DNA of 63,999 bases, the filler included, from Diploschistes diacapsis (Eukaryota), in the NCBI GenBank assembly GCA_023645945.1. It is 12 parts of 12 records of this genome, joined end to end, with 100 filler letters (N's around TTAATTAATTAA, not from the genome) between each part and the next. Parts side by side here need not be neighbours in the genome. Positions count along the whole stretch, not along the records: positions 1 to 26,021 come from JALAIB010000192.1; 11 more parts are not named here. One strand, 5' to 3'. Positions within the stretch are counted from its first letter, which is position 1; the number at the start of each line of letters is the position of its first letter. Below are positions 1-63,999 of the stretch, piece after piece. The notes below the pieces were generated by a model that was not told the DNA's origin, ran no database searches, and was given only the letters and a program-made list of their open reading frames with translations. The position numbers were made by a program, and so were the translations under genes.

Positions 1-1132
1 GGGCTTGGGTTTGAAGGTGGAGATGGAGAAGGGGGAAAGAATAGGAGGGTGGGTGAGGGCGCGGCGACGTTGCTGCGAGATAAAAGCGGGTTGGAGGGGA
101 GATGTTGCTTTCTGCGATAAACGGAGGATACGAGAAACGAAGTTAATGGGAAAGGGAGGAGTGTGCTGCACACTAAGAGCAACGAGAAAGAAACAGAGCA
201 AGTGCTCACGCAAAAAACATCAAAGGAAAAATCCTGGCCTGCCTACCTTTAAGGAATAAGCATCGTGGCATCCTTTTAATCAAATAACGGGCCAACGGTG
301 GCTGCGCTTGATTCAAGGTTATTTCGCAACCGCAGAGCGCCGCAAAACTATCTATTGCTACCGGACAAACCAGGTGCAATCTGGAGTTCTGTGGGCATCT
401 GAAGCGTGTTGATCTGTCAGAACGGGGTGGTGGAGTTTGTTGGTATGTAGTTGGAACGCTTGCACTGCCACTGCCACTGCTGATATGCTTCCTAGGGCTG
501 AACGGATTTGGGTTTTTTGTAGCGTCAAACGATGGAGTCGTCTTTGCATACTTGTGCTTGGAAGATGAAGTATCAACGCAAAGCATCTACGCATAAGTAT
601 CAGGGAATTTCTCGTGATAAAGGTATGCAGAAAAGTTCTTCACTGTGCGCCCAGATCGTGGCGTGGAGGAGGAAGATGTTGCTGTAGTTGATTATCTCAG
701 CTAGGAGATCTCACCTGGAGGTCTGTTATAAGAAATTTTCCTATTCATACGGTGAAGTGACAAATCTCGTTACTTTTTCATATCAAATCCATCCATTGAC
801 AGAAGTTGGTCAATATATATCATCTCATGACTTGTCAGCAAAGGTACTCCTAATGTGTCTACTGGTTGTTGCTATAGTTGCTGAAAATCAAATCAATCTT
901 CTAAAATGCTAGATCCAAAGTCGAATTTGCTGGCATGCTATATCTCTCTTGCAGTTATAGATCACTAATGCTTGCAGAAACTCAGCAGAAACAGAAAGTA
1001 AAGCCAAAATGAGCGACAAAAGACATGCAGAACTCCTTTCCATGCGATTCCCCCATCGATGCTGCAGCGCGTTTAAGCTCCCATTGTCAGTCTGATCCAA
1101 TCCGCATCCCCCATCTGCTCGGATGGAACCCT

Positions 1133-1717
1133 CTAGAAATCAGCATGCAGCTCAATAACCTCGCACCCCTGAGGCGCCACCGCATTCGGCTGCACCAAGT
1201 ACCCAATCACATACAGGATCCCTGTCCCCTTGTCCCCCGTCCAAGGACAAGCTGAGAAGCTCGTCTGGGTTACCTCGGAGCTGCCACCGACCGCCTGGCC
1301 CTCGAACGCCAACAAATTGGTCCCCTCCTGCGCGTAGAAAATCGCCTCGCCGTTCGCGGCAGCCGTAAAGGCCCCGTTGTTGCTGAACTGCGCCTGGATG
1401 CTGCTGTTAGCCGCGTACTCGAGGATGCCGTTGTTGGCGCCGTTGCCAAGGAAGTTGAAGGCAGAGGCGTAGTTAAGCGGGATGCTGCCGTGGTTGTACA
1501 GGTAGGCTTGCTCGTAACCGGCGGCGAAGCGGTAGAAGCCGAAAGTTAGCCCGTCAATGGAGGTGGATGTGGAGACGGCGGAAATGGTGAAATTTTGGGA
1601 GGTGGTGGATTGGCGGACGGAGAGGGCGGCGGAGGAGATGGAGGAAGGAGTGGGGGATGAGAGGGTGGCGGAAAGGAGGGGAATCAGGGCGAGGAGGTAG
1701 GAGGTTATTGGGGCCAT
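1133..1717 (-). CDS. Small secreted/cell-wall-type protein (194 aa)
   Basis: Single ORF with a hydrophobic signal peptide (MAPITSYLLALIPLLSATLSSP), a Ser/Thr-rich segment, and a C-terminal two-Cys pattern (FSACP...GCEVIEL) typical of small fungal secreted beta-rich proteins; TATATA upstream near 1882-1888. Confidence 0.75.
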   Translation of the reverse strand: MAPITSYLLALIPLLSATLSSPTPSSISSAALSVRQSTTSQNFTISAVSTSTSIDGLTFGFYRFAAGYEQAYLYNHGSIPLNYASAFNFLGNGANNGILEYAANSSIQAQFSNNGAFTAAANGEAIFYAQEGTNLLAFEGQAVGGSSEVTQTSFSACPWTGDKGTGILYVIGYLVQPNAVAPQGCEVIELHADF

Positions 1718-3013
1718 TGTGTTTAGTTGTTGGAGAGGAGATCTTTGGAGAAGATTTGGTGGCTTGGTGAGTTGATTGGGAAGGTTCGGTGTTAGGGTTT
1801 GCGGGGTTGTAGTGAGGTATGGAGAGAGGGCGGAAGATGGCGGTAAGGATGGAGAGAAACTGAGCAGCTCCGAAGGTCTTTATATATTAAGATACCATTG
1901 TGAAGGGATTATAAAGACACTCGTATTCCCAAGTCAAGGCACGTACAGGGCATATTAATTGTTAGCGCAAAACTAGCTAACTAGCGCCATGTTGGACTTA
2001 AACAAAAAAACGTATAATTTATCGTATTAATATTTTTTTAGATTTGAAATTTTCTAACTTGATTCGTAATTAATAAATTATGATCATATGGAACATCCGG
2101 AACGTTTATGGGTTCAAGAGTTGAACCCCGTAGGGCGGTAGGGCTGGCACCCACACTATTTATTTGTGCCCTCCTCCCACCTGGATAGTTTCTTCTTTAC
2201 CTTTTCGAATCTGAACCATTCAGCCTACAGATGCCCAGTTGCACGTAATCCTTCCGGATCAGGCTCAGCCCCCGGTAGTGTAGCACCTATTCCTGTAGGG
2301 GCGTTCTATCATATTTCAATTAATTCATCTATAATGATCGATCGAAAAACTATAAATATGCGAATAATTATTTAAGTATTAATATATTATTTAGATTTTC
2401 GAATTTAATAATAACAGTATAATAAAACTCGTAATTTAAAATGGCCGGAAAGGGAGGATAGCCAAAGAAGCCAGTGACATAAAGTTACTCGCATACCCGC
2501 ACTTTTGTAAATCCAAATCGAAGATATTCCCAATGCTGAGAGCCGACCGCTGCATTGAAAGTAGCTAGCTAGCCGCTTTATAGAAAAAAAGCCCATCATA
2601 GCAGGAGGATGTTATTGTGAGGGCCTAATTAGCCCTAAAATCTACGAATTTATGACATCCACACCAAGAAAAATCGATTATCATTGATTTACTGGTAAGT
2701 GGCGTACGCCAGTAGCACGCTACTGCTACTGACGTCTGTCTAACAATTAATATGGCTCCTACTATATATAAATTCAAGTTACTATGTGGATTAGTATATC
2801 AGGCGCACAGCGAATATAGACCTCGTGTTCAAAGGCCAGGGGAAGCCAGTTCGTGCTCGATTCAGCGCGAAGATGCAAAGTCTAGTATATAGTCTTTTAA
2901 GATCCGTCATCAGCACTTGCTCTGGATTACGAAATGACCACAACTTTAAGCTCGTGTTCCTCCGTTACGGAAAGAGCCCACAAGTTGGAGTTCTTGTGAC
3001 CGTTAAAATTTTG

Positions 3014-3145
3014 CTGCGAAGTACCCCCCCAGAATAAAGGTTAGCACCGCGGTAGTCAACTTCCTCTTACTCATAAAAGACCCTTTTGCTTGTTATAACG
3101 CTAACTAGTGAGATGCTAACCTTTGTTATGGGGGGTACTTCGTAG
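3014..3145. repeat. Short foldback/MITE-like inverted repeat (~130 bp)
   Basis: Left arm CTGCGAAGTACCCCCCCAGAATAAAGGTTAGCA vs reverse complement of right arm CTACGAAGTACCCCCCATAACAAAGGTTAGCA; arms ~45 bp, short spacer. Confidence 0.6.
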
Positions 3146-3408
3146 ACTACAGAACGCTTAAGCTCAGAGCTACTTAGATTCGTATTTATATCCCATAGGA
3201 ATCGAAGTACCTACATACTTTCCACAGCCAGAGCAAAACATCATGTATTCTATATTGCGCTTTCTCTCACCCAACACTCTCCCCCAAATGCTGCTCACTA
3301 CCAATCTCCGCTACATATTGTATATACACATGACGATTTTGCATACTGCGGAGGAAAATATAGACCGTATAATACTACTGCTAACCAGGAATATCATATC
3401 GAATAATA

Positions 3409-3773
3409 CAGTCGGGTGCCAAAAGCAGTTACGTCCTCCCCATTTCTTACCAAAATCGATCCCAACAATATGCCAAATCGAAAATTAAAAAATTATAAAG
3501 AACTTCAACAGCATGAAATATACCAATAAAAATTTTTTTCTAAGATAGAGGTAAACATTTAAGAAAATGACTCGCGCCAAAAATCGGGCAACTATACCCC
3601 GTTTTTTTAGTTGACGTCCCCACCAAGAAAAAGCAGAATAAATAATTCAAAGCTTTAAAAAGCTGTTGGAATTTTTGTAACAAAAACGTTTTCGCGGAGA
3701 TATAAGGACTAGAACAGTGAAATTTTTCAATAAGAAATCCTGGGGGACCTAAACTGCTTTTGGCCTAATACTG
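3409..3773. mobile_element. Non-autonomous Tc1/mariner-type MITE (~365 bp)
   Basis: TA|CAGTCGGGTGCCAAAAGCAGTTACGTCCTCCCCA ... TGGGGGACCTAAACTGCTTTTGGCCTAATACTG|TA: imperfect ~33 bp TIRs starting CAGT, flanked by TA on both sides; AT-rich non-coding interior. Confidence 0.75.
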
Positions 3774-4382
3774 TACGAAAAGCTCCTCAACTTAATCAAG
3801 TCTTCAACTCTTCCACTCTTCAACTTTTGGTTGGGTTTTAAACCATAAGGTTAATCTATTTACTTGAACCTATATCTCTCGTTGAAGACGGCTTCGTTAG
3901 CCCTTCGTCTACAATTCAAGGACCTTGAAGACTTTGATGGCCTCTCAAACCTCTACCTAGGTCTGCGACATCCTCGATATCGTTCATTTCACGTGAGGTT
4001 GCGACGTAACAGGTTTGAACCGGAACCGCTCTGTACTGTCCCTGCGGACTCAGCAGAATGATAGCCTACAGGACGTTGAGACACTCCACAGCCGGAAGGG
4101 TCTAAAAGCAATATCGAAGTTTGACGCGGGAGCACTCTACCATCATGGTTCCTCGCTCAGAAAGCAGAAACGAGAAACGCTTTGAGGATATGTGCAGGAT
4201 ATGTGCAATACCTACGAACATAAACATGGGTACAGAGACAGAAGACAGCCAATGTCGAAACCACTTTGCACGGAGAGTGGTGCAGCGAAAGACATATATG
4301 TCATATTTATATCTTGTTTGAATCCATAATACCTCATGCCTGCGGACCGTCGTCACGCAATTCCACCCACCTATATTTACCA

Positions 4383-6378
4383 CTAAGCCGTCTTTGTTTC
4401 CTTTTGTGCCTTGATCTCGCCAGTGCCATACCTGCATCCATTAGACCCTGCAGGGATGTTACAGGCCGCAGTAGACTTACCAGGCGATAATGGCAATGCC
4501 CAGAAACGCGCTAACACAGCTGAACACCAAGGCCGCTATACCTCTGGCCGTAAAACCGGCAGGTAATGGCACCGGCGGCAAGGTCTCACCAGTCAAGTCG
4601 AAGAGATCTACTGTGTTGCCGGCAGCATTGCCCTTTACCGGGATATTCTGCGCCGCACATGCGTCCAAATGATTTTGGGGAATTGTCAGATTCTGGTCCT
4701 GAATGGCGAGCGGAGCCTCGATCATGGTTGCAACCAATCCCGTGTCTATGTGCCACTCAATGTGACAGTGAAAGAGCCAAACCCGTAAGAGCTGTCAGCT
4801 GAAGAGCTTATGCCATAGAGGTAGTCAAACTCATCTGGATTATCCGACTTGAAGCGAAGCACAATGTACGAGTTTGGCTTGACCATGAAAGTATCACGGC
4901 GCATCGGCACTTGCGGAAGGGTATCGTTGCCTGTGTATATACCCGCACTCTCATCGCCACGAGCAAGGACCTGGAAATTATGACCATGGAGGTGGAATGG
5001 ATGCTTCCCGGGGTCGAAGCTGTTCAGCACTATTTCGACTACTTGATCCTTCTCCAGAATGAAAGCGTTTGTGTTCGAACCATAGATCCCAACCTCAGAC
5101 GCGGTCGCGCCGGTGCTCAGCACAGTGTATAGTGTAGGGACTTTCGGGCCAACATACGTTACGTTATTGATGAAGGCGCTAGAGTGATTAGTTTCATGGA
5201 GAAGTTGAAGGCGAAGAGGCCGGAACTCACTAGTTGGCTCCGTTGCTCAAGTCACCCATGATGAAGTTCATTTCTACTGTCTGATCAACCTGGTCAAAAA
5301 GCTTCAGACCATCTTGAGGCACAAGGGTAAAGTCGTCGAAGGGATTGAACTTGTCGAGGACTCTAGGTTGTGGCAGCGGTGCCTTTTGGTCGTAGACAAG
5401 CCATCCTGTCACGTTGGGATTGAGCGTGGGTGGCACATGGTCGAAGAGATCCTATATACGTGAATCAAACTCTGATAATTGCGTGAGCCTCTTACTTGAT
5501 CCATACTTCCGATGACAGGAAAATTTGCTGAGGTATCATTGTGCATCGTTACCAGGACACTGTAGCGTTGAGCAGCTGTGATGTAGAGCATATCGGCCGG
5601 TGTAGGCTTCGTGCACACTCCGTCAACCTCTATGATTTGCATGGGATGACCTTCAAGCCAGAAGTATTGTCCCGCAAACGCGGCCATGTTGATGATTCGG
5701 AGCCTGTAGGTCTTTCCGGCCTGGACACTGATCGTAGCATTCTGCGTGTCATTCATCAAGGCCGCATCCGGTATTGGCTCCGCTCCGGTAGGGTTGCCTA
5801 CGCTGACGAACGTTTGCAGTAGATCAGGCATAAAACCGTGATACCAGTCTGACAGCGTTAGAACCATGTCTTCGTCATACATTTCTTTGAATGGGTCTTG
5901 AGGATCATCGATAACTATCGGGCCACGCAAACCGTCTGGGTAGATGCCGTCGTTATGCGCATGATACCAATATGTCCCAGCTTGAGTGATCTGTAACCGT
6001 TAGCTCACTCTGACGTGAGGGTACAAAGATGCTCACGTTGAAATCGTAAGTCATGGAGCCACCTACTGGGATGGCACATTGACTCACGCCAACTGGGCCA
6101 TCCATCTGGGTTGAGCCGTTCATGTAGAGGCCATGAAAATGTAAACTGATCGTCCGGTTACCCAGCTCATTATGTGCATTGACGACGACGCGATCGCCAA
6201 TGCTCGCGCGGATCGGAGGCAAAGGCCACTGTCCATTTATGCCAATAGTAGGTCGATAATAAGCTCCATCTGGGTTGGTGATAACCCAGTTAATCTTGAA
6301 GTCGTAGTTCACGGTAGCTGCAGCTGCGAAGGCAGTAAGACATGCCAACACAAGGATCACAGTTCTGCAGAAAGCCAT
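4383..6378 (-). CDS. fet3: Multicopper ferroxidase Fet3/FetC (6 exons)
   Basis: ATG at 6378 with signal peptide; Cu motifs [18 protein letters not shown] and, after removing intron 4785-4834, [20 protein letters not shown] (Leu at axial position); C-terminal TM ([23 protein letters not shown]); stop TAG at 4383-4385; four GT-AG introns plus one AT-AC intron. Confidence 0.96.
4785..4834 (-). other. Non-canonical AT-AC intron (50 nt) in fet3
   Basis: Minus strand: ...GAT AAT CCA G|ATGAGT...GCTGACAGCTCTTAC|GG GTT TGG CTC TTT CAC TGT CAC; this removal restores DNPGVWLFHCH, and the GT-AG pairs tried within the interval do not. Confidence 0.85.
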
Positions 6379-6550
6379 GGCGAAAGAGAATTCCCGAGCC
6401 TGGAGTAGCGAGAGCGAGACAAAAACTGGTGAGGCCAACGAACTCGGGTTTGAATCTGCGAGACTTCCACAAGGGCCCCAAAAGCCTCGAATCAAGGCCT
6501 CGATTTCTGATCAATAATAATTGAGATGGTGCACCAGCAGTATTGGAAAA

Positions 6551-7840
6551 GATCTGATAAGATAGAATCTCACGCGCTTTAAGCGACAGTGTCTGGAACA
6601 GGCGCTAACTCGACCCTTTGAGTTCACAAGACCTTGTTGATCGAGCGGATCTTGATCCGAGACGGAAAGTGAATAGGAAGGAAAACTGTTTTGCGTTATG
6701 CACAAGTACTTGTGCGTTGTCGGCCACGTTCTACCCTCCCCATATGCCTTCCAAATGATTGACTTAAGCGGCTTTCAATTAGCCTTTCACTCGACAGAAA
6801 CCTTTCCTGTTGGGGCAACCGCTGTGCAGTATCGAGACTCTGTTCGTCAAATGCTGGACCCGAGCGATAAACACGCCTGCGCTGGGGTTTGCCGTCAGAA
6901 CCGGCCGTAATTGTACGCCCACAAGCACACACAACCATACAATGATCAAGTTTTATCAAAGTAAATTCCTCGCCCGGTTCCACGTCCGAACTCCGGCCAG
7001 TCCAGCAAGGAAAATAAGGCGGCACAGTGGGCCGGAGTGTGGATGGCCAGGATTCACGGGAGGTCTGGACTCGATCAGATAAGATTACAAAACCTTACCA
7101 AGCAAACGCTTGCCGAATCGAGAGACCCCTCCACTTTGTTAGTCTTCGATGTGTTGGCCAAAAAGTAACGTATTTCGATTCTTGGCTGTGGCTAGTCACG
7201 CTCTTTTAAAGTTGATCGGTCGAAAGGCACTCACTCCAAGGAGTGAAGTAGCGGAGACAAGACTGGATTGTAATCGAACTATTGTCAATCTAGCTCTGTG
7301 GACGAATCAAGAGAAGCAGGGAGAGCCGGAAGAACTGCCCTGAACGTTAACCGCCAAGTATATTACCGGTATGCCTCTTCGATCTTCGAATGGGTCACTG
7401 CAATCAATGAACCTCACAGCGAATAGCCCTGACGTGTGCCCACATTCCGTTTTTCAACATCGGGAAAGCACGTAATTCAAGTTCCAAAGTCGTGTTTGTG
7501 GGCCTGCATTCTCCGGTACTTCTCTCACTAGTAATTCGGAAGGGATTGCTGCCGGAAAAGGGCACCGGCCCAAGACTCAAAATCCCGCAAAATAGCGTAT
7601 TCGTGTGTCACCTATGCAGCCATTAAAAAGAACCAGCACGGCATGCATAAATACACATAAGTAGCTGTGAGATAATTGCAATTGGAGATCTGGCAGGCTT
7701 GGTTGCTGGCAGAGCTCTGCCGTGGGGGCCGACACACACGCCAAGGGAAAGATTTGCTGCGCTAGCGATTAGCGTGCTCTTAGTCCGCACTTAGCAGGAT
7801 CAGATAACTGTAATCTGATCCCGCTCCCACTTATCTGATC
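6551..7840. promoter_or_regulatory. Divergent fet3/ftr1 promoter with four SreA/Sre1-type extended GATA boxes (GATCWGATAA)
   Basis: GATCTGATAA 6551-6560, GATCAGATAA 7073-7082, GATCAGATAA 7798-7807, and reverse-strand GATCAGATAA 7831-7840; matches the ATCWGATAA consensus of fungal iron-responsive GATA repressors. Confidence 0.8.
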
Positions 7841-7994
7841 TTCTCGTCACTTCCTGTCAAGTCTCAATATCCGGCTTCGACAGTTCTGGATGAGCCTATA
7901 GATGCTGGTTCGAGCTCTATAAGGTACCTTGAAAGTATACCCAAGAGGCTGTGTGACACAGGGCAGAGAGCCAGTGGGATCGAGCAAAGATACA

Positions 7995-9374
7995 ATGGCG
8001 GACAATATCTTCGCGATTCCAGGTCGGTCACGTCGAGCCAGGCGCCATTTCTATAATCTGGAAGCTAATGGGGCCAAGTTTTCTTTATCTGTCTTCGAGA
8101 ATGTCTTGAGACAAGTGTTATAGTCTCGATTTTACTCGCCTTCTTGAAGCAAACAATAGGTCCCGAACGCGATCCTAAAACATACAAGAAGCTGGTCCGC
8201 CAGGTATGTTTTCTCCAAAATCCCTCTTTGAACAGCAGCTCAAACGTTTCTCTTAGGTCTGGGCGGGTACCGGTCTAGGCCTCTTGATTTGCATAATCGT
8301 CGGTGTCGGTATGATTGGAGCCTTCTATAGCATCGGGCTCAACGCTTGGTCCCAGACCGAAGACATCTGGGAAGGCGCTTTCAGCTTGGTAGCCACGGTA
8401 ATCATCACCATTATGGGTGCAGCGCTCTTGCGAGTCTCGAAATTGCAGGACAAATGGCGAGTGAAGCTTGCCAAAGCTCTCGAGGCTAGCAAATCTGTCA
8501 AAAAGACTTCAAGGTCTCGCCGTTTCAAAGTTTGGTGCGAGAAATACGCCATGTTTCTCCTTCCATTCATCACAGTACTTCGTGAGGGCCTCGAGGCCAT
8601 CGTCTTCATTGGAGGTGTGGGACTCGGTTCCCCAGCATCGTCTTTCCCGCTCGCTGTTTTCACTGGCTTGGGCGCCGGGGCTCTTATCGGGTTCTTCATC
8701 TATAAGTAGGATTGTTGGTCCAGACACACGCCCTACGCTAATATGAACAGAGGTAGCAGCTTCGCTAAAATCCAGGCATTCCTCATTGTGTCGACATGCT
8801 TCCTCTATTTAATCGCTGCTGGGCTTTTCTCGAAAGCCGTCTGGGCCCTAGAAATCAACGCTGTAAGCCTTCTTAGTATTGTAATTGGAACGAATGCTGA
8901 TGGTCCATAGTGGAATGCTGTTATTGGCGGCGACGCTGCTGAAGTAGGGTCAGGTCCTGGATCTTACGACATTCGCCAAAGCGTCTGGCATGTGAACGTA
9001 AGTGGTTTTCCGATGATTGCAACGGTCCGAAAAGGCTAACATGAAAGTGTTGTAATCCTGAAATTAACGGCGGTGGCGGATGGGGTATTTTTAATGCGCT
9101 CTTTGGCTGGCAGAACTCCGCAACCTATGGCTCGGTTATCTCGTACAACCTCTACTGGGTTACTGTGATTGTCGGCTTTCTGTCCCTGCGTCACAAGGAA
9201 AGAAATGGACATTGGCCATTACTTAAGCCTAAAAAAACAGAGATCTCAGATGACGACAGCTCAAGCAGCTACCAGCTAAATGACATTGAGATGGGTAGTA
9301 TGAGTGCAACGGAGACAGAAATTCAAGGCAAAACGGCAACGACCAACGTCGAAATCCAGAGCGACTCCTTATAA
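7995..9374 (+). CDS. ftr1: High-affinity iron permease Ftr1/FtrA (6 exons)
   Basis: [26 protein letters not shown] and [10 protein letters not shown] (two RExxE motifs), multiple TM segments, [36 protein letters not shown]; five GT-AG introns; divergent from fet3. Confidence 0.96.
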
Positions 9375-9911
9375 CGTCGCTCACATTCGGAGAATGGAGC
9401 ATACGCACAAAGCTCTAAGTTGAGGACAAAGATCAACATTGATGAGCATAAGTTGGACTGAATCAGACCTCATGATCGAGCAAGCTGTTTAATCTTTGCA
9501 CCACACGAGGTTGTTGGTCCGCCGTTGACACGGACGCGCCAAAGGACAAATCCCCCTCCCAGGGACTCGGAGCAACGGGCGGGCTAGTTAGAAACATACT
9601 AATAGACATAGTTTGAAATAGATAAAATATATTTCCAAGTTACCTCTTTACTCTGATGTGGTGAGCAGATCGCAAGTTAGAAGAGTTGGAGGAGGGAAGC
9701 TGAACATTAAGAAGCAGATGAAGTCGTAATCTGAAAAAGCAAAGCTGTGATTGGCAGAGTTCATTGTATCGGACTTTAGCATTTGGCTTTTGCCGAATGT
9801 GGGATTTTCCCCATCTAATATCTCACACTCGCCCCTTGCCTTTTTTCTTTTCACTTTCATGGCAGATTTCCCAAGTTTAGCTTCGCGTGAGCCAGGGCTG
9901 TTGAATCTAGC

Positions 9912-11933
9912 ATGGTCCTTAGGAAAGATCAGCTTGAAGCCAGCTTACAAGAAGAGAAGAAACTGATCCAGAATGGCAAGTTAAAGGACGATAATCCGCT
10001 AGACCTTAGCGAGTCCTTCCGCAGATTATGCGACGGCTGCAGGAGAAATGACCTGAAGGCTTGCCAGGAGGCCATCACTTCTGGTGCCAATATCAATGCT
10101 CGCGATGAGTTTGACTACACGCCACTCATCCTAGCCAGCCTATGTGGGCACTATGAAGTGGCTCAGGTTCTACTGGAATCAGGAGCACTCTGCGAGCGTG
10201 ATACCTTTCAAGGCGAGCGGTGTATCTACAGCGCCTTGAACGATCGCATGCGGAACCTTTTACTAGCGTACGACTATTCAAAGTCTACTGATCCCCTACA
10301 ACCTCTCGCTTCTCATATATTCTCTTTGCTGACTCGCGAGCATCCAAAAACCTCGGATATTGTTATCACCTCCGCCGACGAGTCCTTCAATTTGCATAAG
10401 TTCATCCTTGCTGCGCGATGCCCTTATTTTCAAAAGAAACTCACCAGTGATCCCGATACCTCGACGTGGAAGTTGCCCTCGTCGATCCCACCGCAGGCCT
10501 TTGAAGTTGCCATCAAATACGTCTATCTAGGAGAGCTCCCGCGTGACGTCGGTGGAGGACCGGGCACGGGTTTTTCGGAAGAGGAGGTACTGGAAGGCAT
10601 AGATAAGATCAGCAAGCAGCTCGAGATACAGTCACTATGGGATGGGATACTAGAGAACAACGACCGCCGCCTAGCCCGCCAAAACCGCGCCGCTGAAACG
10701 GCTCGTGGTCGCGCGCAACTAGACGCCTGGTTCAGAGACAACGTCATTAGGCACAAAGTCGTCATTGACACTTCGAAAGCCAATAATGTCAAATGGGATC
10801 GGAACAACGGCATCTACGCCGACATTCTCCTGCGTGCGGATGAGATCTCTGAAGACCTAACGTCTCTGCCAAGCGGTGTACAATCACCCGCCGCGGATGG
10901 CGGCATACCTATCGGCCCTCCGTCCCTCTCTGCCCCTTCAACCAACGGCACTCCAGACCATCGACAACCTGCTCCCCAAAAATCTACCCTCTTCCCCACC
11001 CACCGCGCCATGCTTCTCCGCTCAGACTACTTCACCGGCATGTTTTCCTCCGGCTTCCTCGAAGCCCAAGAAACGCCGTATCTGCACATCGTCACCGTCG
11101 ACTGCACGCCGGATGTGCTCGAAGCTGTCCTAGCCTTCCTCTACACCGAGAAAGCCGATTTCCCGCTTGACCTTGCCATCGATGTGCTCTTCGCCGCCGA
11201 CCTCCTCCTGATCGAGCGGCTGAAAAACAAAGCCGCCCTAGTCATCAGCACTCTTGGCAGCGGCGGTCTCACCCAAACCCCGATTCAGCAAAAGCCCCAG
11301 CAGCCCTCCGACGCCACGGCGAAACTCGAGAGAAACGGTCTAATGACGGATGTAGACGGCGATGCGAACCCCAATGACAACCTCCTTGACCCCTTCGAAA
11401 CCCTACACGCCGCATGGGAACTTCGCGTGCCGCGCCTCGAGACGTTCATCGCGCGCTTCTTCGCGTACAGGCTAGAGCGGTACGTCGACCTACCGGAGTT
11501 CGCGGCGCTGATCCGCGAATCGGCTGCCAGAATCAAGAATCGAGAGGAGACGGATAGTATCGAGCTGGTGGATGATATAAGGCATTATTTGAGCGAGCGG
11601 TTTAGATTGAGGTTCGAGGGGGAAGGGATTGCGGAGATGCTTGAGGGCGAAGGGGCGGCAAGGGCGGAAGGAGTGGAGGGGAGGGGACGTGAGGATGGGG
11701 AGTTGAAGTTGCGGGCTGGGGAGGATGGGAAGCCCGGGAAAGAGGGGGAAGTTGGAGGATTGGGGTTTGAGAATGCGGTGGGTGTCGGGACAGGGAACGT
11801 GTTCTTAGAGGGGGAGATTAGGACGCTGGATGGGGAGATCGCCGGGGACGAGTTCGCGGCCGATGCGATGAATTATCAGATGCTGCTGGGGAAGATCGAG
11901 GCGCTGTTGGAGAGGCTAGAGTTGGATGGGTAG
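9912..11933 (+). CDS. Ankyrin repeat and BTB/POZ domain protein (Btb3/ABTB1-like Cul3 adaptor), 673 aa
   Basis: Ankyrin repeats (INARDEFDYTPLILASLCGH), two BTB domains (LHKFILAARCPYF; HRAMLLRSDYF...LAFLYTE), conserved TDSIELVDDIR tail; intronless. Confidence 0.9.
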   Translation: MVLRKDQLEASLQEEKKLIQNGKLKDDNPLDLSESFRRLCDGCRRNDLKACQEAITSGANINARDEFDYTPLILASLCGHYEVAQVLLESGALCERDTFQGERCIYSALNDRMRNLLLAYDYSKSTDPLQPLASHIFSLLTREHPKTSDIVITSADESFNLHKFILAARCPYFQKKLTSDPDTSTWKLPSSIPPQAFEVAIKYVYLGELPRDVGGGPGTGFSEEEVLEGIDKISKQLEIQSLWDGILENNDRRLARQNRAAETARGRAQLDAWFRDNVIRHKVVIDTSKANNVKWDRNNGIYADILLRADEISEDLTSLPSGVQSPAADGGIPIGPPSLSAPSTNGTPDHRQPAPQKSTLFPTHRAMLLRSDYFTGMFSSGFLEAQETPYLHIVTVDCTPDVLEAVLAFLYTEKADFPLDLAIDVLFAADLLLIERLKNKAALVISTLGSGGLTQTPIQQKPQQPSDATAKLERNGLMTDVDGDANPNDNLLDPFETLHAAWELRVPRLETFIARFFAYRLERYVDLPEFAALIRESAARIKNREETDSIELVDDIRHYLSERFRLRFEGEGIAEMLEGEGAARAEGVEGRGREDGELKLRAGEDGKPGKEGEVGGLGFENAVGVGTGNVFLEGEIRTLDGEIAGDEFAADAMNYQMLLGKIEALLERLELDG

Positions 11934-12491
11934 AGCAATCACAGCCTGTTCTATCATACTACCATTCGTGTTTGCAGCAAGTTTCTCTCTCTCCTAAACT
12001 AGAATGACAAGAACTTCCCCTTTGGATGTCTCAAACTATCAGATACTAACGGTAGGCGCCACATCCCCCAGGCACCCTTAAAGGACTCCTGGCTAATCGC
12101 TCCTTCGTAAATGCTGATCAAGAATCGTCACTTGAAGAACTCCCGGCTACTTGCCGCTCTGCGAATGCCGCTCAAGAGATGCTCTTTCTTGTGGCTTCCG
12201 GGTTCTCCCCAGGACAAGGAGGTTAGGAAATAAAGAGTCTCAACGTCCACGGATCCGCGATTGAAGATGAAATAGAAAATTAGAGCTTAGGCGTCGTTGT
12301 TTACTGCTTAGGCCGTTGCATGCTTGAGGCGCTTCGCAGGACGTCCGGAGCTGAGGAACCGGTTGAAAAGGGAACCGTCCAATTGCTGTTTCAGGGTACA
12401 TGCCGAGAAAGAAAAGATCGTGCGGCCAGGTTGATACCGGGGCGATGTCACCAGTAAAACCGTTTAGCGGAGCGCCCCGACCCTCTCGATC

Positions 12492-13862
12492 TCACATCCA
12501 TCCACGATACCCTTGGAACTCCCCAATACGCTTGTTGTACGCGTCGGTCCATTCGTGTGCCCAGTCAGCTACTTTTCGGTCCGTATGGTCGTCCTTCCCT
12601 CTGAAAACCCAGCCCATGGAGAGGGGCGCACGCAGATCTGAAGCACCGAGTGAGTTTTGAGATTCAAAGTCTCCGTCTAAAAGCTGCTTGGCCTCGAGGT
12701 ACTGCCCGCATGTTTTCTTGATGTAACGGCTAAGTCTTTCACGGAGTTCGTCATCGAGAAGAGACTTCAGTCTCCACGGCCAGCTTGAGAAAAACCGCAA
12801 CCCGGTGTATGGCGAAAGCTCCCAGCTTGACGGAACGAGGAAGATGTGCTGGAGGCTTGGATGTTTGAAGGAGGTGATGTTGACCCTGATGTCCCATGTC
12901 GTTCCTGCTGACGATATGAAAGGTTTCACGTCGAACATTGTTGCGTCGAAGACATATGCTGGCATTAAGTTTGGGGACTCTTCGACACCGTCTACGTCTA
13001 GATTGATGGTCCATACATGCTTGTCGCTAAGCACACGCGGCTGCCTGAGAATATGGTCGAAACGCAAGCTCTCAAATTCCACAAAGCGATCATCTGAGGA
13101 GCCTGGAGTGGCACATGTGTCCTTCCCAACTTCTTTCTTCAGAAAGATGTTCATTGACCTGCGATCTGACTGAAGCGCTTTTTGCTTATCGTACTTCAAG
13201 TAGAAGTTTACTCCTTTATGAAAGGTAAGCTTTGGATAAAGCACGTACGCCCCTTTGTGAGTTATAAATGTTGCGGTTGCAGTTGACTCTAATTCTCGCA
13301 GAACGCTGGCAAGAGAAGAGGTATCGTCTATGCCTTGGTAGTTTGCAACCCGAATGCGAGGGCTGACGTCGGAGCGGCTCGAACCTTCCGGCTGCCAGAC
13401 ACTTGTCTGGGTAAATGCCCCATGCTGAGCATTAGTCGTTTCATTCACCTTCTTGTACCCCTCTTCTAAGATGAGGTACGCATACAGGTTGGTAAGGTCA
13501 ATATCCTTTGTTCCTGCACTAGTTTCCTGCCCGATGATGATCAACAACTCCGTGGCCGGGGTTATCTCTCGGTAGACGAACTGCATCGCAAAATTGCCAC
13601 TGATGAGCGCGTCTATATTGGCCAGTTCGGAGCGGAGGCGCTTCGGGTTTCTCACATAGTGTGACAAGCTTCGGTTCACGTCCCACAGTCTCTTTTCATT
13701 GTCACGATAGAGTGAGGATAACTCCCAGCACGTCTTTGACAAGGCGATGATCGCACTGTTCTCCAAATAAGGCACGAGTCTAACGTATATGGGGAACCAT
13801 CGATCGGGCTGCATGAGAAATTGCAGCAGGTTCTTTGAGCCTGTTAATGTGTTTACCCCCAT
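12492..13862 (-). CDS. Hypothetical protein with N-terminal F-box-like motif (456 aa)
   Basis: Long intronless ORF; LVPYLENSAIIALSKTCWELSSL resembles an F-box, followed by an ALISGNFAMQF motif. The true 3' end is uncertain. Confidence 0.65.
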   Translation of the reverse strand: MGVNTLTGSKNLLQFLMQPDRWFPIYVRLVPYLENSAIIALSKTCWELSSLYRDNEKRLWDVNRSLSHYVRNPKRLRSELANIDALISGNFAMQFVYREITPATELLIIIGQETSAGTKDIDLTNLYAYLILEEGYKKVNETTNAQHGAFTQTSVWQPEGSSRSDVSPRIRVANYQGIDDTSSLASVLRELESTATATFITHKGAYVLYPKLTFHKGVNFYLKYDKQKALQSDRRSMNIFLKKEVGKDTCATPGSSDDRFVEFESLRFDHILRQPRVLSDKHVWTINLDVDGVEESPNLMPAYVFDATMFDVKPFISSAGTTWDIRVNITSFKHPSLQHIFLVPSSWELSPYTGLRFFSSWPWRLKSLLDDELRERLSRYIKKTCGQYLEAKQLLDGDFESQNSLGASDLRAPLSMGWVFRGKDDHTDRKVADWAHEWTDAYNKRIGEFQGYRGWM

Positions 13863-15234
13863 AACTGCTAGTATGCTGGATTCGAGTGACTTGAGGTCTA
13901 AGCAAGCAGGAATGGGAATGACTCAGTTCTTGTATCTTGGTTATTGAAGGAAGATGAGATATGGATGCCAATTTGAATATCAGGAAATTTTCTCAAAAAA
14001 AACGAAACGAGAAAGATTCCGTGGTTGTCAGGAGCAGCGGGCGCTTTTAAGGAAGAGAAATTATGAAGCTTCAACACTCTACGGACTCGACTAGCTCCGT
14101 TTGTGCGGGGGGATGTAGCAACATCATCGGTGCGCCGCTACGACCATAACGAACATTCAAGTCCGAACAAACGCAGAGCAAATGCCGCAAAGCCCTCATG
14201 GGTAGGGTTTCTGGGGGGTTTGAAGCTCCATGAGTGCTCCAAGGGGAAGGGAATCCAACGAATGACGAACACGGATGCAGCTTGGGGAGGTGGTTCGGCC
14301 CTCGATAGTGGTCGACTTCGTTGTCACTGTACCATAAGACGTACCCACCTTGAACCTTAATATAGGCAGAAGTATTCACGATCTCAAGAACCACACTTTA
14401 GGGCCTTCAGCAAAGGAGATTCCAGACCATATAGAACGTGTGAAAGCGAACGAACAACAGGGCTATGCCGGTAGGGTGACTGCAAAGTAACCCTACGACA
14501 GAAGCTGGCATCTCACCATCAGTGGCAAAAAGCTAGGATCCTCCCTTTAGGAATGTCCATAGAGGATCGCTGAACTAGATTCGTTCGCCTAGAATTGTTC
14601 ATTCAGACTCGTCCATCTACTAGCAAAGCCATGTCATCGTATAGAACAGTGTTCTTTTCTTTTATTCCAACCAGCCCCCATCAAAGCTTTACCTACGGAC
14701 ACCAGTCCTGTACAGTATAAGTCGTTCCTCGATGAGGCACATTGGCTGTTATCCGGATCTTCCAAGGCCAATCTTCACGAAGACCGCGGAACATACTTTG
14801 CACCTCACTGTAAGCACTTGAGCTCCTGTGTCAGTGGTTTAAGGGTATCAGGAAGCGCTTTAGCGGCATATGCCAGCAGCCAGCTACTTGCGCTGACACA
14901 ATCATTGTTGCACGATAGGAACTCGGCTCTTGTGCGTGAACTCCAAGTCATGGTTTGCAAGTTGTTTGTAAATTGTAACAAAGAGGTCGTGGCGGATAAA
15001 CGCGCCCGAAAGGCGCCTTACGCGCCCCTATCTATCTTATCTCGGAAAAATAATCTTGCGCTTCCGCTACGTATCTTTCGATTCTGCAATGTTTCCTTTG
15101 TTTACTAGGCTTCTTTAAGAAATGAAATGCGACATAAGCAGCGTAACGCGATATATCAGCTTGATCAATACCTATCAAATCCTTCACTGCACTGGAACGC
15201 CTAGAAGTCTCAAGTCTGACGAAAGATTGGCAAC

Positions 15235-16357
15235 ATGCCGCCGATTAGATCCAAAACTACAAAATGCAATCCCAAGGCTACCAAAAGCTATTCTAAGGCT
15301 ACCAAAAGCAATCCCAAGGCTCTACTAAAGCATGAATTTGAGCGTGTAAGATCCATACCGCCAAACGATTTGTAACAAGTTTAACCAAAAGCTAGCTCGC
15401 CCCGGGTGGATCGCAAATTCCTTCTGGTTATATCTTTGTACCGAAAGGTGCCCACCCTGCCAAAGTATATCGCTGGCTATCCAACTGACAGTCTGACAGG
15501 TGATCCCTATATCACTCGGCACTGGTAGGTTTTGTGCTTATCATTCTTTGTAGTGCTAAGATCAGCTAGTCGTCATCTCACTGCTGAGTCCCATCAAGTG
15601 CTTTATGTTGTCTATGTAAGTCTCTTTCGAATTTCTTGAGTGGTGGTTTAATCCATCTCAGGATGAAAAGACTATGGAGCGCCTTGGCCTGCGTTGCTCT
15701 GTGGATGTCTTTGAAGAAGTAACTGAGAAAGCCTCTTCTTCGGCACAGTATCGCAAAGACATCGTAGAGGCCAGGGATCGCCGGGACATTGATAATGCCA
15801 GAACGGCCCTCATGCACCTCTTTCCCAGGATCCCAATTGCTGTGGCAGAAGCGATTTTGCTGCATGGATTCGAAAAGGGAAGCGGTCGTGTAGGTCGGAC
15901 GGGTACTATTGAGAGTGACGAGAAGGTCACACTAGCCGTTATAGCATATGCGCGGCATAATTTTACACCGTACGAGGAGCATATTCGAGAGTTCCGCCGC
16001 GGTATGGAAGGGAATAAGGCGAAGCCTCTGGCGCGAGAAGCAATCAGGGATCAACTGCAGGAGGTTCTGACTGCCTGGCGCTCTTCCAATGTTAGTGTAA
16101 TCCCCTCGAGTTTAAAGGAAGCCAAAAAGAAGCACGAAGTCAAGACACGTCCAACCAAAGGCGCGAAAACGTCCCGCCACAGACCCACAATCAGCACACC
16201 CAAGAAGCGGACGGCCATGAAGAAGAAAAGCGCGAATGGAGCCCCTAGGGGTATAGTATGTCCTCCCAATACTCCCACAAAAAGTTTAGCTCTCAAGCCT
16301 CCACGAAGAAAGGCTGCCCTCGCAGCCATAAGAGGTTATAACAAAAGGATTATATAA
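15235..16357 (+). CDS. DUF2293-family protein (5 exons)
   Basis: Spliced reconstruction MPPIRSK...HEFER|LARPGGSQIPSGYIFVPKG|DPYITRHC|RHLTAESHQVLYVVY|DEKTMERLGLR..., with core HLFPRIP...GSGRVGRT...LAVIAYARHNFTPYE and a basic tail. Confidence 0.8.
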
Positions 16358-16408
16358 AGGCCATCCTCTATCCTGGTTCGAAAACTAGTCGACTCTCTAG
16401 GCGAGTCA

Positions 16409-17514
16409 TCACAGTCGAGGTGCTTTTGCAGACCTTTGTCTTGTTGTTGCCTGGGTGCTCGGTGCCTTGTTGTGGCTCTCGATCGCGTTCATAAATGACT
16501 CGTCGCCGGAGAAATGCCTGTGCATAGGGTAGTCAGCGCTCGGATATAGGACCCTTGCACCATAGTGGGTAAAGCTAGGTACAAATATTGGAGGTAGACA
16601 TGCTGGGCCTATACGTTCTTACCAGTTGCGTTCACCACCATTCGGGAGGTGGTCAACATTTGCATTCATCTCGCAGATCCATCCTCCTCGAACACCTCGA
16701 CCTTGTCTCCAATTAAGCTTTTGCGACCCACTGTTCCCTGTATGGTCTGGGAGCTTTGCTACTGAGCCCTTGGGCTTTCTCGTGAATTTAGAGATTGAGC
16801 ATGTGAAAGTGTTGAAGTCTTTTTCGGCAGGGTCTTGTGGCATTTGCCCTGTGAGTACTCTACCGATAGCAATTATGGGCGCAGCATGACTGGATATTAT
16901 GATGGATTCTGGCAGCTGAGAAGTAAGGACGGTGTCTGCATCTGCAATGATCCGCCACAAAGCATAAGCTATTCGATCGTGCAATTCCGATATGTCTTCT
17001 CCCCTTGGGTCTGGGATGGTAGAAGTTTTGTCTATTAACGAAGGAAAGAAAGCTTGAAGTTGGTAGAGAGGCGCAGGAGCGGGTTGAAGGAAATGAGCTT
17101 TTCCAAACCAGTCACTTTGGTATTCAGTGACAGCCAAAAGTGATCTTCGGCACTGGAGTCTTACCCTAAACCCTGATCTGATATTAGAGGTACCTGTGGT
17201 AGCCGAGACGCAAATGGCTGGATTGTTTGTATGCAACGATAGAATGGACTCGTATAGATGCGTGAGATCCTAGGCTTGAGAGTATCTGCGAGCTTTGCCA
17301 TATGTATTGCTTGCTGGACCCCGTATGCTGTGAGTGCTGGGTCCGCGGGTCTCCCTGTCGGCGACGGCATAGAGCAATATACATCCCCTGAAGTTGGATT
17401 TACATGGAACGCAGGCCGGAACTATAGCTATTAGCTGAGCGCCTCGATATGTGACAGCAAATTCGGATATGTGTTTACCCCATGCCGAACAACAAAAATA
17501 GTAGTCAAACCCAT
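16409..17514 (-). CDS. Histidine phosphatase (PGM family), Tfc7/tau55-like
   Basis: MGLTTIFVVRHG|FRPAFHVNP...PTGRPADPALTAYG, IYTSPFYRCIQT, SHAAPIIAIGRVLTG, HLPNGGERNW|HFSGDESF; GT-AG introns; stop at 16409-16411. Confidence 0.88.
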
Positions 17515-18010
17515 GTCGACCTACTGTTAGCGGCGGAGGATGCAATTGAAGCAAGTAAAATGCTATTTACTCTATGCAATGGCGAATATATAATGTAACT
17601 TTCATCCTAGTCCATCACAGAAGCCGATGTTCACCTTTTCATGCCGTGAATGACGTATCATGAATACTTAACTTACCTATTTCCCAAGACCCCTCCCTAC
17701 TAACTTCTCCAAGCTACACATCTACGCAAACCCAATTCTTCATGATTGAACTTGCGAAAAGCTCATCTTCGATGATCAGAGCTATGAGTTGTTAGGCTCC
17801 TAAGCCGCCAATGGCATCACTCGTGTCATGCTTGACACCAAGCAACCCCACTTACAACGTGAGACCTATGGACAATAAGTATAGACTCATTTCCTCGAGT
17901 CCTTTTGGAGACTGCATGCGTTCGCGAAAATTCCTCACCTTTTCCTGTTCTCTGCCTTCCTTTGCGGTGGCTCCATCTCCATTATATCATTGAGATCTTT
18001 TTGTCCCAGC

Positions 18011-19978
18011 ATGAAACGTTCTGTTCAGTTGACACTATGTGCTATTCCAATCTATGCTCAAGTACCTAGCAGTAACTTCCCTAATGCAACTACCTCAGTA
18101 GCCAGTCAGACAACTGCCTTGACCGCTGCTGCTACGTCTCTTGATTTGTCTGTGGAAGGTAGAGTTGAATCGATCAGTCCTTCAATGGCATGCTTACAGT
18201 GCAGATCTGTGGGATCTCTTTGTCGGCCCGGTATCAACGGCAGCCATCAACACAACGGTCGCCGCTACACCTGTTCCAAGCAGTGAACTCATTCCTCCCC
18301 CGCCGTTATACTATTCTTCCTACCCCACAGGGGAACAGAACCCTGCGTATGCCAAGAACAACAGCTGGAGTTTGCCTAAGAACTTCTTCTGGGGTGTCTC
18401 TAGTGCCGCCTATCAGGTCGAAGGAGCTGTCAAAGACGAAGGCAGAGGACCGAGTATTTGGGATGTCCTTACACACAGAGTGACCAACTTCGTGCTCAAC
18501 AACAACACCGGGGACATTGCTGATAACCAGTACTATCTATATAAGCAGGACATTGCGCGCATCGCAGCTTTAGGTACTCAAGTCTATTCCTTTAGCATTA
18601 GGTAGGACCATAGGTCCTTGCTGAGATAAGCTGTTTCTAATGAAGCTACAGCTGGTCTCGCGTCATGCCGTATGGAAGAGGATTGATTAACGAACAAGCT
18701 CTGGCTCACTATGACGACGTGATCAACACATGTCTTCAGTACAACGTTACGCCAGCGGTGACTCTTTTCCACTGGGATCTTCCGCTGTATTTGCAGAACC
18801 TTTACGGCGGCTGGCTTAGTGAGGACATTGTTCCCGATTTCCTTGAATACGCCCGCGTTGTTTTCTCAAGGTATGGCAACAGGGTAGGATACTGGGCTAC
18901 GCTCAATGAGCCGATTGTTTTCTGCAATGATTATCCTCTACCGGAGCATTACTTCAAATCGACGAGTATCCCACCGAAGCATCAACCTTTCTATTGCGGA
19001 CAAAGTGCCTTATTAGCGCATTCTCAAGCCTACCGGTTAGGCAAGGCAATGAACTTGACTGGTCCTATTTTCTTCAAAACAAATGGCGGCTACAAAATAC
19101 CACTGACTAATTCCTCCGAGGACGCCCTGGCCACCCAGCGAGCCTGGGACTTCAATGAAGGGTGGTTTGCCAACCCTGTATTCATCGACGGCGACTACCC
19201 TCCATATCTAAAAAATTACACTTCTGCCTTCCTCCGAAACTTTACGGAGGAGGAGAGGGCTGCGATCAAAGGGTCTTCTGATGTTTTTGCTATTGACGCA
19301 TACACGTCGAACTTCGAGATGGCGCCAGACGAAGGTATTGAGACTTGCCTGGCAAACACAACCGGTGCTTTGTATCCTTCGTGTGCTAACGGCAGTTATA
19401 CCTACTCCGCTGCTGATGGCGGGTGGAACATCGGATATGCAGCGGATCCTGGCTCTCCTTGGCTGCATATAGCTACCGATTGGGTGGGTTGCGGCAGACT
19501 CTCAATCTTCCAGTATCGGCACTAATACGAGCACACAGGTTCCTCAGTATATGCATTACATCTATGACACGTGGAAGCCTTCGTCGATCGTTGTCTCCGA
19601 ATTTGGATTTTCTGTACCTTTTGAAAGCATGAAAACGATCCGGGCAGATGTCTTGACTGACTTACCACGAAGAATCTACTTTCGCCAATACATGGAGGCT
19701 CTACTGATAGCCATCAGCGAGGGAGTGCCTATTGCGGGCACCTTGGCGTAAGTCTTTTCCCTTCCACCCTAGGAGAAATACAACGACCCCGCTAGACGAT
19801 GTTCTTTACTAACTGCCTAAAAAGCTGGTCTTTGATCGATAACCTTGAATGGAACGAAGGTTACACGACGAAATTTGGTTTGCAGTACGTGAATTTCTCG
19901 TCCCCAAATCTTGAGCGGTCGTACAAGGCGAGTTTCTTCGAGTACGTGAATGTGGTAAACGAGTACCTACAAAAGTAA
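18011..19978 (+). CDS. Glycoside hydrolase family 1 beta-glucosidase, probably secreted (5 exons)
   Basis: [31 protein letters not shown], acid/base TLNEP, nucleophile [15 protein letters not shown]-terminal signal-like and S/T-rich extension; many NxS/T sites. Confidence 0.93.
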
Positions 19979-20514
19979 GCCAAGTAAGTAGGACTGCAAG
20001 GAAATCAAAGAAATGGTAAATATATTGTATTAGAGGGTTGGTTTAGATACGAACTTCCAGATATAAACTGTCTTTCTCACCGTACTTGGAGTTGAAACGG
20101 TGTGCGGAGGTTGTAGATCAGATCTGGAGGCGTATCATTCCTTCTCGGCCCACGTGCAAATAAGTGGTGCACCAGCTCTACGGAGTAGTAGACTGATTCT
20201 TTCCCGTGATTGGCCAGCCTTTTGTTTACTTCAACCACTCAAGCGAGCTTTGAGATCCAGTTTATCCCAGGCCGTTTGACAAGCCATGCATGCGTTTTGG
20301 CAACTGAACCTTGCCAGGGAGCTTGCCTGTTAGTGGCCACCTTTTTACGATTTGATGCTGCCGAAACCCGCCTTCATGAGGAACTCTCACGACCACTTCT
20401 GCGTAAACAATGCCATTCACAGCTTTGTTTAAGCCCGCATCTATGATGTACTATAGCTCCGGAAGTACATAATGCATTGAATCATGTTGGCTAATCATTA
20501 TGCTATAGATTGAA

Positions 20515-23500
20515 ATGCCGTCGCCAGCGACGCCTCGAAGAAGCGCTGGGCGTGTGGTCACCAAAACGCCGGCAAAGAACTCTGTCGACATTGGCAAGCC
20601 TCTCGGTCCCTACGATAACAACTTAGTCCGCGAGCGTGTGCGGCAATGGCAGGCCGAGGGAGGGGGAGTGATCACAACGGAGGAACCGCTCGCGGACACT
20701 GACCGCAACGAACAAGCCAAACCCAAGTCTAATGGGCAACGCCCATTACAGAAAGATGAACCTGCTGCAGAAGCATCAGCTGATGCGTTATCGGGACAGG
20801 GACAACCATCCGCTGTACAAGAAAAGGCCGAAGAGAAGGCAGCCAAAGAAAATAAACCTAAGAGCATCAGTACACCCAAGAAGAGGATTGTAAGCGATGG
20901 CCATTGGAGAAGGAAAAGATCGCCGCCGAAGAACGCTGAAAAGGCCAAGGCCAAGGCCAAGGCGAAGGAATCGGCTAAAGCGCTGCTTGTAGACGATGGA
21001 ATTAGAATAAAGCCGATGCTAGGCAAGGTCTCCAACGACAACGGCGCAGCTGAACACCCGAAACCAACCAAGATCACTCCAAGAAAGAAGAAGGTTGTCC
21101 AGGACGATGGGATAAGGGTCTATGCCACCCCACCTTCGTCTCGTCATCCGTCCGTTCAAGTGTTCCATGAGCCAAATGGCACAATAGATCTCGACGGCAG
21201 GTCTTGCAAAGGCGAGGCTCGCAGTATGCAGTCAAGGTCCGCATCTCCTGGCCCAAGCCTATCGCCGGAAACCCAAAAGAGCCAGGATATCACTTCAAAA
21301 GAATCACCGCGGTTTGAGACTTACGACAAGTCATCCGGCAAAAGAGATGGGGAGAAATTTGCTTCGTCGCGGCCCATCGAGGAGGCTTTTGACGGACCGC
21401 CAAAAGACGACCAGCGACTGTCTCCCAAGAAAGGAACAAGTAAGAGATCTAGCAAAGGCATATTCGCCCAGGTGATTGGTGAATCTAAAAAGATGTTCTC
21501 GAGAACAGAAACTGTCTATATCGAACCGTCCGAAAATCCTCGGATAGACGCATGGCTAGGAGGGGTGCCTGATCCTTCAGAGGACCCATTTGTGACGGAC
21601 GAAGTACCAATAGATCAGCCGCCAGTAGAGATACCCGCTCCTCTCAATGTTAGAAGTCGGCGAAAACAGCGCTTGAAGGAGAGCGAAGCACAAGTTGAAG
21701 ATCCGAACAAGATATGGGATTCTGTGTCTCGCAGAGAAGGAGACACCCATGACAGAGTACCCTCGAGCCGTCCCCGGAGAAGACGGGCAGAGCGAAAAAG
21801 CGAAACCCCCAAAGAGGTTCCTCCTGCAGCTTCCGAACCAGAATCTGCTCTCGGAAGGAACAAGGAAGGCGCGGAGCCGGAGCATCCGATCTTAGACAGC
21901 ACGACAACCGATGCCACGCCAGTATCGCCTTCTTCCACTCCGCGTTTACGCAGAAGAAATGCTCGCCGGAAATCTGTTCACTTGCAACGTGATTCTCCAA
22001 AGGCTGAAGAACGCCAATCATCGCCGTTAAAGGAATCCTTCAATTTTCCGCTGGAAGAGCAGCAATCTAATGTCTCTTCGGCCAACACAGAGTCTTCCGT
22101 AGAGCCAATCGACCCCAACAGCCCTCTTAAACCAGCACCTCTAACGTCAAGACGCCCGTTTCCCTCCGTTGGCAAGCATCGATTGTCAACGATCTTGTCC
22201 GTGGATACACTAGGCTCAAAAGCACAAAGTCAAGCTGCACCTTCAATCTCGGAAGTCTCAGACGCGACTGTACAACCACAGGCACATACATCCAAAGAGA
22301 TGCGTGACGAAGCCAGAGACCGGTTTGACCCGAACTCGCTAAGCAGGAACCCAAGTAAATCTCGCTTGACAAGACATGCTGATCTTATATCTGTTCTATC
22401 CACTCCTACGGGGGTTGAAAAGAGCATACGATCCGCAAGAAGCATTCGGACAAATCGTAGCCGGCTCGAAAGAGCAACAATTGACGACGTGATGCGAGAG
22501 CTCGCCGATGACGAAACCAGGTATATGAGGGAAGTCAGGACTCTAGTTGATGGGGTCATTCCGGTTCTCCTCTCATGCGTACTCTCAAAGACCGAGTCTG
22601 CTATTGCTGCTGGGCTATTCAGCCCTGCAGGGAATGTGGCAAATGATCCAACAATTACCAAACCAATTATAGACATGGGCATTTGCCTTGAGCGGTTAAA
22701 AGCATGGCACAAAAGGATAGAGCCATGCAGCGGCCGACCTACAACTTCTGCATCGTTCCTAACTTGGGCTCAGGGCGTTCATAGAGCTTATGCAGACTAT
22801 TTGAAATCCTGGCGCATGGGCTTCCAAGACGTCGTGGTCAATCTAGCATCCGCCGGTACTGAGGATCAGAAAGAACCTGGCATTCAAGGAGGTCTACCCA
22901 GAAATGAGCAAGGTGACGTTACAGACAGCAATGGCGAGAGAGTTGACGTCGCCTACCTTCTGAAGAGACCTCTGGTTCGCCTGAAATACCTTGCAAAGAC
23001 TCTGAGAGGAATCAATCACCTTTTACCATCTACGCAGGCAGGGAAGCTTGCCGTAGATTTCCAAAGCCTCGTGGAAGAAGCGAGGAACCGAGTCAACGAA
23101 GAACGTGCTAGACTCGAAGATGAGGCGGCGGCAGGTATTGATCCAACGCGAGCAAGAGATCCTCGTTCTCTAGTACCACTTACCGGTGTTCAAGTTAACA
23201 AAAACCGTCGCGTCCGAGCTCGGGACTTCTTTGATTTGACATTATCACATTCGAGTGGCGAAAGGGTAGACTGTCGTGTCGAACTTCTCCTCCGAGATGA
23301 TCCGCCTGGCGAGGGAGTTGATGCAGATCTTCTGATTTGCGAAGTTGACGGCACCGGACGCTGGCTTCTCTTTCCGCCCATATCGGCAAGCTATGTGTCC
23401 TCTCGAAATGGCGACACAGAACGCGAAATTGTAGTCATGATAAGAGGCATGCAGTCAAACGGTCAAGAATGGAATGAGCTACTTTCCCTGATGGGCGATG

Positions 23501-26021
23501 AAGAGCAGGCCGGTTTTGAGTGGGTGCAAATGCTGGGTCTTACGCCCGTCCCACAACAGATTAGTGCCTTCTGCGATGTTGACAAGACAGCTAGAAGAAA
23601 GACTTTGGAACCTCCAGCTCCTTCTGCAGCAGCGTCGATCTCCGGAAATATGAGCGTGCCTGCCACGCCAACTAAGAGCAGGACTCCTAGCCCTCGGGAC
23701 ATTGCGGTACCCTTCGGGGAACAACCCACAAGAAATTTCCGGACATGGAAAGACTCTCCAGAAAAAGTCGTGGATATTGTGTCTTTAGAGTCTCAGCTAC
23801 CAAAGAGTAGGACTAGACTCCACAAGCGTCTACCAGGCTTAGCTCCTGAGCCGACAGAACCGGAAGGGCACCCGCAGTCTGAGTTGGACTTGAGCCCTGG
23901 AACCAGGCAGCGTAGAGGCACCGAATCTCCTCAGACCCCTGAAGGCAGAGGTAATAATCAGATAAGCGGTAGTCCTAGATTGGGCTTGAGGAGATACATG
24001 AAGCATCGTGACTCTAGAGCTTCGCAGGGGTCTCCGGAAATCGATAGCTCTCCAAGCTCACCACAACCACCCGAGAAATTCAAATCGTTGTCAGCAAAAT
24101 CTCTGGAAGCTTTACCCTCGAGGCCCAGCGAGCAGCGAGAACTGCGATCCCTGTCCCTAAAGACAACTGATGCAATCGAGCCTCAAGCGCCATCACGACC
24201 TCAGTATCACCGCAGAACTTCCTCTGTACCTTCCATGGAGCTTCCAACAATCAATAAGATAAGGAAAAATAGTGTGCCTTCGACGCCTGTTCAGGGCAAA
24301 GATCAAAAAATGAAGGAGCCATTGGAGGAGTCGCCTGGTAGGACTCCAAAGAAGCTTACAAAGTCGCAGCCGCAAGACGAGGAGGAAGAGCCACCGCCGC
24401 TACCTCCACCGCACAGAACTCCAAGCCCTGCACATCTAAAATGCGTGAAAACTCCGGATTTCAGCCCAGGGATGAGACCAACGCACCGTCGTACTTCGTC
24501 TCCGCTGAAGCATGAATACGAACCATCTACTGCAACGGAAACCTCTTCGGATTCAGACGCGTCAACAGTAGGACACGACGAGCAATCCTCTACGTCCGAT
24601 GCCTCTGATGAAGAAGACGACGATTCTGAGGATGGTGATGTTGCCATGCCCCTGCTACCGGTTGGCGCCTTGCAACGTCCTCGACCTCCACCGGCTTCTA
24701 TACCCTCTCTACCAAGCAAAACACTCGGTCCCTCGTCTTCAGCATCTCAGGCACCCTACAAAACCGTACCATCTCAACCCCAAAAAGCGGCAAAGACTGT
24801 TGCCTCTATATTCTACTGGTCCGACAAAACTTGGGAGAAGCTACATCCCGACGAATGTAGCATAGCTATTGCGCCTGGTATCATCGAAGCCTACGAGATG
24901 ACTGCCGCTCATTCTCATGTAGACCCACAGGACCTCGCTTCCTCTTCTAAATCCGCCGTTTCCGGCCAGAGCTCCACAAGCTCCCGTCCTCGGCCCATCA
25001 TTGCTCTTGAGCTTACTCCTCTGGTACCTATCCGCCGCGGCACCGCCCTAGATATCTCCATTCGCTCCCCTCCCACCTCCGGCTCGAAGATCACTTCCGT
25101 AACAAACAACAACGTCATGTTCCGCTCACGTTCCGCCGAGGAATGCGAAGCCCTCTATGCCCTCATCAACTACTCCCGCATCAACAACCCAACCTACATC
25201 GCCCTCCAAAACGCTCGCGCCACGTCCTTCAACCCCCAACTCGTCAACGCGGGCATCAATCGCGGCAAGACCACGCGCACACCGGCATCCTCCTGGTTCG
25301 GGCTCGGCCGGCGCCGGTCCTACCGCGCTTCCTCCGCGCCGACACCCAGTACAAGCAAGTCCGACTCGAGCGTCAACACCTCGACATCCGCCTTCTCCGC
25401 GCTAAAAATCTTCAAAGGCTCCTCCCGCTTCTCCATTCACCGCTCCACCATCCTCTCGCGCACTAGCTCCTCGAGAACAGGAAGCGTCTACACCTCCAGC
25501 GACAACAGCTCTGGCTCGGGAACTAGCACCCCCGTGCCCCCCGGCTCAGCGGGCCTGACGCCCAATATACCGGGCCTCGAAGGCAACACGGGCCCGCTCG
25601 GCCTCAGCAACGCCAAGATCAGACTGTATATCCGCGAGAGCGCGAGCAAATGGCGCGACCTCGGCAGCGCCAGGTTGACCATCATGCGGCCCACGAACGC
25701 AAGCCATCCGCCGCTCCTTTCCACGGCCTCGTCGTCCTCGCCGTCTACTTCTAGCAGCGGCAGTGCACAGCAAGGGCAAGGGGGCAGGCCCGAGTCCTCG
25801 TCCGGCGGCACGGCGTTTCGAGTTGGGTCAGGAGGTGGAGGCTTGGCGTCGCCGGGGAGACGGCAGAGCGCCAACGACAAGCGGATCGTGGTTATAGGCA
25901 AAGGCAAGGGCGATACGCTGCTGGATGTGACTCTGGGCGAGAGCTGTTTCGAGCGCGTGGCGCGGACGGGGATCGCGGTTAGTGTCTGGGAGGACTTTGA
26001 GGGGGGATTGGTGGCGAAGGA
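20515..26021 (+). CDS. Large hypothetical protein with central DH-like and PH-like folded regions; 3' end cut by gap
   Basis: >1830-codon open frame; disordered S/P/K-rich segments flank ordered blocks (ELADDETRYMREVRTLVDGVIPVLL; LLKRPLVRLKYLAK; KIRLYIRESASKWRDLGSARLTI). Domain names are inferred. Confidence 0.8.
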
Positions 26022-26391
26022 NNNNNNNNNNNNNNNNNNNNNNNNNNNNNNNNNNNNNNNNNNNNTTAATTAATTAANNNNNNNNNNNNNNNNNNNNNNN
26101 NNNNNNNNNNNNNNNNNNNNNCGTTTGGGGTGCCGGGCGTCTGAGAGAAATGGGTGGAAGAGGGGGGCAGGCTGGATAGGAAAGCCATACTAAATCAAGG
26201 CAAATGCGACATGATGGTATCTTCGGCTCTAATTACCTAAGACCTTTTCCTGCACAAAGATACCGAAGGGCCAACCCCAACCCCGCTTCCTTCGCAGATC
26301 GCAGCAAATAGCAGGGCAGAGATGGGTCGTATGTGCATATCCGGCATCCAGTCCAGTGCCAGTCAGGCAGCATTTCCATCCCAATCTGCAC

Positions 26392-26402
26392 CCCCCCCCC
26401 CA

Positions 26403-26449
<47 letters not shown>

Positions 26450-26460
26450 GAGAGAGAGAC
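26392..26460. repeat. Compound microsatellite poly-C/(CA)n/(GA)n; also (TTG)n near 26728-26753
   Basis: Directly visible simple repeats. Confidence 0.9.
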
Positions 26461-28122
26461 CCATGGATACACGCACGCACCACGAGCCCCTTTCGTAAAC
26501 ATCACATCGTACAGGTCGCAACAGCATACAACGAGATACCCCGAATTCGGGCAGCATGGGTAATTCAATATTAGCCGGGGATTCATTTTTATCTACAACC
26601 AACTTTCCACGCCCAAAAAAAAAATTTTCTAAGCTCTTGTTTAGATAGGAAGCCTTGGTGATGTTTCGAGCTCGAGGGAGAATAAAGGGGTGATCATCGG
26701 CTGGACCGTTGGGGGTTTTTTTTCTCCTTGTTGTTGTTGTTGTTGTTGTTGTTCTTCCTTTCTTTCCAAAACCCGAAACGGATTTTATAAATGATGTAGG
26801 TTCTTAACCCTGCTTAGGCCTCTTCAGTGCAATGCAGCCGCAGCGCAGCGCAAGTAAAAAGAATATAATCTAAGCTGACCGCAGAACCCCATATCCGTAA
26901 TGGCCGCTGCGTTGAAGTGTCCCTGGCCTCCATCTCATGCCTGCTTTTTTGAGTGCTTGGGGGTGTGTAGGGGTGGTAGAGGAGGAGATGGGGGGAGATG
27001 TGAGGCGATGTGAGGCGATGTGAGAGGGCGGGAGAGAATGAGATGGGGGAGAGGGAAGGGAAGGTAGAGCGTGAGGGGGGAGAACATGGGACAGCGAACG
27101 GGGGTTGGGAGAGTGTATATCGGAGTGCTTGAAAGAGACATGTATGGTAGAACAGGGCCTTTGACTCCTTCCAAGACTGACGGTACTGAATTGCCGATAG
27201 GTAACAAATATTAAGGAGGTGATAGTAGTAAATAAAGTCAAGGTACTTAGCGTTTTCTATCCATGATAGTGACGTGCGTTATGTATATGGGATGAAGTGG
27301 AGCTTTCTGGAGGACCTCGAGGCTCCTGAATTTTAGTACCATAGGAGAATTCACTGACGATAGGATTTTGAGACTTCGGGACTTGAGGCTCTTTGAGGCT
27401 TTGGGACTTTGAAAGTTCCAGACTTCAAAGCACTACACCGGTCTTTACATACTAGATGACACCCCGTTTGGCTCAGGCGGCTAGCCCTAATCTCCTAGTC
27501 TCCTTCTTTCCCTGTGTGATAACTCCGCGCTACCCCGTACCTATTATGAAGCTGACTACAGTACTTGTAAGCGAAACCTGAGGTCCGCAGTTAAGTAGGG
27601 ATATAACAGGTGAGAGAGCTAGAAATTCAGCAGAGTAGCATAGTAACGGACTAGCAGGGGAGATGTAAGCTTATGGCAGAATCCGTGGCGTTGAAGGACG
27701 AACTGGGCGGTTTCATGGGTCGGTATAATTGGATACACTTCACTAATCCCGTTCTCGATATTATGAGGCGCATCTGTGCAAGACCAACAGGAGCGGCGGA
27801 CGGACGTAGAGGGCTGAGGCTGTTTGAGGTTCATATGCTTCCTTCGGACGACCTTCGGACGAAAATATGGTCAGTGTGCCTTTCACAAGCTGTGATATCT
27901 TATGTGGGCGATTGGACTCATGATGCGTGCATCCGACGCTGATTAAGGCCTCTTTACTAATCTCTGAAAGCATTTAGCAAGGAATATGAGGATCTATATT
28001 GTATATATACGATAAGGATGACTCGAGATAAAGTATTTGACATCTATATTGCAGGAACTTAAGTCCCTTACTTCTTCCGCAGAAAGCAAAGTTCACCATT
28101 AGGTTCCAAAAAAACTGCCCCA

Positions 28123-29168
28123 ATGCCTTGGTTCACCAGCTTTTTATATTCCCAACTCCTCGTCTCCCTGGCCGTTCCGACAACAGACCTCACCGGCCAG
28201 ACAATCATAGTCACCGGCGCGAATACAGGACTCGGTCTCGAGGCCGCCCGCCACTTCTCCCGCCTCAATGCTTCCCACCTGATCATCGCCGTGCGCAACC
28301 TTCCCAAAGGCGAAGCCGCGAAGAGCAACATCCTCGCTAGCACCAAGCGCAGCGCAGACTCGATAGAGGTATGGGAACTGGACCTGCAATCCTTCGAGTC
28401 CGTCAAGGCGTTCGCCGCGAGGGCGAGCAAGCTAGAGCGGATCGACGGCCTGCTCGAGAACGCGGGCATCGTGACCAAGCATTTCACGCTGGTGCAGGGG
28501 TTCGAGTCCGTGATAACGACAAACGTTATCAGCACCTTCCTTCTGGCGCTGCTCATGCTGCCGAAGCTTCGAGAAACAGCGGCTCGCTTCAAGACCCGGC
28601 CGCGGCTCTCCATCGTCGCGTCCGACCTGCACTTCATCGCTAGCTTCGCACAAAAAAACAGAGACAACGTTTTCGACGCCCTGAATGACGAGGCGCAAGC
28701 GACGATGGGGATGGAGCGATATGCAACCAGCAAGTTGCTCGAAGTCTTGATCGTGAGGGAGCTAGCGGCGAGGATGACGGCTAAGGACGGGAAGCTGGCG
28801 CCGATCGTCAACTGCATGACTCCTGGGGCTTGCAAATCGGACTTCAACCGCGAATCTCAGGGCGTCAGCAAAGCGCTGATCACGGTGGCGCAGAACGTGA
28901 TCGCGCGGACCACGGAGGCGGGCAGCAGGACGCTCGTTGCTGGCATTGTGGCGGGCGAGGAGAGCCATGGGGCTTACATGGCGGACTGTCATGTGGCAGA
29001 GTGAGTATTTGAAGCTCCCCTTGCCATCTTACGCATGCTAAAACAATGGAAACTAGTCCAAGCGCTTGGGTTCTGAGCGAAGAGGGTGCCAGAACACAGA
29101 GACGAGTATGGGATCAGCTGCTTGGGAGGCTAGACAAGATACAACCAGGGATTTCAAGGTTGGTTTGA
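28123..29168 (+). CDS. Short-chain dehydrogenase/reductase (retinol-DH-like)
   Basis: TGANTGLG Rossmann motif, LENAG, catalytic YATSK; one intron after 29000 leading to PSAWVLSEEG...QPGISRLV*. Confidence 0.92.
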
Positions 29169-29791
29169 TTCGACTGTGGACTTCGCGTTGTTTGGGTCTT
29201 TGGCGCACACGTGTAAAGCGGGCGATTTTGATTTTTCATTTAGGCTGGGATCGTAGAGTATTGTTTCAAACGATTTTGTAGATTGTTTTAATATCCTGAC
29301 TTTTTACCCAATCTACGGAGCTGTAAAAGTAGAGCAGTTATTCTGACCGAAATTTTGGATATTTTACATGACATCACGATGAATAAGCAGTACTTCCTTT
29401 TATATATAATTTATTAATAAATTGAAATAAATTATAATTATAGTAATTTTTTTAATCATAAATAAACAACGCGCCTTATTTATAATCTTTTTATTTCTTA
29501 TAATTAGCTATTACGATCGCGTTTATATATATATAAANNNNNNNNNNNNNNNNNNNNNNNNNNNNNNNNNNNNNNNNNNNNTTAATTAATTAANNNNNNN
29601 NNNNNNNNNNNNNNNNNNNNNNNNNNNNNNNNNNNNNGAGTAATTTACGTTTATTATTTTTCGAGAAGTATAAATCTTTTTAAATTTTTATAATTTCCAT
29701 AGAAGATTTATTTATATATATTTTAAAATAGTAAACCTATTGATTAATTTATTATAAAATAATAAAAACGGGAAGAAATCCGGATCCCTAT

Positions 29792-30380
29792 TGTAAGGCC
29801 TGCGGGGTTACACATCTGCCGCCTACTGCCACAGCCACGCAACTACATATAGTTTAATAGGGAAACAGTGCTTCGGGGTTCCTGAAAGCATTATAGTTAG
29901 TCTTTTAGCTTAGTAGGATAACGCTATTTATTAAATACTTCTTCCCGCTGTTATAGTTATGCTTTCAGTTCTTAAATCGTTGATTCGAGCACAGTTTTAT
30001 TATTTATATAAGTCGAATTAATTACGTATTATTATTATTTATAGATGTAAATCTGTTCGGGAACGTAATAAATATACTTAAAAACTTCTAAATCATTATA
30101 AATAATTACGATAAACGGTTTAGGGTATCTAACATACCCGGGGCGCTATATAAGACGTGACAGGTGCGGGGTCAGTCAGTGCGCTGGAAGCCAGCACTGT
30201 GGGGAGGGGAGATAATTATAAGGCCTGCGGGGTTACACATCTGCCGCCTACTGCCACAGCCACGCACCTACATATAGTGTAATAGGGAAACAGTGCTTCG
30301 GGGTTCCTGAAAGCATTGTGGTTAGTCTTTTGGCTCAGTGGGATAGCGCTACCTATTAGGCACTTACCCCCGCTGTTACA
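29792..30380 (+). mobile_element. TRIM-like miniature LTR retroelement (two 164-bp LTRs, ~260-bp interior)
   Basis: Direct repeats 29792-29955 and 30217-30380 (TGTAAG...TGTTACA, differing mostly by C>T/G>A); polypurine tract GGGGAGGGGAGA just before the second copy; no coding capacity. Confidence 0.75.
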
Positions 30381-31216
30381 GATAATATAGGATAATTAAT
30401 ATAACTCTCGTGCTGACGCTGACGGAACCAGATTCCGCCCCTCCCGTACGCAGTAGGTAATAGGTATCCGTGCAGCTTCCGATTGTTGTTTCATTATTCG
30501 GCACTTCCACGTATGATGGGATCACGAGAGCGGTAATTTGTATGCCATACATTGGAATGTTGATTGAGGAGGCAGTCTGCTGCCATTGCGGAGAGCTTTG
30601 ACTAGTCGACAGAGCGGGCCATGGCCACACTTTCAAAGCATATGGTATGGCCCAACGTCCCTGCAAACGAATATCTGCAGTGACCGAGACGAATACATTG
30701 TTGTCATTCTCCGTCTTCTCTCCAATTTACTATGCACGTCGTTGTAGATAATATCAGACAGATAGATAGACCCTAGAACGTAGGAGTGACGACGCCTTGA
30801 TTGATTGGTAATATAGTCCTGCGCTTCGCTTAGGAATTACTTGCATTATTACTGTTGCCAAGTAAACCAGGTCTGCGTTGATTTGGTCGCTTGCTTGCGG
30901 AGAATCTAATCTTCCATGGGATTTTGTTGCCCTCGGCAACTCGCTTTCAATCAAGCTTTAGTATAGCTCTAGTTCAAAGAGCATTTCAGTATTCGGCCTC
31001 GACCTCCACCTCAACGCTGCAAGATTACACTCACTCTTATGAACCTTGAAATCCGTGCTTCACACTCGCTGTCGCCTCAAATCAGGCTATTATTCTGCAT
31101 TGCTATAACTCCTGTGGACGCTCATCTCATTGGGGGCTCGCTCGCTGTTATTGACAGTGAACAGTTGCTCCCGCAACCCCCACCTGCCGCATGAGTCGAG
31201 CTCGCCAGAATTCCCA

Positions 31217-33050
31217 ATGTCCCCGCAGAAACCAAGGCCGGACTCCAAACACCGCAGTCGCCCGACGTCTGGCAACACATCTCCCACAAAGTCCCCCCCG
31301 CGATCTGGCGACCCTAAAAGAAGGTCTGCGAGTCCACAGAAACGAAACTCTGGTGATGCGGAGAAGCGGAAATCATACGCTTCTGAAGAGAAGAGGAGGT
31401 CGCACGCTACGGACGACAAGCGCATATCCTATGCATCCGACAGAGATGGCGTGCGCGAGAAGCGAAGGTCTGCGGCTTCAAGCCCGCGGAAGGGAAGTCC
31501 GAGGAAGAGCGGAGAAAGGAGGAATGGGGTGGCGGCAGGAGTGGGCGAAAGGACACCGGCTGGTTCGAACGCACTCAGCATGGACTCGCTCGCTAAGCTC
31601 GATGCACTCAATGAAAAGTCGGTACATAGAGAGAGAAAAGAACGAGAGAAAGAGAGAGATAGAGTGGTGACCGGTCGCGTCGTGAAGGAGAGGCACACGA
31701 AGCGCAGGAAAGATGCTGCCGACGGAGGGGAGAAAAGGACGAGGACAAAGTACATCAGCCCAGCAAGTCTTGAAGAGGCCTGGGGTCGAAGAGGCGGTTT
31801 CCTTCCCGAAAATAAGAAACGGCGAAAGGGGCTGCTGATCTGTCTTGTGGTTTTCGCGCTCCTCTTGATCCTCATTCTGGTACCCGTCGGGGTCCTGGTC
31901 ATCGGCAAGCAGAATCAAGGTGGGGGAAGCGGCGGGAATGGCAAAGCTTCGCCGAACAACAGCAACCTCAACAATCTGTCTGAAAGCGACATCCCCCAAT
32001 GGGCAAAGGGAACGTACTTTGACCCCTTTACCTGGTACGATACCGACGACTTCAACGTTACCGTCACCAACCAGACTGTTGGAGGCCTCCCCATAATGGG
32101 CCTGAACTCTACCTGGGACGACAGCGTGCAAGCCAACCCCAACGTTCCTGCGCTCAACAAGAAGTTCAACTACGGCAGCACCCCTATCCGCGGCGTTAAC
32201 GTCGGCGGTTGGTTTTCGCTCGAGCCCTTCATCACCCCCTCCATGTTCAACCCCTACGACCAGAACCTAGGCATTGTGGATGAATACACCCTCTGCCAGC
32301 ACCTCGGCTCCTCGGCCCCCTCCACCCTGGAGAAGCACTACAGCACCTTCATCAACAAGCAATCCTTTGCAGATATCCGCGCGGCCGGCTTCGACCATGT
32401 CCGTATCCCCTACTCCTACTGGGCCGTCACCACTTATCCCGGAGACCCATACGTCAAGGCCATCTCCTGGCGCTATCTTCTCAGAGCCATCGAATATGCC
32501 CGCGAGAACGGCATAAGGGTCAACCTCGACCTGCACGCCGTACCCGGCTCCCAGAACGGCTGGAACCACTCCGGCCGGCAGGGCGTGATAGGCTGGTTAA
32601 ACGGCACGGACGGCGCGCTCAACGGGGAGCGCAGCCTAGACATCCACAATCAGCTGTCGCAGTTCTTCGCGCAGCCGCGGTACAAGAACGTCGTCGGTCT
32701 CTATGGCTTGGTGAACGAGCCCAAAATGATATCCTTGCCCACGGAGACCGTGATGAACTGGACGAGCACGGCAATCCAAATCGTCAGAAAAAACGGCGTG
32801 ACGGCGAACATTGCCATGGCGGACGGGTTCTTGGGCTTACCGCAATGGCAAGGGAAGATGCAGGGGATCCAGGGGCTGGTGCTCGACGCGCACCAGTACG
32901 TGATCTTCAACGTCGACCAGATTGCGTTCAACCATCAGACAAAGTTGAACTTTGCCTGTGCCGGCTGGCAGGGACAGATGGAGCAAAGCATCAACGTTGC
33001 TACAGGGTAAGCCAATCAACCACCATCACCGCCACCACCACCCATCCCTC
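31217..33050 (+). CDS. exgD: GH5 glucan 1,3-beta-glucosidase, membrane-anchored ExgD/Exg2 type; 3' end cut by gap
   Basis: Basic disordered N-terminus, TM anchor (LLICLVVFALLLILILVPVGVLVI), IRGVNVGGWFSLEPFITPS, DHVRIP, DLHAVPGSQNGWNHSG, acid/base VNEP; intron donor near 33007, then gap. Confidence 0.9.
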
Positions 33051-36000
33051 NNNNNNNNNNNNNNNNNNNNNNNNNNNNNNNNNNNNNNNNNNNNTTAATT
33101 AATTAANNNNNNNNNNNNNNNNNNNNNNNNNNNNNNNNNNNNNNNNNNNNGGCGGGAGGAGCAGGAGGCTGGTTAGTATCGGGATACGTGGCAGCACGTT
33201 GACCTTCATTCGATGTATTTAATTGGGAGCGAACCTGGCTTGATATGAAATGTGGCTTGAACGCTTATAATAATATTTTGTAAAAGAGAAATTGCCGGGC
33301 AGGAATGAGCAGCCACAAGTAAGTTTGAGGCAATGAATTCGGAAAACCATAGTTCCTTTCATGAAATAGAGAGAGTCCTCCTCCTTTTTCTAGGAAATAT
33401 GTATAGATAGTAAAGATTGGGGGAACAAGCCAAGACCGAAATGAAGTGCCGGCCTTTTTTAATCACACCGCATAGTTGTTGCGTAGGCATATGATACTGA
33501 GATAGTAATAGATCAAAAACCTCGTGTTTCAGCTGCCGTATTAGCTCAATGGTAGTGTACATCTCAAGGTCATCCAACCTTCATCTTCTTGCTGCCTCGA
33601 CTATCGGCCTTGTGTCTACCACGAGGATTTACCTACCTTATAACTGCCGGCAGAGTCCACCTTGTGGCTGCCAGTACTATCTGATTTGCCTACACTCTTT
33701 CCCGCCATCCTTCTCGTTCTGCGCCCCTCCAATAGATTTCTGGTCGCCTTGATTTGTTGGTGGTTCAGATATTGCTGCTTTGTAGCGCATCATCTTTTTT
33801 GGGAGGCTGGAATACTAGGCTCCGTGGCTGTGGGCTGAGGATTGATGGGCGCGGCAATGGGCATTGCTGGAAGTCCTGTTATTCTGACAAAATAGGCCAA
33901 AGTAGTATCTTGTATGCAGGTCGAAGTCGACGTCATGGTTGTCGTTGTCTTACCCAAATACGCTGAGTAGTGATCGAATTGACTGTCACGACGATCTTTT
34001 CAGGGAAAGGCAGGGTTACGATGATATTGTCCTCGCAATACCCCTTGGTGTCCTCAACCTTAGTAACAACGTCGACTATCAGTTTCGTGACTGGCGTTGT
34101 TAGGGTCCGTCATTGGTAATAAGTTTAGTCCATTCCACTGCGCAAAAGCATGACTTCTCCGACCGTGGCAGTGGAACAGTGTGGGTAACTGTTTTATAAG
34201 ACACGCCTTCATATCTAGTAACAAAGTTCTGGATTTAATCTGTTCTACATTGAATGCCAATTGCACAGTCGGCATCTATTATAAAGCTGTGCGGCCTCGC
34301 TTACATATCAGCGACTGGGTCCGGAGCAAAAGTAAAGGGTTGGGCTGAGGAAGCCAGCAACGCGGCTGCCGCGAACCTTGAGAAATGCATCATTAGTAAC
34401 TGAATAGAGCAATGGATATAATTGAGAGAAGAAGACTGATGCAAGTGAAGAAGAAATAGGGTGATGGTCGGTTTTACAGGGCTGCTTGGTGAAATCTTAA
34501 TTTTGGTTATTCTGAGACCTTCATGCGCTCACTCTCCTTCGGTTCCAGCGCTTCTTCCTCAAAGACCTGGTAACTCCTGGCTGGTGGCACATAGCCGTGC
34601 TGCTCAGATGGTCCTTGGAGCAACACAAGGTAACAGTGTGTTAGACAGCGCCCTGACTATCTGGATCCAAATCGCTTGACGAAGAGCATAACTTACGAAG
34701 TAGACGTATAAGGCTGCAGTGGATGGCCCTAGGGAGTCGATCTCGTCGGCATCTATGGAGAAGAGGCGGCAAGATGAAGGCATATCCCGGTCCGGGAGGT
34801 CCGCTCCATGATTCTGTTGATTAATCCTCTCAATTACGGAGTATGACTTCGGAGATCGGGATTCGTAAGCTATGGCTATGATCGGCAATTCACCCTCAAA
34901 TGTGGAAATAGTTGTCGGCTTTAGGGAGAATAGCAATAACCGGGGGCACTGTCCAGCCACTGGGTTCATCCCGAAGAAGGTAGAAGCTTCGAAGGAAGGG
35001 GATCTCCTGGCGTTTTTGTGTATTATCTTCCCCTGATTGCGGTCGACGGCAGTGATCGTCCTGAAGCGATCGGGACACACTTTGGGGCTAGTACATTATA
35101 GCTGAGGAAACAACAGATGCTCTTTTAAGGATGTACAGGTGTAAGCTCTGCCGGAAGTGCTTCCATAGGGTGCCATGAAGTTGAGGACCAGCGAATCTCA
35201 AAGGGCGAGCTTGGCATCAAGAAAGTCTGAGATCGGAATGGATACCACATCGTAGCCTCCACAAGTGGTTGTGCTTATAATATAGATGGCTCCAGACATC
35301 GCTTCCCCAGTTCCTGTTGTCGTATGCATATCTAGAATCTCTCTTTTGTCGCTGTCATGGCTGAGCTAGTGGGAGCTGAAGTTGCTTGTTCCGCACCTTA
35401 TCTCCAACGATCTTCAGCCTTCTAACTAAGATTGCGCTTGATTCTGATAAGTTCAGGAGACCGTCTGTGGCTTATCGCCTCGCTTGTGCGATGGATGGAT
35501 GTGGGAAACATACTATCCCAGGTATTTTCGGGCTAGTTTCTGGCTCAGAACAAGAACAAGTCTTGTATAACAGGGGACTCTGTAAGCCTTGTTGAGCGTT
35601 ACAAGACTTATCACTTCTGCCTTACTGTGCGTCCCTGGTATTCCAGTCCTGCTACTGTTGAATAGACATAGTGAGTGTTCTTCGTTTTTGAGTATTTGCT
35701 GCAAACCATTTTTTGCGGCCTCACACAGCAATCCCCGATTTCTTGATCACCTCCGGCCTTAGAGCCTATCTCTAAATGATTTAGTATCTTATTCAGCATA
35801 CAGACCTTGGGCAACTCAATAGCAGTGGGCGTTGGCCACAGCGGAGATTTATGTTACCAACTTGCACCTGAGGCTGGCAGTTGCACATCCTGATGAACAA
35901 TCAAGCTTCTATTGGAAATGTGGCTAACCTTGGCTTTGCTCAGTAGACCATCGTTCCGACTTCTCAAGCTGCGCTAACCCATGCCTGGATGCAGAGTCCA

Positions 36001-36660
36001 TAGGACTCTACAATCTCCAAAGCGAATGCCATTTGGTATTAATAGCTCAGACGTTAATGGAGAAGTGCAAAGCGAGTAATGAACTATAACAGGCAACAAG
36101 TCCACGCACACTCTCGGAGTGCTGTTGTACATAATTGGGCTTTCGAAGGAAGAGACCAGGTTGAAAGTATTATATCATAGTTTTCCCACCAAAAAGTGAA
36201 TGAACGTGCTTCGCATCGAACCCAAATGGAGATATTTAATACCTTTGCTTAGGTTTCCTTGTGCACAGTAGCCTTGGAAGTCGGTCGCCATATGGTGAGT
36301 GGCAACGCACATCTGTAGATGTTTGGTGCGTTGAACCATGAAGTACAACGGTAGGTAGAAGAAGTTCCTTGACCGAAAAATGTTGATGCTGGTGTGCCAT
36401 CACGATTGGCTCAAAGAAGGGCAAGTGCTATTCTGCCTACTGTACACATAAATTACAAGATGAGTACCATGGTTCTACAGATACTTTCTCAATCACCCAA
36501 ATTTGTCTGCAGCCACAAGTACCTGTGGAGTCATCCCCCTCCCCAGCCACATTTGTTTACNNNNNNNNNNNNNNNNNNNNNNNNNNNNNNNNNNNNNNNN
36601 NNNNTTAATTAATTAANNNNNNNNNNNNNNNNNNNNNNNNNNNNNNNNNNNNNNNNNNNN

Positions 36661-37958
36661 ATAAACGAACTAACGTACTAAACAAACGGCCAGACTATAT
36701 AACAAAAGAATCGCGTCAGGCCAAGCTATTAAAAATCAATAATGATAAATCATTTATAATAGATTTTCGAGAATTTATAACAATTATAAATATCTTAAAA
36801 GATCAATAAAAACAGTATTTAATAACACGACGGAAGCTACAGATTTTTATAAAAAAAATATAAGACTATATACGACAACATTATAATTCATCGGAATATA
36901 AATATAGAGGTATCACGAATATCATTAAAGCCATTTAACGAAACTATTATTTCGAAGAAATGAAAAAACAAGTCACGGACTTTATCAAATAGTGCGAGAA
37001 TTACTAAAGGAACAAACACTCGATATATAAACGATATAAGATTCTATAAATTTTCGAGAGATTAAATTAATCGTAAAAATCGATCACGATAGACTTTATA
37101 ATTAAATTATTAATATTTAAGGATCTAGTAATAGACGTTCTATATAATAGCATTTAGGTTATAATGGACAGATTTAATAATAAATTATACTATATATCTT
37201 TTAAAGAAGATTATAACGTAAAGAAGTTATATCACGTATAGATGGATCGAGTTATAAGAATTTATGGATATTTAGACGAAATCATTAATGATAGAAATAA
37301 GCTCTTTACTTTAGGATACTAGAAAATCATAATAAAGACGTTCGGCACGAAGCTGAAGCATTCAAGCGTTTACCACCCATAAACAAATAATTAAACGGAA
37401 AGAATAAACCAGACTCTAAAATAATACTTACGATATTACGTTAATTAAAACATAAACAATTAGATAAAATTACTATCTAACGCCGAATATTATCTTAACA
37501 ATAAATACAGAGAAATCAAGAAAATTTAGAATACGACGTCATTCAACAACGAGACATTAAATAATAATAACAAAATTAAGGTTTTAAAAAAGAATCATCA
37601 GCTAAAAAAGGAGGATAAAATCTATTTATATACGGACAATTTCAAAACACGCAAACCCTTTAAGAAACTAAATCACGTCAAAATCGGACCCTTCCTTATC
37701 GATAAATAACCTTTAATACTAGAAGAAACCGAAAGAATTAACTATCGACTTAAACTATTAAAGGACGCGAAAGTATATTTAATATTTTATAATAAATATT
37801 TTAAGCTAGTATATATAAATAACCTATTATAAACAATTTTTTATTTCGAATCAGTCAACGAGAACGAATACGAAATCGAAAGAATTATAAATCATAAAGA
37901 TAAAAAGTTCCGAGTTAGGTAAAAGAAATATTTAAAAGATTAAAACACGTGGGAACCT
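36661..37958 (+). mobile_element. RIP-degraded Ty3/gypsy (chromovirus) pol: integrase + chromodomain relic
   Basis: Decayed integrase motifs (SITIDFII, AYHP-x-T-x-x-TERIN, KLNHVKIGPF) and chromodomain (EYEIERII...NTWEP); many TAA/TAG stops, very AT-rich. Confidence 0.85.
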
Positions 37959-38685
37959 TGTTACGATCCAAGTAACTACTGGGTAGTCTACTTGGCACGT
38001 CCCAGCTTCTTTGTATATAGACCAATCATGGTGACACGGGTCACGTGACCGACAGACGACGGCCGACAACCGTCTGGCGGCTAGCATCTAGCGGTTGTCA
38101 GATAGGCAACGCCAGCCGGCTAACATCTAGCATCTGGCGGTATTAAATCTATATAAGAACGTCGCTATAGTTTCTATAAGTCTAGAACGTGTTTACTTTC
38201 ATAAACATCTTTAGTTATTATTCGGGATCAATTTATATTCGTTTATCTTGTTATGATCTCTATCTATACAAGGTATACACGAAGTAGAGTCAAGGTGGGT
38301 TTGGTCTCTATTAGAAGAGGAATGTGGTAAGAAAAGAAGATAGAACAGTTATAGGTCTTAGACTGTTTCTAGAAAAAAGGCTTTCTAAAAATAGAAATAA
38401 ACGAATATAAATTAATCCCGAGTAATAATTAAAGATGTTTATAAAAGTAAATAAACCAAAATTTATAGGAATCATGACGACGTTTATATATATAAATCCA
38501 ATATTATTAGATGCTAGATGCCAGCCGGCTGGCGTTGCCCATCTGGCAACTGCCAGATACCAGCTGCCAGACGGCTGTCGGCCGTCGTCTGTCGGTCACG
38601 TGACCCACGTCACCATGATTGGTCTATATACAAAGAAGCTGGGACGTGCCAAGTAGACTACCCCGTAGTTACTTGGATCGTAACA
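37959..38685. repeat. Two copies of one LTR-like sequence in inverted orientation
   Basis: 37959-~38246 (TGTTACGATCCAAGTAAC...) is the reverse complement of ~38397-38685 (...GTTACTTGGATCGTAACA); ~150-bp spacer. Confidence 0.85.
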
Positions 38686-39191
38686 TTATATAGCTCTCTA
38701 CCAAATGCGACCGAACTGCGAAAAGTTAATAAAGAGTTTAATTAGGCGTTGCGAGCCGTTCTAGAACTGGTCAGTTCGATTCGACGTTATTCGAGTCGAG
38801 TAACCCGTATATTTAAATCGATGTATACTAAATTCACAACGCTTCGTAAAGAAAACTGAAAATAAAAAGCGCTTCTTAATAGTCGTATAAAATATAAATT
38901 AAATAAACGAATCGAATTAAAAGGTCGTTTTATGTTTAATATAAACGAAGTTCTTAAGATAGTAATTCGGGTTAAATCGAATCGAATAATTTCGAAACGA
39001 TTTGTAACGCGTAAAAAACGTCGTCGCGTTTCTGAAATCGAGGAGGATGAAGAAGAGGAAAATAGATTCGATGTAGATCGATTAGATTCTGATTACGACG
39101 AATAGGTTATATCTAAAAACCGTAGAATGTTGGCGGTAGTGATTTGAGGTGGCCGGAATCTGGGGGTGGCCGGAATCCCCGTGAAACACGT
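38686..39191 (+). mobile_element. 3' end of a Fot1/pogo-type DNA transposon with right TIR
   Basis: Terminal GGTGGCCGGAATC-TGGG-GGTGGCCGGAATC-CCCGTGAAACACGT|TA: internally duplicated TIR ending in ACGT plus TA, typical of the fungal Fot1/pogo group; preceded by a decayed basic/acidic transposase tail. Confidence 0.7.
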
Positions 39192-40405
39192 TATAACATT
39201 AAGTTAATACTGCTTCGTTTTAAAAAACGTATTCTTAATTCGTTTTTTTAAGTATGGCACGGATGTTTATCTCGGTAATTTATATAGATCTTTCGGTAAT
39301 ATTATTTTAATTTGACGTGTATAGTACTATCGGTTTTATTTAAATTCTTAAATTCCTCTTTTAATCTTCGATTGTAGAAATTAATTTAGGTAGATTATCG
39401 AGACGTACCGCTTTTAATTACTTATTATTTTAGAATTCTACGTTCATTTTTTAGAATTATAGAATACGAATAGCATCCTTTCGAATTTTATAGGAAATAA
39501 ATCAGGTTTTTCGCGAATAATTATCGACAATTTCCATCAAGTATTAATTATTGTTAAGTAACCTTAAAAAAGGTTTATAGATGTCGATATTTATCAAATT
39601 CAGGATGCTTTGCTTATATTTAACCAGAATACGGCCAATTTATTATTTAACTTTTATTAATTAGTATATCTTACACGTATAAAATGCGATACGAATAAAA
39701 TTAACGAAAATCGTAATTTTATACAAATTTTAAAGCTTCTTGGGTCCCATATGGGTCATATGTGCGTATTATAACTGATAATTGTTTTTATTAGACTGAA
39801 CTTTTGGGTTCAATTCAGGTTCAGGTTCAGTTACTGGGTACGCAGTTGTTCTATACGTATATTCTTTTTTTATAATTTTGCTCGAGTAATAGACTCCATT
39901 CTTTTTTTTATATATAAGAATGATCCGACCGTCCTCGTCGTATAGATATAAACTTTTTTGATTAAAACTCCTCCGTAATCCTGTTTTGTATAACTTTTAT
40001 TTCGATATAAGGTTTGCTTTCAGTTTAGACATATATGTCATATATCTTAAATATAGAACGCTATTATTTNNNNNNNNNNNNNNNNNNNNNNNNNNNNNNN
40101 NNNNNNNNNNNNNTTAATTAATTAANNNNNNNNNNNNNNNNNNNNNNNNNNNNNNNNNNNNNNNNNNNNGGGGGGAAGGGATGGAAAGGATAAGGAAAGG
40201 CAAGGGAAAAGAAGATGGAGTGGAGGGGAACTTGTGCTGTGTGCTATGATACCACGGTGTGTCCGTGGGAAGCGAGGATCGGTCTTGGGTTGATTGAGCT
40301 CGGGCCGAGGGAGGTGTTTGCTTTCTCCAGAGGGGAAAATGATAGTTTACAGGAAGCAGGCTTGGGGCGATCAAGTCTTTGGCGAGGATACCGTTTCGAG
40401 CCCAC

Positions 40406-40485
40406 ATGATTGTTGGAGAAATGTGGGGGAAGGCTTGCCCCATGTATGATTGTTGGAGAAACGTGGGGGAAGGCTTGCCCCATGT
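40406..40485. repeat. Tandem 40-bp repeat (2 copies)
   Basis: ATGATTGTTGGAGAAA(T/C)GTGGGGGAAGGCTTGCCCCATGT x2. Confidence 0.9.
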
Positions 40486-40758
40486 CAGGGCCGCCTTTGC
40501 AACTTGCAAAAAGAACAAATTTAAACAGAAGCCGTCGTATTCGCGCAACCAGAGTGTTTAGATTAAAGTACGGGATCGTGAGGTTCTTGTGCAAGCAATG
40601 GTCCCAAAAAGAACCCCTGCTACTTTCCAACAACACAACGCCTCCGCTAGCGGCCACTCCGAGTCAGCATATTCTTCGTAAATTCCTGTTATAACCATGA
40701 AGTGAGTACCTCGGCAAAGGGCACTCCGTCCTTTTTCCCGTCCCCACGCCTAATCCTT

Positions 40759-43152
40759 TTAATGATGTCTTTCGTGCAAGTGGACCACGGTCGTCCACCC
40801 CTGACAGCAACCCGTGCTCATTCCATGCTCACACCACGGGCACTTGACAGCCGTAAAGAGCTTAGCCTCCACCCCTTTTACCCCCGGCGATGCCGGCCGC
40901 AGACCGCCCTGGCCTTCTGCATCCTGAACGACGTTGTTCCCCTTGGCCATCATCCGCGGCAGCGCCATGGCTTCGTAGAATTTGCTGGGCAGATCATGCC
41001 AGCGCTGGCATTTGCAGCAGATGACGAACATCTTGCCGACCGGCTCTTGGTGGGATGGTCTTAGACCGAAGAAGCCGTGCCCAGGACCGAAGCTCTGACG
41101 TCGAGCGTCGTGGCCGTTCTTCGGCTTGGAGATGCTCAGCGAGTTCGGAAGGTCCTGCCTCAGCTCGAACTGTCGAACTATCGGCTGCGGATCGGAAGAT
41201 GCAGCCGTCTTCTTTTGCTCAAGGCTCCCAGGGATTGCAGAAGCGGGCCTGGATCCATATTCTGGCTTTCTGAGCGATTGATGTTTGAGCACCGGTAAGG
41301 GATCGAGAAGGGGGATGCTGGCCTTCCCAACCTGCATCTTGGTTTCTGCGTTAGACTGTCGTCGTCGCTTCCCAGTTAAGCCTCCACCAATACCATCTTC
41401 AGCTGCGTCTCTGCGGGTTACTGGTGGCATGCTAGCTTCATTCTTACGTTTTAATTCAGCGTCATGCGCCATACTTATCTGGGAAGGGTTCGGTTCTGCT
41501 TGACAAGTCTTGCTCGCCGGATCGTACGAAGCACGACCTTCGACATCGTGGCTTGGGAACACGGCAAGGATGGGACCTGTAGAGATTTGCAGAGCTGGTA
41601 GCGCGAAAGCATCCGGATTCTGAACTTGCGTACTCTTCTGTTCCTCGTCTGTACCGGCTTCACCGACGTTCGACCTTGACTCGGAAACGCTGCGGCCTGC
41701 TTGCTGAGCTCGCTGCTGTTCCGCGCTGTGTATCATGGGTTCCAGGAAAGGCCCGGATAGTGTCTGTTCTGGTTCTCCGTCTGGCTCTTCACCCTCTTCT
41801 TGCTGTTTTAACGGTTCGGGCACGGCTTCGAAGGGCTGTGACTGTATGTAGAGTGCTTCGGTGGCCTTCTTCACCGCCAATTCATCCTCAAAGCCTGCGA
41901 TTGACCTTTGCTGATGACTGCTTCTCGACTTTTGTACATAGCCGATTGGCTTCTCCTTGCTCTTTTGCGCAGTCATGGGGACTACAGGCGCCGAGTTGCT
42001 TCGAGAGCCAGGTAGGGTCCCGATCGCTTTGCCGGAAGAGCTCGAATAGCCCGAATCGGCCGTCTTCGTCTTTTCTCTGCGGAGTAATCTTTTGAAATTG
42101 GGGTATCTGTAGCCACCAGCAGCATTGTCTGCTTTGCCAGCGAATGACCCCGCTCCACCCAAGTTCTGTGACTCCCTCCGCCCCTGCTCCTTGGGTGTAA
42201 TCTTGGTCGGTGCCTTTGGGACAATGCTTGTATCCTCGGTTAGGCTCATCGGTACAGGCGTATGTAACGATGCATCCCTTGGGTTTTCTACTTTTGCATG
42301 CTCACCTTCCACTTCAAACGCCTTCTGAGCAGGCATTCCCATCTCATGGGAAAACTCCACAACATCCGTAGCATGGACTTCGTCATCACTAGGAGGTTTG
42401 GCGCCAGACAAAGAATTGGAATGCTGAGGCACATGGCCTGTTTTGATAGTTCCAAATAGAAAACCAGGCCCTTCGTCCGGGGGGGTTGGAGGCTGATGAA
42501 AGCCTCTTTTGTACAGTAGCTCCGGGAATCGCAGCGTCGAGGTGAAAGAGGAGAAGGAGCCGCGTCTCTCTCTTGACCCTGTCAAAGAGCTCGTGCGAGA
42601 GGCCCGAGATCCGTCACTCGTACGAGGGGGTGAGCTTGCCACATGCCCCTGCGTTCTCATCGCCACCGGAGGCTTTTTGCTCAGTCGTTTCCGTGCTTTG
42701 GCTGAATCCCCCCGGTGGTCGCTTTCCTGCTTAGATTCCTTCTTCTTTCTCGTTGATTTCTCCCGCTTTCTTCGATCCTTTACTGACCACGATGGAGAAT
42801 GGCAGATGGATTCACGGGACGCAGGATCAGGGTTTCCCTCTTCGCTAGACTTTCGAGTCCTTGGCGGGGTCATTGACTTCCTTTCAAGGGCGGACATATT
42901 CATCTTAAGCTCCGGGGCAGTGATGGATCTGGCAAGAGCAGGAGACCTTGACGCGAGAGTCACAGGAACAGGGGCGGCTATCCAAGTTGGCTGACCACGC
43001 ATGTGGGTTCGCTTGGTTGCAGAGAGCAAAGCTGGGGACGGTGGCAGTCTGGTTGACAGCCTGCTCTTGTCTTCCAACTGGTTCATCCGGCGCAGTACAT
43101 GCTTGCTGATGAGCGGCTCGCTATATGCATCACGGTCCGACATCTCCTGCAA
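40759..43152 (-). CDS. Hypothetical protein, largely disordered, with C-terminal Cys/His (putative Zn-binding) domain (~800 aa)
   Basis: Long ORF ending KMFVICCKCQRWHDLPS...VKCPWCEHGMSTGCCQGWTTVVHLHERHH*; start uncertain (possible small 5' exon near 43248). Confidence 0.8.
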   Translation of the reverse strand: MQEMSDRDAYSEPLISKHVLRRMNQLEDKSRLSTRLPPSPALLSATKRTHMRGQPTWIAAPVPVTLASRSPALARSITAPELKMNMSALERKSMTPPRTRKSSEEGNPDPASRESICHSPSWSVKDRRKREKSTRKKKESKQESDHRGDSAKARKRLSKKPPVAMRTQGHVASSPPRTSDGSRASRTSSLTGSRERRGSFSSFTSTLRFPELLYKRGFHQPPTPPDEGPGFLFGTIKTGHVPQHSNSLSGAKPPSDDEVHATDVVEFSHEMGMPAQKAFEVEGEHAKVENPRDASLHTPVPMSLTEDTSIVPKAPTKITPKEQGRRESQNLGGAGSFAGKADNAAGGYRYPNFKRLLRREKTKTADSGYSSSSGKAIGTLPGSRSNSAPVVPMTAQKSKEKPIGYVQKSRSSHQQRSIAGFEDELAVKKATEALYIQSQPFEAVPEPLKQQEEGEEPDGEPEQTLSGPFLEPMIHSAEQQRAQQAGRSVSESRSNVGEAGTDEEQKSTQVQNPDAFALPALQISTGPILAVFPSHDVEGRASYDPASKTCQAEPNPSQISMAHDAELKRKNEASMPPVTRRDAAEDGIGGGLTGKRRRQSNAETKMQVGKASIPLLDPLPVLKHQSLRKPEYGSRPASAIPGSLEQKKTAASSDPQPIVRQFELRQDLPNSLSISKPKNGHDARRQSFGPGHGFFGLRPSHQEPVGKMFVICCKCQRWHDLPSKFYEAMALPRMMAKGNNVVQDAEGQGGLRPASPGVKGVEAKLFTAVKCPWCEHGMSTGCCQGWTTVVHLHERHH

Positions 43153-43877
43153 GGATCCGCCAACAGCAGCTTCTTGCGCTATATCCTTTACCTCCAGTTC
43201 AGCAAGCAGGTTGGAGAATTGTCATACATGCTGTCGGAATAGAACCATGTGTAGTGTGCAACTAAAATTATTTGACGCTCACTCAATTCGGCCTAGTTCT
43301 TGATTGTTGTTTTCGCAAGTTGGGCGGCAATAGATAGTATGGTATAGGCTAGGTTAAGGACGTTGAAAGGATGTTTGATACAAAGTTTGCCAAAACTTTT
43401 CACCCAAGCATAGAGAGTTGAAGTCATCTCCGCCAGCAACTGCAATGCGTTCATGATGAGACACTTTGTACTCTACCTAGTAGCTATTTACTTATTCTGC
43501 GATCTTGCCATTCGAAGCGCAACTTGCAAATATCGCAAGCTTAGATTTAATGATGAGTTGGAAACGCCTCCCCCNNNNNNNNNNNNNNNNNNNNNNNNNN
43601 NNNNNNNNNNNNNNNNNNTTAATTAATTAANNNNNNNNNNNNNNNNNNNNNNNNNNNNNNNNNNNNNNNNNNNNATATAACGCCGGCGGCCTTTCGAGGC
43701 GCCGGATAATCTATAAAAGCACTTATAATAAAAAAATTTTATTATATTTATTTATTTATTACTATAGATGCGTCGGTAAGAAACCATAAGGCTCTTTATC
43801 GACGTTTAATTATATCTAGATTTCCGCAGGCGCTAGTAACAACGCAACGCCTACCTACAATAACGTAGACTCTACGT

Positions 43878-44056
43878 TATGACGGCGGAGATACTACCAA
43901 AAGAGGTAAGGATCCGGAGCGCCAAGATCTGAGCTAACTACAATAGCAAGCCCGCAGCCGCAGCGACAGGGTTGCCAAACCTCTCTACTATATGTAGGTG
44001 CGTGGCTGTGGCAGCAGGGGGACCTGAACCCCGGTGCGCACACTGTGGGCGTTAGA
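43878..44056 (-). mobile_element. Solo LTR related to the 29.8-30.4 kb LTRs
   Basis: 43987-44014 is the exact reverse complement of 30251-30278 (CTGCCACAGCCACGCACCTACATATAGT); GC-rich island in RIPed DNA; boundaries approximate. Confidence 0.55.
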
Positions 44057-44408
44057 TAATTACTTTTAAAGATAACGTTATTTCATTTTAAATATTTATT
44101 ATTGTAGTTTTGTTATTGTATCACGTGCTCGGTAACTAGGGTCTGCTCGGGTACTAGGGTCACGACTCTACCTATTCTATTCTGCTTGCAAATATACTAG
44201 GCAATTGATACTAGCCCATAGGCCTATTCTTGTCTAGAGCTGTAGATTGGTTCAGGCATGTTTGTTATAACAACTTTAGCACCAGTAAGCTCAGCTCTTG
44301 AGCGTTGAGCATGTGCTCCTCAATGTAACGAAAACACTCTACGCTGGCACGGTTCTACATATTGGATGTATCCCTTATAGCAAACGGATTGACTTTCCCT
44401 CTCTTCAT

Positions 44409-46036
44409 TTACAGAATCTTCAAGTACTTCTCTATACTCTTCTGGGCTGCTTGCAAAGATTTACGAGGCCCAGTGATGGCGACAATCCACTTGAGCTCTT
44501 TTGATTGCCAGGCTAGGTGGATCCAACATTTCGTTTCTTCTTGCAGCTTCTTGAGGCCAGCAGCACCCCTGTGGACTAATGCATTTCTTTGCTTCCTATC
44601 TTGTATGCTTAGAAACAAGGTCCGATAAGGTCCAGCAGCTATTGCATGAGAGGGTCTGGCCCACGAGAAAGTCTTCATGAGGAAAGCTTTGACGGAGCGG
44701 CGGGTCTGGCTCACAACATGCTTGATATCGTCGGTTACTTGCTGTGGTGTCAAACCTCCGATGTTCACAATTTGCACTTTGTTGGTCTCATTTGCATGCT
44801 CTCTCTGCGCCAACTCAGAAACTTTTCTTAATTTGACAAGGACTGCTTCATCGAAGCAAAGCATGTAGTCATATTGCAGGAAGTCTTCTTCGCGTATGCC
44901 ATGACGTTTGTGTGTTGCCAGCCCTTTCAAATATAGATTGCTTTTCTCGAGGATGGTCATCTGTCCGAAAGTACGATCCGTCTTCGAACAGGCCATTGAG
45001 CGCCAACATAGAGCAGGGTTTACCTCCAGGAATCAGCTTCGTATCTTCAGCTAGCTTGCCAGGACCCCGCCGAAATGCTGTATCAATGTCTATCCCTGCG
45101 GAGTCGACTCTATGAAAGAGCCAGGGCCCTCCATTGTTAACAGTCCAAGCCCGGACAAGTTCCAAATAAGCATGAGCGACAGTCGACCATAGCCCGTTGC
45201 TTGTACCTACGATGAGTATCTTGCAACCCTTCGTAGAGTTCTCATCTGCACCACTCTCTGCACCTGTACTGGGACCCGGCGATATTGCGTTGTTGATTTC
45301 TGGTTTTCGGTCGAGTTCTCTTTTGTACAGGTCCACGACTTTCTGAGCATCTTTCATAGAGAGGCCTTGTTGTTTCAGTGCCATCATAAGCTTCTGCTCC
45401 TTATTGAGCTTAAGAGGTAGAGGATCGGTAGGATCATATCCGGACTGTTTCAGAGCAGTTACGGTCGTCTTATCCCGTTTCGGGTTACTGTTAAGCTTCT
45501 GCTTTATGAATCCTTCTTGGTGAAGTTTGACCATGATCGCATCAACGGCTCCAGCGGCCAGCTTTCCGCCTGCTTGGCTGGCCTGGTCTCGTATCATGTG
45601 CACATGGTTCATCTGGAGTTCGAGCGTCAGGCAGAGGTCTGGGATATCTCTCATAGTCCACAGTACGAATACTGCTCGACGGTAGGCTTTGTATCGGAGT
45701 TGGGCAGCCTTCCATTTGTGAGTAATATCTTCGATTTGCTGGAGAGTGCTCCTCATCAACGCCAACTCCTCGCTTAAACATTTCGCCCTAAAAAGTCAGC
45801 CTTCAACGCTTGTTGTCGCTGCTCTGGCTGACTCACAGCTTCCTTCCACTGATAGTATTATGCAAATGCTGGATCCGGTTTTGTGGTGAATTCAGATCCT
45901 CCATCAAAGCTTCTACAAGTCTGACTTTCCTGCCCAATTCCTCCATTTCGTCTGAAGCATAGCGGAACTTCTTTACCGTTTCAATGATTATTTTTGTCAA
46001 TTCAAGAACTTCGCTGGGTGACACTGATGCGCCCAT
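44409..46036 (-). CDS. N-terminal helical (STAND-N/SesA/HeLo-like) + inactive LMW-PTP-fold + KH-domain protein, frameshifted at ~44923
   Basis: Exon 46036-45837, GT-AG intron 45836-45788; ILIVGTSNGLWS...VDSAG...EDFLQYDYMLCFD resembles the LMW-PTP fold; ALVHRGAAGLKKLQEETKCWI...ITGPRKSLQAAQKSI resembles KH type I; removing one base at TTT GAA AGG G CTG joins the two ORFs (~525 aa). Confidence 0.7.
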
Positions 46037-46189
46037 TGTTACATAGCATAGGTGTTGTACCTAACATTCAATCGAGTTAGAAGCTGGAAGAGCTCTGTGC
46101 GTGGAAGATTCTTTTACCTTGTGGTCACGGTTGCTTGCATTAGCCGCAAAAAAATCCCACCTATAATACTTAACCACGGCATCTAAAGA

Positions 46190-47079
46190 CAGTGGCACTA
46201 AGTTTTTGCCCCCACCCAAAATTTTGAAAAACTAAACCACCACCATTCAACTTCAACACGCCATAAATGGGCCTAAGGAACGAATTAAAACCTCATCAAC
46301 GCAACGAATTAATTGGAGTAATCAAAAATGATATTCCGATTAAAAAAGCTATAGATATATTAAGTATTAATTATTAAATTGCACGATATACGTAACGAAT
46401 GCGTAATCGTCGTCTTCTCGAATAGATCGATTAAAACCGCCTAAATCGACCACGCGAGACCACTAACAATTAAATCGATCGTCTATATAGGTATCTTAGG
46501 ATCCAGCCTTTCTTTCAATAGAAAAAATTATTAATTTAATCGACGTATCGCGAAAAATAATACAAAAAAGACTGGCCGAAATCGATCTAGATTTTAAATA
46601 ATATTTAACGCGTTGGCGACCGCATATTAACGAAATAAATCGTTTTAACGTTATTAATATATTTTATTATATTATAAATTTCTTAAAGAATAATAAAGAC
46701 AGATTTAATTTATAAACGAATATTTAATTCGTATAAAAGATAAAGAACAACGTCCTTAGGTTTAAAAATATACGAAGAAGTAATATTTATTATAATATAT
46801 CGTCGAAACGGCTAATATTAGTTATACGATACTAATATGGGTTATTATATATCACGATAGTCGAATATTTTAGTACTTTTACGACGAATATTATTTAAAA
46901 GATAAATGTCTTACGAAAGCAGGATATCGCCGTTTATTACGCGATTTTTTATTATAATTCTACGAAACGGGACAAACTTTTATATAGGATAATATAAAGA
47001 TGTATATTACGCGCGAAACTATTCAACTTTTAAAAGAATATAGGATATGATACTTGCCTTATCCTTCTCGCAGTCCTGA
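46190..47079 (+). mobile_element. RIP-degraded Tc1-like transposon (left TIR + transposase), truncated by gap
   Basis: CAGTGGCACTAAGTTTTTGCCCCCA TIR-like start, MGLRNELKPHQRNELIG N-terminus, decayed F-x-x-DN and P-x-PSRSP(D) motifs. Confidence 0.7.
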
Positions 47080-48011
47080 NNNNNNNNNNNNNNNNNNNNN
47101 NNNNNNNNNNNNNNNNNNNNNNNTTAATTAATTAANNNNNNNNNNNNNNNNNNNNNNNNNNNNNNNNNNNNNNNNNNNNTAAGCTCTAAAAAAGAGCTCT
47201 AAAATGTATGGAGAAAAGGGAGTTTCAATAATAAGAAATGTTATCACGTGACATGAGTACTAAATGACTTGAGGAAATGCACATACAAATTTATATAGGA
47301 CCTAACTTAGCGTGTATGCACATTAATTGTCAGCCCTACGAGGTTTGTATGGACGGGGTGGGGAGCAGGTGGTGCTCCCGAATCGCCCTGAGATATAGGG
47401 TGCCTGTCATGCTTGAGATTCTGCACGATAAGAATGTCACACCCAAAGGAGTACAGGCTGCAGATATACGGATACGCCTAGCTTATGAAAGGGACACGAC
47501 TCTATGGAAGCACAACAGCTTTGTGGAGGTGGAGTAGGGAGGGAAGCCGCAGGAAGATGCACCTACCAACGAGTCCTTCGAACGCCCTTCCCTTCCTTAT
47601 TTTTTCTGCCGTTGCAGCTTGGCTTCCCTTGCAATCAGTATCTCCAACATTGGGACAGCTGACATGTCACCCAAGACCTGACTATAGATCGGCACGTATG
47701 AGATGATGCAAAACATTGTGCTGAAGTGTCAGGAGTGCTAAGGTAGCGTTAAGTAGCATCCGATGATAAGGGCAGTCTCCACTTCTCCACCGGTGTTCTG
47801 GCTCGACCAAAAGCTTTGGCCTCCAATCGCTTAGGCTGTCAAGGGTAGATCTTCATCGGATCGAATAGTAGCCACAGAGTGATCAATTTTCCTGAATCTT
47901 GTAGATTGAGCTACAGAATCTCGCCGAAGTTCAATACCCCTCGCAATGCCAATCTGCACCTTCTTGGTCATTTGAAAATGCGAACACTACCTAATGTGAT
48001 CAGCACATGCA

Positions 48012-48975
48012 CTACCTGTAGTGGCCACCTTCCTTCGAGAACATCTCCTGATGCCCATGTTCCTCAAAGTGTCGAATCATCGTATCGTAGTAGGGAGAAT
48101 CTGGAGGGCAAAAGGCGTATTTCTCCAGTGCATGCTCGATGTGTCCATATTCGTCTACCATTTGGAAACATGCATTACGTTCGCTGGTGTACACCCATTC
48201 TGTAAGCTTTTCAACTGAGCGACATTGAAGTAGTTGATTGTCGCCGATAGCATTGCCTGTAGTCGGCGCTGGCATCGGCGTATCATCTGGGTTGCACAAG
48301 GTGTTTTGCCTCATGGAGTCCAGGCAATGAAAGATATGACCTATATCGATAGTGGACACGTTGTTTCTCTCGTAGCCGGTGAATGCTCTGTGCATTAATT
48401 TCTGGGGCACCACCTTTAGTAGCTCGAAGGCTCAAGAAGCAATTACTCACTAAACAGTGTAGTGTATGAAAAGCTTTGATATAATACAAGCTTCGTGACT
48501 GATCCCATGGGAAGGGAATCGACGGAGGAAGATTATGCTCTTGAATGTAGTCTTGAGAGAGCGTAACCATGACGGGGCTTGTGTCGACCTGGTCCCAGAG
48601 TTGATCTGAAACCGTCTCGTTTGGGCCCCAGTAGTCGTTATGATAATGAAATACTCGAGTCGTATCGTATACTAGATTGGCTGTTGCGAAGTCAGAAGGG
48701 ATCCCATAACTGGCCGAGTCTTGGAGATAATGAAGGCGACTACCGTAGGTTGATACTGATCGAACAGCCGATGGTAATGAAGAATTGGTTCTATAATATA
48801 GAAGACAGGCAAAATTCGCAATCAAAGAGAGTGTGAGTAGGTAAGGCAGCATTATCTTCATAGATGACGGTCGGACATTGGCACTTGTATTGGAAGCCGA
48901 AGATCCTTTGTCGACCATTGTGCAGGACTCATCTTCTTCGAGCAGGGAGTAGCTGTTTTTCGGTTTCCTAGACAT
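48012..48975 (-). CDS. DUF3328/UstYa-family oxidase (3 exons)
   Basis: N-terminal TM anchor (MLPYLLTLSLIANFACLLY), paired HxxHC motifs FHTLHCL and HIFHCLDSMRQ, LCNPDDTP and QCRS; two GT-AG introns. Confidence 0.9.
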
Positions 48976-49308
48976 TGCAGCAGTTCTGAGTAAAAGACAC
49001 AGAGTCTATTGCAATAGCAAAGCAAGGCCGGTGAGATATATTTCTCTAGTATGACCGGAACGGCGAAGGCGGAGTTGCAGCCGATCATAAAACCCAAGGC
49101 AAATGATAGAGTTGACTATACGGCATGGTCATACCGCCTATTAATGCGCCGGTAATCGATTCGCAGAGTATTTTTTTTACCTGCGGCACGTATGCAGTGA
49201 CGATGATTGTCACCCTCAGGGATATATATCATCAGAGGATTTATATAGTGTCAAGGGAGCAGCACATGAAAGTTTCTACATGCTCGGCATCACTCACTTC
49301 TATCAATT

Positions 49309-50093
49309 ATGTCTCCCCAATTCATCCTGAAGGAGGCCAAGACTCGTGCGGAGTTGGACGGATGTGTGGAAATCATGTGGGCTGCGCACCATAATCCAAA
49401 TCGAATAATGTTCCAGTCCTTCTTTCCAATATTGGGACCTACCAAAGAAGATGAGCAAAAGGCTATTGATGAGGCAAAGGAGCGTCTTTGGAAATTGCAT
49501 TGTGTCTCTACACAAGGCCACTGGTTCTATGCCGAGGATAGATTCACGGGAGAAATTCTAGGTTCAACGCATTGGCAAGTGCAGTTGCCACTGCGGTCAC
49601 ACTCGGGGCCTTTGCAGCTGGAGGCAGAGTGGTGGCCGCCAGGAGAGAAGAGAGAATTTGCGAGTCGAGTCATTAAACAGACTCTAGCTCCTCGTCTTCA
49701 GCTGATGAAAGGTCCATACCTGGGTATGTGAGCTCCGCCAAAAATAGTCCATACTACTAACAGAGAACAGTTGCTGGCTTTATGTCAGTCCTTCCTAAAC
49801 ACAGGGGTAAAGGCATAGGAAAAACGCTCATGTCCTGGGGCATGCAGAAAGCAGAGGAACTTGATTATCAATGCTGGATGGAAGCTACAGAGACAGGAAG
49901 GGCTTTGTATGAGAAATTCGGCTATCGAGTGCTTTTCAAACTGTCATTTGATGGATACAAAGAAAACCCAAGCGCGGAATGGAAGGAACTACAAAGGGAG
50001 ATGACACCCGAGCCGTTTTACGCGATGTGGAAACCAGCAAAAGGCCAGAAATTTGAGGATGATACTGTCTTGCCATGGAAGGCGATGCCATGA
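49309..50093 (+). CDS. GNAT N-acetyltransferase (2 exons)
   Basis: VLPKHRGKGIGKTLM (acetyl-CoA motif A) and EATETGRALYEKFGY (motif B); intron ~49724-49770. Confidence 0.9.
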
Positions 50094-50403
50094 AATGGCT
50101 GTGTGGTGACATAGCGGTTGAACAGAATGAACTGCTTGCAAGTAAAGATAAAGATCTTTTTGCTGCGTTTGAAAAGACATTAACAGGTTCAGTCTATGGT
50201 CCATGGCTCAGCATCCCATGATGGACGAATTGCTCGAAAGCTTTCATTTGAAGTATTTTTTTATATGTTATGGATGGAGGTTGATTTGTCAGCTGAAGCT
50301 GGATGACCTTTGTGTTTTATACACCAATCTTTCGTTATAAAACTCCCACTTCGGAAAAATACAGCTATATATACATAAACATTAATCCCGTAACGTATAT
50401 GCA

Positions 50404-50581
50404 TTAGGCTGGCCGTCACTGACACTGACACGGCCGTGTCAATAACACGGACACTAACAATGTCAGTATCAATATTTTAGATTTTTTAGCTACAGTGTTC
50501 GTGTCCGTGGATTCACGGAAATGGAGTATCCATATTAATATTAATATTTTAAATTTTTTAATTATAATATCCGTGTCCGTG
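50404..50581. mobile_element. Terminus of a DNA transposon with subterminal ACACGG/CCGTGT repeats (hAT-like); related end at ~61380-61480
   Basis: Repeated ACACTG/ACACGG/CCGTGT motifs after TAGGCTGGCC; similar motifs and GTCAGCC at 61380-61480. Superfamily is inferred. Confidence 0.4.
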
Positions 50582-50681
50582 NNNNNNNNNNNNNNNNNNN
50601 NNNNNNNNNNNNNNNNNNNNNNNNNTTAATTAATTAANNNNNNNNNNNNNNNNNNNNNNNNNNNNNNNNNNNNNNNNNNNN

Positions 50682-52808
50682 ATTTTAGATTAAACAAACT
50701 ACCTATCTTTCGGAGATAGGGGGTATCGTAATTAATAGTTGAATATGGTGTTCAATTATATAGGTAAGTCGCGGTAATTAACGTCTTCCTTTAAAAATAT
50801 TTATTAATTTATCGGACCGAACTAATCAAATCGAAGCTAGATCTTAGGGCAAAACTTTATTTATTATTAAAATATAGATCTAATTAATATAAATTTCTGA
50901 ATCAAAATAATAATAAAATACTATTCGCCAGAAATGTGACTATTCTCGAAAACGTTAAACCTATTTAAGCTAACATATCAGACCTTAAATTACCTACTTT
51001 AAAAGATTTAAAAAAAATGACGCATTCTAATCGATTTACTCTCGATAACCTACCGAAGGATATTAATAGCAACGATGTCAATATTAACACAAAGATAGGC
51101 GATATAAACGATCTAAGCGATTCAGGCGATCTAAGTAACCTAAACGACGACGTTAGTTCAAATATAGATATCGACGATGAATTAATCAATCTAATAGACC
51201 AGCTAGTTAGGAACTTAGCTTTTATTATTATACCCGATCCGGTTAGTTACGAAGACGCGATGTCACGTGACGACTAAAAGAAATAATAGGAGGCCATGAA
51301 GGTCGAAATAGCCAAACTAATCAAGCAAAACACATAAAAACTGAATACACCGCCTAAGAACAGAAAGATTGTCTCCGGCAAGTAAGTTTATAAAACCAAG
51401 CTAGGCCTAAATAGGACACCGGAGAAATACAAGGCCCGGTAAATAGCACGTGGCTTTTCTTAATTACTAAATATCGACTATTCCGACACTTTCGCCAGTA
51501 TAACAAAAGTAATCATATTTAAACTATTTATTAACTTAGTCACTAATCTCGATTTAGATATCTAGCAATAAGACGTCATATCGGCATTTCTTAATGCCGA
51601 CCTCGATAAAGTAATCTATATGATTTAACCAATAGGATTCGAGGATGAAACGGGTAAAACTTGTTTATTAAATAAAGCCCTTTATGACCTAAAATAATCT
51701 ACCCGCCAATAGTAGAAGAAGCTAGTTACCGAGCTAGTTAAATGCGGACTAACGTCGATCAACCCCGACCAGACAATATTGGTTAAAAAAGACCTATTAA
51801 TCATTATTATCACCCACGTGGATGATATGCTCGTCTTTTCAGCCAATGAAAAAGCAATTAATTATATATTCTAAAAATTAACGATTACATTCGAGATAAC
51901 TAATATGGAACAAGCTAGTCGATATATCGGAATCGAGATTATCCGGGATCGACAAGCAAAAAAGACGACTATTACCCAGCGTGGATATGCTAAACAATGT
52001 CTCGAAAAATACTAAAAAGGGGCCAAAACAGTACCTAATCCCTGCCGTTAAAAAGTGAGGTTGGAGCCTAATCCCGAACAGGCTAGCGCGGATGACATTA
52101 AAGCATACCAGCAGCAAATAGGGTCGCTTATTTACTTAGCGATAATGACTAAGCCTGATTTAGCCTACCCAGTAGGACTATGCGCCAGATTTATGTAGAA
52201 TCTAGGCCTAGACCATTTTTCGGCGCTAAACCGCATCTAACAATACCTACGGTATAGCTGGAATTTCGGCCTATCATATAATTAGACCTCTTATGGCCTA
52301 AAAGGCTACTGCGATTCTGATTGGAGGGAAGATTATGAAAACCGAAAATCGATTATCGATTATTTATTTCTAATCGGGACTAGCGCCATATCCTGGGTTT
52401 CGACATTCCAAAAAATAGTAGCGCTTAGCAGCTATGAAGCAGAGTATATGGCGTTAAAAGAAGCGACAAAAGAGTAGATATATTTGATTAATACGTTTAG
52501 TTAAATTCCTTATTTAGATAAGGAATTAATTAAACATATTTATATAGATAGTTAATCGGCCATTGAACTAGCGAAAAACCCCGTCCATCATAAAAGAACG
52601 AAATATATTGATATTCAATATCATTTTGTTAGGACAGCAAACGAAAACAAGGATATTTATTTGAAATATATATCCATTAATCAGCAGCTAGCGGATAGTC
52701 TTACTAAAACAATGCTTAATAATAAATGACAGGAATTCATTTCCGCAATAAGACTAATTCAGGTCCCATCTCGCTCATCATACTAACCCATTTTAGCTTA
52801 TAAGGGTG
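50682..52808 (+). mobile_element. RIP-degraded Ty1/copia pol (end of integrase, RT, RNase H)
   Basis: RNVTILE, PVSYEDAM, KYKAR*IARGF, DVISAFLNADL, LLNKALYDLK, HVDDMLV, GYCDSDWREDY, VALSSYEAEYMA, HKRTKYIDIQYHF, QLADSLTK; purine tract before the LTR. Confidence 0.93.
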
Positions 52809-53362
52809 TGTCAGATTATTAACTTAAATGGGTTAATCTATCTGACTAATTAACACTAGTAGGACCCTGAAGGTTCTTTAACCCTTCAGGACACGCCATT
52901 AATAACTGTTGAACATCCTACTAACTATAGTCAAACATCCTAATAGTAGTTATAGACTACTAGGTGGGATTACAGATGGTCTAGATCATTAGATCATTAA
53001 TCCAAGTATTGGATTAATAATTTAATAATACTAGAACCATGGATACGAGATAGGGGGAAATTAAATCCATTATTATGTTGGATTATGGGGCGCATGATGT
53101 TGGATTATAAATCCAATATTATCGGAGATTAAATATATATTAATCATTAAACGTTAATTAGGTGAAATATGTCTATAAAAGACCTCTTACCTCCCATTTT
53201 TATTAATGTTATCTTTATCTTCATTCATTACCTCCTATAATAGTAATATATTATTATTATACTCAGCATTATTTCTTTAATTATTACTTACCTATTTAGT
53301 TATCTTATTTCTACTTTTTAATAGATTATGAACCCTGAACGACTATTCCTATTTAAACAACA
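52809..53362 (+). repeat. Copia LTR (3' boundary approximate)
   Basis: Begins TGTCAG directly after the PPT; TATA-like TATAAAAG near 53174; ends near CAACA. Confidence 0.6.
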
Positions 53363-53399
53363 TTAATACGAAATATCTATTTTTGGATTATAGCACCTT

Positions 53400-54080
53400 A
53401 GGGTTACTTAATCCATTCTTTTATAAGCTATTTCCTATTAAGACGACGTTAGTCCTTATTCGATAAAATAAGCGATTTAATTATGAAGATCTTTAAGTTA
53501 CGCGGTAACGATAATTGAGATATTTAGTTAATACGGATAAAGGCCGTATTAATTGAAAAAAGGTATTATAACGTTATGATCGATAGTTCAATATCGTTTA
53601 AACCCGCCGATATATTCAAGCGGGAAACAATAAATCGAAAACCGTTAGCCTATATTAGGCTAAATTTCGAAAATAGATCCTTATTATAGATCCGAAATGC
53701 CACCGAATCAAAAAAGATATAAAACACCCTAAAAGAACTTTATTAATTAAAGGGGTTTAGTTCGGAAATATTATTATATAAACAATTATTCGAAACGACG
53801 CTTGCCAAAAAGGGAAAGATAGAAACTTATATTAATTAAATTAAATAACTAATAAATGATTTATCGGTACGGAATATTATTATTTTAAACAAAATTATAG
53901 CTGTCTAAATCCTAAATAATCTTATTAAAGATTACGAAGGATTAATAGCGATGATTATTTAATAGATTCGGAATAATAATTCTCTTGATATTAAATTAAA
54001 TATTTTTTTTTTAATTAATCGACGAATCGGTGCGACTGAAGACAAAAAAAGGCGACATCGATACTAAAATGGCGTTAATT
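53400..54080 (+). mobile_element. RIP-degraded Ty1/copia gag start following the LTR
   Basis: KLRGNDN*DI*LIRIKAVLIEKG, LAYIRLN, NLIKDYEGL: copia gag (UBN2-like) pattern. Confidence 0.75.
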
Positions 54081-54180
54081 NNNNNNNNNNNNNNNNNNNN
54101 NNNNNNNNNNNNNNNNNNNNNNNNTTAATTAATTAANNNNNNNNNNNNNNNNNNNNNNNNNNNNNNNNNNNNNNNNNNNN

Positions 54181-56617
54181 CAAACCACCCATAAACCTCG
54201 CGTCCGGGCCCACTCCTGCCAAACCCCCCCATCCCATACCCCGCATCCGCGTACCTCTCCCACCCGTTCAGCGCATACGCCTCCACCACAACGGCCGGCA
54301 TCTCCCTCCGCCGTAGCACCGCGCGCCTGTAGCCGGGGCTCTGCATCTCGAAGGCGCGCCAGCACGGGAAGCTGACGACGCGCGCGGGCACGCCGAGCTC
54401 GTCGCTCAGGATCCGCGCGGCGTCGACGGCGAAGCAGAGCTCGGCGCCGACGCCGACGAGGGTCACGCGCGCGTGCGCGCGGTCTTGCAGGACGTAGGCG
54501 CCGCGCTGCACGCCCGCGCGCGAGGAGAGGTTGAGATGGTGGTACTGGGGGAGGGCGTGCCGGGAGAGGGAGATTAGGGACGTCATGGCGGTGGGCTGCG
54601 GTCCGGGGTTGGTGGGCCGGGAGTTGGCGTCGGAACGGGTGGGATCTACATGCATGTTCTCTAGCGCCAGCTCAAAGGCGCCGGCGACTTCCTCGGTGTC
54701 GCAGGGCCGGATGTAGAGGGTGTTGGGGAGGGCGCGGTAGAAGGAGGCGAGGGCGATGGGCTGGTGCGTGGGCCCGTCTTCGCCGGTGCCGATGCTGTCG
54801 TGCGTGCAGATGTGGAGAGTGGGCAGGCGCTGGAGGGCGGACATGCGGATGCCGGGGGCGTTGTACTATAGAGAAAATGAGTGGTGGGGATGGAAGATTG
54901 TGAGATGGTGAGATTGCAAGGATTAGGTGATTGATGGTGCAGAAAGTGGGAGGTGATAAGGGAGGTTTGGAGCTAGAAGCAAGGATGGGAATTTACGATG
55001 TAGAACATGAAGAAACTGGATGTTATGGGGATGATGGTGCCGAAGTTGAAGGCTGCTAGCCCGTTGGAAACGGAGGCCATAGCATGTTCGCGTACGCCCC
55101 AGTGGATGTAGCGGCCGGTGTAGTCGCCGTTGATACCGCAGGCTGTTCGGAGGTCGGGCTGCGTTGGTGTCAGTTATGATCATCCAAGGTGAATCACTAG
55201 TGAGCGAATGCATGTTCGAGCCTATTGAGGAGAGCCCTTGGTTGTAGAGTGCGAATTTGGAGACTCACATGCTGAAAATCACGCTTATCCTTCCAGGCCA
55301 TGTTCACAGAAGGCGAAAGATCCGCCGTTCCAACCATGAAAGTGTTGATATTCTGCGCCAGCGGATTGCAAACGACACCACCCGACTTTCGCGATGGCAG
55401 CGGATCTTTGCTCAGAGACTCCTTTGCCGGGATAACCTTCCGCCAATCCGTCACCATCTGGCCATTCCTGCGCGTTTCAAACTCCTTCGCTAGCTCGGGA
55501 TGCTCCTGCGAATACCGATCCAGCAGGTCCTGGTACTCTTGTTCCCACTGCTGTCCTCTTGCCGGCAACGGCTCGAAGAATTTCCTCATCCGGTCTGGGA
55601 CAACGTAATGCTCATCGGGGCTCATGCCGAAGAACCTCTTGATATCTGCAACATCCTCCGCTCCAAATGCTGCACCATGGGCCCGTGCGTCGCCCTGAAC
55701 CTTGCTTCCGATGCCGATGACCGTCCGGCAATTGATGAATGTCGGCTTATCGCTCCTTTTCGCCAGCTCTAGCGCATGGACTATACCCTCGACGTCATAG
55801 TTGGCATCGTGCACGTCGAGCACCTTCCACCCGACAGCGCGCATCTTGGCATTGACGTCTTCGGTGTTGCACAAATCGACCGAGCCGTCGCAGGTGATCT
55901 GGTTATTATCGTAGATGACCACGAGTCTGCCGAGCCTGAAATGGCCGGCCAGCTGCATGGCTTCCATTCCTACGCCTTCCTGCAGGCATGCATCTCCGAT
56001 GGTGCAGTAAGTCATGTTGTTCACGACCTCGAACCCGGGCCGGTTGTACGTGGCCCCTAGATGCGCCGAAGCCATCGCCAACCCCACGGCATTGGCGACG
56101 CCCTGTCCTAGAGGGCCCGTTGTCACCTCGATGCCGTCGATTTCTATTTCTGGGTGTCCGGGGCAGATTGAATCAGGACGACTCGAGTGGTAGGACCTTA
56201 GCTGCTCGAAGGTCATGGACTTGTAGCCCGTCAGGTGCAGGAACATGTATTGGAAGACGCAGCAGTGGCCATTCGAGAGGACAAAGCGGTCGCGATTGAA
56301 CCAGTGCGGGTTCAGGGGGGAATATCTCATGGCATATTTCCATAGGGCGACTCCGATCGCGGCCATGCCCATGGCGCCTCTGTTGAACGTTGTTGGCTGG
56401 AAGCTGTCGGGATGGCTGATGAATGAGCTTACCCTGGATGCCCGCCATTGAATTGCTGTACCAGGTCTGCGACCAAGCATCGAAACGAAGCAAGGATCAA
56501 AGTGTGGTCGTCCACTTCTGGTGGACCACCCTGCTTTACATGTTGGTTGTGCGTGACAGTGATGTGACCGTTGGTATTACTATGCGAATGATCCTGGTTC
56601 ACGGCTTCTGTAGACAT
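54181..56617 (-). CDS. Transketolase, dihydroxyacetone synthase (DAS)-like; 3' end cut by gap
   Basis: FRCLVADLVQQFNGGHPG|GAMGMAAIGVALWKY, NRDRFVLSNGH, TGPLGQG, TPP motif GDACLQEG...DNN, GVREHAM, THDSIGTGEDGPTHQP; three GT-AG introns. Confidence 0.9.
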
Positions 56618-57670
56618 ATTGAGCTATATGGGAATCAGGAAAGATGCATGCATCAGGAATAGAAGTAGTTGTCAAGTTGTGGCTTCTCGAGATTTGAAGC
56701 ATATTGAAATCTGCGAGTTGCATCACTGGACCCTGCCCCAACGATTTATCCAGCGAGAAGCTGATAGGATTTGAACAAGTTCCATTCCCATCCTTTCTCC
56801 GCATCTATATCAGTATTCTGTACAGATAGATCCCCATGTCCGGTGTTGATCAGTGGGGTATGCGGGACATTGATGGAAGAAGACTGCTGCCAAGAATGTC
56901 CGTTTCCCTCGCTTAGGGCTTCTCCTCCCTCTATTATGCTTGTCGTCTGTTATTGCCAATTGCGGTTAAACAAAGCTGAATGACGAACCATCGCAACACA
57001 TGAACGCATGTTCCCACGTGCCGCCAGCGAAAGTCACTTAGAGCTGTAGGTAAAGGCTTGAAATGATCAGTGAAGTCTCAAGCCTGTTGTATCAGACGCG
57101 ACTTTTGTCTTTAAGTATGGTAGTTCCTCTCGTAAATCATTCGCAGCTTCTCTCCAACTCCAACATATCGCCAGCTATGTTCGCTCCTTGAGTAGCCCCT
57201 TATACTAGTCGGAGCATCCAGCTCAAGCCTAGCCAAGATTAATTCAACGTTGAAAGCACCCAGTCCGTCTAAACAGGCTTCACCCCCCACCCCAGTCCAT
57301 CTACAACTCATCCTTCTCCCGCACCGCCTCATAGAGCAATCTTCCATCACTATTCCCCTCTTCCTCGCCTCCAGAGATTTATTCATATCTGCCCCTGTAA
57401 TCCCCTTCCGCCTCCGCTACCATCCATTCAACCCTCTTCCACCGTCTTCTCTGCTGCACAACAACACCGTCTCATTCCTCGCACCCAAACCCCCACCCTC
57501 CACCGCCGCCATAGCCTTCACATTCTTCCCAGCATCGACATCCACCTCAACCTCCACCCTCACCTCTCCCNNNNNNNNNNNNNNNNNNNNNNNNNNNNNN
57601 NNNNNNNNNNNNNNTTAATTAATTAANNNNNNNNNNNNNNNNNNNNNNNNNNNNNNNNNNNNNNNNNNNN

Positions 57671-58830
57671 CTTATAACCTTGTTTAGTCTTTTTATATAA
57701 CACTTATTGGCGGCGCCGAGTAGGCAGGTATTAAGGTTCTAAGTTAAGAACTTATTCGACTCCGTTGTTAACTTCGCTCGAACCTTCTTTCCAAACGCGT
57801 ACGGATCGTGATAAATATTGTATTTATTTTTAATTTTTATCGAAAGCGTATTTTAATTCGGGTTAAAATAATCTACCGTTCTAACGTTAAACTGTTGTTT
57901 ATCGGAATTAATCGACAAATCTTTTATTAAAAAGGGTAGAAAGGCTTCTCGCTGACGTCGTATACTTTAATTACGACCATGATTTAAATTCCGTTCTTAT
58001 TTATCTCGTTTCCGGTCTAATTTCTATTTTAATTTAATAAACAAAGATTTTATAACTTAATTTATCTCGTCTATCTAGATAGATATAAAGACCGAACTTC
58101 TTTTTACTTCCGGTATTTTAAAAGTTATTTTAATTGGTATAATTAATCCAATTAGAATTATTTTGGTCGTATTTTCTTTTAAAAGAATCGAAGGTTTTGA
58201 AACTCGAGAAAATTACGAAGGTTTATAATTTACCGGCTCGTTAATGATATTTATAAATTACGACCGACGGTGCTTGTGTTTAAAACCAGGCCTGATTCTC
58301 GGTAAGAATTCGTCCGGAATTTTATTTCGATAGTTCTTTTTAAATGCTCTAAGTTCTATAAATATAAGGACTAAATCTGCTATCTACTTTAAGAGGAATA
58401 ACTGGGGTGGCGAATAAGCCGAAAAAGATTTAATCTTAGTATTAAATTTAGTCTATCGTTGTTATTTTAGAACGTATTTTTTTTTAAATTCTTATTTTAA
58501 CTGTTTAATGTTCGCCGATAGTTCGTAATTTTTTAAAACCCAACGTACTGCTTCGTCGTAGAGTTCTAATTTTAGAATTTTATTTTTATTTTTAAAATAG
58601 AACCGAAATTTTATTATTCTTTCGACGATGATTTCGGGGCTGACTTTTCTATTAGAAGCCGGCATAGGTACTTCCGAGGTTCATAGGATTGAAAGAAAGC
58701 TGTTTTCTAGATAAACCCTATCTTAAGTTTTAAGCTCAATCGTAATATAACCGTTAAAAATCCATAACTAGTTAAGTTCTAGAAGTTTAATCAGGAAGTT
58801 TAACTGCTCGAGCAAAAAAAGTACACAAAA
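57671..58830 (-). mobile_element. RIP-degraded LINE (Tad1-like) ORF1/gag relic
   Basis: AT-rich decayed ORF starting MPASNRKVSPEII, with an R-x-FGK-like segment and traces of Cys/His knuckles near the gap; family call is tentative. Confidence 0.45.
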
Positions 58831-59499
58831 CAACAAAACTAGATAGCTGTATAAAAAGATAGGCGAGATACTTTAACCCATATAATTACTATTTAACAGT
58901 CATTACCCGATCGTACAAAAAGAAAGCAACAAAATTTCAGAAGCAAAGACAAGTAAGGGGCTGGGAGTGGTAGGGAAAGCAAATTCTTTAAAGCCCGAGC
59001 TTTAGAAGAAGCTCTGGTCCAACTGTCGGACTGGGTAGAGGAAATCTCTACTGGCTGATGCTATTCAGCATAAAGACAAGAGGATTAAACCCGTTGTCGT
59101 TGCTACCAAATTGACATGCAAATGCCTTATGAAATCTAATGGGAGAAGTGAGTGTTCATTGTAGCTAAGTCTGTAGCAAAATCTACTTATATACAGCAGA
59201 TGCCAAGCGGTATCGTCATAGATGTCGCCTGTGGCAGCGAGGTCGGTACCACCTGCCACCAGTAATCCCTAAGCGATCCATCAGCAAGCCCAGCGATTAC
59301 CATAATATTTCCTTTCAACAAAAAGCTTATGCCCTCATAAGCATGTACTTAGTATGTATTTATGCCCTAAAAGCTATCCCCAAAGCATCTTCTCTTATGA
59401 CTATTTGCCCTAGAGAAAAACCTTCGACAAAAGCTTGCTAAAAGCCATCTAGTAGTTAAGTAACTTTAACTCTTTTAAGAAACCAAATGCTTTGCAATC

Positions 59500-61059
59500 G
59501 CCTTCGATGTCTTGCGTCCTTATCCTATCCTTAGTCTTATTATACTTCTATTAAATCTTTATTCCTCCGCTCGTAATCGTCGACCAGATCTTTAGTATGC
59601 CGTAATAGTTCCTTCGAAAATATCTACATATCCTCGCTAACGTTATACCCGATCTAACGTATTAAGTATTTTATTTTTTAATTTCTTTCCTTCCTATATC
59701 TTTTCTTAGCTAGCAACTTATTTACTTTATAGTATCCTTCTTCTAAATCGACAATTATAGGTGGTAAAGGTATGGGTCGGCGGTGGTAAAAGTCGCCGGC
59801 GGGGTCTAAAATAGGTTCTAAATGTGCTATACTAATCATATCGTGTATCCTATAATGTTCGAAAAGTTCGAATCTGTAAACTAGCTTACCTACTCGTTCG
59901 ATAATCTTGAAAGGATTAATAAATTATAACGAAAGCTTCTTATTTAAGGCCACGAATATCTTATATTTCTTATATAATCATAACATCGCAAAATTCTTTT
60001 TACGTATGAAGCAAACTTTATATCTCCGATCGTACGTTTCTTTTATAATTATTTTTATTATAATTAATATATCCTTCGTATCCGTGATTTTTAATTTTAA
60101 TCGTATTAATTCGGCGATTATGTTACGTTTACGTCGTATTTCTCGTAATATAGTATCTTAAAATAAGATAATCGTTTTAGTATCGTGAGCTTCGTCTCGG
60201 CGTGTATTCGTAGATCTCGGCGCTTATTTTCTAGATATAGCAATAAAAGGTGCGACGGATGCGTCTATTACGGTTTTTTTTCTTAAAATATCGGTATCTT
60301 TTGTAAATATCTTAACGTTTTTTTTAACGGTCGTTGCTAATGTATGTCTATTTTTAGCTTTTTGAGGTATCCTAATTTCTATATCCGGCACTTTTGTTTG
60401 TATCTGCACCTTTCGCGCATTTTGGTTTCGTGTAATAGCGAATGTTTCGACTTTGGCCGCGGTCGGGTTTATCGTAGAGAAATTAACAGCATTTACTGTA
60501 AATTGTGAGTCTGGCAAATTGTTAGTTGGTTGTTTTAATTCCGAAGGGTTTATTTCTGGTTTTAGGGCCATTAAGTTAAGCGGTTCGCGTAGACGAAAGC
60601 CGTAGAGTATTTTAAAAAAAATAATTTAATAATGTTGAAGTTTATTAAATTGTTAATCGTAAATTATATTCTCGTTAGTTCTGATATTTAATTACGTTTA
60701 TCTTATAATTAATTAATATGATAACGAAATATTATCTCGATTGTTTAATTTATTCGTTCTAAAGATCCATCAGTCTATGGGTAATAGGCAGTCGAGGTAA
60801 AGCCCGTTATCTGTAATTTCTTTAGGATTGTTTTTTAAAAGTTCGACAAAAATTTTGGATCTTTGTTCGAAATCAATACGCGAGATAGGTTTTAATTCAC
60901 GAGTTTTAATTTATAAATTAACGTTATAACTTATCTTTTAATAAATCATACTTTTTTGTTCGTAATCAAGGAAATGGCCTTCGTGAACTTGTCCGTAATT
61001 AATAATATTATATCATAATCATCCTTCGTAGTAAACAACCCTAGTATAAAGTTAATAAT
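59500..61059 (-). mobile_element. RIP-degraded Ty3/gypsy integrase + chromodomain, with probable LTR at ~59.0-59.5 kb
   Basis: ISNKDPKF, TAYYP*TDGSLERIN, PFKIIERVGKLVYRFELFEHYRIHDMISIAHLEP, YLIR*IGY chromodomain. Confidence 0.85.
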
Positions 61060-61871
61060 NNNNNNNNNNNNNNNNNNNNNNNNNNNNNNNNNNNNNNNNN
61101 NNNTTAATTAATTAANNNNNNNNNNNNNNNNNNNNNNNNNNNNNNNNNNNNNNNNNNNNAAGATGCAAAAAAAGATGTCACGTAATAGTCCAGTTCAGTT
61201 CGGCCAATCAAATCCGTTAAAATTCATTTCGGCCAATCCAACCCTTGACTGATACTTTCGGAGTTAATTTCTTATCTACGGTTTTTTCTACGCCCATAAA
61301 CACACTAATCTGCAACTATAGTCCTGCGCTTCGCTTAGGAATTATTCAACGACCTGCATGACTATCCATCGACTTTAACCCTAACACCGCAGTTAAAAAT
61401 TTAAAACACGGATATTAACACCGCCGGTATCCGTGTCTATGGATACTGCAATATTCATGGAAGTAATAGTCAGCCAATTCTAAACCATTCTATCCCTAAC
61501 AGGATAAGTCAATCATAACACTATAAAAACTGAAATTAAATTGCTCATTAATTTTAAAGAAATAATACAGGTTAGTTTAACCGAAATTGGCTTCGTGCTC
61601 ATTAAATTGACAAACTACTAGTCATTTCTACTCGGTACGAGAGACCTTCCTGAACTTCAATAACAGGGAATATTACCAAGTGACAGTGCTTCTTCGCCCT
61701 GAACCGATGCTAAACTTAGCAGCCCCTACCACAGTGGACAGGGATCTTGGACCAAGCACTGAATGGACAAGCTTGTGCCGTATTACTACAATCCCAACCC
61801 TTAATGCTTTTCCAATTGCTTTGCCAACCTTTCACGGCGCATGTTTAGTCCGGAAGTTACTGAATTGCTTA

Positions 61872-62839
61872 TCAGTCACTCCTCAGCATGCTCTCGACTA
61901 GGTCTCCAAGGGGACCCCAAAAGTCTTTACCACTAGCTAGGGCATGCTCATCGACGAATAAAACGTAGTGCTTGAAGCTTGTGTTCAAATGTGGTTCGAG
62001 TCCAAGCTGAGCGATTATGTGGTAGTGATGGCAATACACGTGTGCATAAACTCGATATAGCCTCTTAAATAGTTGCCGAATCAAAGCCGGAAATGGTCGA
62101 GGAAAGGCGATGCCTGTTGCCTGTAAGCCGATTACTGTAGCCTCAAAGTTTAAAGGCAGAACTCACCAATGCGGCTGGGAAACATCTGCTCATTATCGAT
62201 GTTACTCTGCACCCACGTCATGAGATGCTCTACGTATTCTGGAGCCGGCATCTTTGTGGGTCGCTTAAAGTTCTCGTTATCTTGCCAAAGATACTCGAAT
62301 CTAGCAACCATTAGCGTGTTCACAAGATGCACTGATACGAACGTACTCATCCGTAGCCTTCATCTCCGGGCATGACAGAGGGGAACAAAATTCTGTGATT
62401 GAGCCATAGAGTAGGTTGATCTGATTGTAGAAGTCCACAACTTGCGATTGTTAGCCATACTGCGAACCTAATTCTATCATAATTACCGTTCACAGCTAGC
62501 CACTCATTAACGTCTTCGCCATCTGGCAATTTAACTGCTTTCCGTAGGCTACCATTTCCAAGAGTCGCTTCGGCAAATTGGCGTAGTTGATAGCTGCTAG
62601 TACCTTTGCCAGCAGTTCGAGGCTTGAACTGGCCTTTGGTCTTCGCATTGCTAGAATCAATCACTGATAAGTATGCGTAAAGCGAGCAAAAAAATACTTG
62701 GATTCTTATGGGCACGTATATAAGAGAGAAAACATGAAAGGATCGTCATGGACAAGGATGCAGGGTCTTGGAGGATCCGACGAATGATCGTAGAGTATGA
62801 ATGAAAAGGGTCTAACATGGTGGTAATGAAGGAAGCCAT
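61872..62839 (-). CDS. mob1: MOB kinase activator Mob1 (septation initiation network)
   Basis: MASFITT|...[47 protein letters not shown]...[16 protein letters not shown]...[14 protein letters not shown]...[13 protein letters not shown] introns. Confidence 0.95.
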
Positions 62840-62899
62840 CTTTGATGAGTGTTTTTGTCTGACGGCTGATCGAAGAGAAAGTTTCACTATAGCATGGGT

Positions 62900-63999
62900 G
62901 TAAATTAACGATCAAGTCGAGTCGCGATTCGCTGAGTTAGATTTTATAATTATCTAGAAGGCCACGACTAAATCAGTCATTAACGTTCATGTTTTATAGC
63001 ATATGTTATAAACCGGTTGTTAATACTTTTCGCTTTATATGGAATCCGCCGGTTGTTAGGGAGACGAGAGAATGAAGAAAGGCTTTTAAAAAATAAATTA
63101 CCTATTGAGGTCGAATCTTAGATATTAACGTGTTTTACCACATAACGGAACACATTACTAAGCGAAACATTACATTATAATGTAATTGCGCTAGATAGGT
63201 TTAAGCGAGCTTAGGAGCCTCACAACCACACATAAAATTATTTGTACGGAATTAAAATTGTTTTTGATTATATTATTTTATTTTTATCCCTGCGCGGCCG
63301 TTTTTCGGTCTTTTTTTGATTCGTTCGAACATTTTTTAATAATATAAGTCTATCCCGTTAATACGTACGAAATTAATATATTTATAGGGCGATAATATCT
63401 TAAGTTCTTTTCCGACGGCGGCGGTGGTGTGATAAAAGGAAAAGGAAAAGGAAGAATGGGTCCGTACGACTGGCTCGTCGTCGGAAAATAATAATTAGCG
63501 AGTTTCGTTTATAACGTAACGTAACGAGCGGTTTTTATTTTATTCGATATTAATATTGCTTTAGTACGAAGACGTATTATAATTAAATAGATTAGATCGT
63601 ATCGGTTTTCGTACGTGAACGCGGTCTTTATTCAGTCTCGCGGTTATACGCGTCGCGTACGATGCACGGAATATCATTAACGTGATTTTACGCTTTTCCC
63701 GGAATGCCGTCGCTTGATTAAATATTTTAATAAATTTTATATTAATTATAAATTACGGCATTATTTTATAAGATATCGGTAATTAAACGTAGATAAGAAT
63801 TAAAACAATATAAACGATAATGCGTCCGACTCGTCCTCGAACGATAAATTAATTACAACAGTTTTGAAAATGGAAAAGCCGGAAGAGCCGAAAATAATGA
63901 ATAAAATCGGCATCACCAATGGAATTTAATACGACAGACGATCCGATCATTTTTTAAATACGTACGAAGCTTTTTTTCCTGTCTTTATATATTGTACGA
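62900..63999. mobile_element. Heavily RIP-mutated transposon relic, family unassigned
   Basis: AT-rich with TpA excess, remaining C mostly in CpG, no ORFs. Confidence 0.5.

Follow-up and report, generated by a model that had tools for sequence, protein, structure and literature searches.

A 50-nt segment that interrupts the fet3 gene of the lichen-associated fungus Diploschistes diacapsis is very probably a genuine short fungal spliceosomal intron with A and C as its terminal bases, and the major (U2-type) spliceosome most probably excises it constitutively. The sequence comparisons indicate that this AT-AC intron is real, conserved and U2-type, and that it belongs to a kind of intron already known. 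On the same evidence the intron is old and widely shared in fet3, and not peculiar to the D. diacapsis genome.

Gene model of fet3 and the position of intron 4

The gene is located in record JALAIB010000192.1 of assembly GCA_023645945.1, which makes up positions 1 to 26,021 of the window (the whole stretch of DNA analysed, 63,999 nucleotides). The spliced model contains six exons on the minus strand, adjoins the FTR1 permease gene, and encodes a product of 584 aa that is a Fet3-type ferroxidase by sequence (Table 1). Three cupredoxin domains were revealed by Pfam (Cu-oxidase_3, Cu-oxidase and Cu-oxidase_2). Four copper-ligand motifs were found, HFHG at residue 80, WYHAH at 122, HPFHLHGH at 412 and HCHIEWH at 473, which represent the classes HxH, HxH, HxxHxH and HCHxxxH, and the C-terminal anchor is a hydrophobic stretch judged by eye. 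The best PDB match of both exons around intron 4 was 1zpu, with E 1.1e-35 for exon 4 (top laccase 4.5e-10) and E 1.7e-18 for exon 5 (top laccase 3.4e-4).

Intron 4 (4834..4785, minus strand) is exactly 50 nt, ATGAGTTTGACTACCTCTATGGCATAAGCTCTTCAGCTGACAGCTCTTAC, with ...GATAATCCAG before it and GGGTTTGGCTCTTTCACTGTCAC after it; its length falls inside the 44-52 nt span of the other four introns of the gene. The 5' site fits the U2-type consensus except for base 1 (/ATGAGT, not /ATATCCTT), and a U2-type branch of the fungal CTRAY form, CTGAC, is present near the 3' end. Introns 1, 3 and 5 contain the branch CTAAC or CTAAT, with the A located 9 nt from the 3' end. A preliminary description of this DNA had claimed that a segment ATGAGT...CTGAC...TTAC of this length breaks the fet3 frame at DNP/G, and this was confirmed on the minus strand.

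Table 1. Positions in the window of the fet3 exons, introns and splice signals and of the neighbouring FTR1 exon
Feature	Position	Strand	Details
AT-AC intron (intron 4 of fet3)	4785..4834	-	50 nt, phase 1, within Gly codon of DNPG/VW
5' splice site ATGAGT of intron 4	4829..4834	-	differs from GTGAGT of introns 1 and 3 only by A for G at base 1
Putative branch site CTGAC of intron 4	4794..4798	-	branch A at 4795, 10 nt from 3' end
3' end TAC/ of intron 4	4785..4787	-	pyrimidine-A-C instead of YAG
fet3 exon 1	6037..6378	-	ATG at 6378; signal peptide, HFHG; Pfam Cu-oxidase_3
fet3 exon 2	5496..5990	-	WYHAH motif; Pfam Cu-oxidase domain
fet3 exon 3	5231..5451	-	
fet3 exon 4	4835..5178	-	HPFHLHGH ... 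RFKSDNP + G; Pfam Cu-oxidase_2, 1zpu
fet3 exon 5	4481..4784	-	opens GG; hydrophobic C-terminal anchor; Pfam Cu-oxidase_2, 1zpu
fet3 exon 6	4383..4431	-	short tail, stop 4385-4383; WYG.GE tail common to homologues
Intron 1 of fet3	5991..6036	-	GT-AG, 46 nt
Intron 2 of fet3	5452..5495	-	GT-AG, 44 nt
Intron 3 of fet3	5179..5230	-	GT-AG, 52 nt; position also occupied in L069
Intron 5 of fet3	4432..4480	-	GT-AG, 49 nt; position also occupied in L069
FTR1 iron permease exon	8257..8709	+	divergent to fet3; REGLE motif; Pfam PF03239, E 8.7e-35

Between positions 4700 and 4900, all pairs of 38 donors (GT, GC or AT) with 23 acceptors (AG or AC) were enumerated. Eighty-one pairs leave the frame open, and the full motif is restored only by AT4834-AC4785, which agrees with the earlier statement that removal of the AT-AC segment restores the motif while GT-AG pairs fail. 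The removal gives an open frame and joins G/GG as the invariant Gly of the DNPGVW motif; this junction cannot slide because the flanking bases differ (left G/C, right A/G). Exons 4 and 5 join up with single-residue precision on Pfam Cu-oxidase_2 (profile positions 1-110, then 112-135), and likewise on yeast Fet3p (PDB 1zpu, residues 334-456, then 458-534). Read-through of intron 4 meets a stop after 31 codons (ORF 4746..5246) and would remove both HCHIEWH and the C-terminal anchor, so the expected cost of retention, copper ligands together with membrane anchor, was borne out.

Terminal bases in independent contigs and in relatives

Two contigs from two other studies cover the junction. X2 spans 4400-5733 with 24 differences and X3 spans 4670-5255 with 9 differences, none of them listed within 4785-4834, and the AT and AC termini are identical in the window and in both contigs. 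Because the independent contigs agree, the termini are not sequencing errors, as had been argued from the improbability of two such errors. The 36 coding differences in the spliced frame comprise 23 synonymous and 13 non-synonymous changes (4 versus 3 in exon 5 alone), including 4783 C>T, which changes GGG to GGA and is synonymous in the split Gly codon; this pattern indicates that fet3 is under purifying selection in the spliced frame. Separately, we observed zero changes in the 50 nt across the three close genomes, where only about 1 difference was expected by chance.

The preliminary description also proposed to check whether fet3 orthologues are GT-AG or AT-AC at this site. 'NPD' was read at the intron 4 site in 70 of 208 homologues, continuing as DK in 57, DM in 8, DE in 3, DN in 1 and DT in 1, and therefore G/ATAAG, ATATG or ATGAR stands at the site in these; same-site GT read-throughs were found in 17. 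In up to 53 of 56 cases, the residue that follows DK is compatible with T as the sixth intron base. The 3' end was readable in 29 of the 70 AT-type relatives and all 29 fit AC (R=CGN in 8, T=ACG in 7, H/Y=YAY in 14), where AC is mostly deduced from translated read-through and the final C is fixed only by the R and T classes, while H/Y fixes just YAY. Some of the read-throughs are annotated gene models that may conceal further predicted splices. At the DNA level, AT-AC was seen in the window, in its two near-identical relatives and in the metagenome locus described below. Seven of the 17 GT read-throughs were readable, and 7/7 fit AG.

Where readable (29 AT-AC and 7 GT-AG), the first and last intron bases co-vary perfectly according to these read-throughs. 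The earlier reading, a naturally occurring AT-AC intron whose signals are U2-type, is supported. Exon 5 is intact in the 70 AT-type homologues. The expectation that gene predictors would mis-model fet3 held as well: the named annotated AT-type models were wrong at the junction in 18 of 18 cases, eleven truncated after DNP and seven with insertions or with the HCH motif skipped.

As judged from the aligned homologues, many Lecanoromycetes carry AT...AC at the site, as do members of several other leotiomyceta classes; in other lineages the site is GT...AG or intronless. A FastTree gene tree built on the exon-4 region (114 columns, 208 rows) required 4 changes for AT versus same-site GT in 89 rows (15.8 on average after shuffling, and never below 11) and 23 changes for AT versus all else (59.7 on average after shuffling). 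This tree supports only a clade-wise inheritance of the terminal type, being too short for counting origins and having an ambiguous 'continuous' class (intronless or spliced out).

Metagenome DNA was also scanned for orthologous loci. Among the best 80 of 497 relatives, a set biased to uninterrupted matches, the AT-AC intron was found in one, the 69%-identical orthologue L069, and 79 of 80 were without it. L069 reads G/ATAAGT...CTGACGGAACTTCTCAC/GC, an intron of 52 nt with the same CTGAC branch and the end CAC, and it has two further intron positions in common with the fet3 of the window. One locus (L019) has a GT-AG intron one codon downstream of the AT-AC site, another (L073) has an intron located after the W, and the others in this set are continuous at the site. 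Given these 79 loci in a set biased in that way, the AT-AC intron is far from universal among relatives. In prokaryote genome contigs, the pattern GCNGAYAAYCCNGATAAGT gave 118 chance matches in bacteria, and W.FHCH was nearby in none of the 118.

Two uninterrupted Lobaria-like ORFs of 590 aa on Logan contigs (P0016 and P0211) both read DNPGVWLFHCH; their cluster also has genomic ORFs, P0210 and P0214, which run into intron 1. The Lobaria immixta genome model P0209 reads DNPDKHS... at the junction and differs from P0211 by just 5 residues outside it. The two long ORFs are apparently spliced transcripts, and they may stem from a sister species instead of L. immixta itself. Through all-against-all BLAST of the first 208 proteins, the closest pair of an 'NPD' ORF and a spliced ORF showed 92% identity (P0121 versus P0016).

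Probable splicing by the major spliceosome and alternative explanations

If the major spliceosome removes intron 4, U1 and U6 would recognise a 5' site that is consensus but for base 1, and in the second step the first intron base (A) would pair with the last (C) where a G-G non-Watson-Crick pair normally forms, as in the double mutant engineered in yeast. Precise excision would give the complete ferroxidase, with its Ftr1 permease partner encoded alongside. The intron probably persists because reverting one terminal base alone, to AT-AG or to GT-AC, would stop a useful gene from being spliced.

The literal reading breaks the frame and the annotated orthologues appear truncated, as would be expected of a pseudogene with a 50-nt insertion or of assembly errors at both odd bases. 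We consider the absence of an intron very improbable, since the same bases occur in contigs of two other studies, the synonymous excess in the spliced frame includes exon 5, and the AT...AC arrangement is found with exon 5 intact in 70 of 208 homologues; moreover, segment length and branch geometry match the other introns of fet3, and spliced Lobaria-like ORFs exist. A GT-AG intron might be used instead, as two pairs, 4883-4792 and 4862-4792, leave the frame open and are the only GT-AG pairs that keep HCHIEWH, in a shortened protein. However, 16 or 10 conserved residues would be deleted, including DNPG, which forms invariant alignment columns, and the deleted stretch aligns with yeast Fet3p. 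The donors GTCAAG and GTGCTT are poor and the acceptor CAG lies just 3 nt past the branch A, and we regard the use of either pair as extremely improbable.

The AT-AC termini by themselves would suit a U12-type intron removed by the minor spliceosome. U12 introns start ATATCCTT according to PMC5029451, as the preliminary description had also stated, but neither this 5' site nor /GTATCCTT is present in intron 4, whose actual start ATGAGTTT is mismatched to /ATATCCTT at positions 3-6. A TCCTTAAC branch was sought 10-15 nt from the 3' end and no such motif was found there (the last 20 nt are CAGCTGACAGCTCTTAC-like), CTGAC standing in place of a TCCTTAAC-like branch. 'DIL', the reading expected from a U12 site ATATCCTT, occurred in 0 of 70 AT-type relatives, and PMC2846911 reports Ascomycota/Pezizomycotina as a lineage without U12 splicing. 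A U12-type intron is thus scarcely credible. An Rfam search over the 64-kb window gave 0 matches, which says little for 64 kb only.

Regulated retention accepts the AT-AC intron and supposes that it is inefficiently spliced on purpose, with iron/copper status setting full-length Fet3 against a truncated or degraded product. The intron directly precedes the T1/T3 copper-ligand motif and its retention leads to the early stop, yeast AT-AC double mutants are spliced less well than wild type, and the 50 nt are unchanged among the three close genomes, though the chance expectation is low there. Against this, the intron lengths of the readable AT-type relatives are spread over the three frames (in frame in 8, +1 in 7 and +2 in 14), and the read-through peptides are mutually unrelated. 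There is no conserved retention product because, with such lengths, retention would insert residues in frame in some species and yield truncated, mutually unrelated tails elsewhere. The remaining signals of intron 4 are near consensus, which argues for efficient recognition, and the Lobaria-like transcript ORFs represent the fully spliced form. The iron/copper-responsive switch put forward in the preliminary description was therefore found unsupported, and we judge regulated retention to be quite unlikely beside constitutive removal by the major spliceosome.

Significance and comparison with known AT-AC introns

Public Fet3 models are wrong in all 18 named AT-type genomes, and allowing AT-AC junctions would mend the annotation. 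Because of these wrong models, iron-uptake and multicopper-oxidase comparisons in lichen fungi and their relatives use proteins without copper ligands. With AT-AC, GT-AG and intronless states among fungi in which the major spliceosome is believed to be the sole one, the fet3 site would mirror in nature the classic suppression experiment in yeast, and the intron offers a short and convenient test case for second-step proofreading. It also suggests that conserved U2-type AT-AC introns with the animal-like /ATAAGT signature are present in Pezizomycotina too.

We might speculate that the intron had a single origin before the leotiomyceta classes diverged, was held for hundreds of millions of years as single-step reversions were lethal to splicing, and had its slow second step co-opted for Fet3 dosage relative to Ftr1 or for metal response; this scenario as a whole is unlikely. 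If true, the fet3 intron would amount to a test, set up by nature and repeated across the phylogeny, of how the first and last nucleotides pair in the major spliceosome, and its outcome could be read in physiology.

The literature search on AT-AC introns together with Fet3, ferroxidase, lichens or Pezizomycotina found no paper on the fet3 intron. The matches to 'AT-AC' in lichen literature were polyketide-synthase papers, where the term presumably means enzyme domains.

By sequence, the fet3 product resembles the yeast Fet3p/Ftr1p high-affinity iron uptake pair in its three cupredoxin domains, four copper motifs, C-terminal anchor and adjoining FTR1. The yeast FET3 gene is not known to contain introns, unlike the six-exon fet3 of the window.

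The U2-type ('type II') AT-AC introns known in animals and plants (Sheth et al. 2006, PMC1557818; also described in PMC5029451 and PMC7072748) share with intron 4 the terminal AT and AC, a 5' site that is U2-type in other respects, the absence of U12 motifs, and strong conservation of the termini in evolution. The strong metazoan /ATAAGT consensus given in PMC5029451 equals the ATAAGT of the relatives, while the site of the window is ATGAGT. The fet3 intron differs from the animal and plant introns in being fungal and short (about 50 nt) with the branch 10 nt from the 3' end, in a host lineage reported to lack any minor spliceosome, and in that one orthologous site alternates among AT-AC, GT-AG and intronless across Pezizomycotina classes. 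With U12-type AT-AC introns it shares only the terminal dinucleotides. AT-AC junctions have been recorded in Trichoderma, at 69 of 14305 RNA-seq junctions (PMC4324775).

Yeast splices an engineered AT-AC intron in which G>A was introduced at the first base and G>C at the last (Parker and Siliciano 1993, as cited in PMC5029451). The resemblance lies in mutual compensation of the two terminal bases where the major spliceosome is the only one present; that intron is an artificial double mutant, whereas the fet3 intron is natural, fixed in many species and needed for the functional protein. S. cerevisiae RPL30 contains a nested AT-AC intron of its own (PMC5029451), which is also a naturally occurring AT-AC junction in an ascomycete that lacks the minor spliceosome. 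However, it is a 1-2% side product whose 5' site resembles neither class, whereas the signals of the fet3 intron match the U2-type consensus and only its removal would lead to the conserved protein.

Structure of fet3 and its AT-AC intron

The six fet3 exons, starting from the ATG at 6378, form an open coding sequence of 1755 nt (584 residues). The spliced model contained four multicopper oxidase copper motifs (HFHG 80, WYHAH 122, HPFHLHGH 412 and HCHIEWH 473), its exons matched the Pfam domains Cu-oxidase_3, Cu-oxidase and Cu-oxidase_2, and yeast Fet3p (PDB 1zpu) was the top solved-structure match for exons 4 and 5, both exons tested. Considering these features and the FTR1 exon on the opposite strand, the two genes form a classical divergent fet3/ftr1 pair, with predicted high-affinity iron uptake.

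Features of the fet3/ftr1 region (window positions)
Feature	Position	Strand	Remark
fet3 exon 1	6378-6037	-	six-exon open model
fet3 exon 2	5990-5496	-	six-exon open model
fet3 exon 3	5451-5231	-	six-exon open model
fet3 exon 4	5178-4835	-	six-exon open model
fet3 intron 4	4834-4785	-	50 nt, ATGAGT...CTGAC...TCTTAC
fet3 exon 5	4784-4481	-	six-exon open model
fet3 exon 6	4431-4383	-	six-exon open model
FTR1 iron permease exon	8257-8709	+	PF03239, E 8.7e-35, REGLE motif; divergent from fet3
Additional open stretch	9045-9374	+	beyond the FTR1 exon
Ankyrin-repeat and BTB/POZ open frame	9891-11933	+	680 residues; no relation to the intron finding
AT-rich stretch	3400-3760		downstream of fet3; short A/T runs, without long ORF

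Introns 1, 2, 3 and 5 are GT-AG (46, 44, 52 and 49 nt). The start, end and length of intron 4 given in the preliminary description were exact to the base, and read-through of the segment soon meets a stop, as it had stated. Through enumeration of all 38 GT/GC/AT donors with all 23 AG/AC acceptors from 4700 to 4900, we found 81 pairs that kept an open frame; AT4834-AC4785 was the only one restoring the conserved DNPG...HCH stretch. Among GT-AG pairs, HCHIEWH survives just with 4883-4792 and 4862-4792, at the cost of 16 and 10 conserved residues, respectively, DNPG among them. A CAG at 4792-4794 (minus strand) stands right behind the putative branch site (CTGACAG), 3 nt from branch A; paired with the AT donor it would give a frame shift, and it is presumably too near branch A for acceptor use.

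Positions 1-110 of the Cu-oxidase_2 profile lie on exon 4 and 112-135 on exon 5. On 1zpu, exon 4 stops at residue 456 (..FKADNP) and exon 5, from its first whole codon, begins at 458 (VWFFHCH); the one residue between is Gly, whose codon G/GG is split by intron 4.

Intron 4 site in homologues

The closest proteins (70-73% identity) came from lichen-forming Lecanoromycetes. Many annotated orthologues had 465-512 residues vs about 590, ending shortly past "DNPDK...", in which DNP-D-K corresponds to CCN G/AT AAG, an ATAAG intron start at the intron 4 site. Two pooled searches gave 208 proteins, and the site motif was located in 206: 106 were continuous (DNPG.W..HCH), 70 continued with D (AT-type), 17 ran into an intron at that site whose first base is G (GT-type), eleven had an intron a few codons downstream and two were odd. 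The orthologue comparison proposed earlier thus revealed both terminal types at one site.

The AT-type residue pairs were DK (57), DM (8), DE (3), DN (1) and DT (1). DK was followed by S (24), Y (11), F (9), C (6), L (2), H (2), W (1) or P (1), and T at intron position +6 is compatible with up to 53 of 56 DK rows. The reading expected from the U12 site ATATCCTT was found in 0 of 70 AT-type homologues.

The 3' end was legible solely where read-through extends to exon 5. Before exon 5, AT-type proteins carried R (C/GN) in frame (8 cases), T (AC/G) in +1 frame (7), and H or Y (YAY/) in +2 frame (14), the last leaving C or T as final base; GT-type proteins carried G (2), R (AG/G; 1) and K or Q (4), respectively. 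AC therefore fits 29/29 legible AT-type ends and AG 0/29, while AG fits 7/7 GT-type ends, in counts whose rows are related rather than independent and include gene models possibly hiding extra predicted splices. In a quick exon-4-region tree, which is too weak for counting origins, AT versus same-site GT required 4 changes among 89 rows (shuffled mean 15.8), so that terminal type is inherited in clades.

At DNA level, metagenome locus L069 (protein 69% identical to the window Fet3, sharing the third and last intron positions) contained G/ATAAGT...CTGACGGAACTTCTCAC/GC, 52 nt, at this site. Intron 4 was absent in the remaining 79 of the best 80 of 497 loci in the scan, mostly uninterrupted matches. 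In other lineages GT-AG introns lie one to several codons past the motif, after GV, GVW, GVWLF or HC (loci L019, 853-916, and L073, near 1533; proteins P0134, P0135, P0158, P0164, P0168, P0153, P0191 and P0195). For intron positions in fungal Fet3 genes, the short stretch leading up to and into the HCH motif forms a hot spot.

Sequencing error, splicing and annotation

Three DNA runs match the window: X1, possibly its own source, and X2 and X3 from other studies; none of the matching runs listed was RNA. Intron 4 is covered by contigs of X2 (4400-5733, 24 differences) and X3 (4670-5255, 9 differences), with zero listed differences within 4785-4834; the identical terminal bases show that they are not sequencing errors, as the preliminary description had argued. 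When mapped to the spliced model, the coding differences numbered 36, of which 23 were synonymous and 13 non-synonymous (4 and 3 in exon 5), and the difference at 4783 was GGG>GGA within the split Gly codon. This synonymous excess and the Gly change show, against a pseudogene, that exon 5 is under purifying selection in the frame given by AT-AC splicing alone.

Splicing of intron 4 is supported indirectly by a 90%-identity cluster comprising P0209 (Lobaria immixta genome model), P0016 (22 Logan contigs), P0211 (Logan), P0210 and P0214. P0016 and P0211 are uninterrupted 590-residue ORFs with intact DNPGVWLFHCH, and, apart from the junction segment, P0211 and P0209 differ in only 5 residues. The short genomic ORFs P0210 and P0214 run into intron 1 (YDFM/VSLTS), and match P0016 and P0211, respectively, at the sole N-terminal position where those two differ. 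Because of these genomic ORFs, fet3 in the source organisms has introns, and P0016 and P0211 are best read as spliced transcripts. Their source may be a sister species of L. immixta.

The 18 named AT-type species were Ptychographa xylographoides, Xylographa trunciseda, Xylographa vitiligo, Peltigera leucophlebia, Lobaria immixta, Mycoblastus sanguinarius, Agyrium rufum, Lasallia pustulata, Pycnora praestabilis, Vezdaea acicularis, Sarcosagium campestre, Thelocarpon impressellum, Thelocarpon superellum, Candelaria pacifica (Candelariomycetes), Chaenotheca gracillima (Coniocybomycetes), Cirrosporium novae-zelandiae (Xylobotryomycetes), Neodothiora populina (Dothideomycetes) and Trizodia sp.; class was checked for 6 of the 18. 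The anticipated mis-modelling occurred in all of them (18/18 models wrong at the junction). In P0209, residues about 470-486, the intron was read as DNPDKHSKPVKLHSFTNI and the HCH motif then skipped; the protein has normal length yet no T1/T3 ligand motif, so this type of error would escape length checks. Alternaria models P0079, P0084 and P0103 read a same-site G-starting intron (DNPGK..., DNPGPA...) and end prematurely, thus mis-modelling at this site extends beyond AT-AC cases.

Retention and comparison with known AT-AC introns

Regulated retention of intron 4 as an iron/copper-responsive switch, which had been suggested, is an unlikely reading that drew no support from the analysis. The relatives stand against it: their intron lengths fall in all three classes and their read-through peptides are unrelated, so no retention product is conserved, and the other intron 4 signals are near consensus.

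The signals of intron 4 are all U2-type, as had been claimed. Its 5' site /ATGAGT equals /GTGAGT of introns 1 and 3 except base 1, no U12-like 5' site was found, and the CTGAC branch A is separated by 10 nt from the 3' end, compared with 9 nt for introns 1, 3 and 5. Literature searches yielded no paper connecting AT-AC to Fet3, to ferroxidases or to the fungi concerned. What is new is the deeply shared AT-AC site in fungal Fet3, the alternation of AT-AC and GT-AG at one site with termini perfectly matched where legible, and the systematic mis-annotation caused by this intron.

U2-type AT-AC introns, and AT-AC splicing in fungi without the minor spliceosome, are already known. U12 splicing is reported absent from Ascomycota and Pezizomycotina (PMC2846911), AT-AC junctions are described as scarce in fungal annotations (PMC7072748), and Trichoderma RNA-seq is reported to give 69/14305 AT-AC junctions (PMC4324775). 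Yeast reportedly splices an engineered AT-AC intron (PMC5029451, citing Parker and Siliciano 1993). According to the same source, the consensus of metazoan U2-type AT-AC introns is ATAAGT, identical to the 5' site of the AT-type relatives, whereas the U12 5' site /ATATCCTT differs from it.
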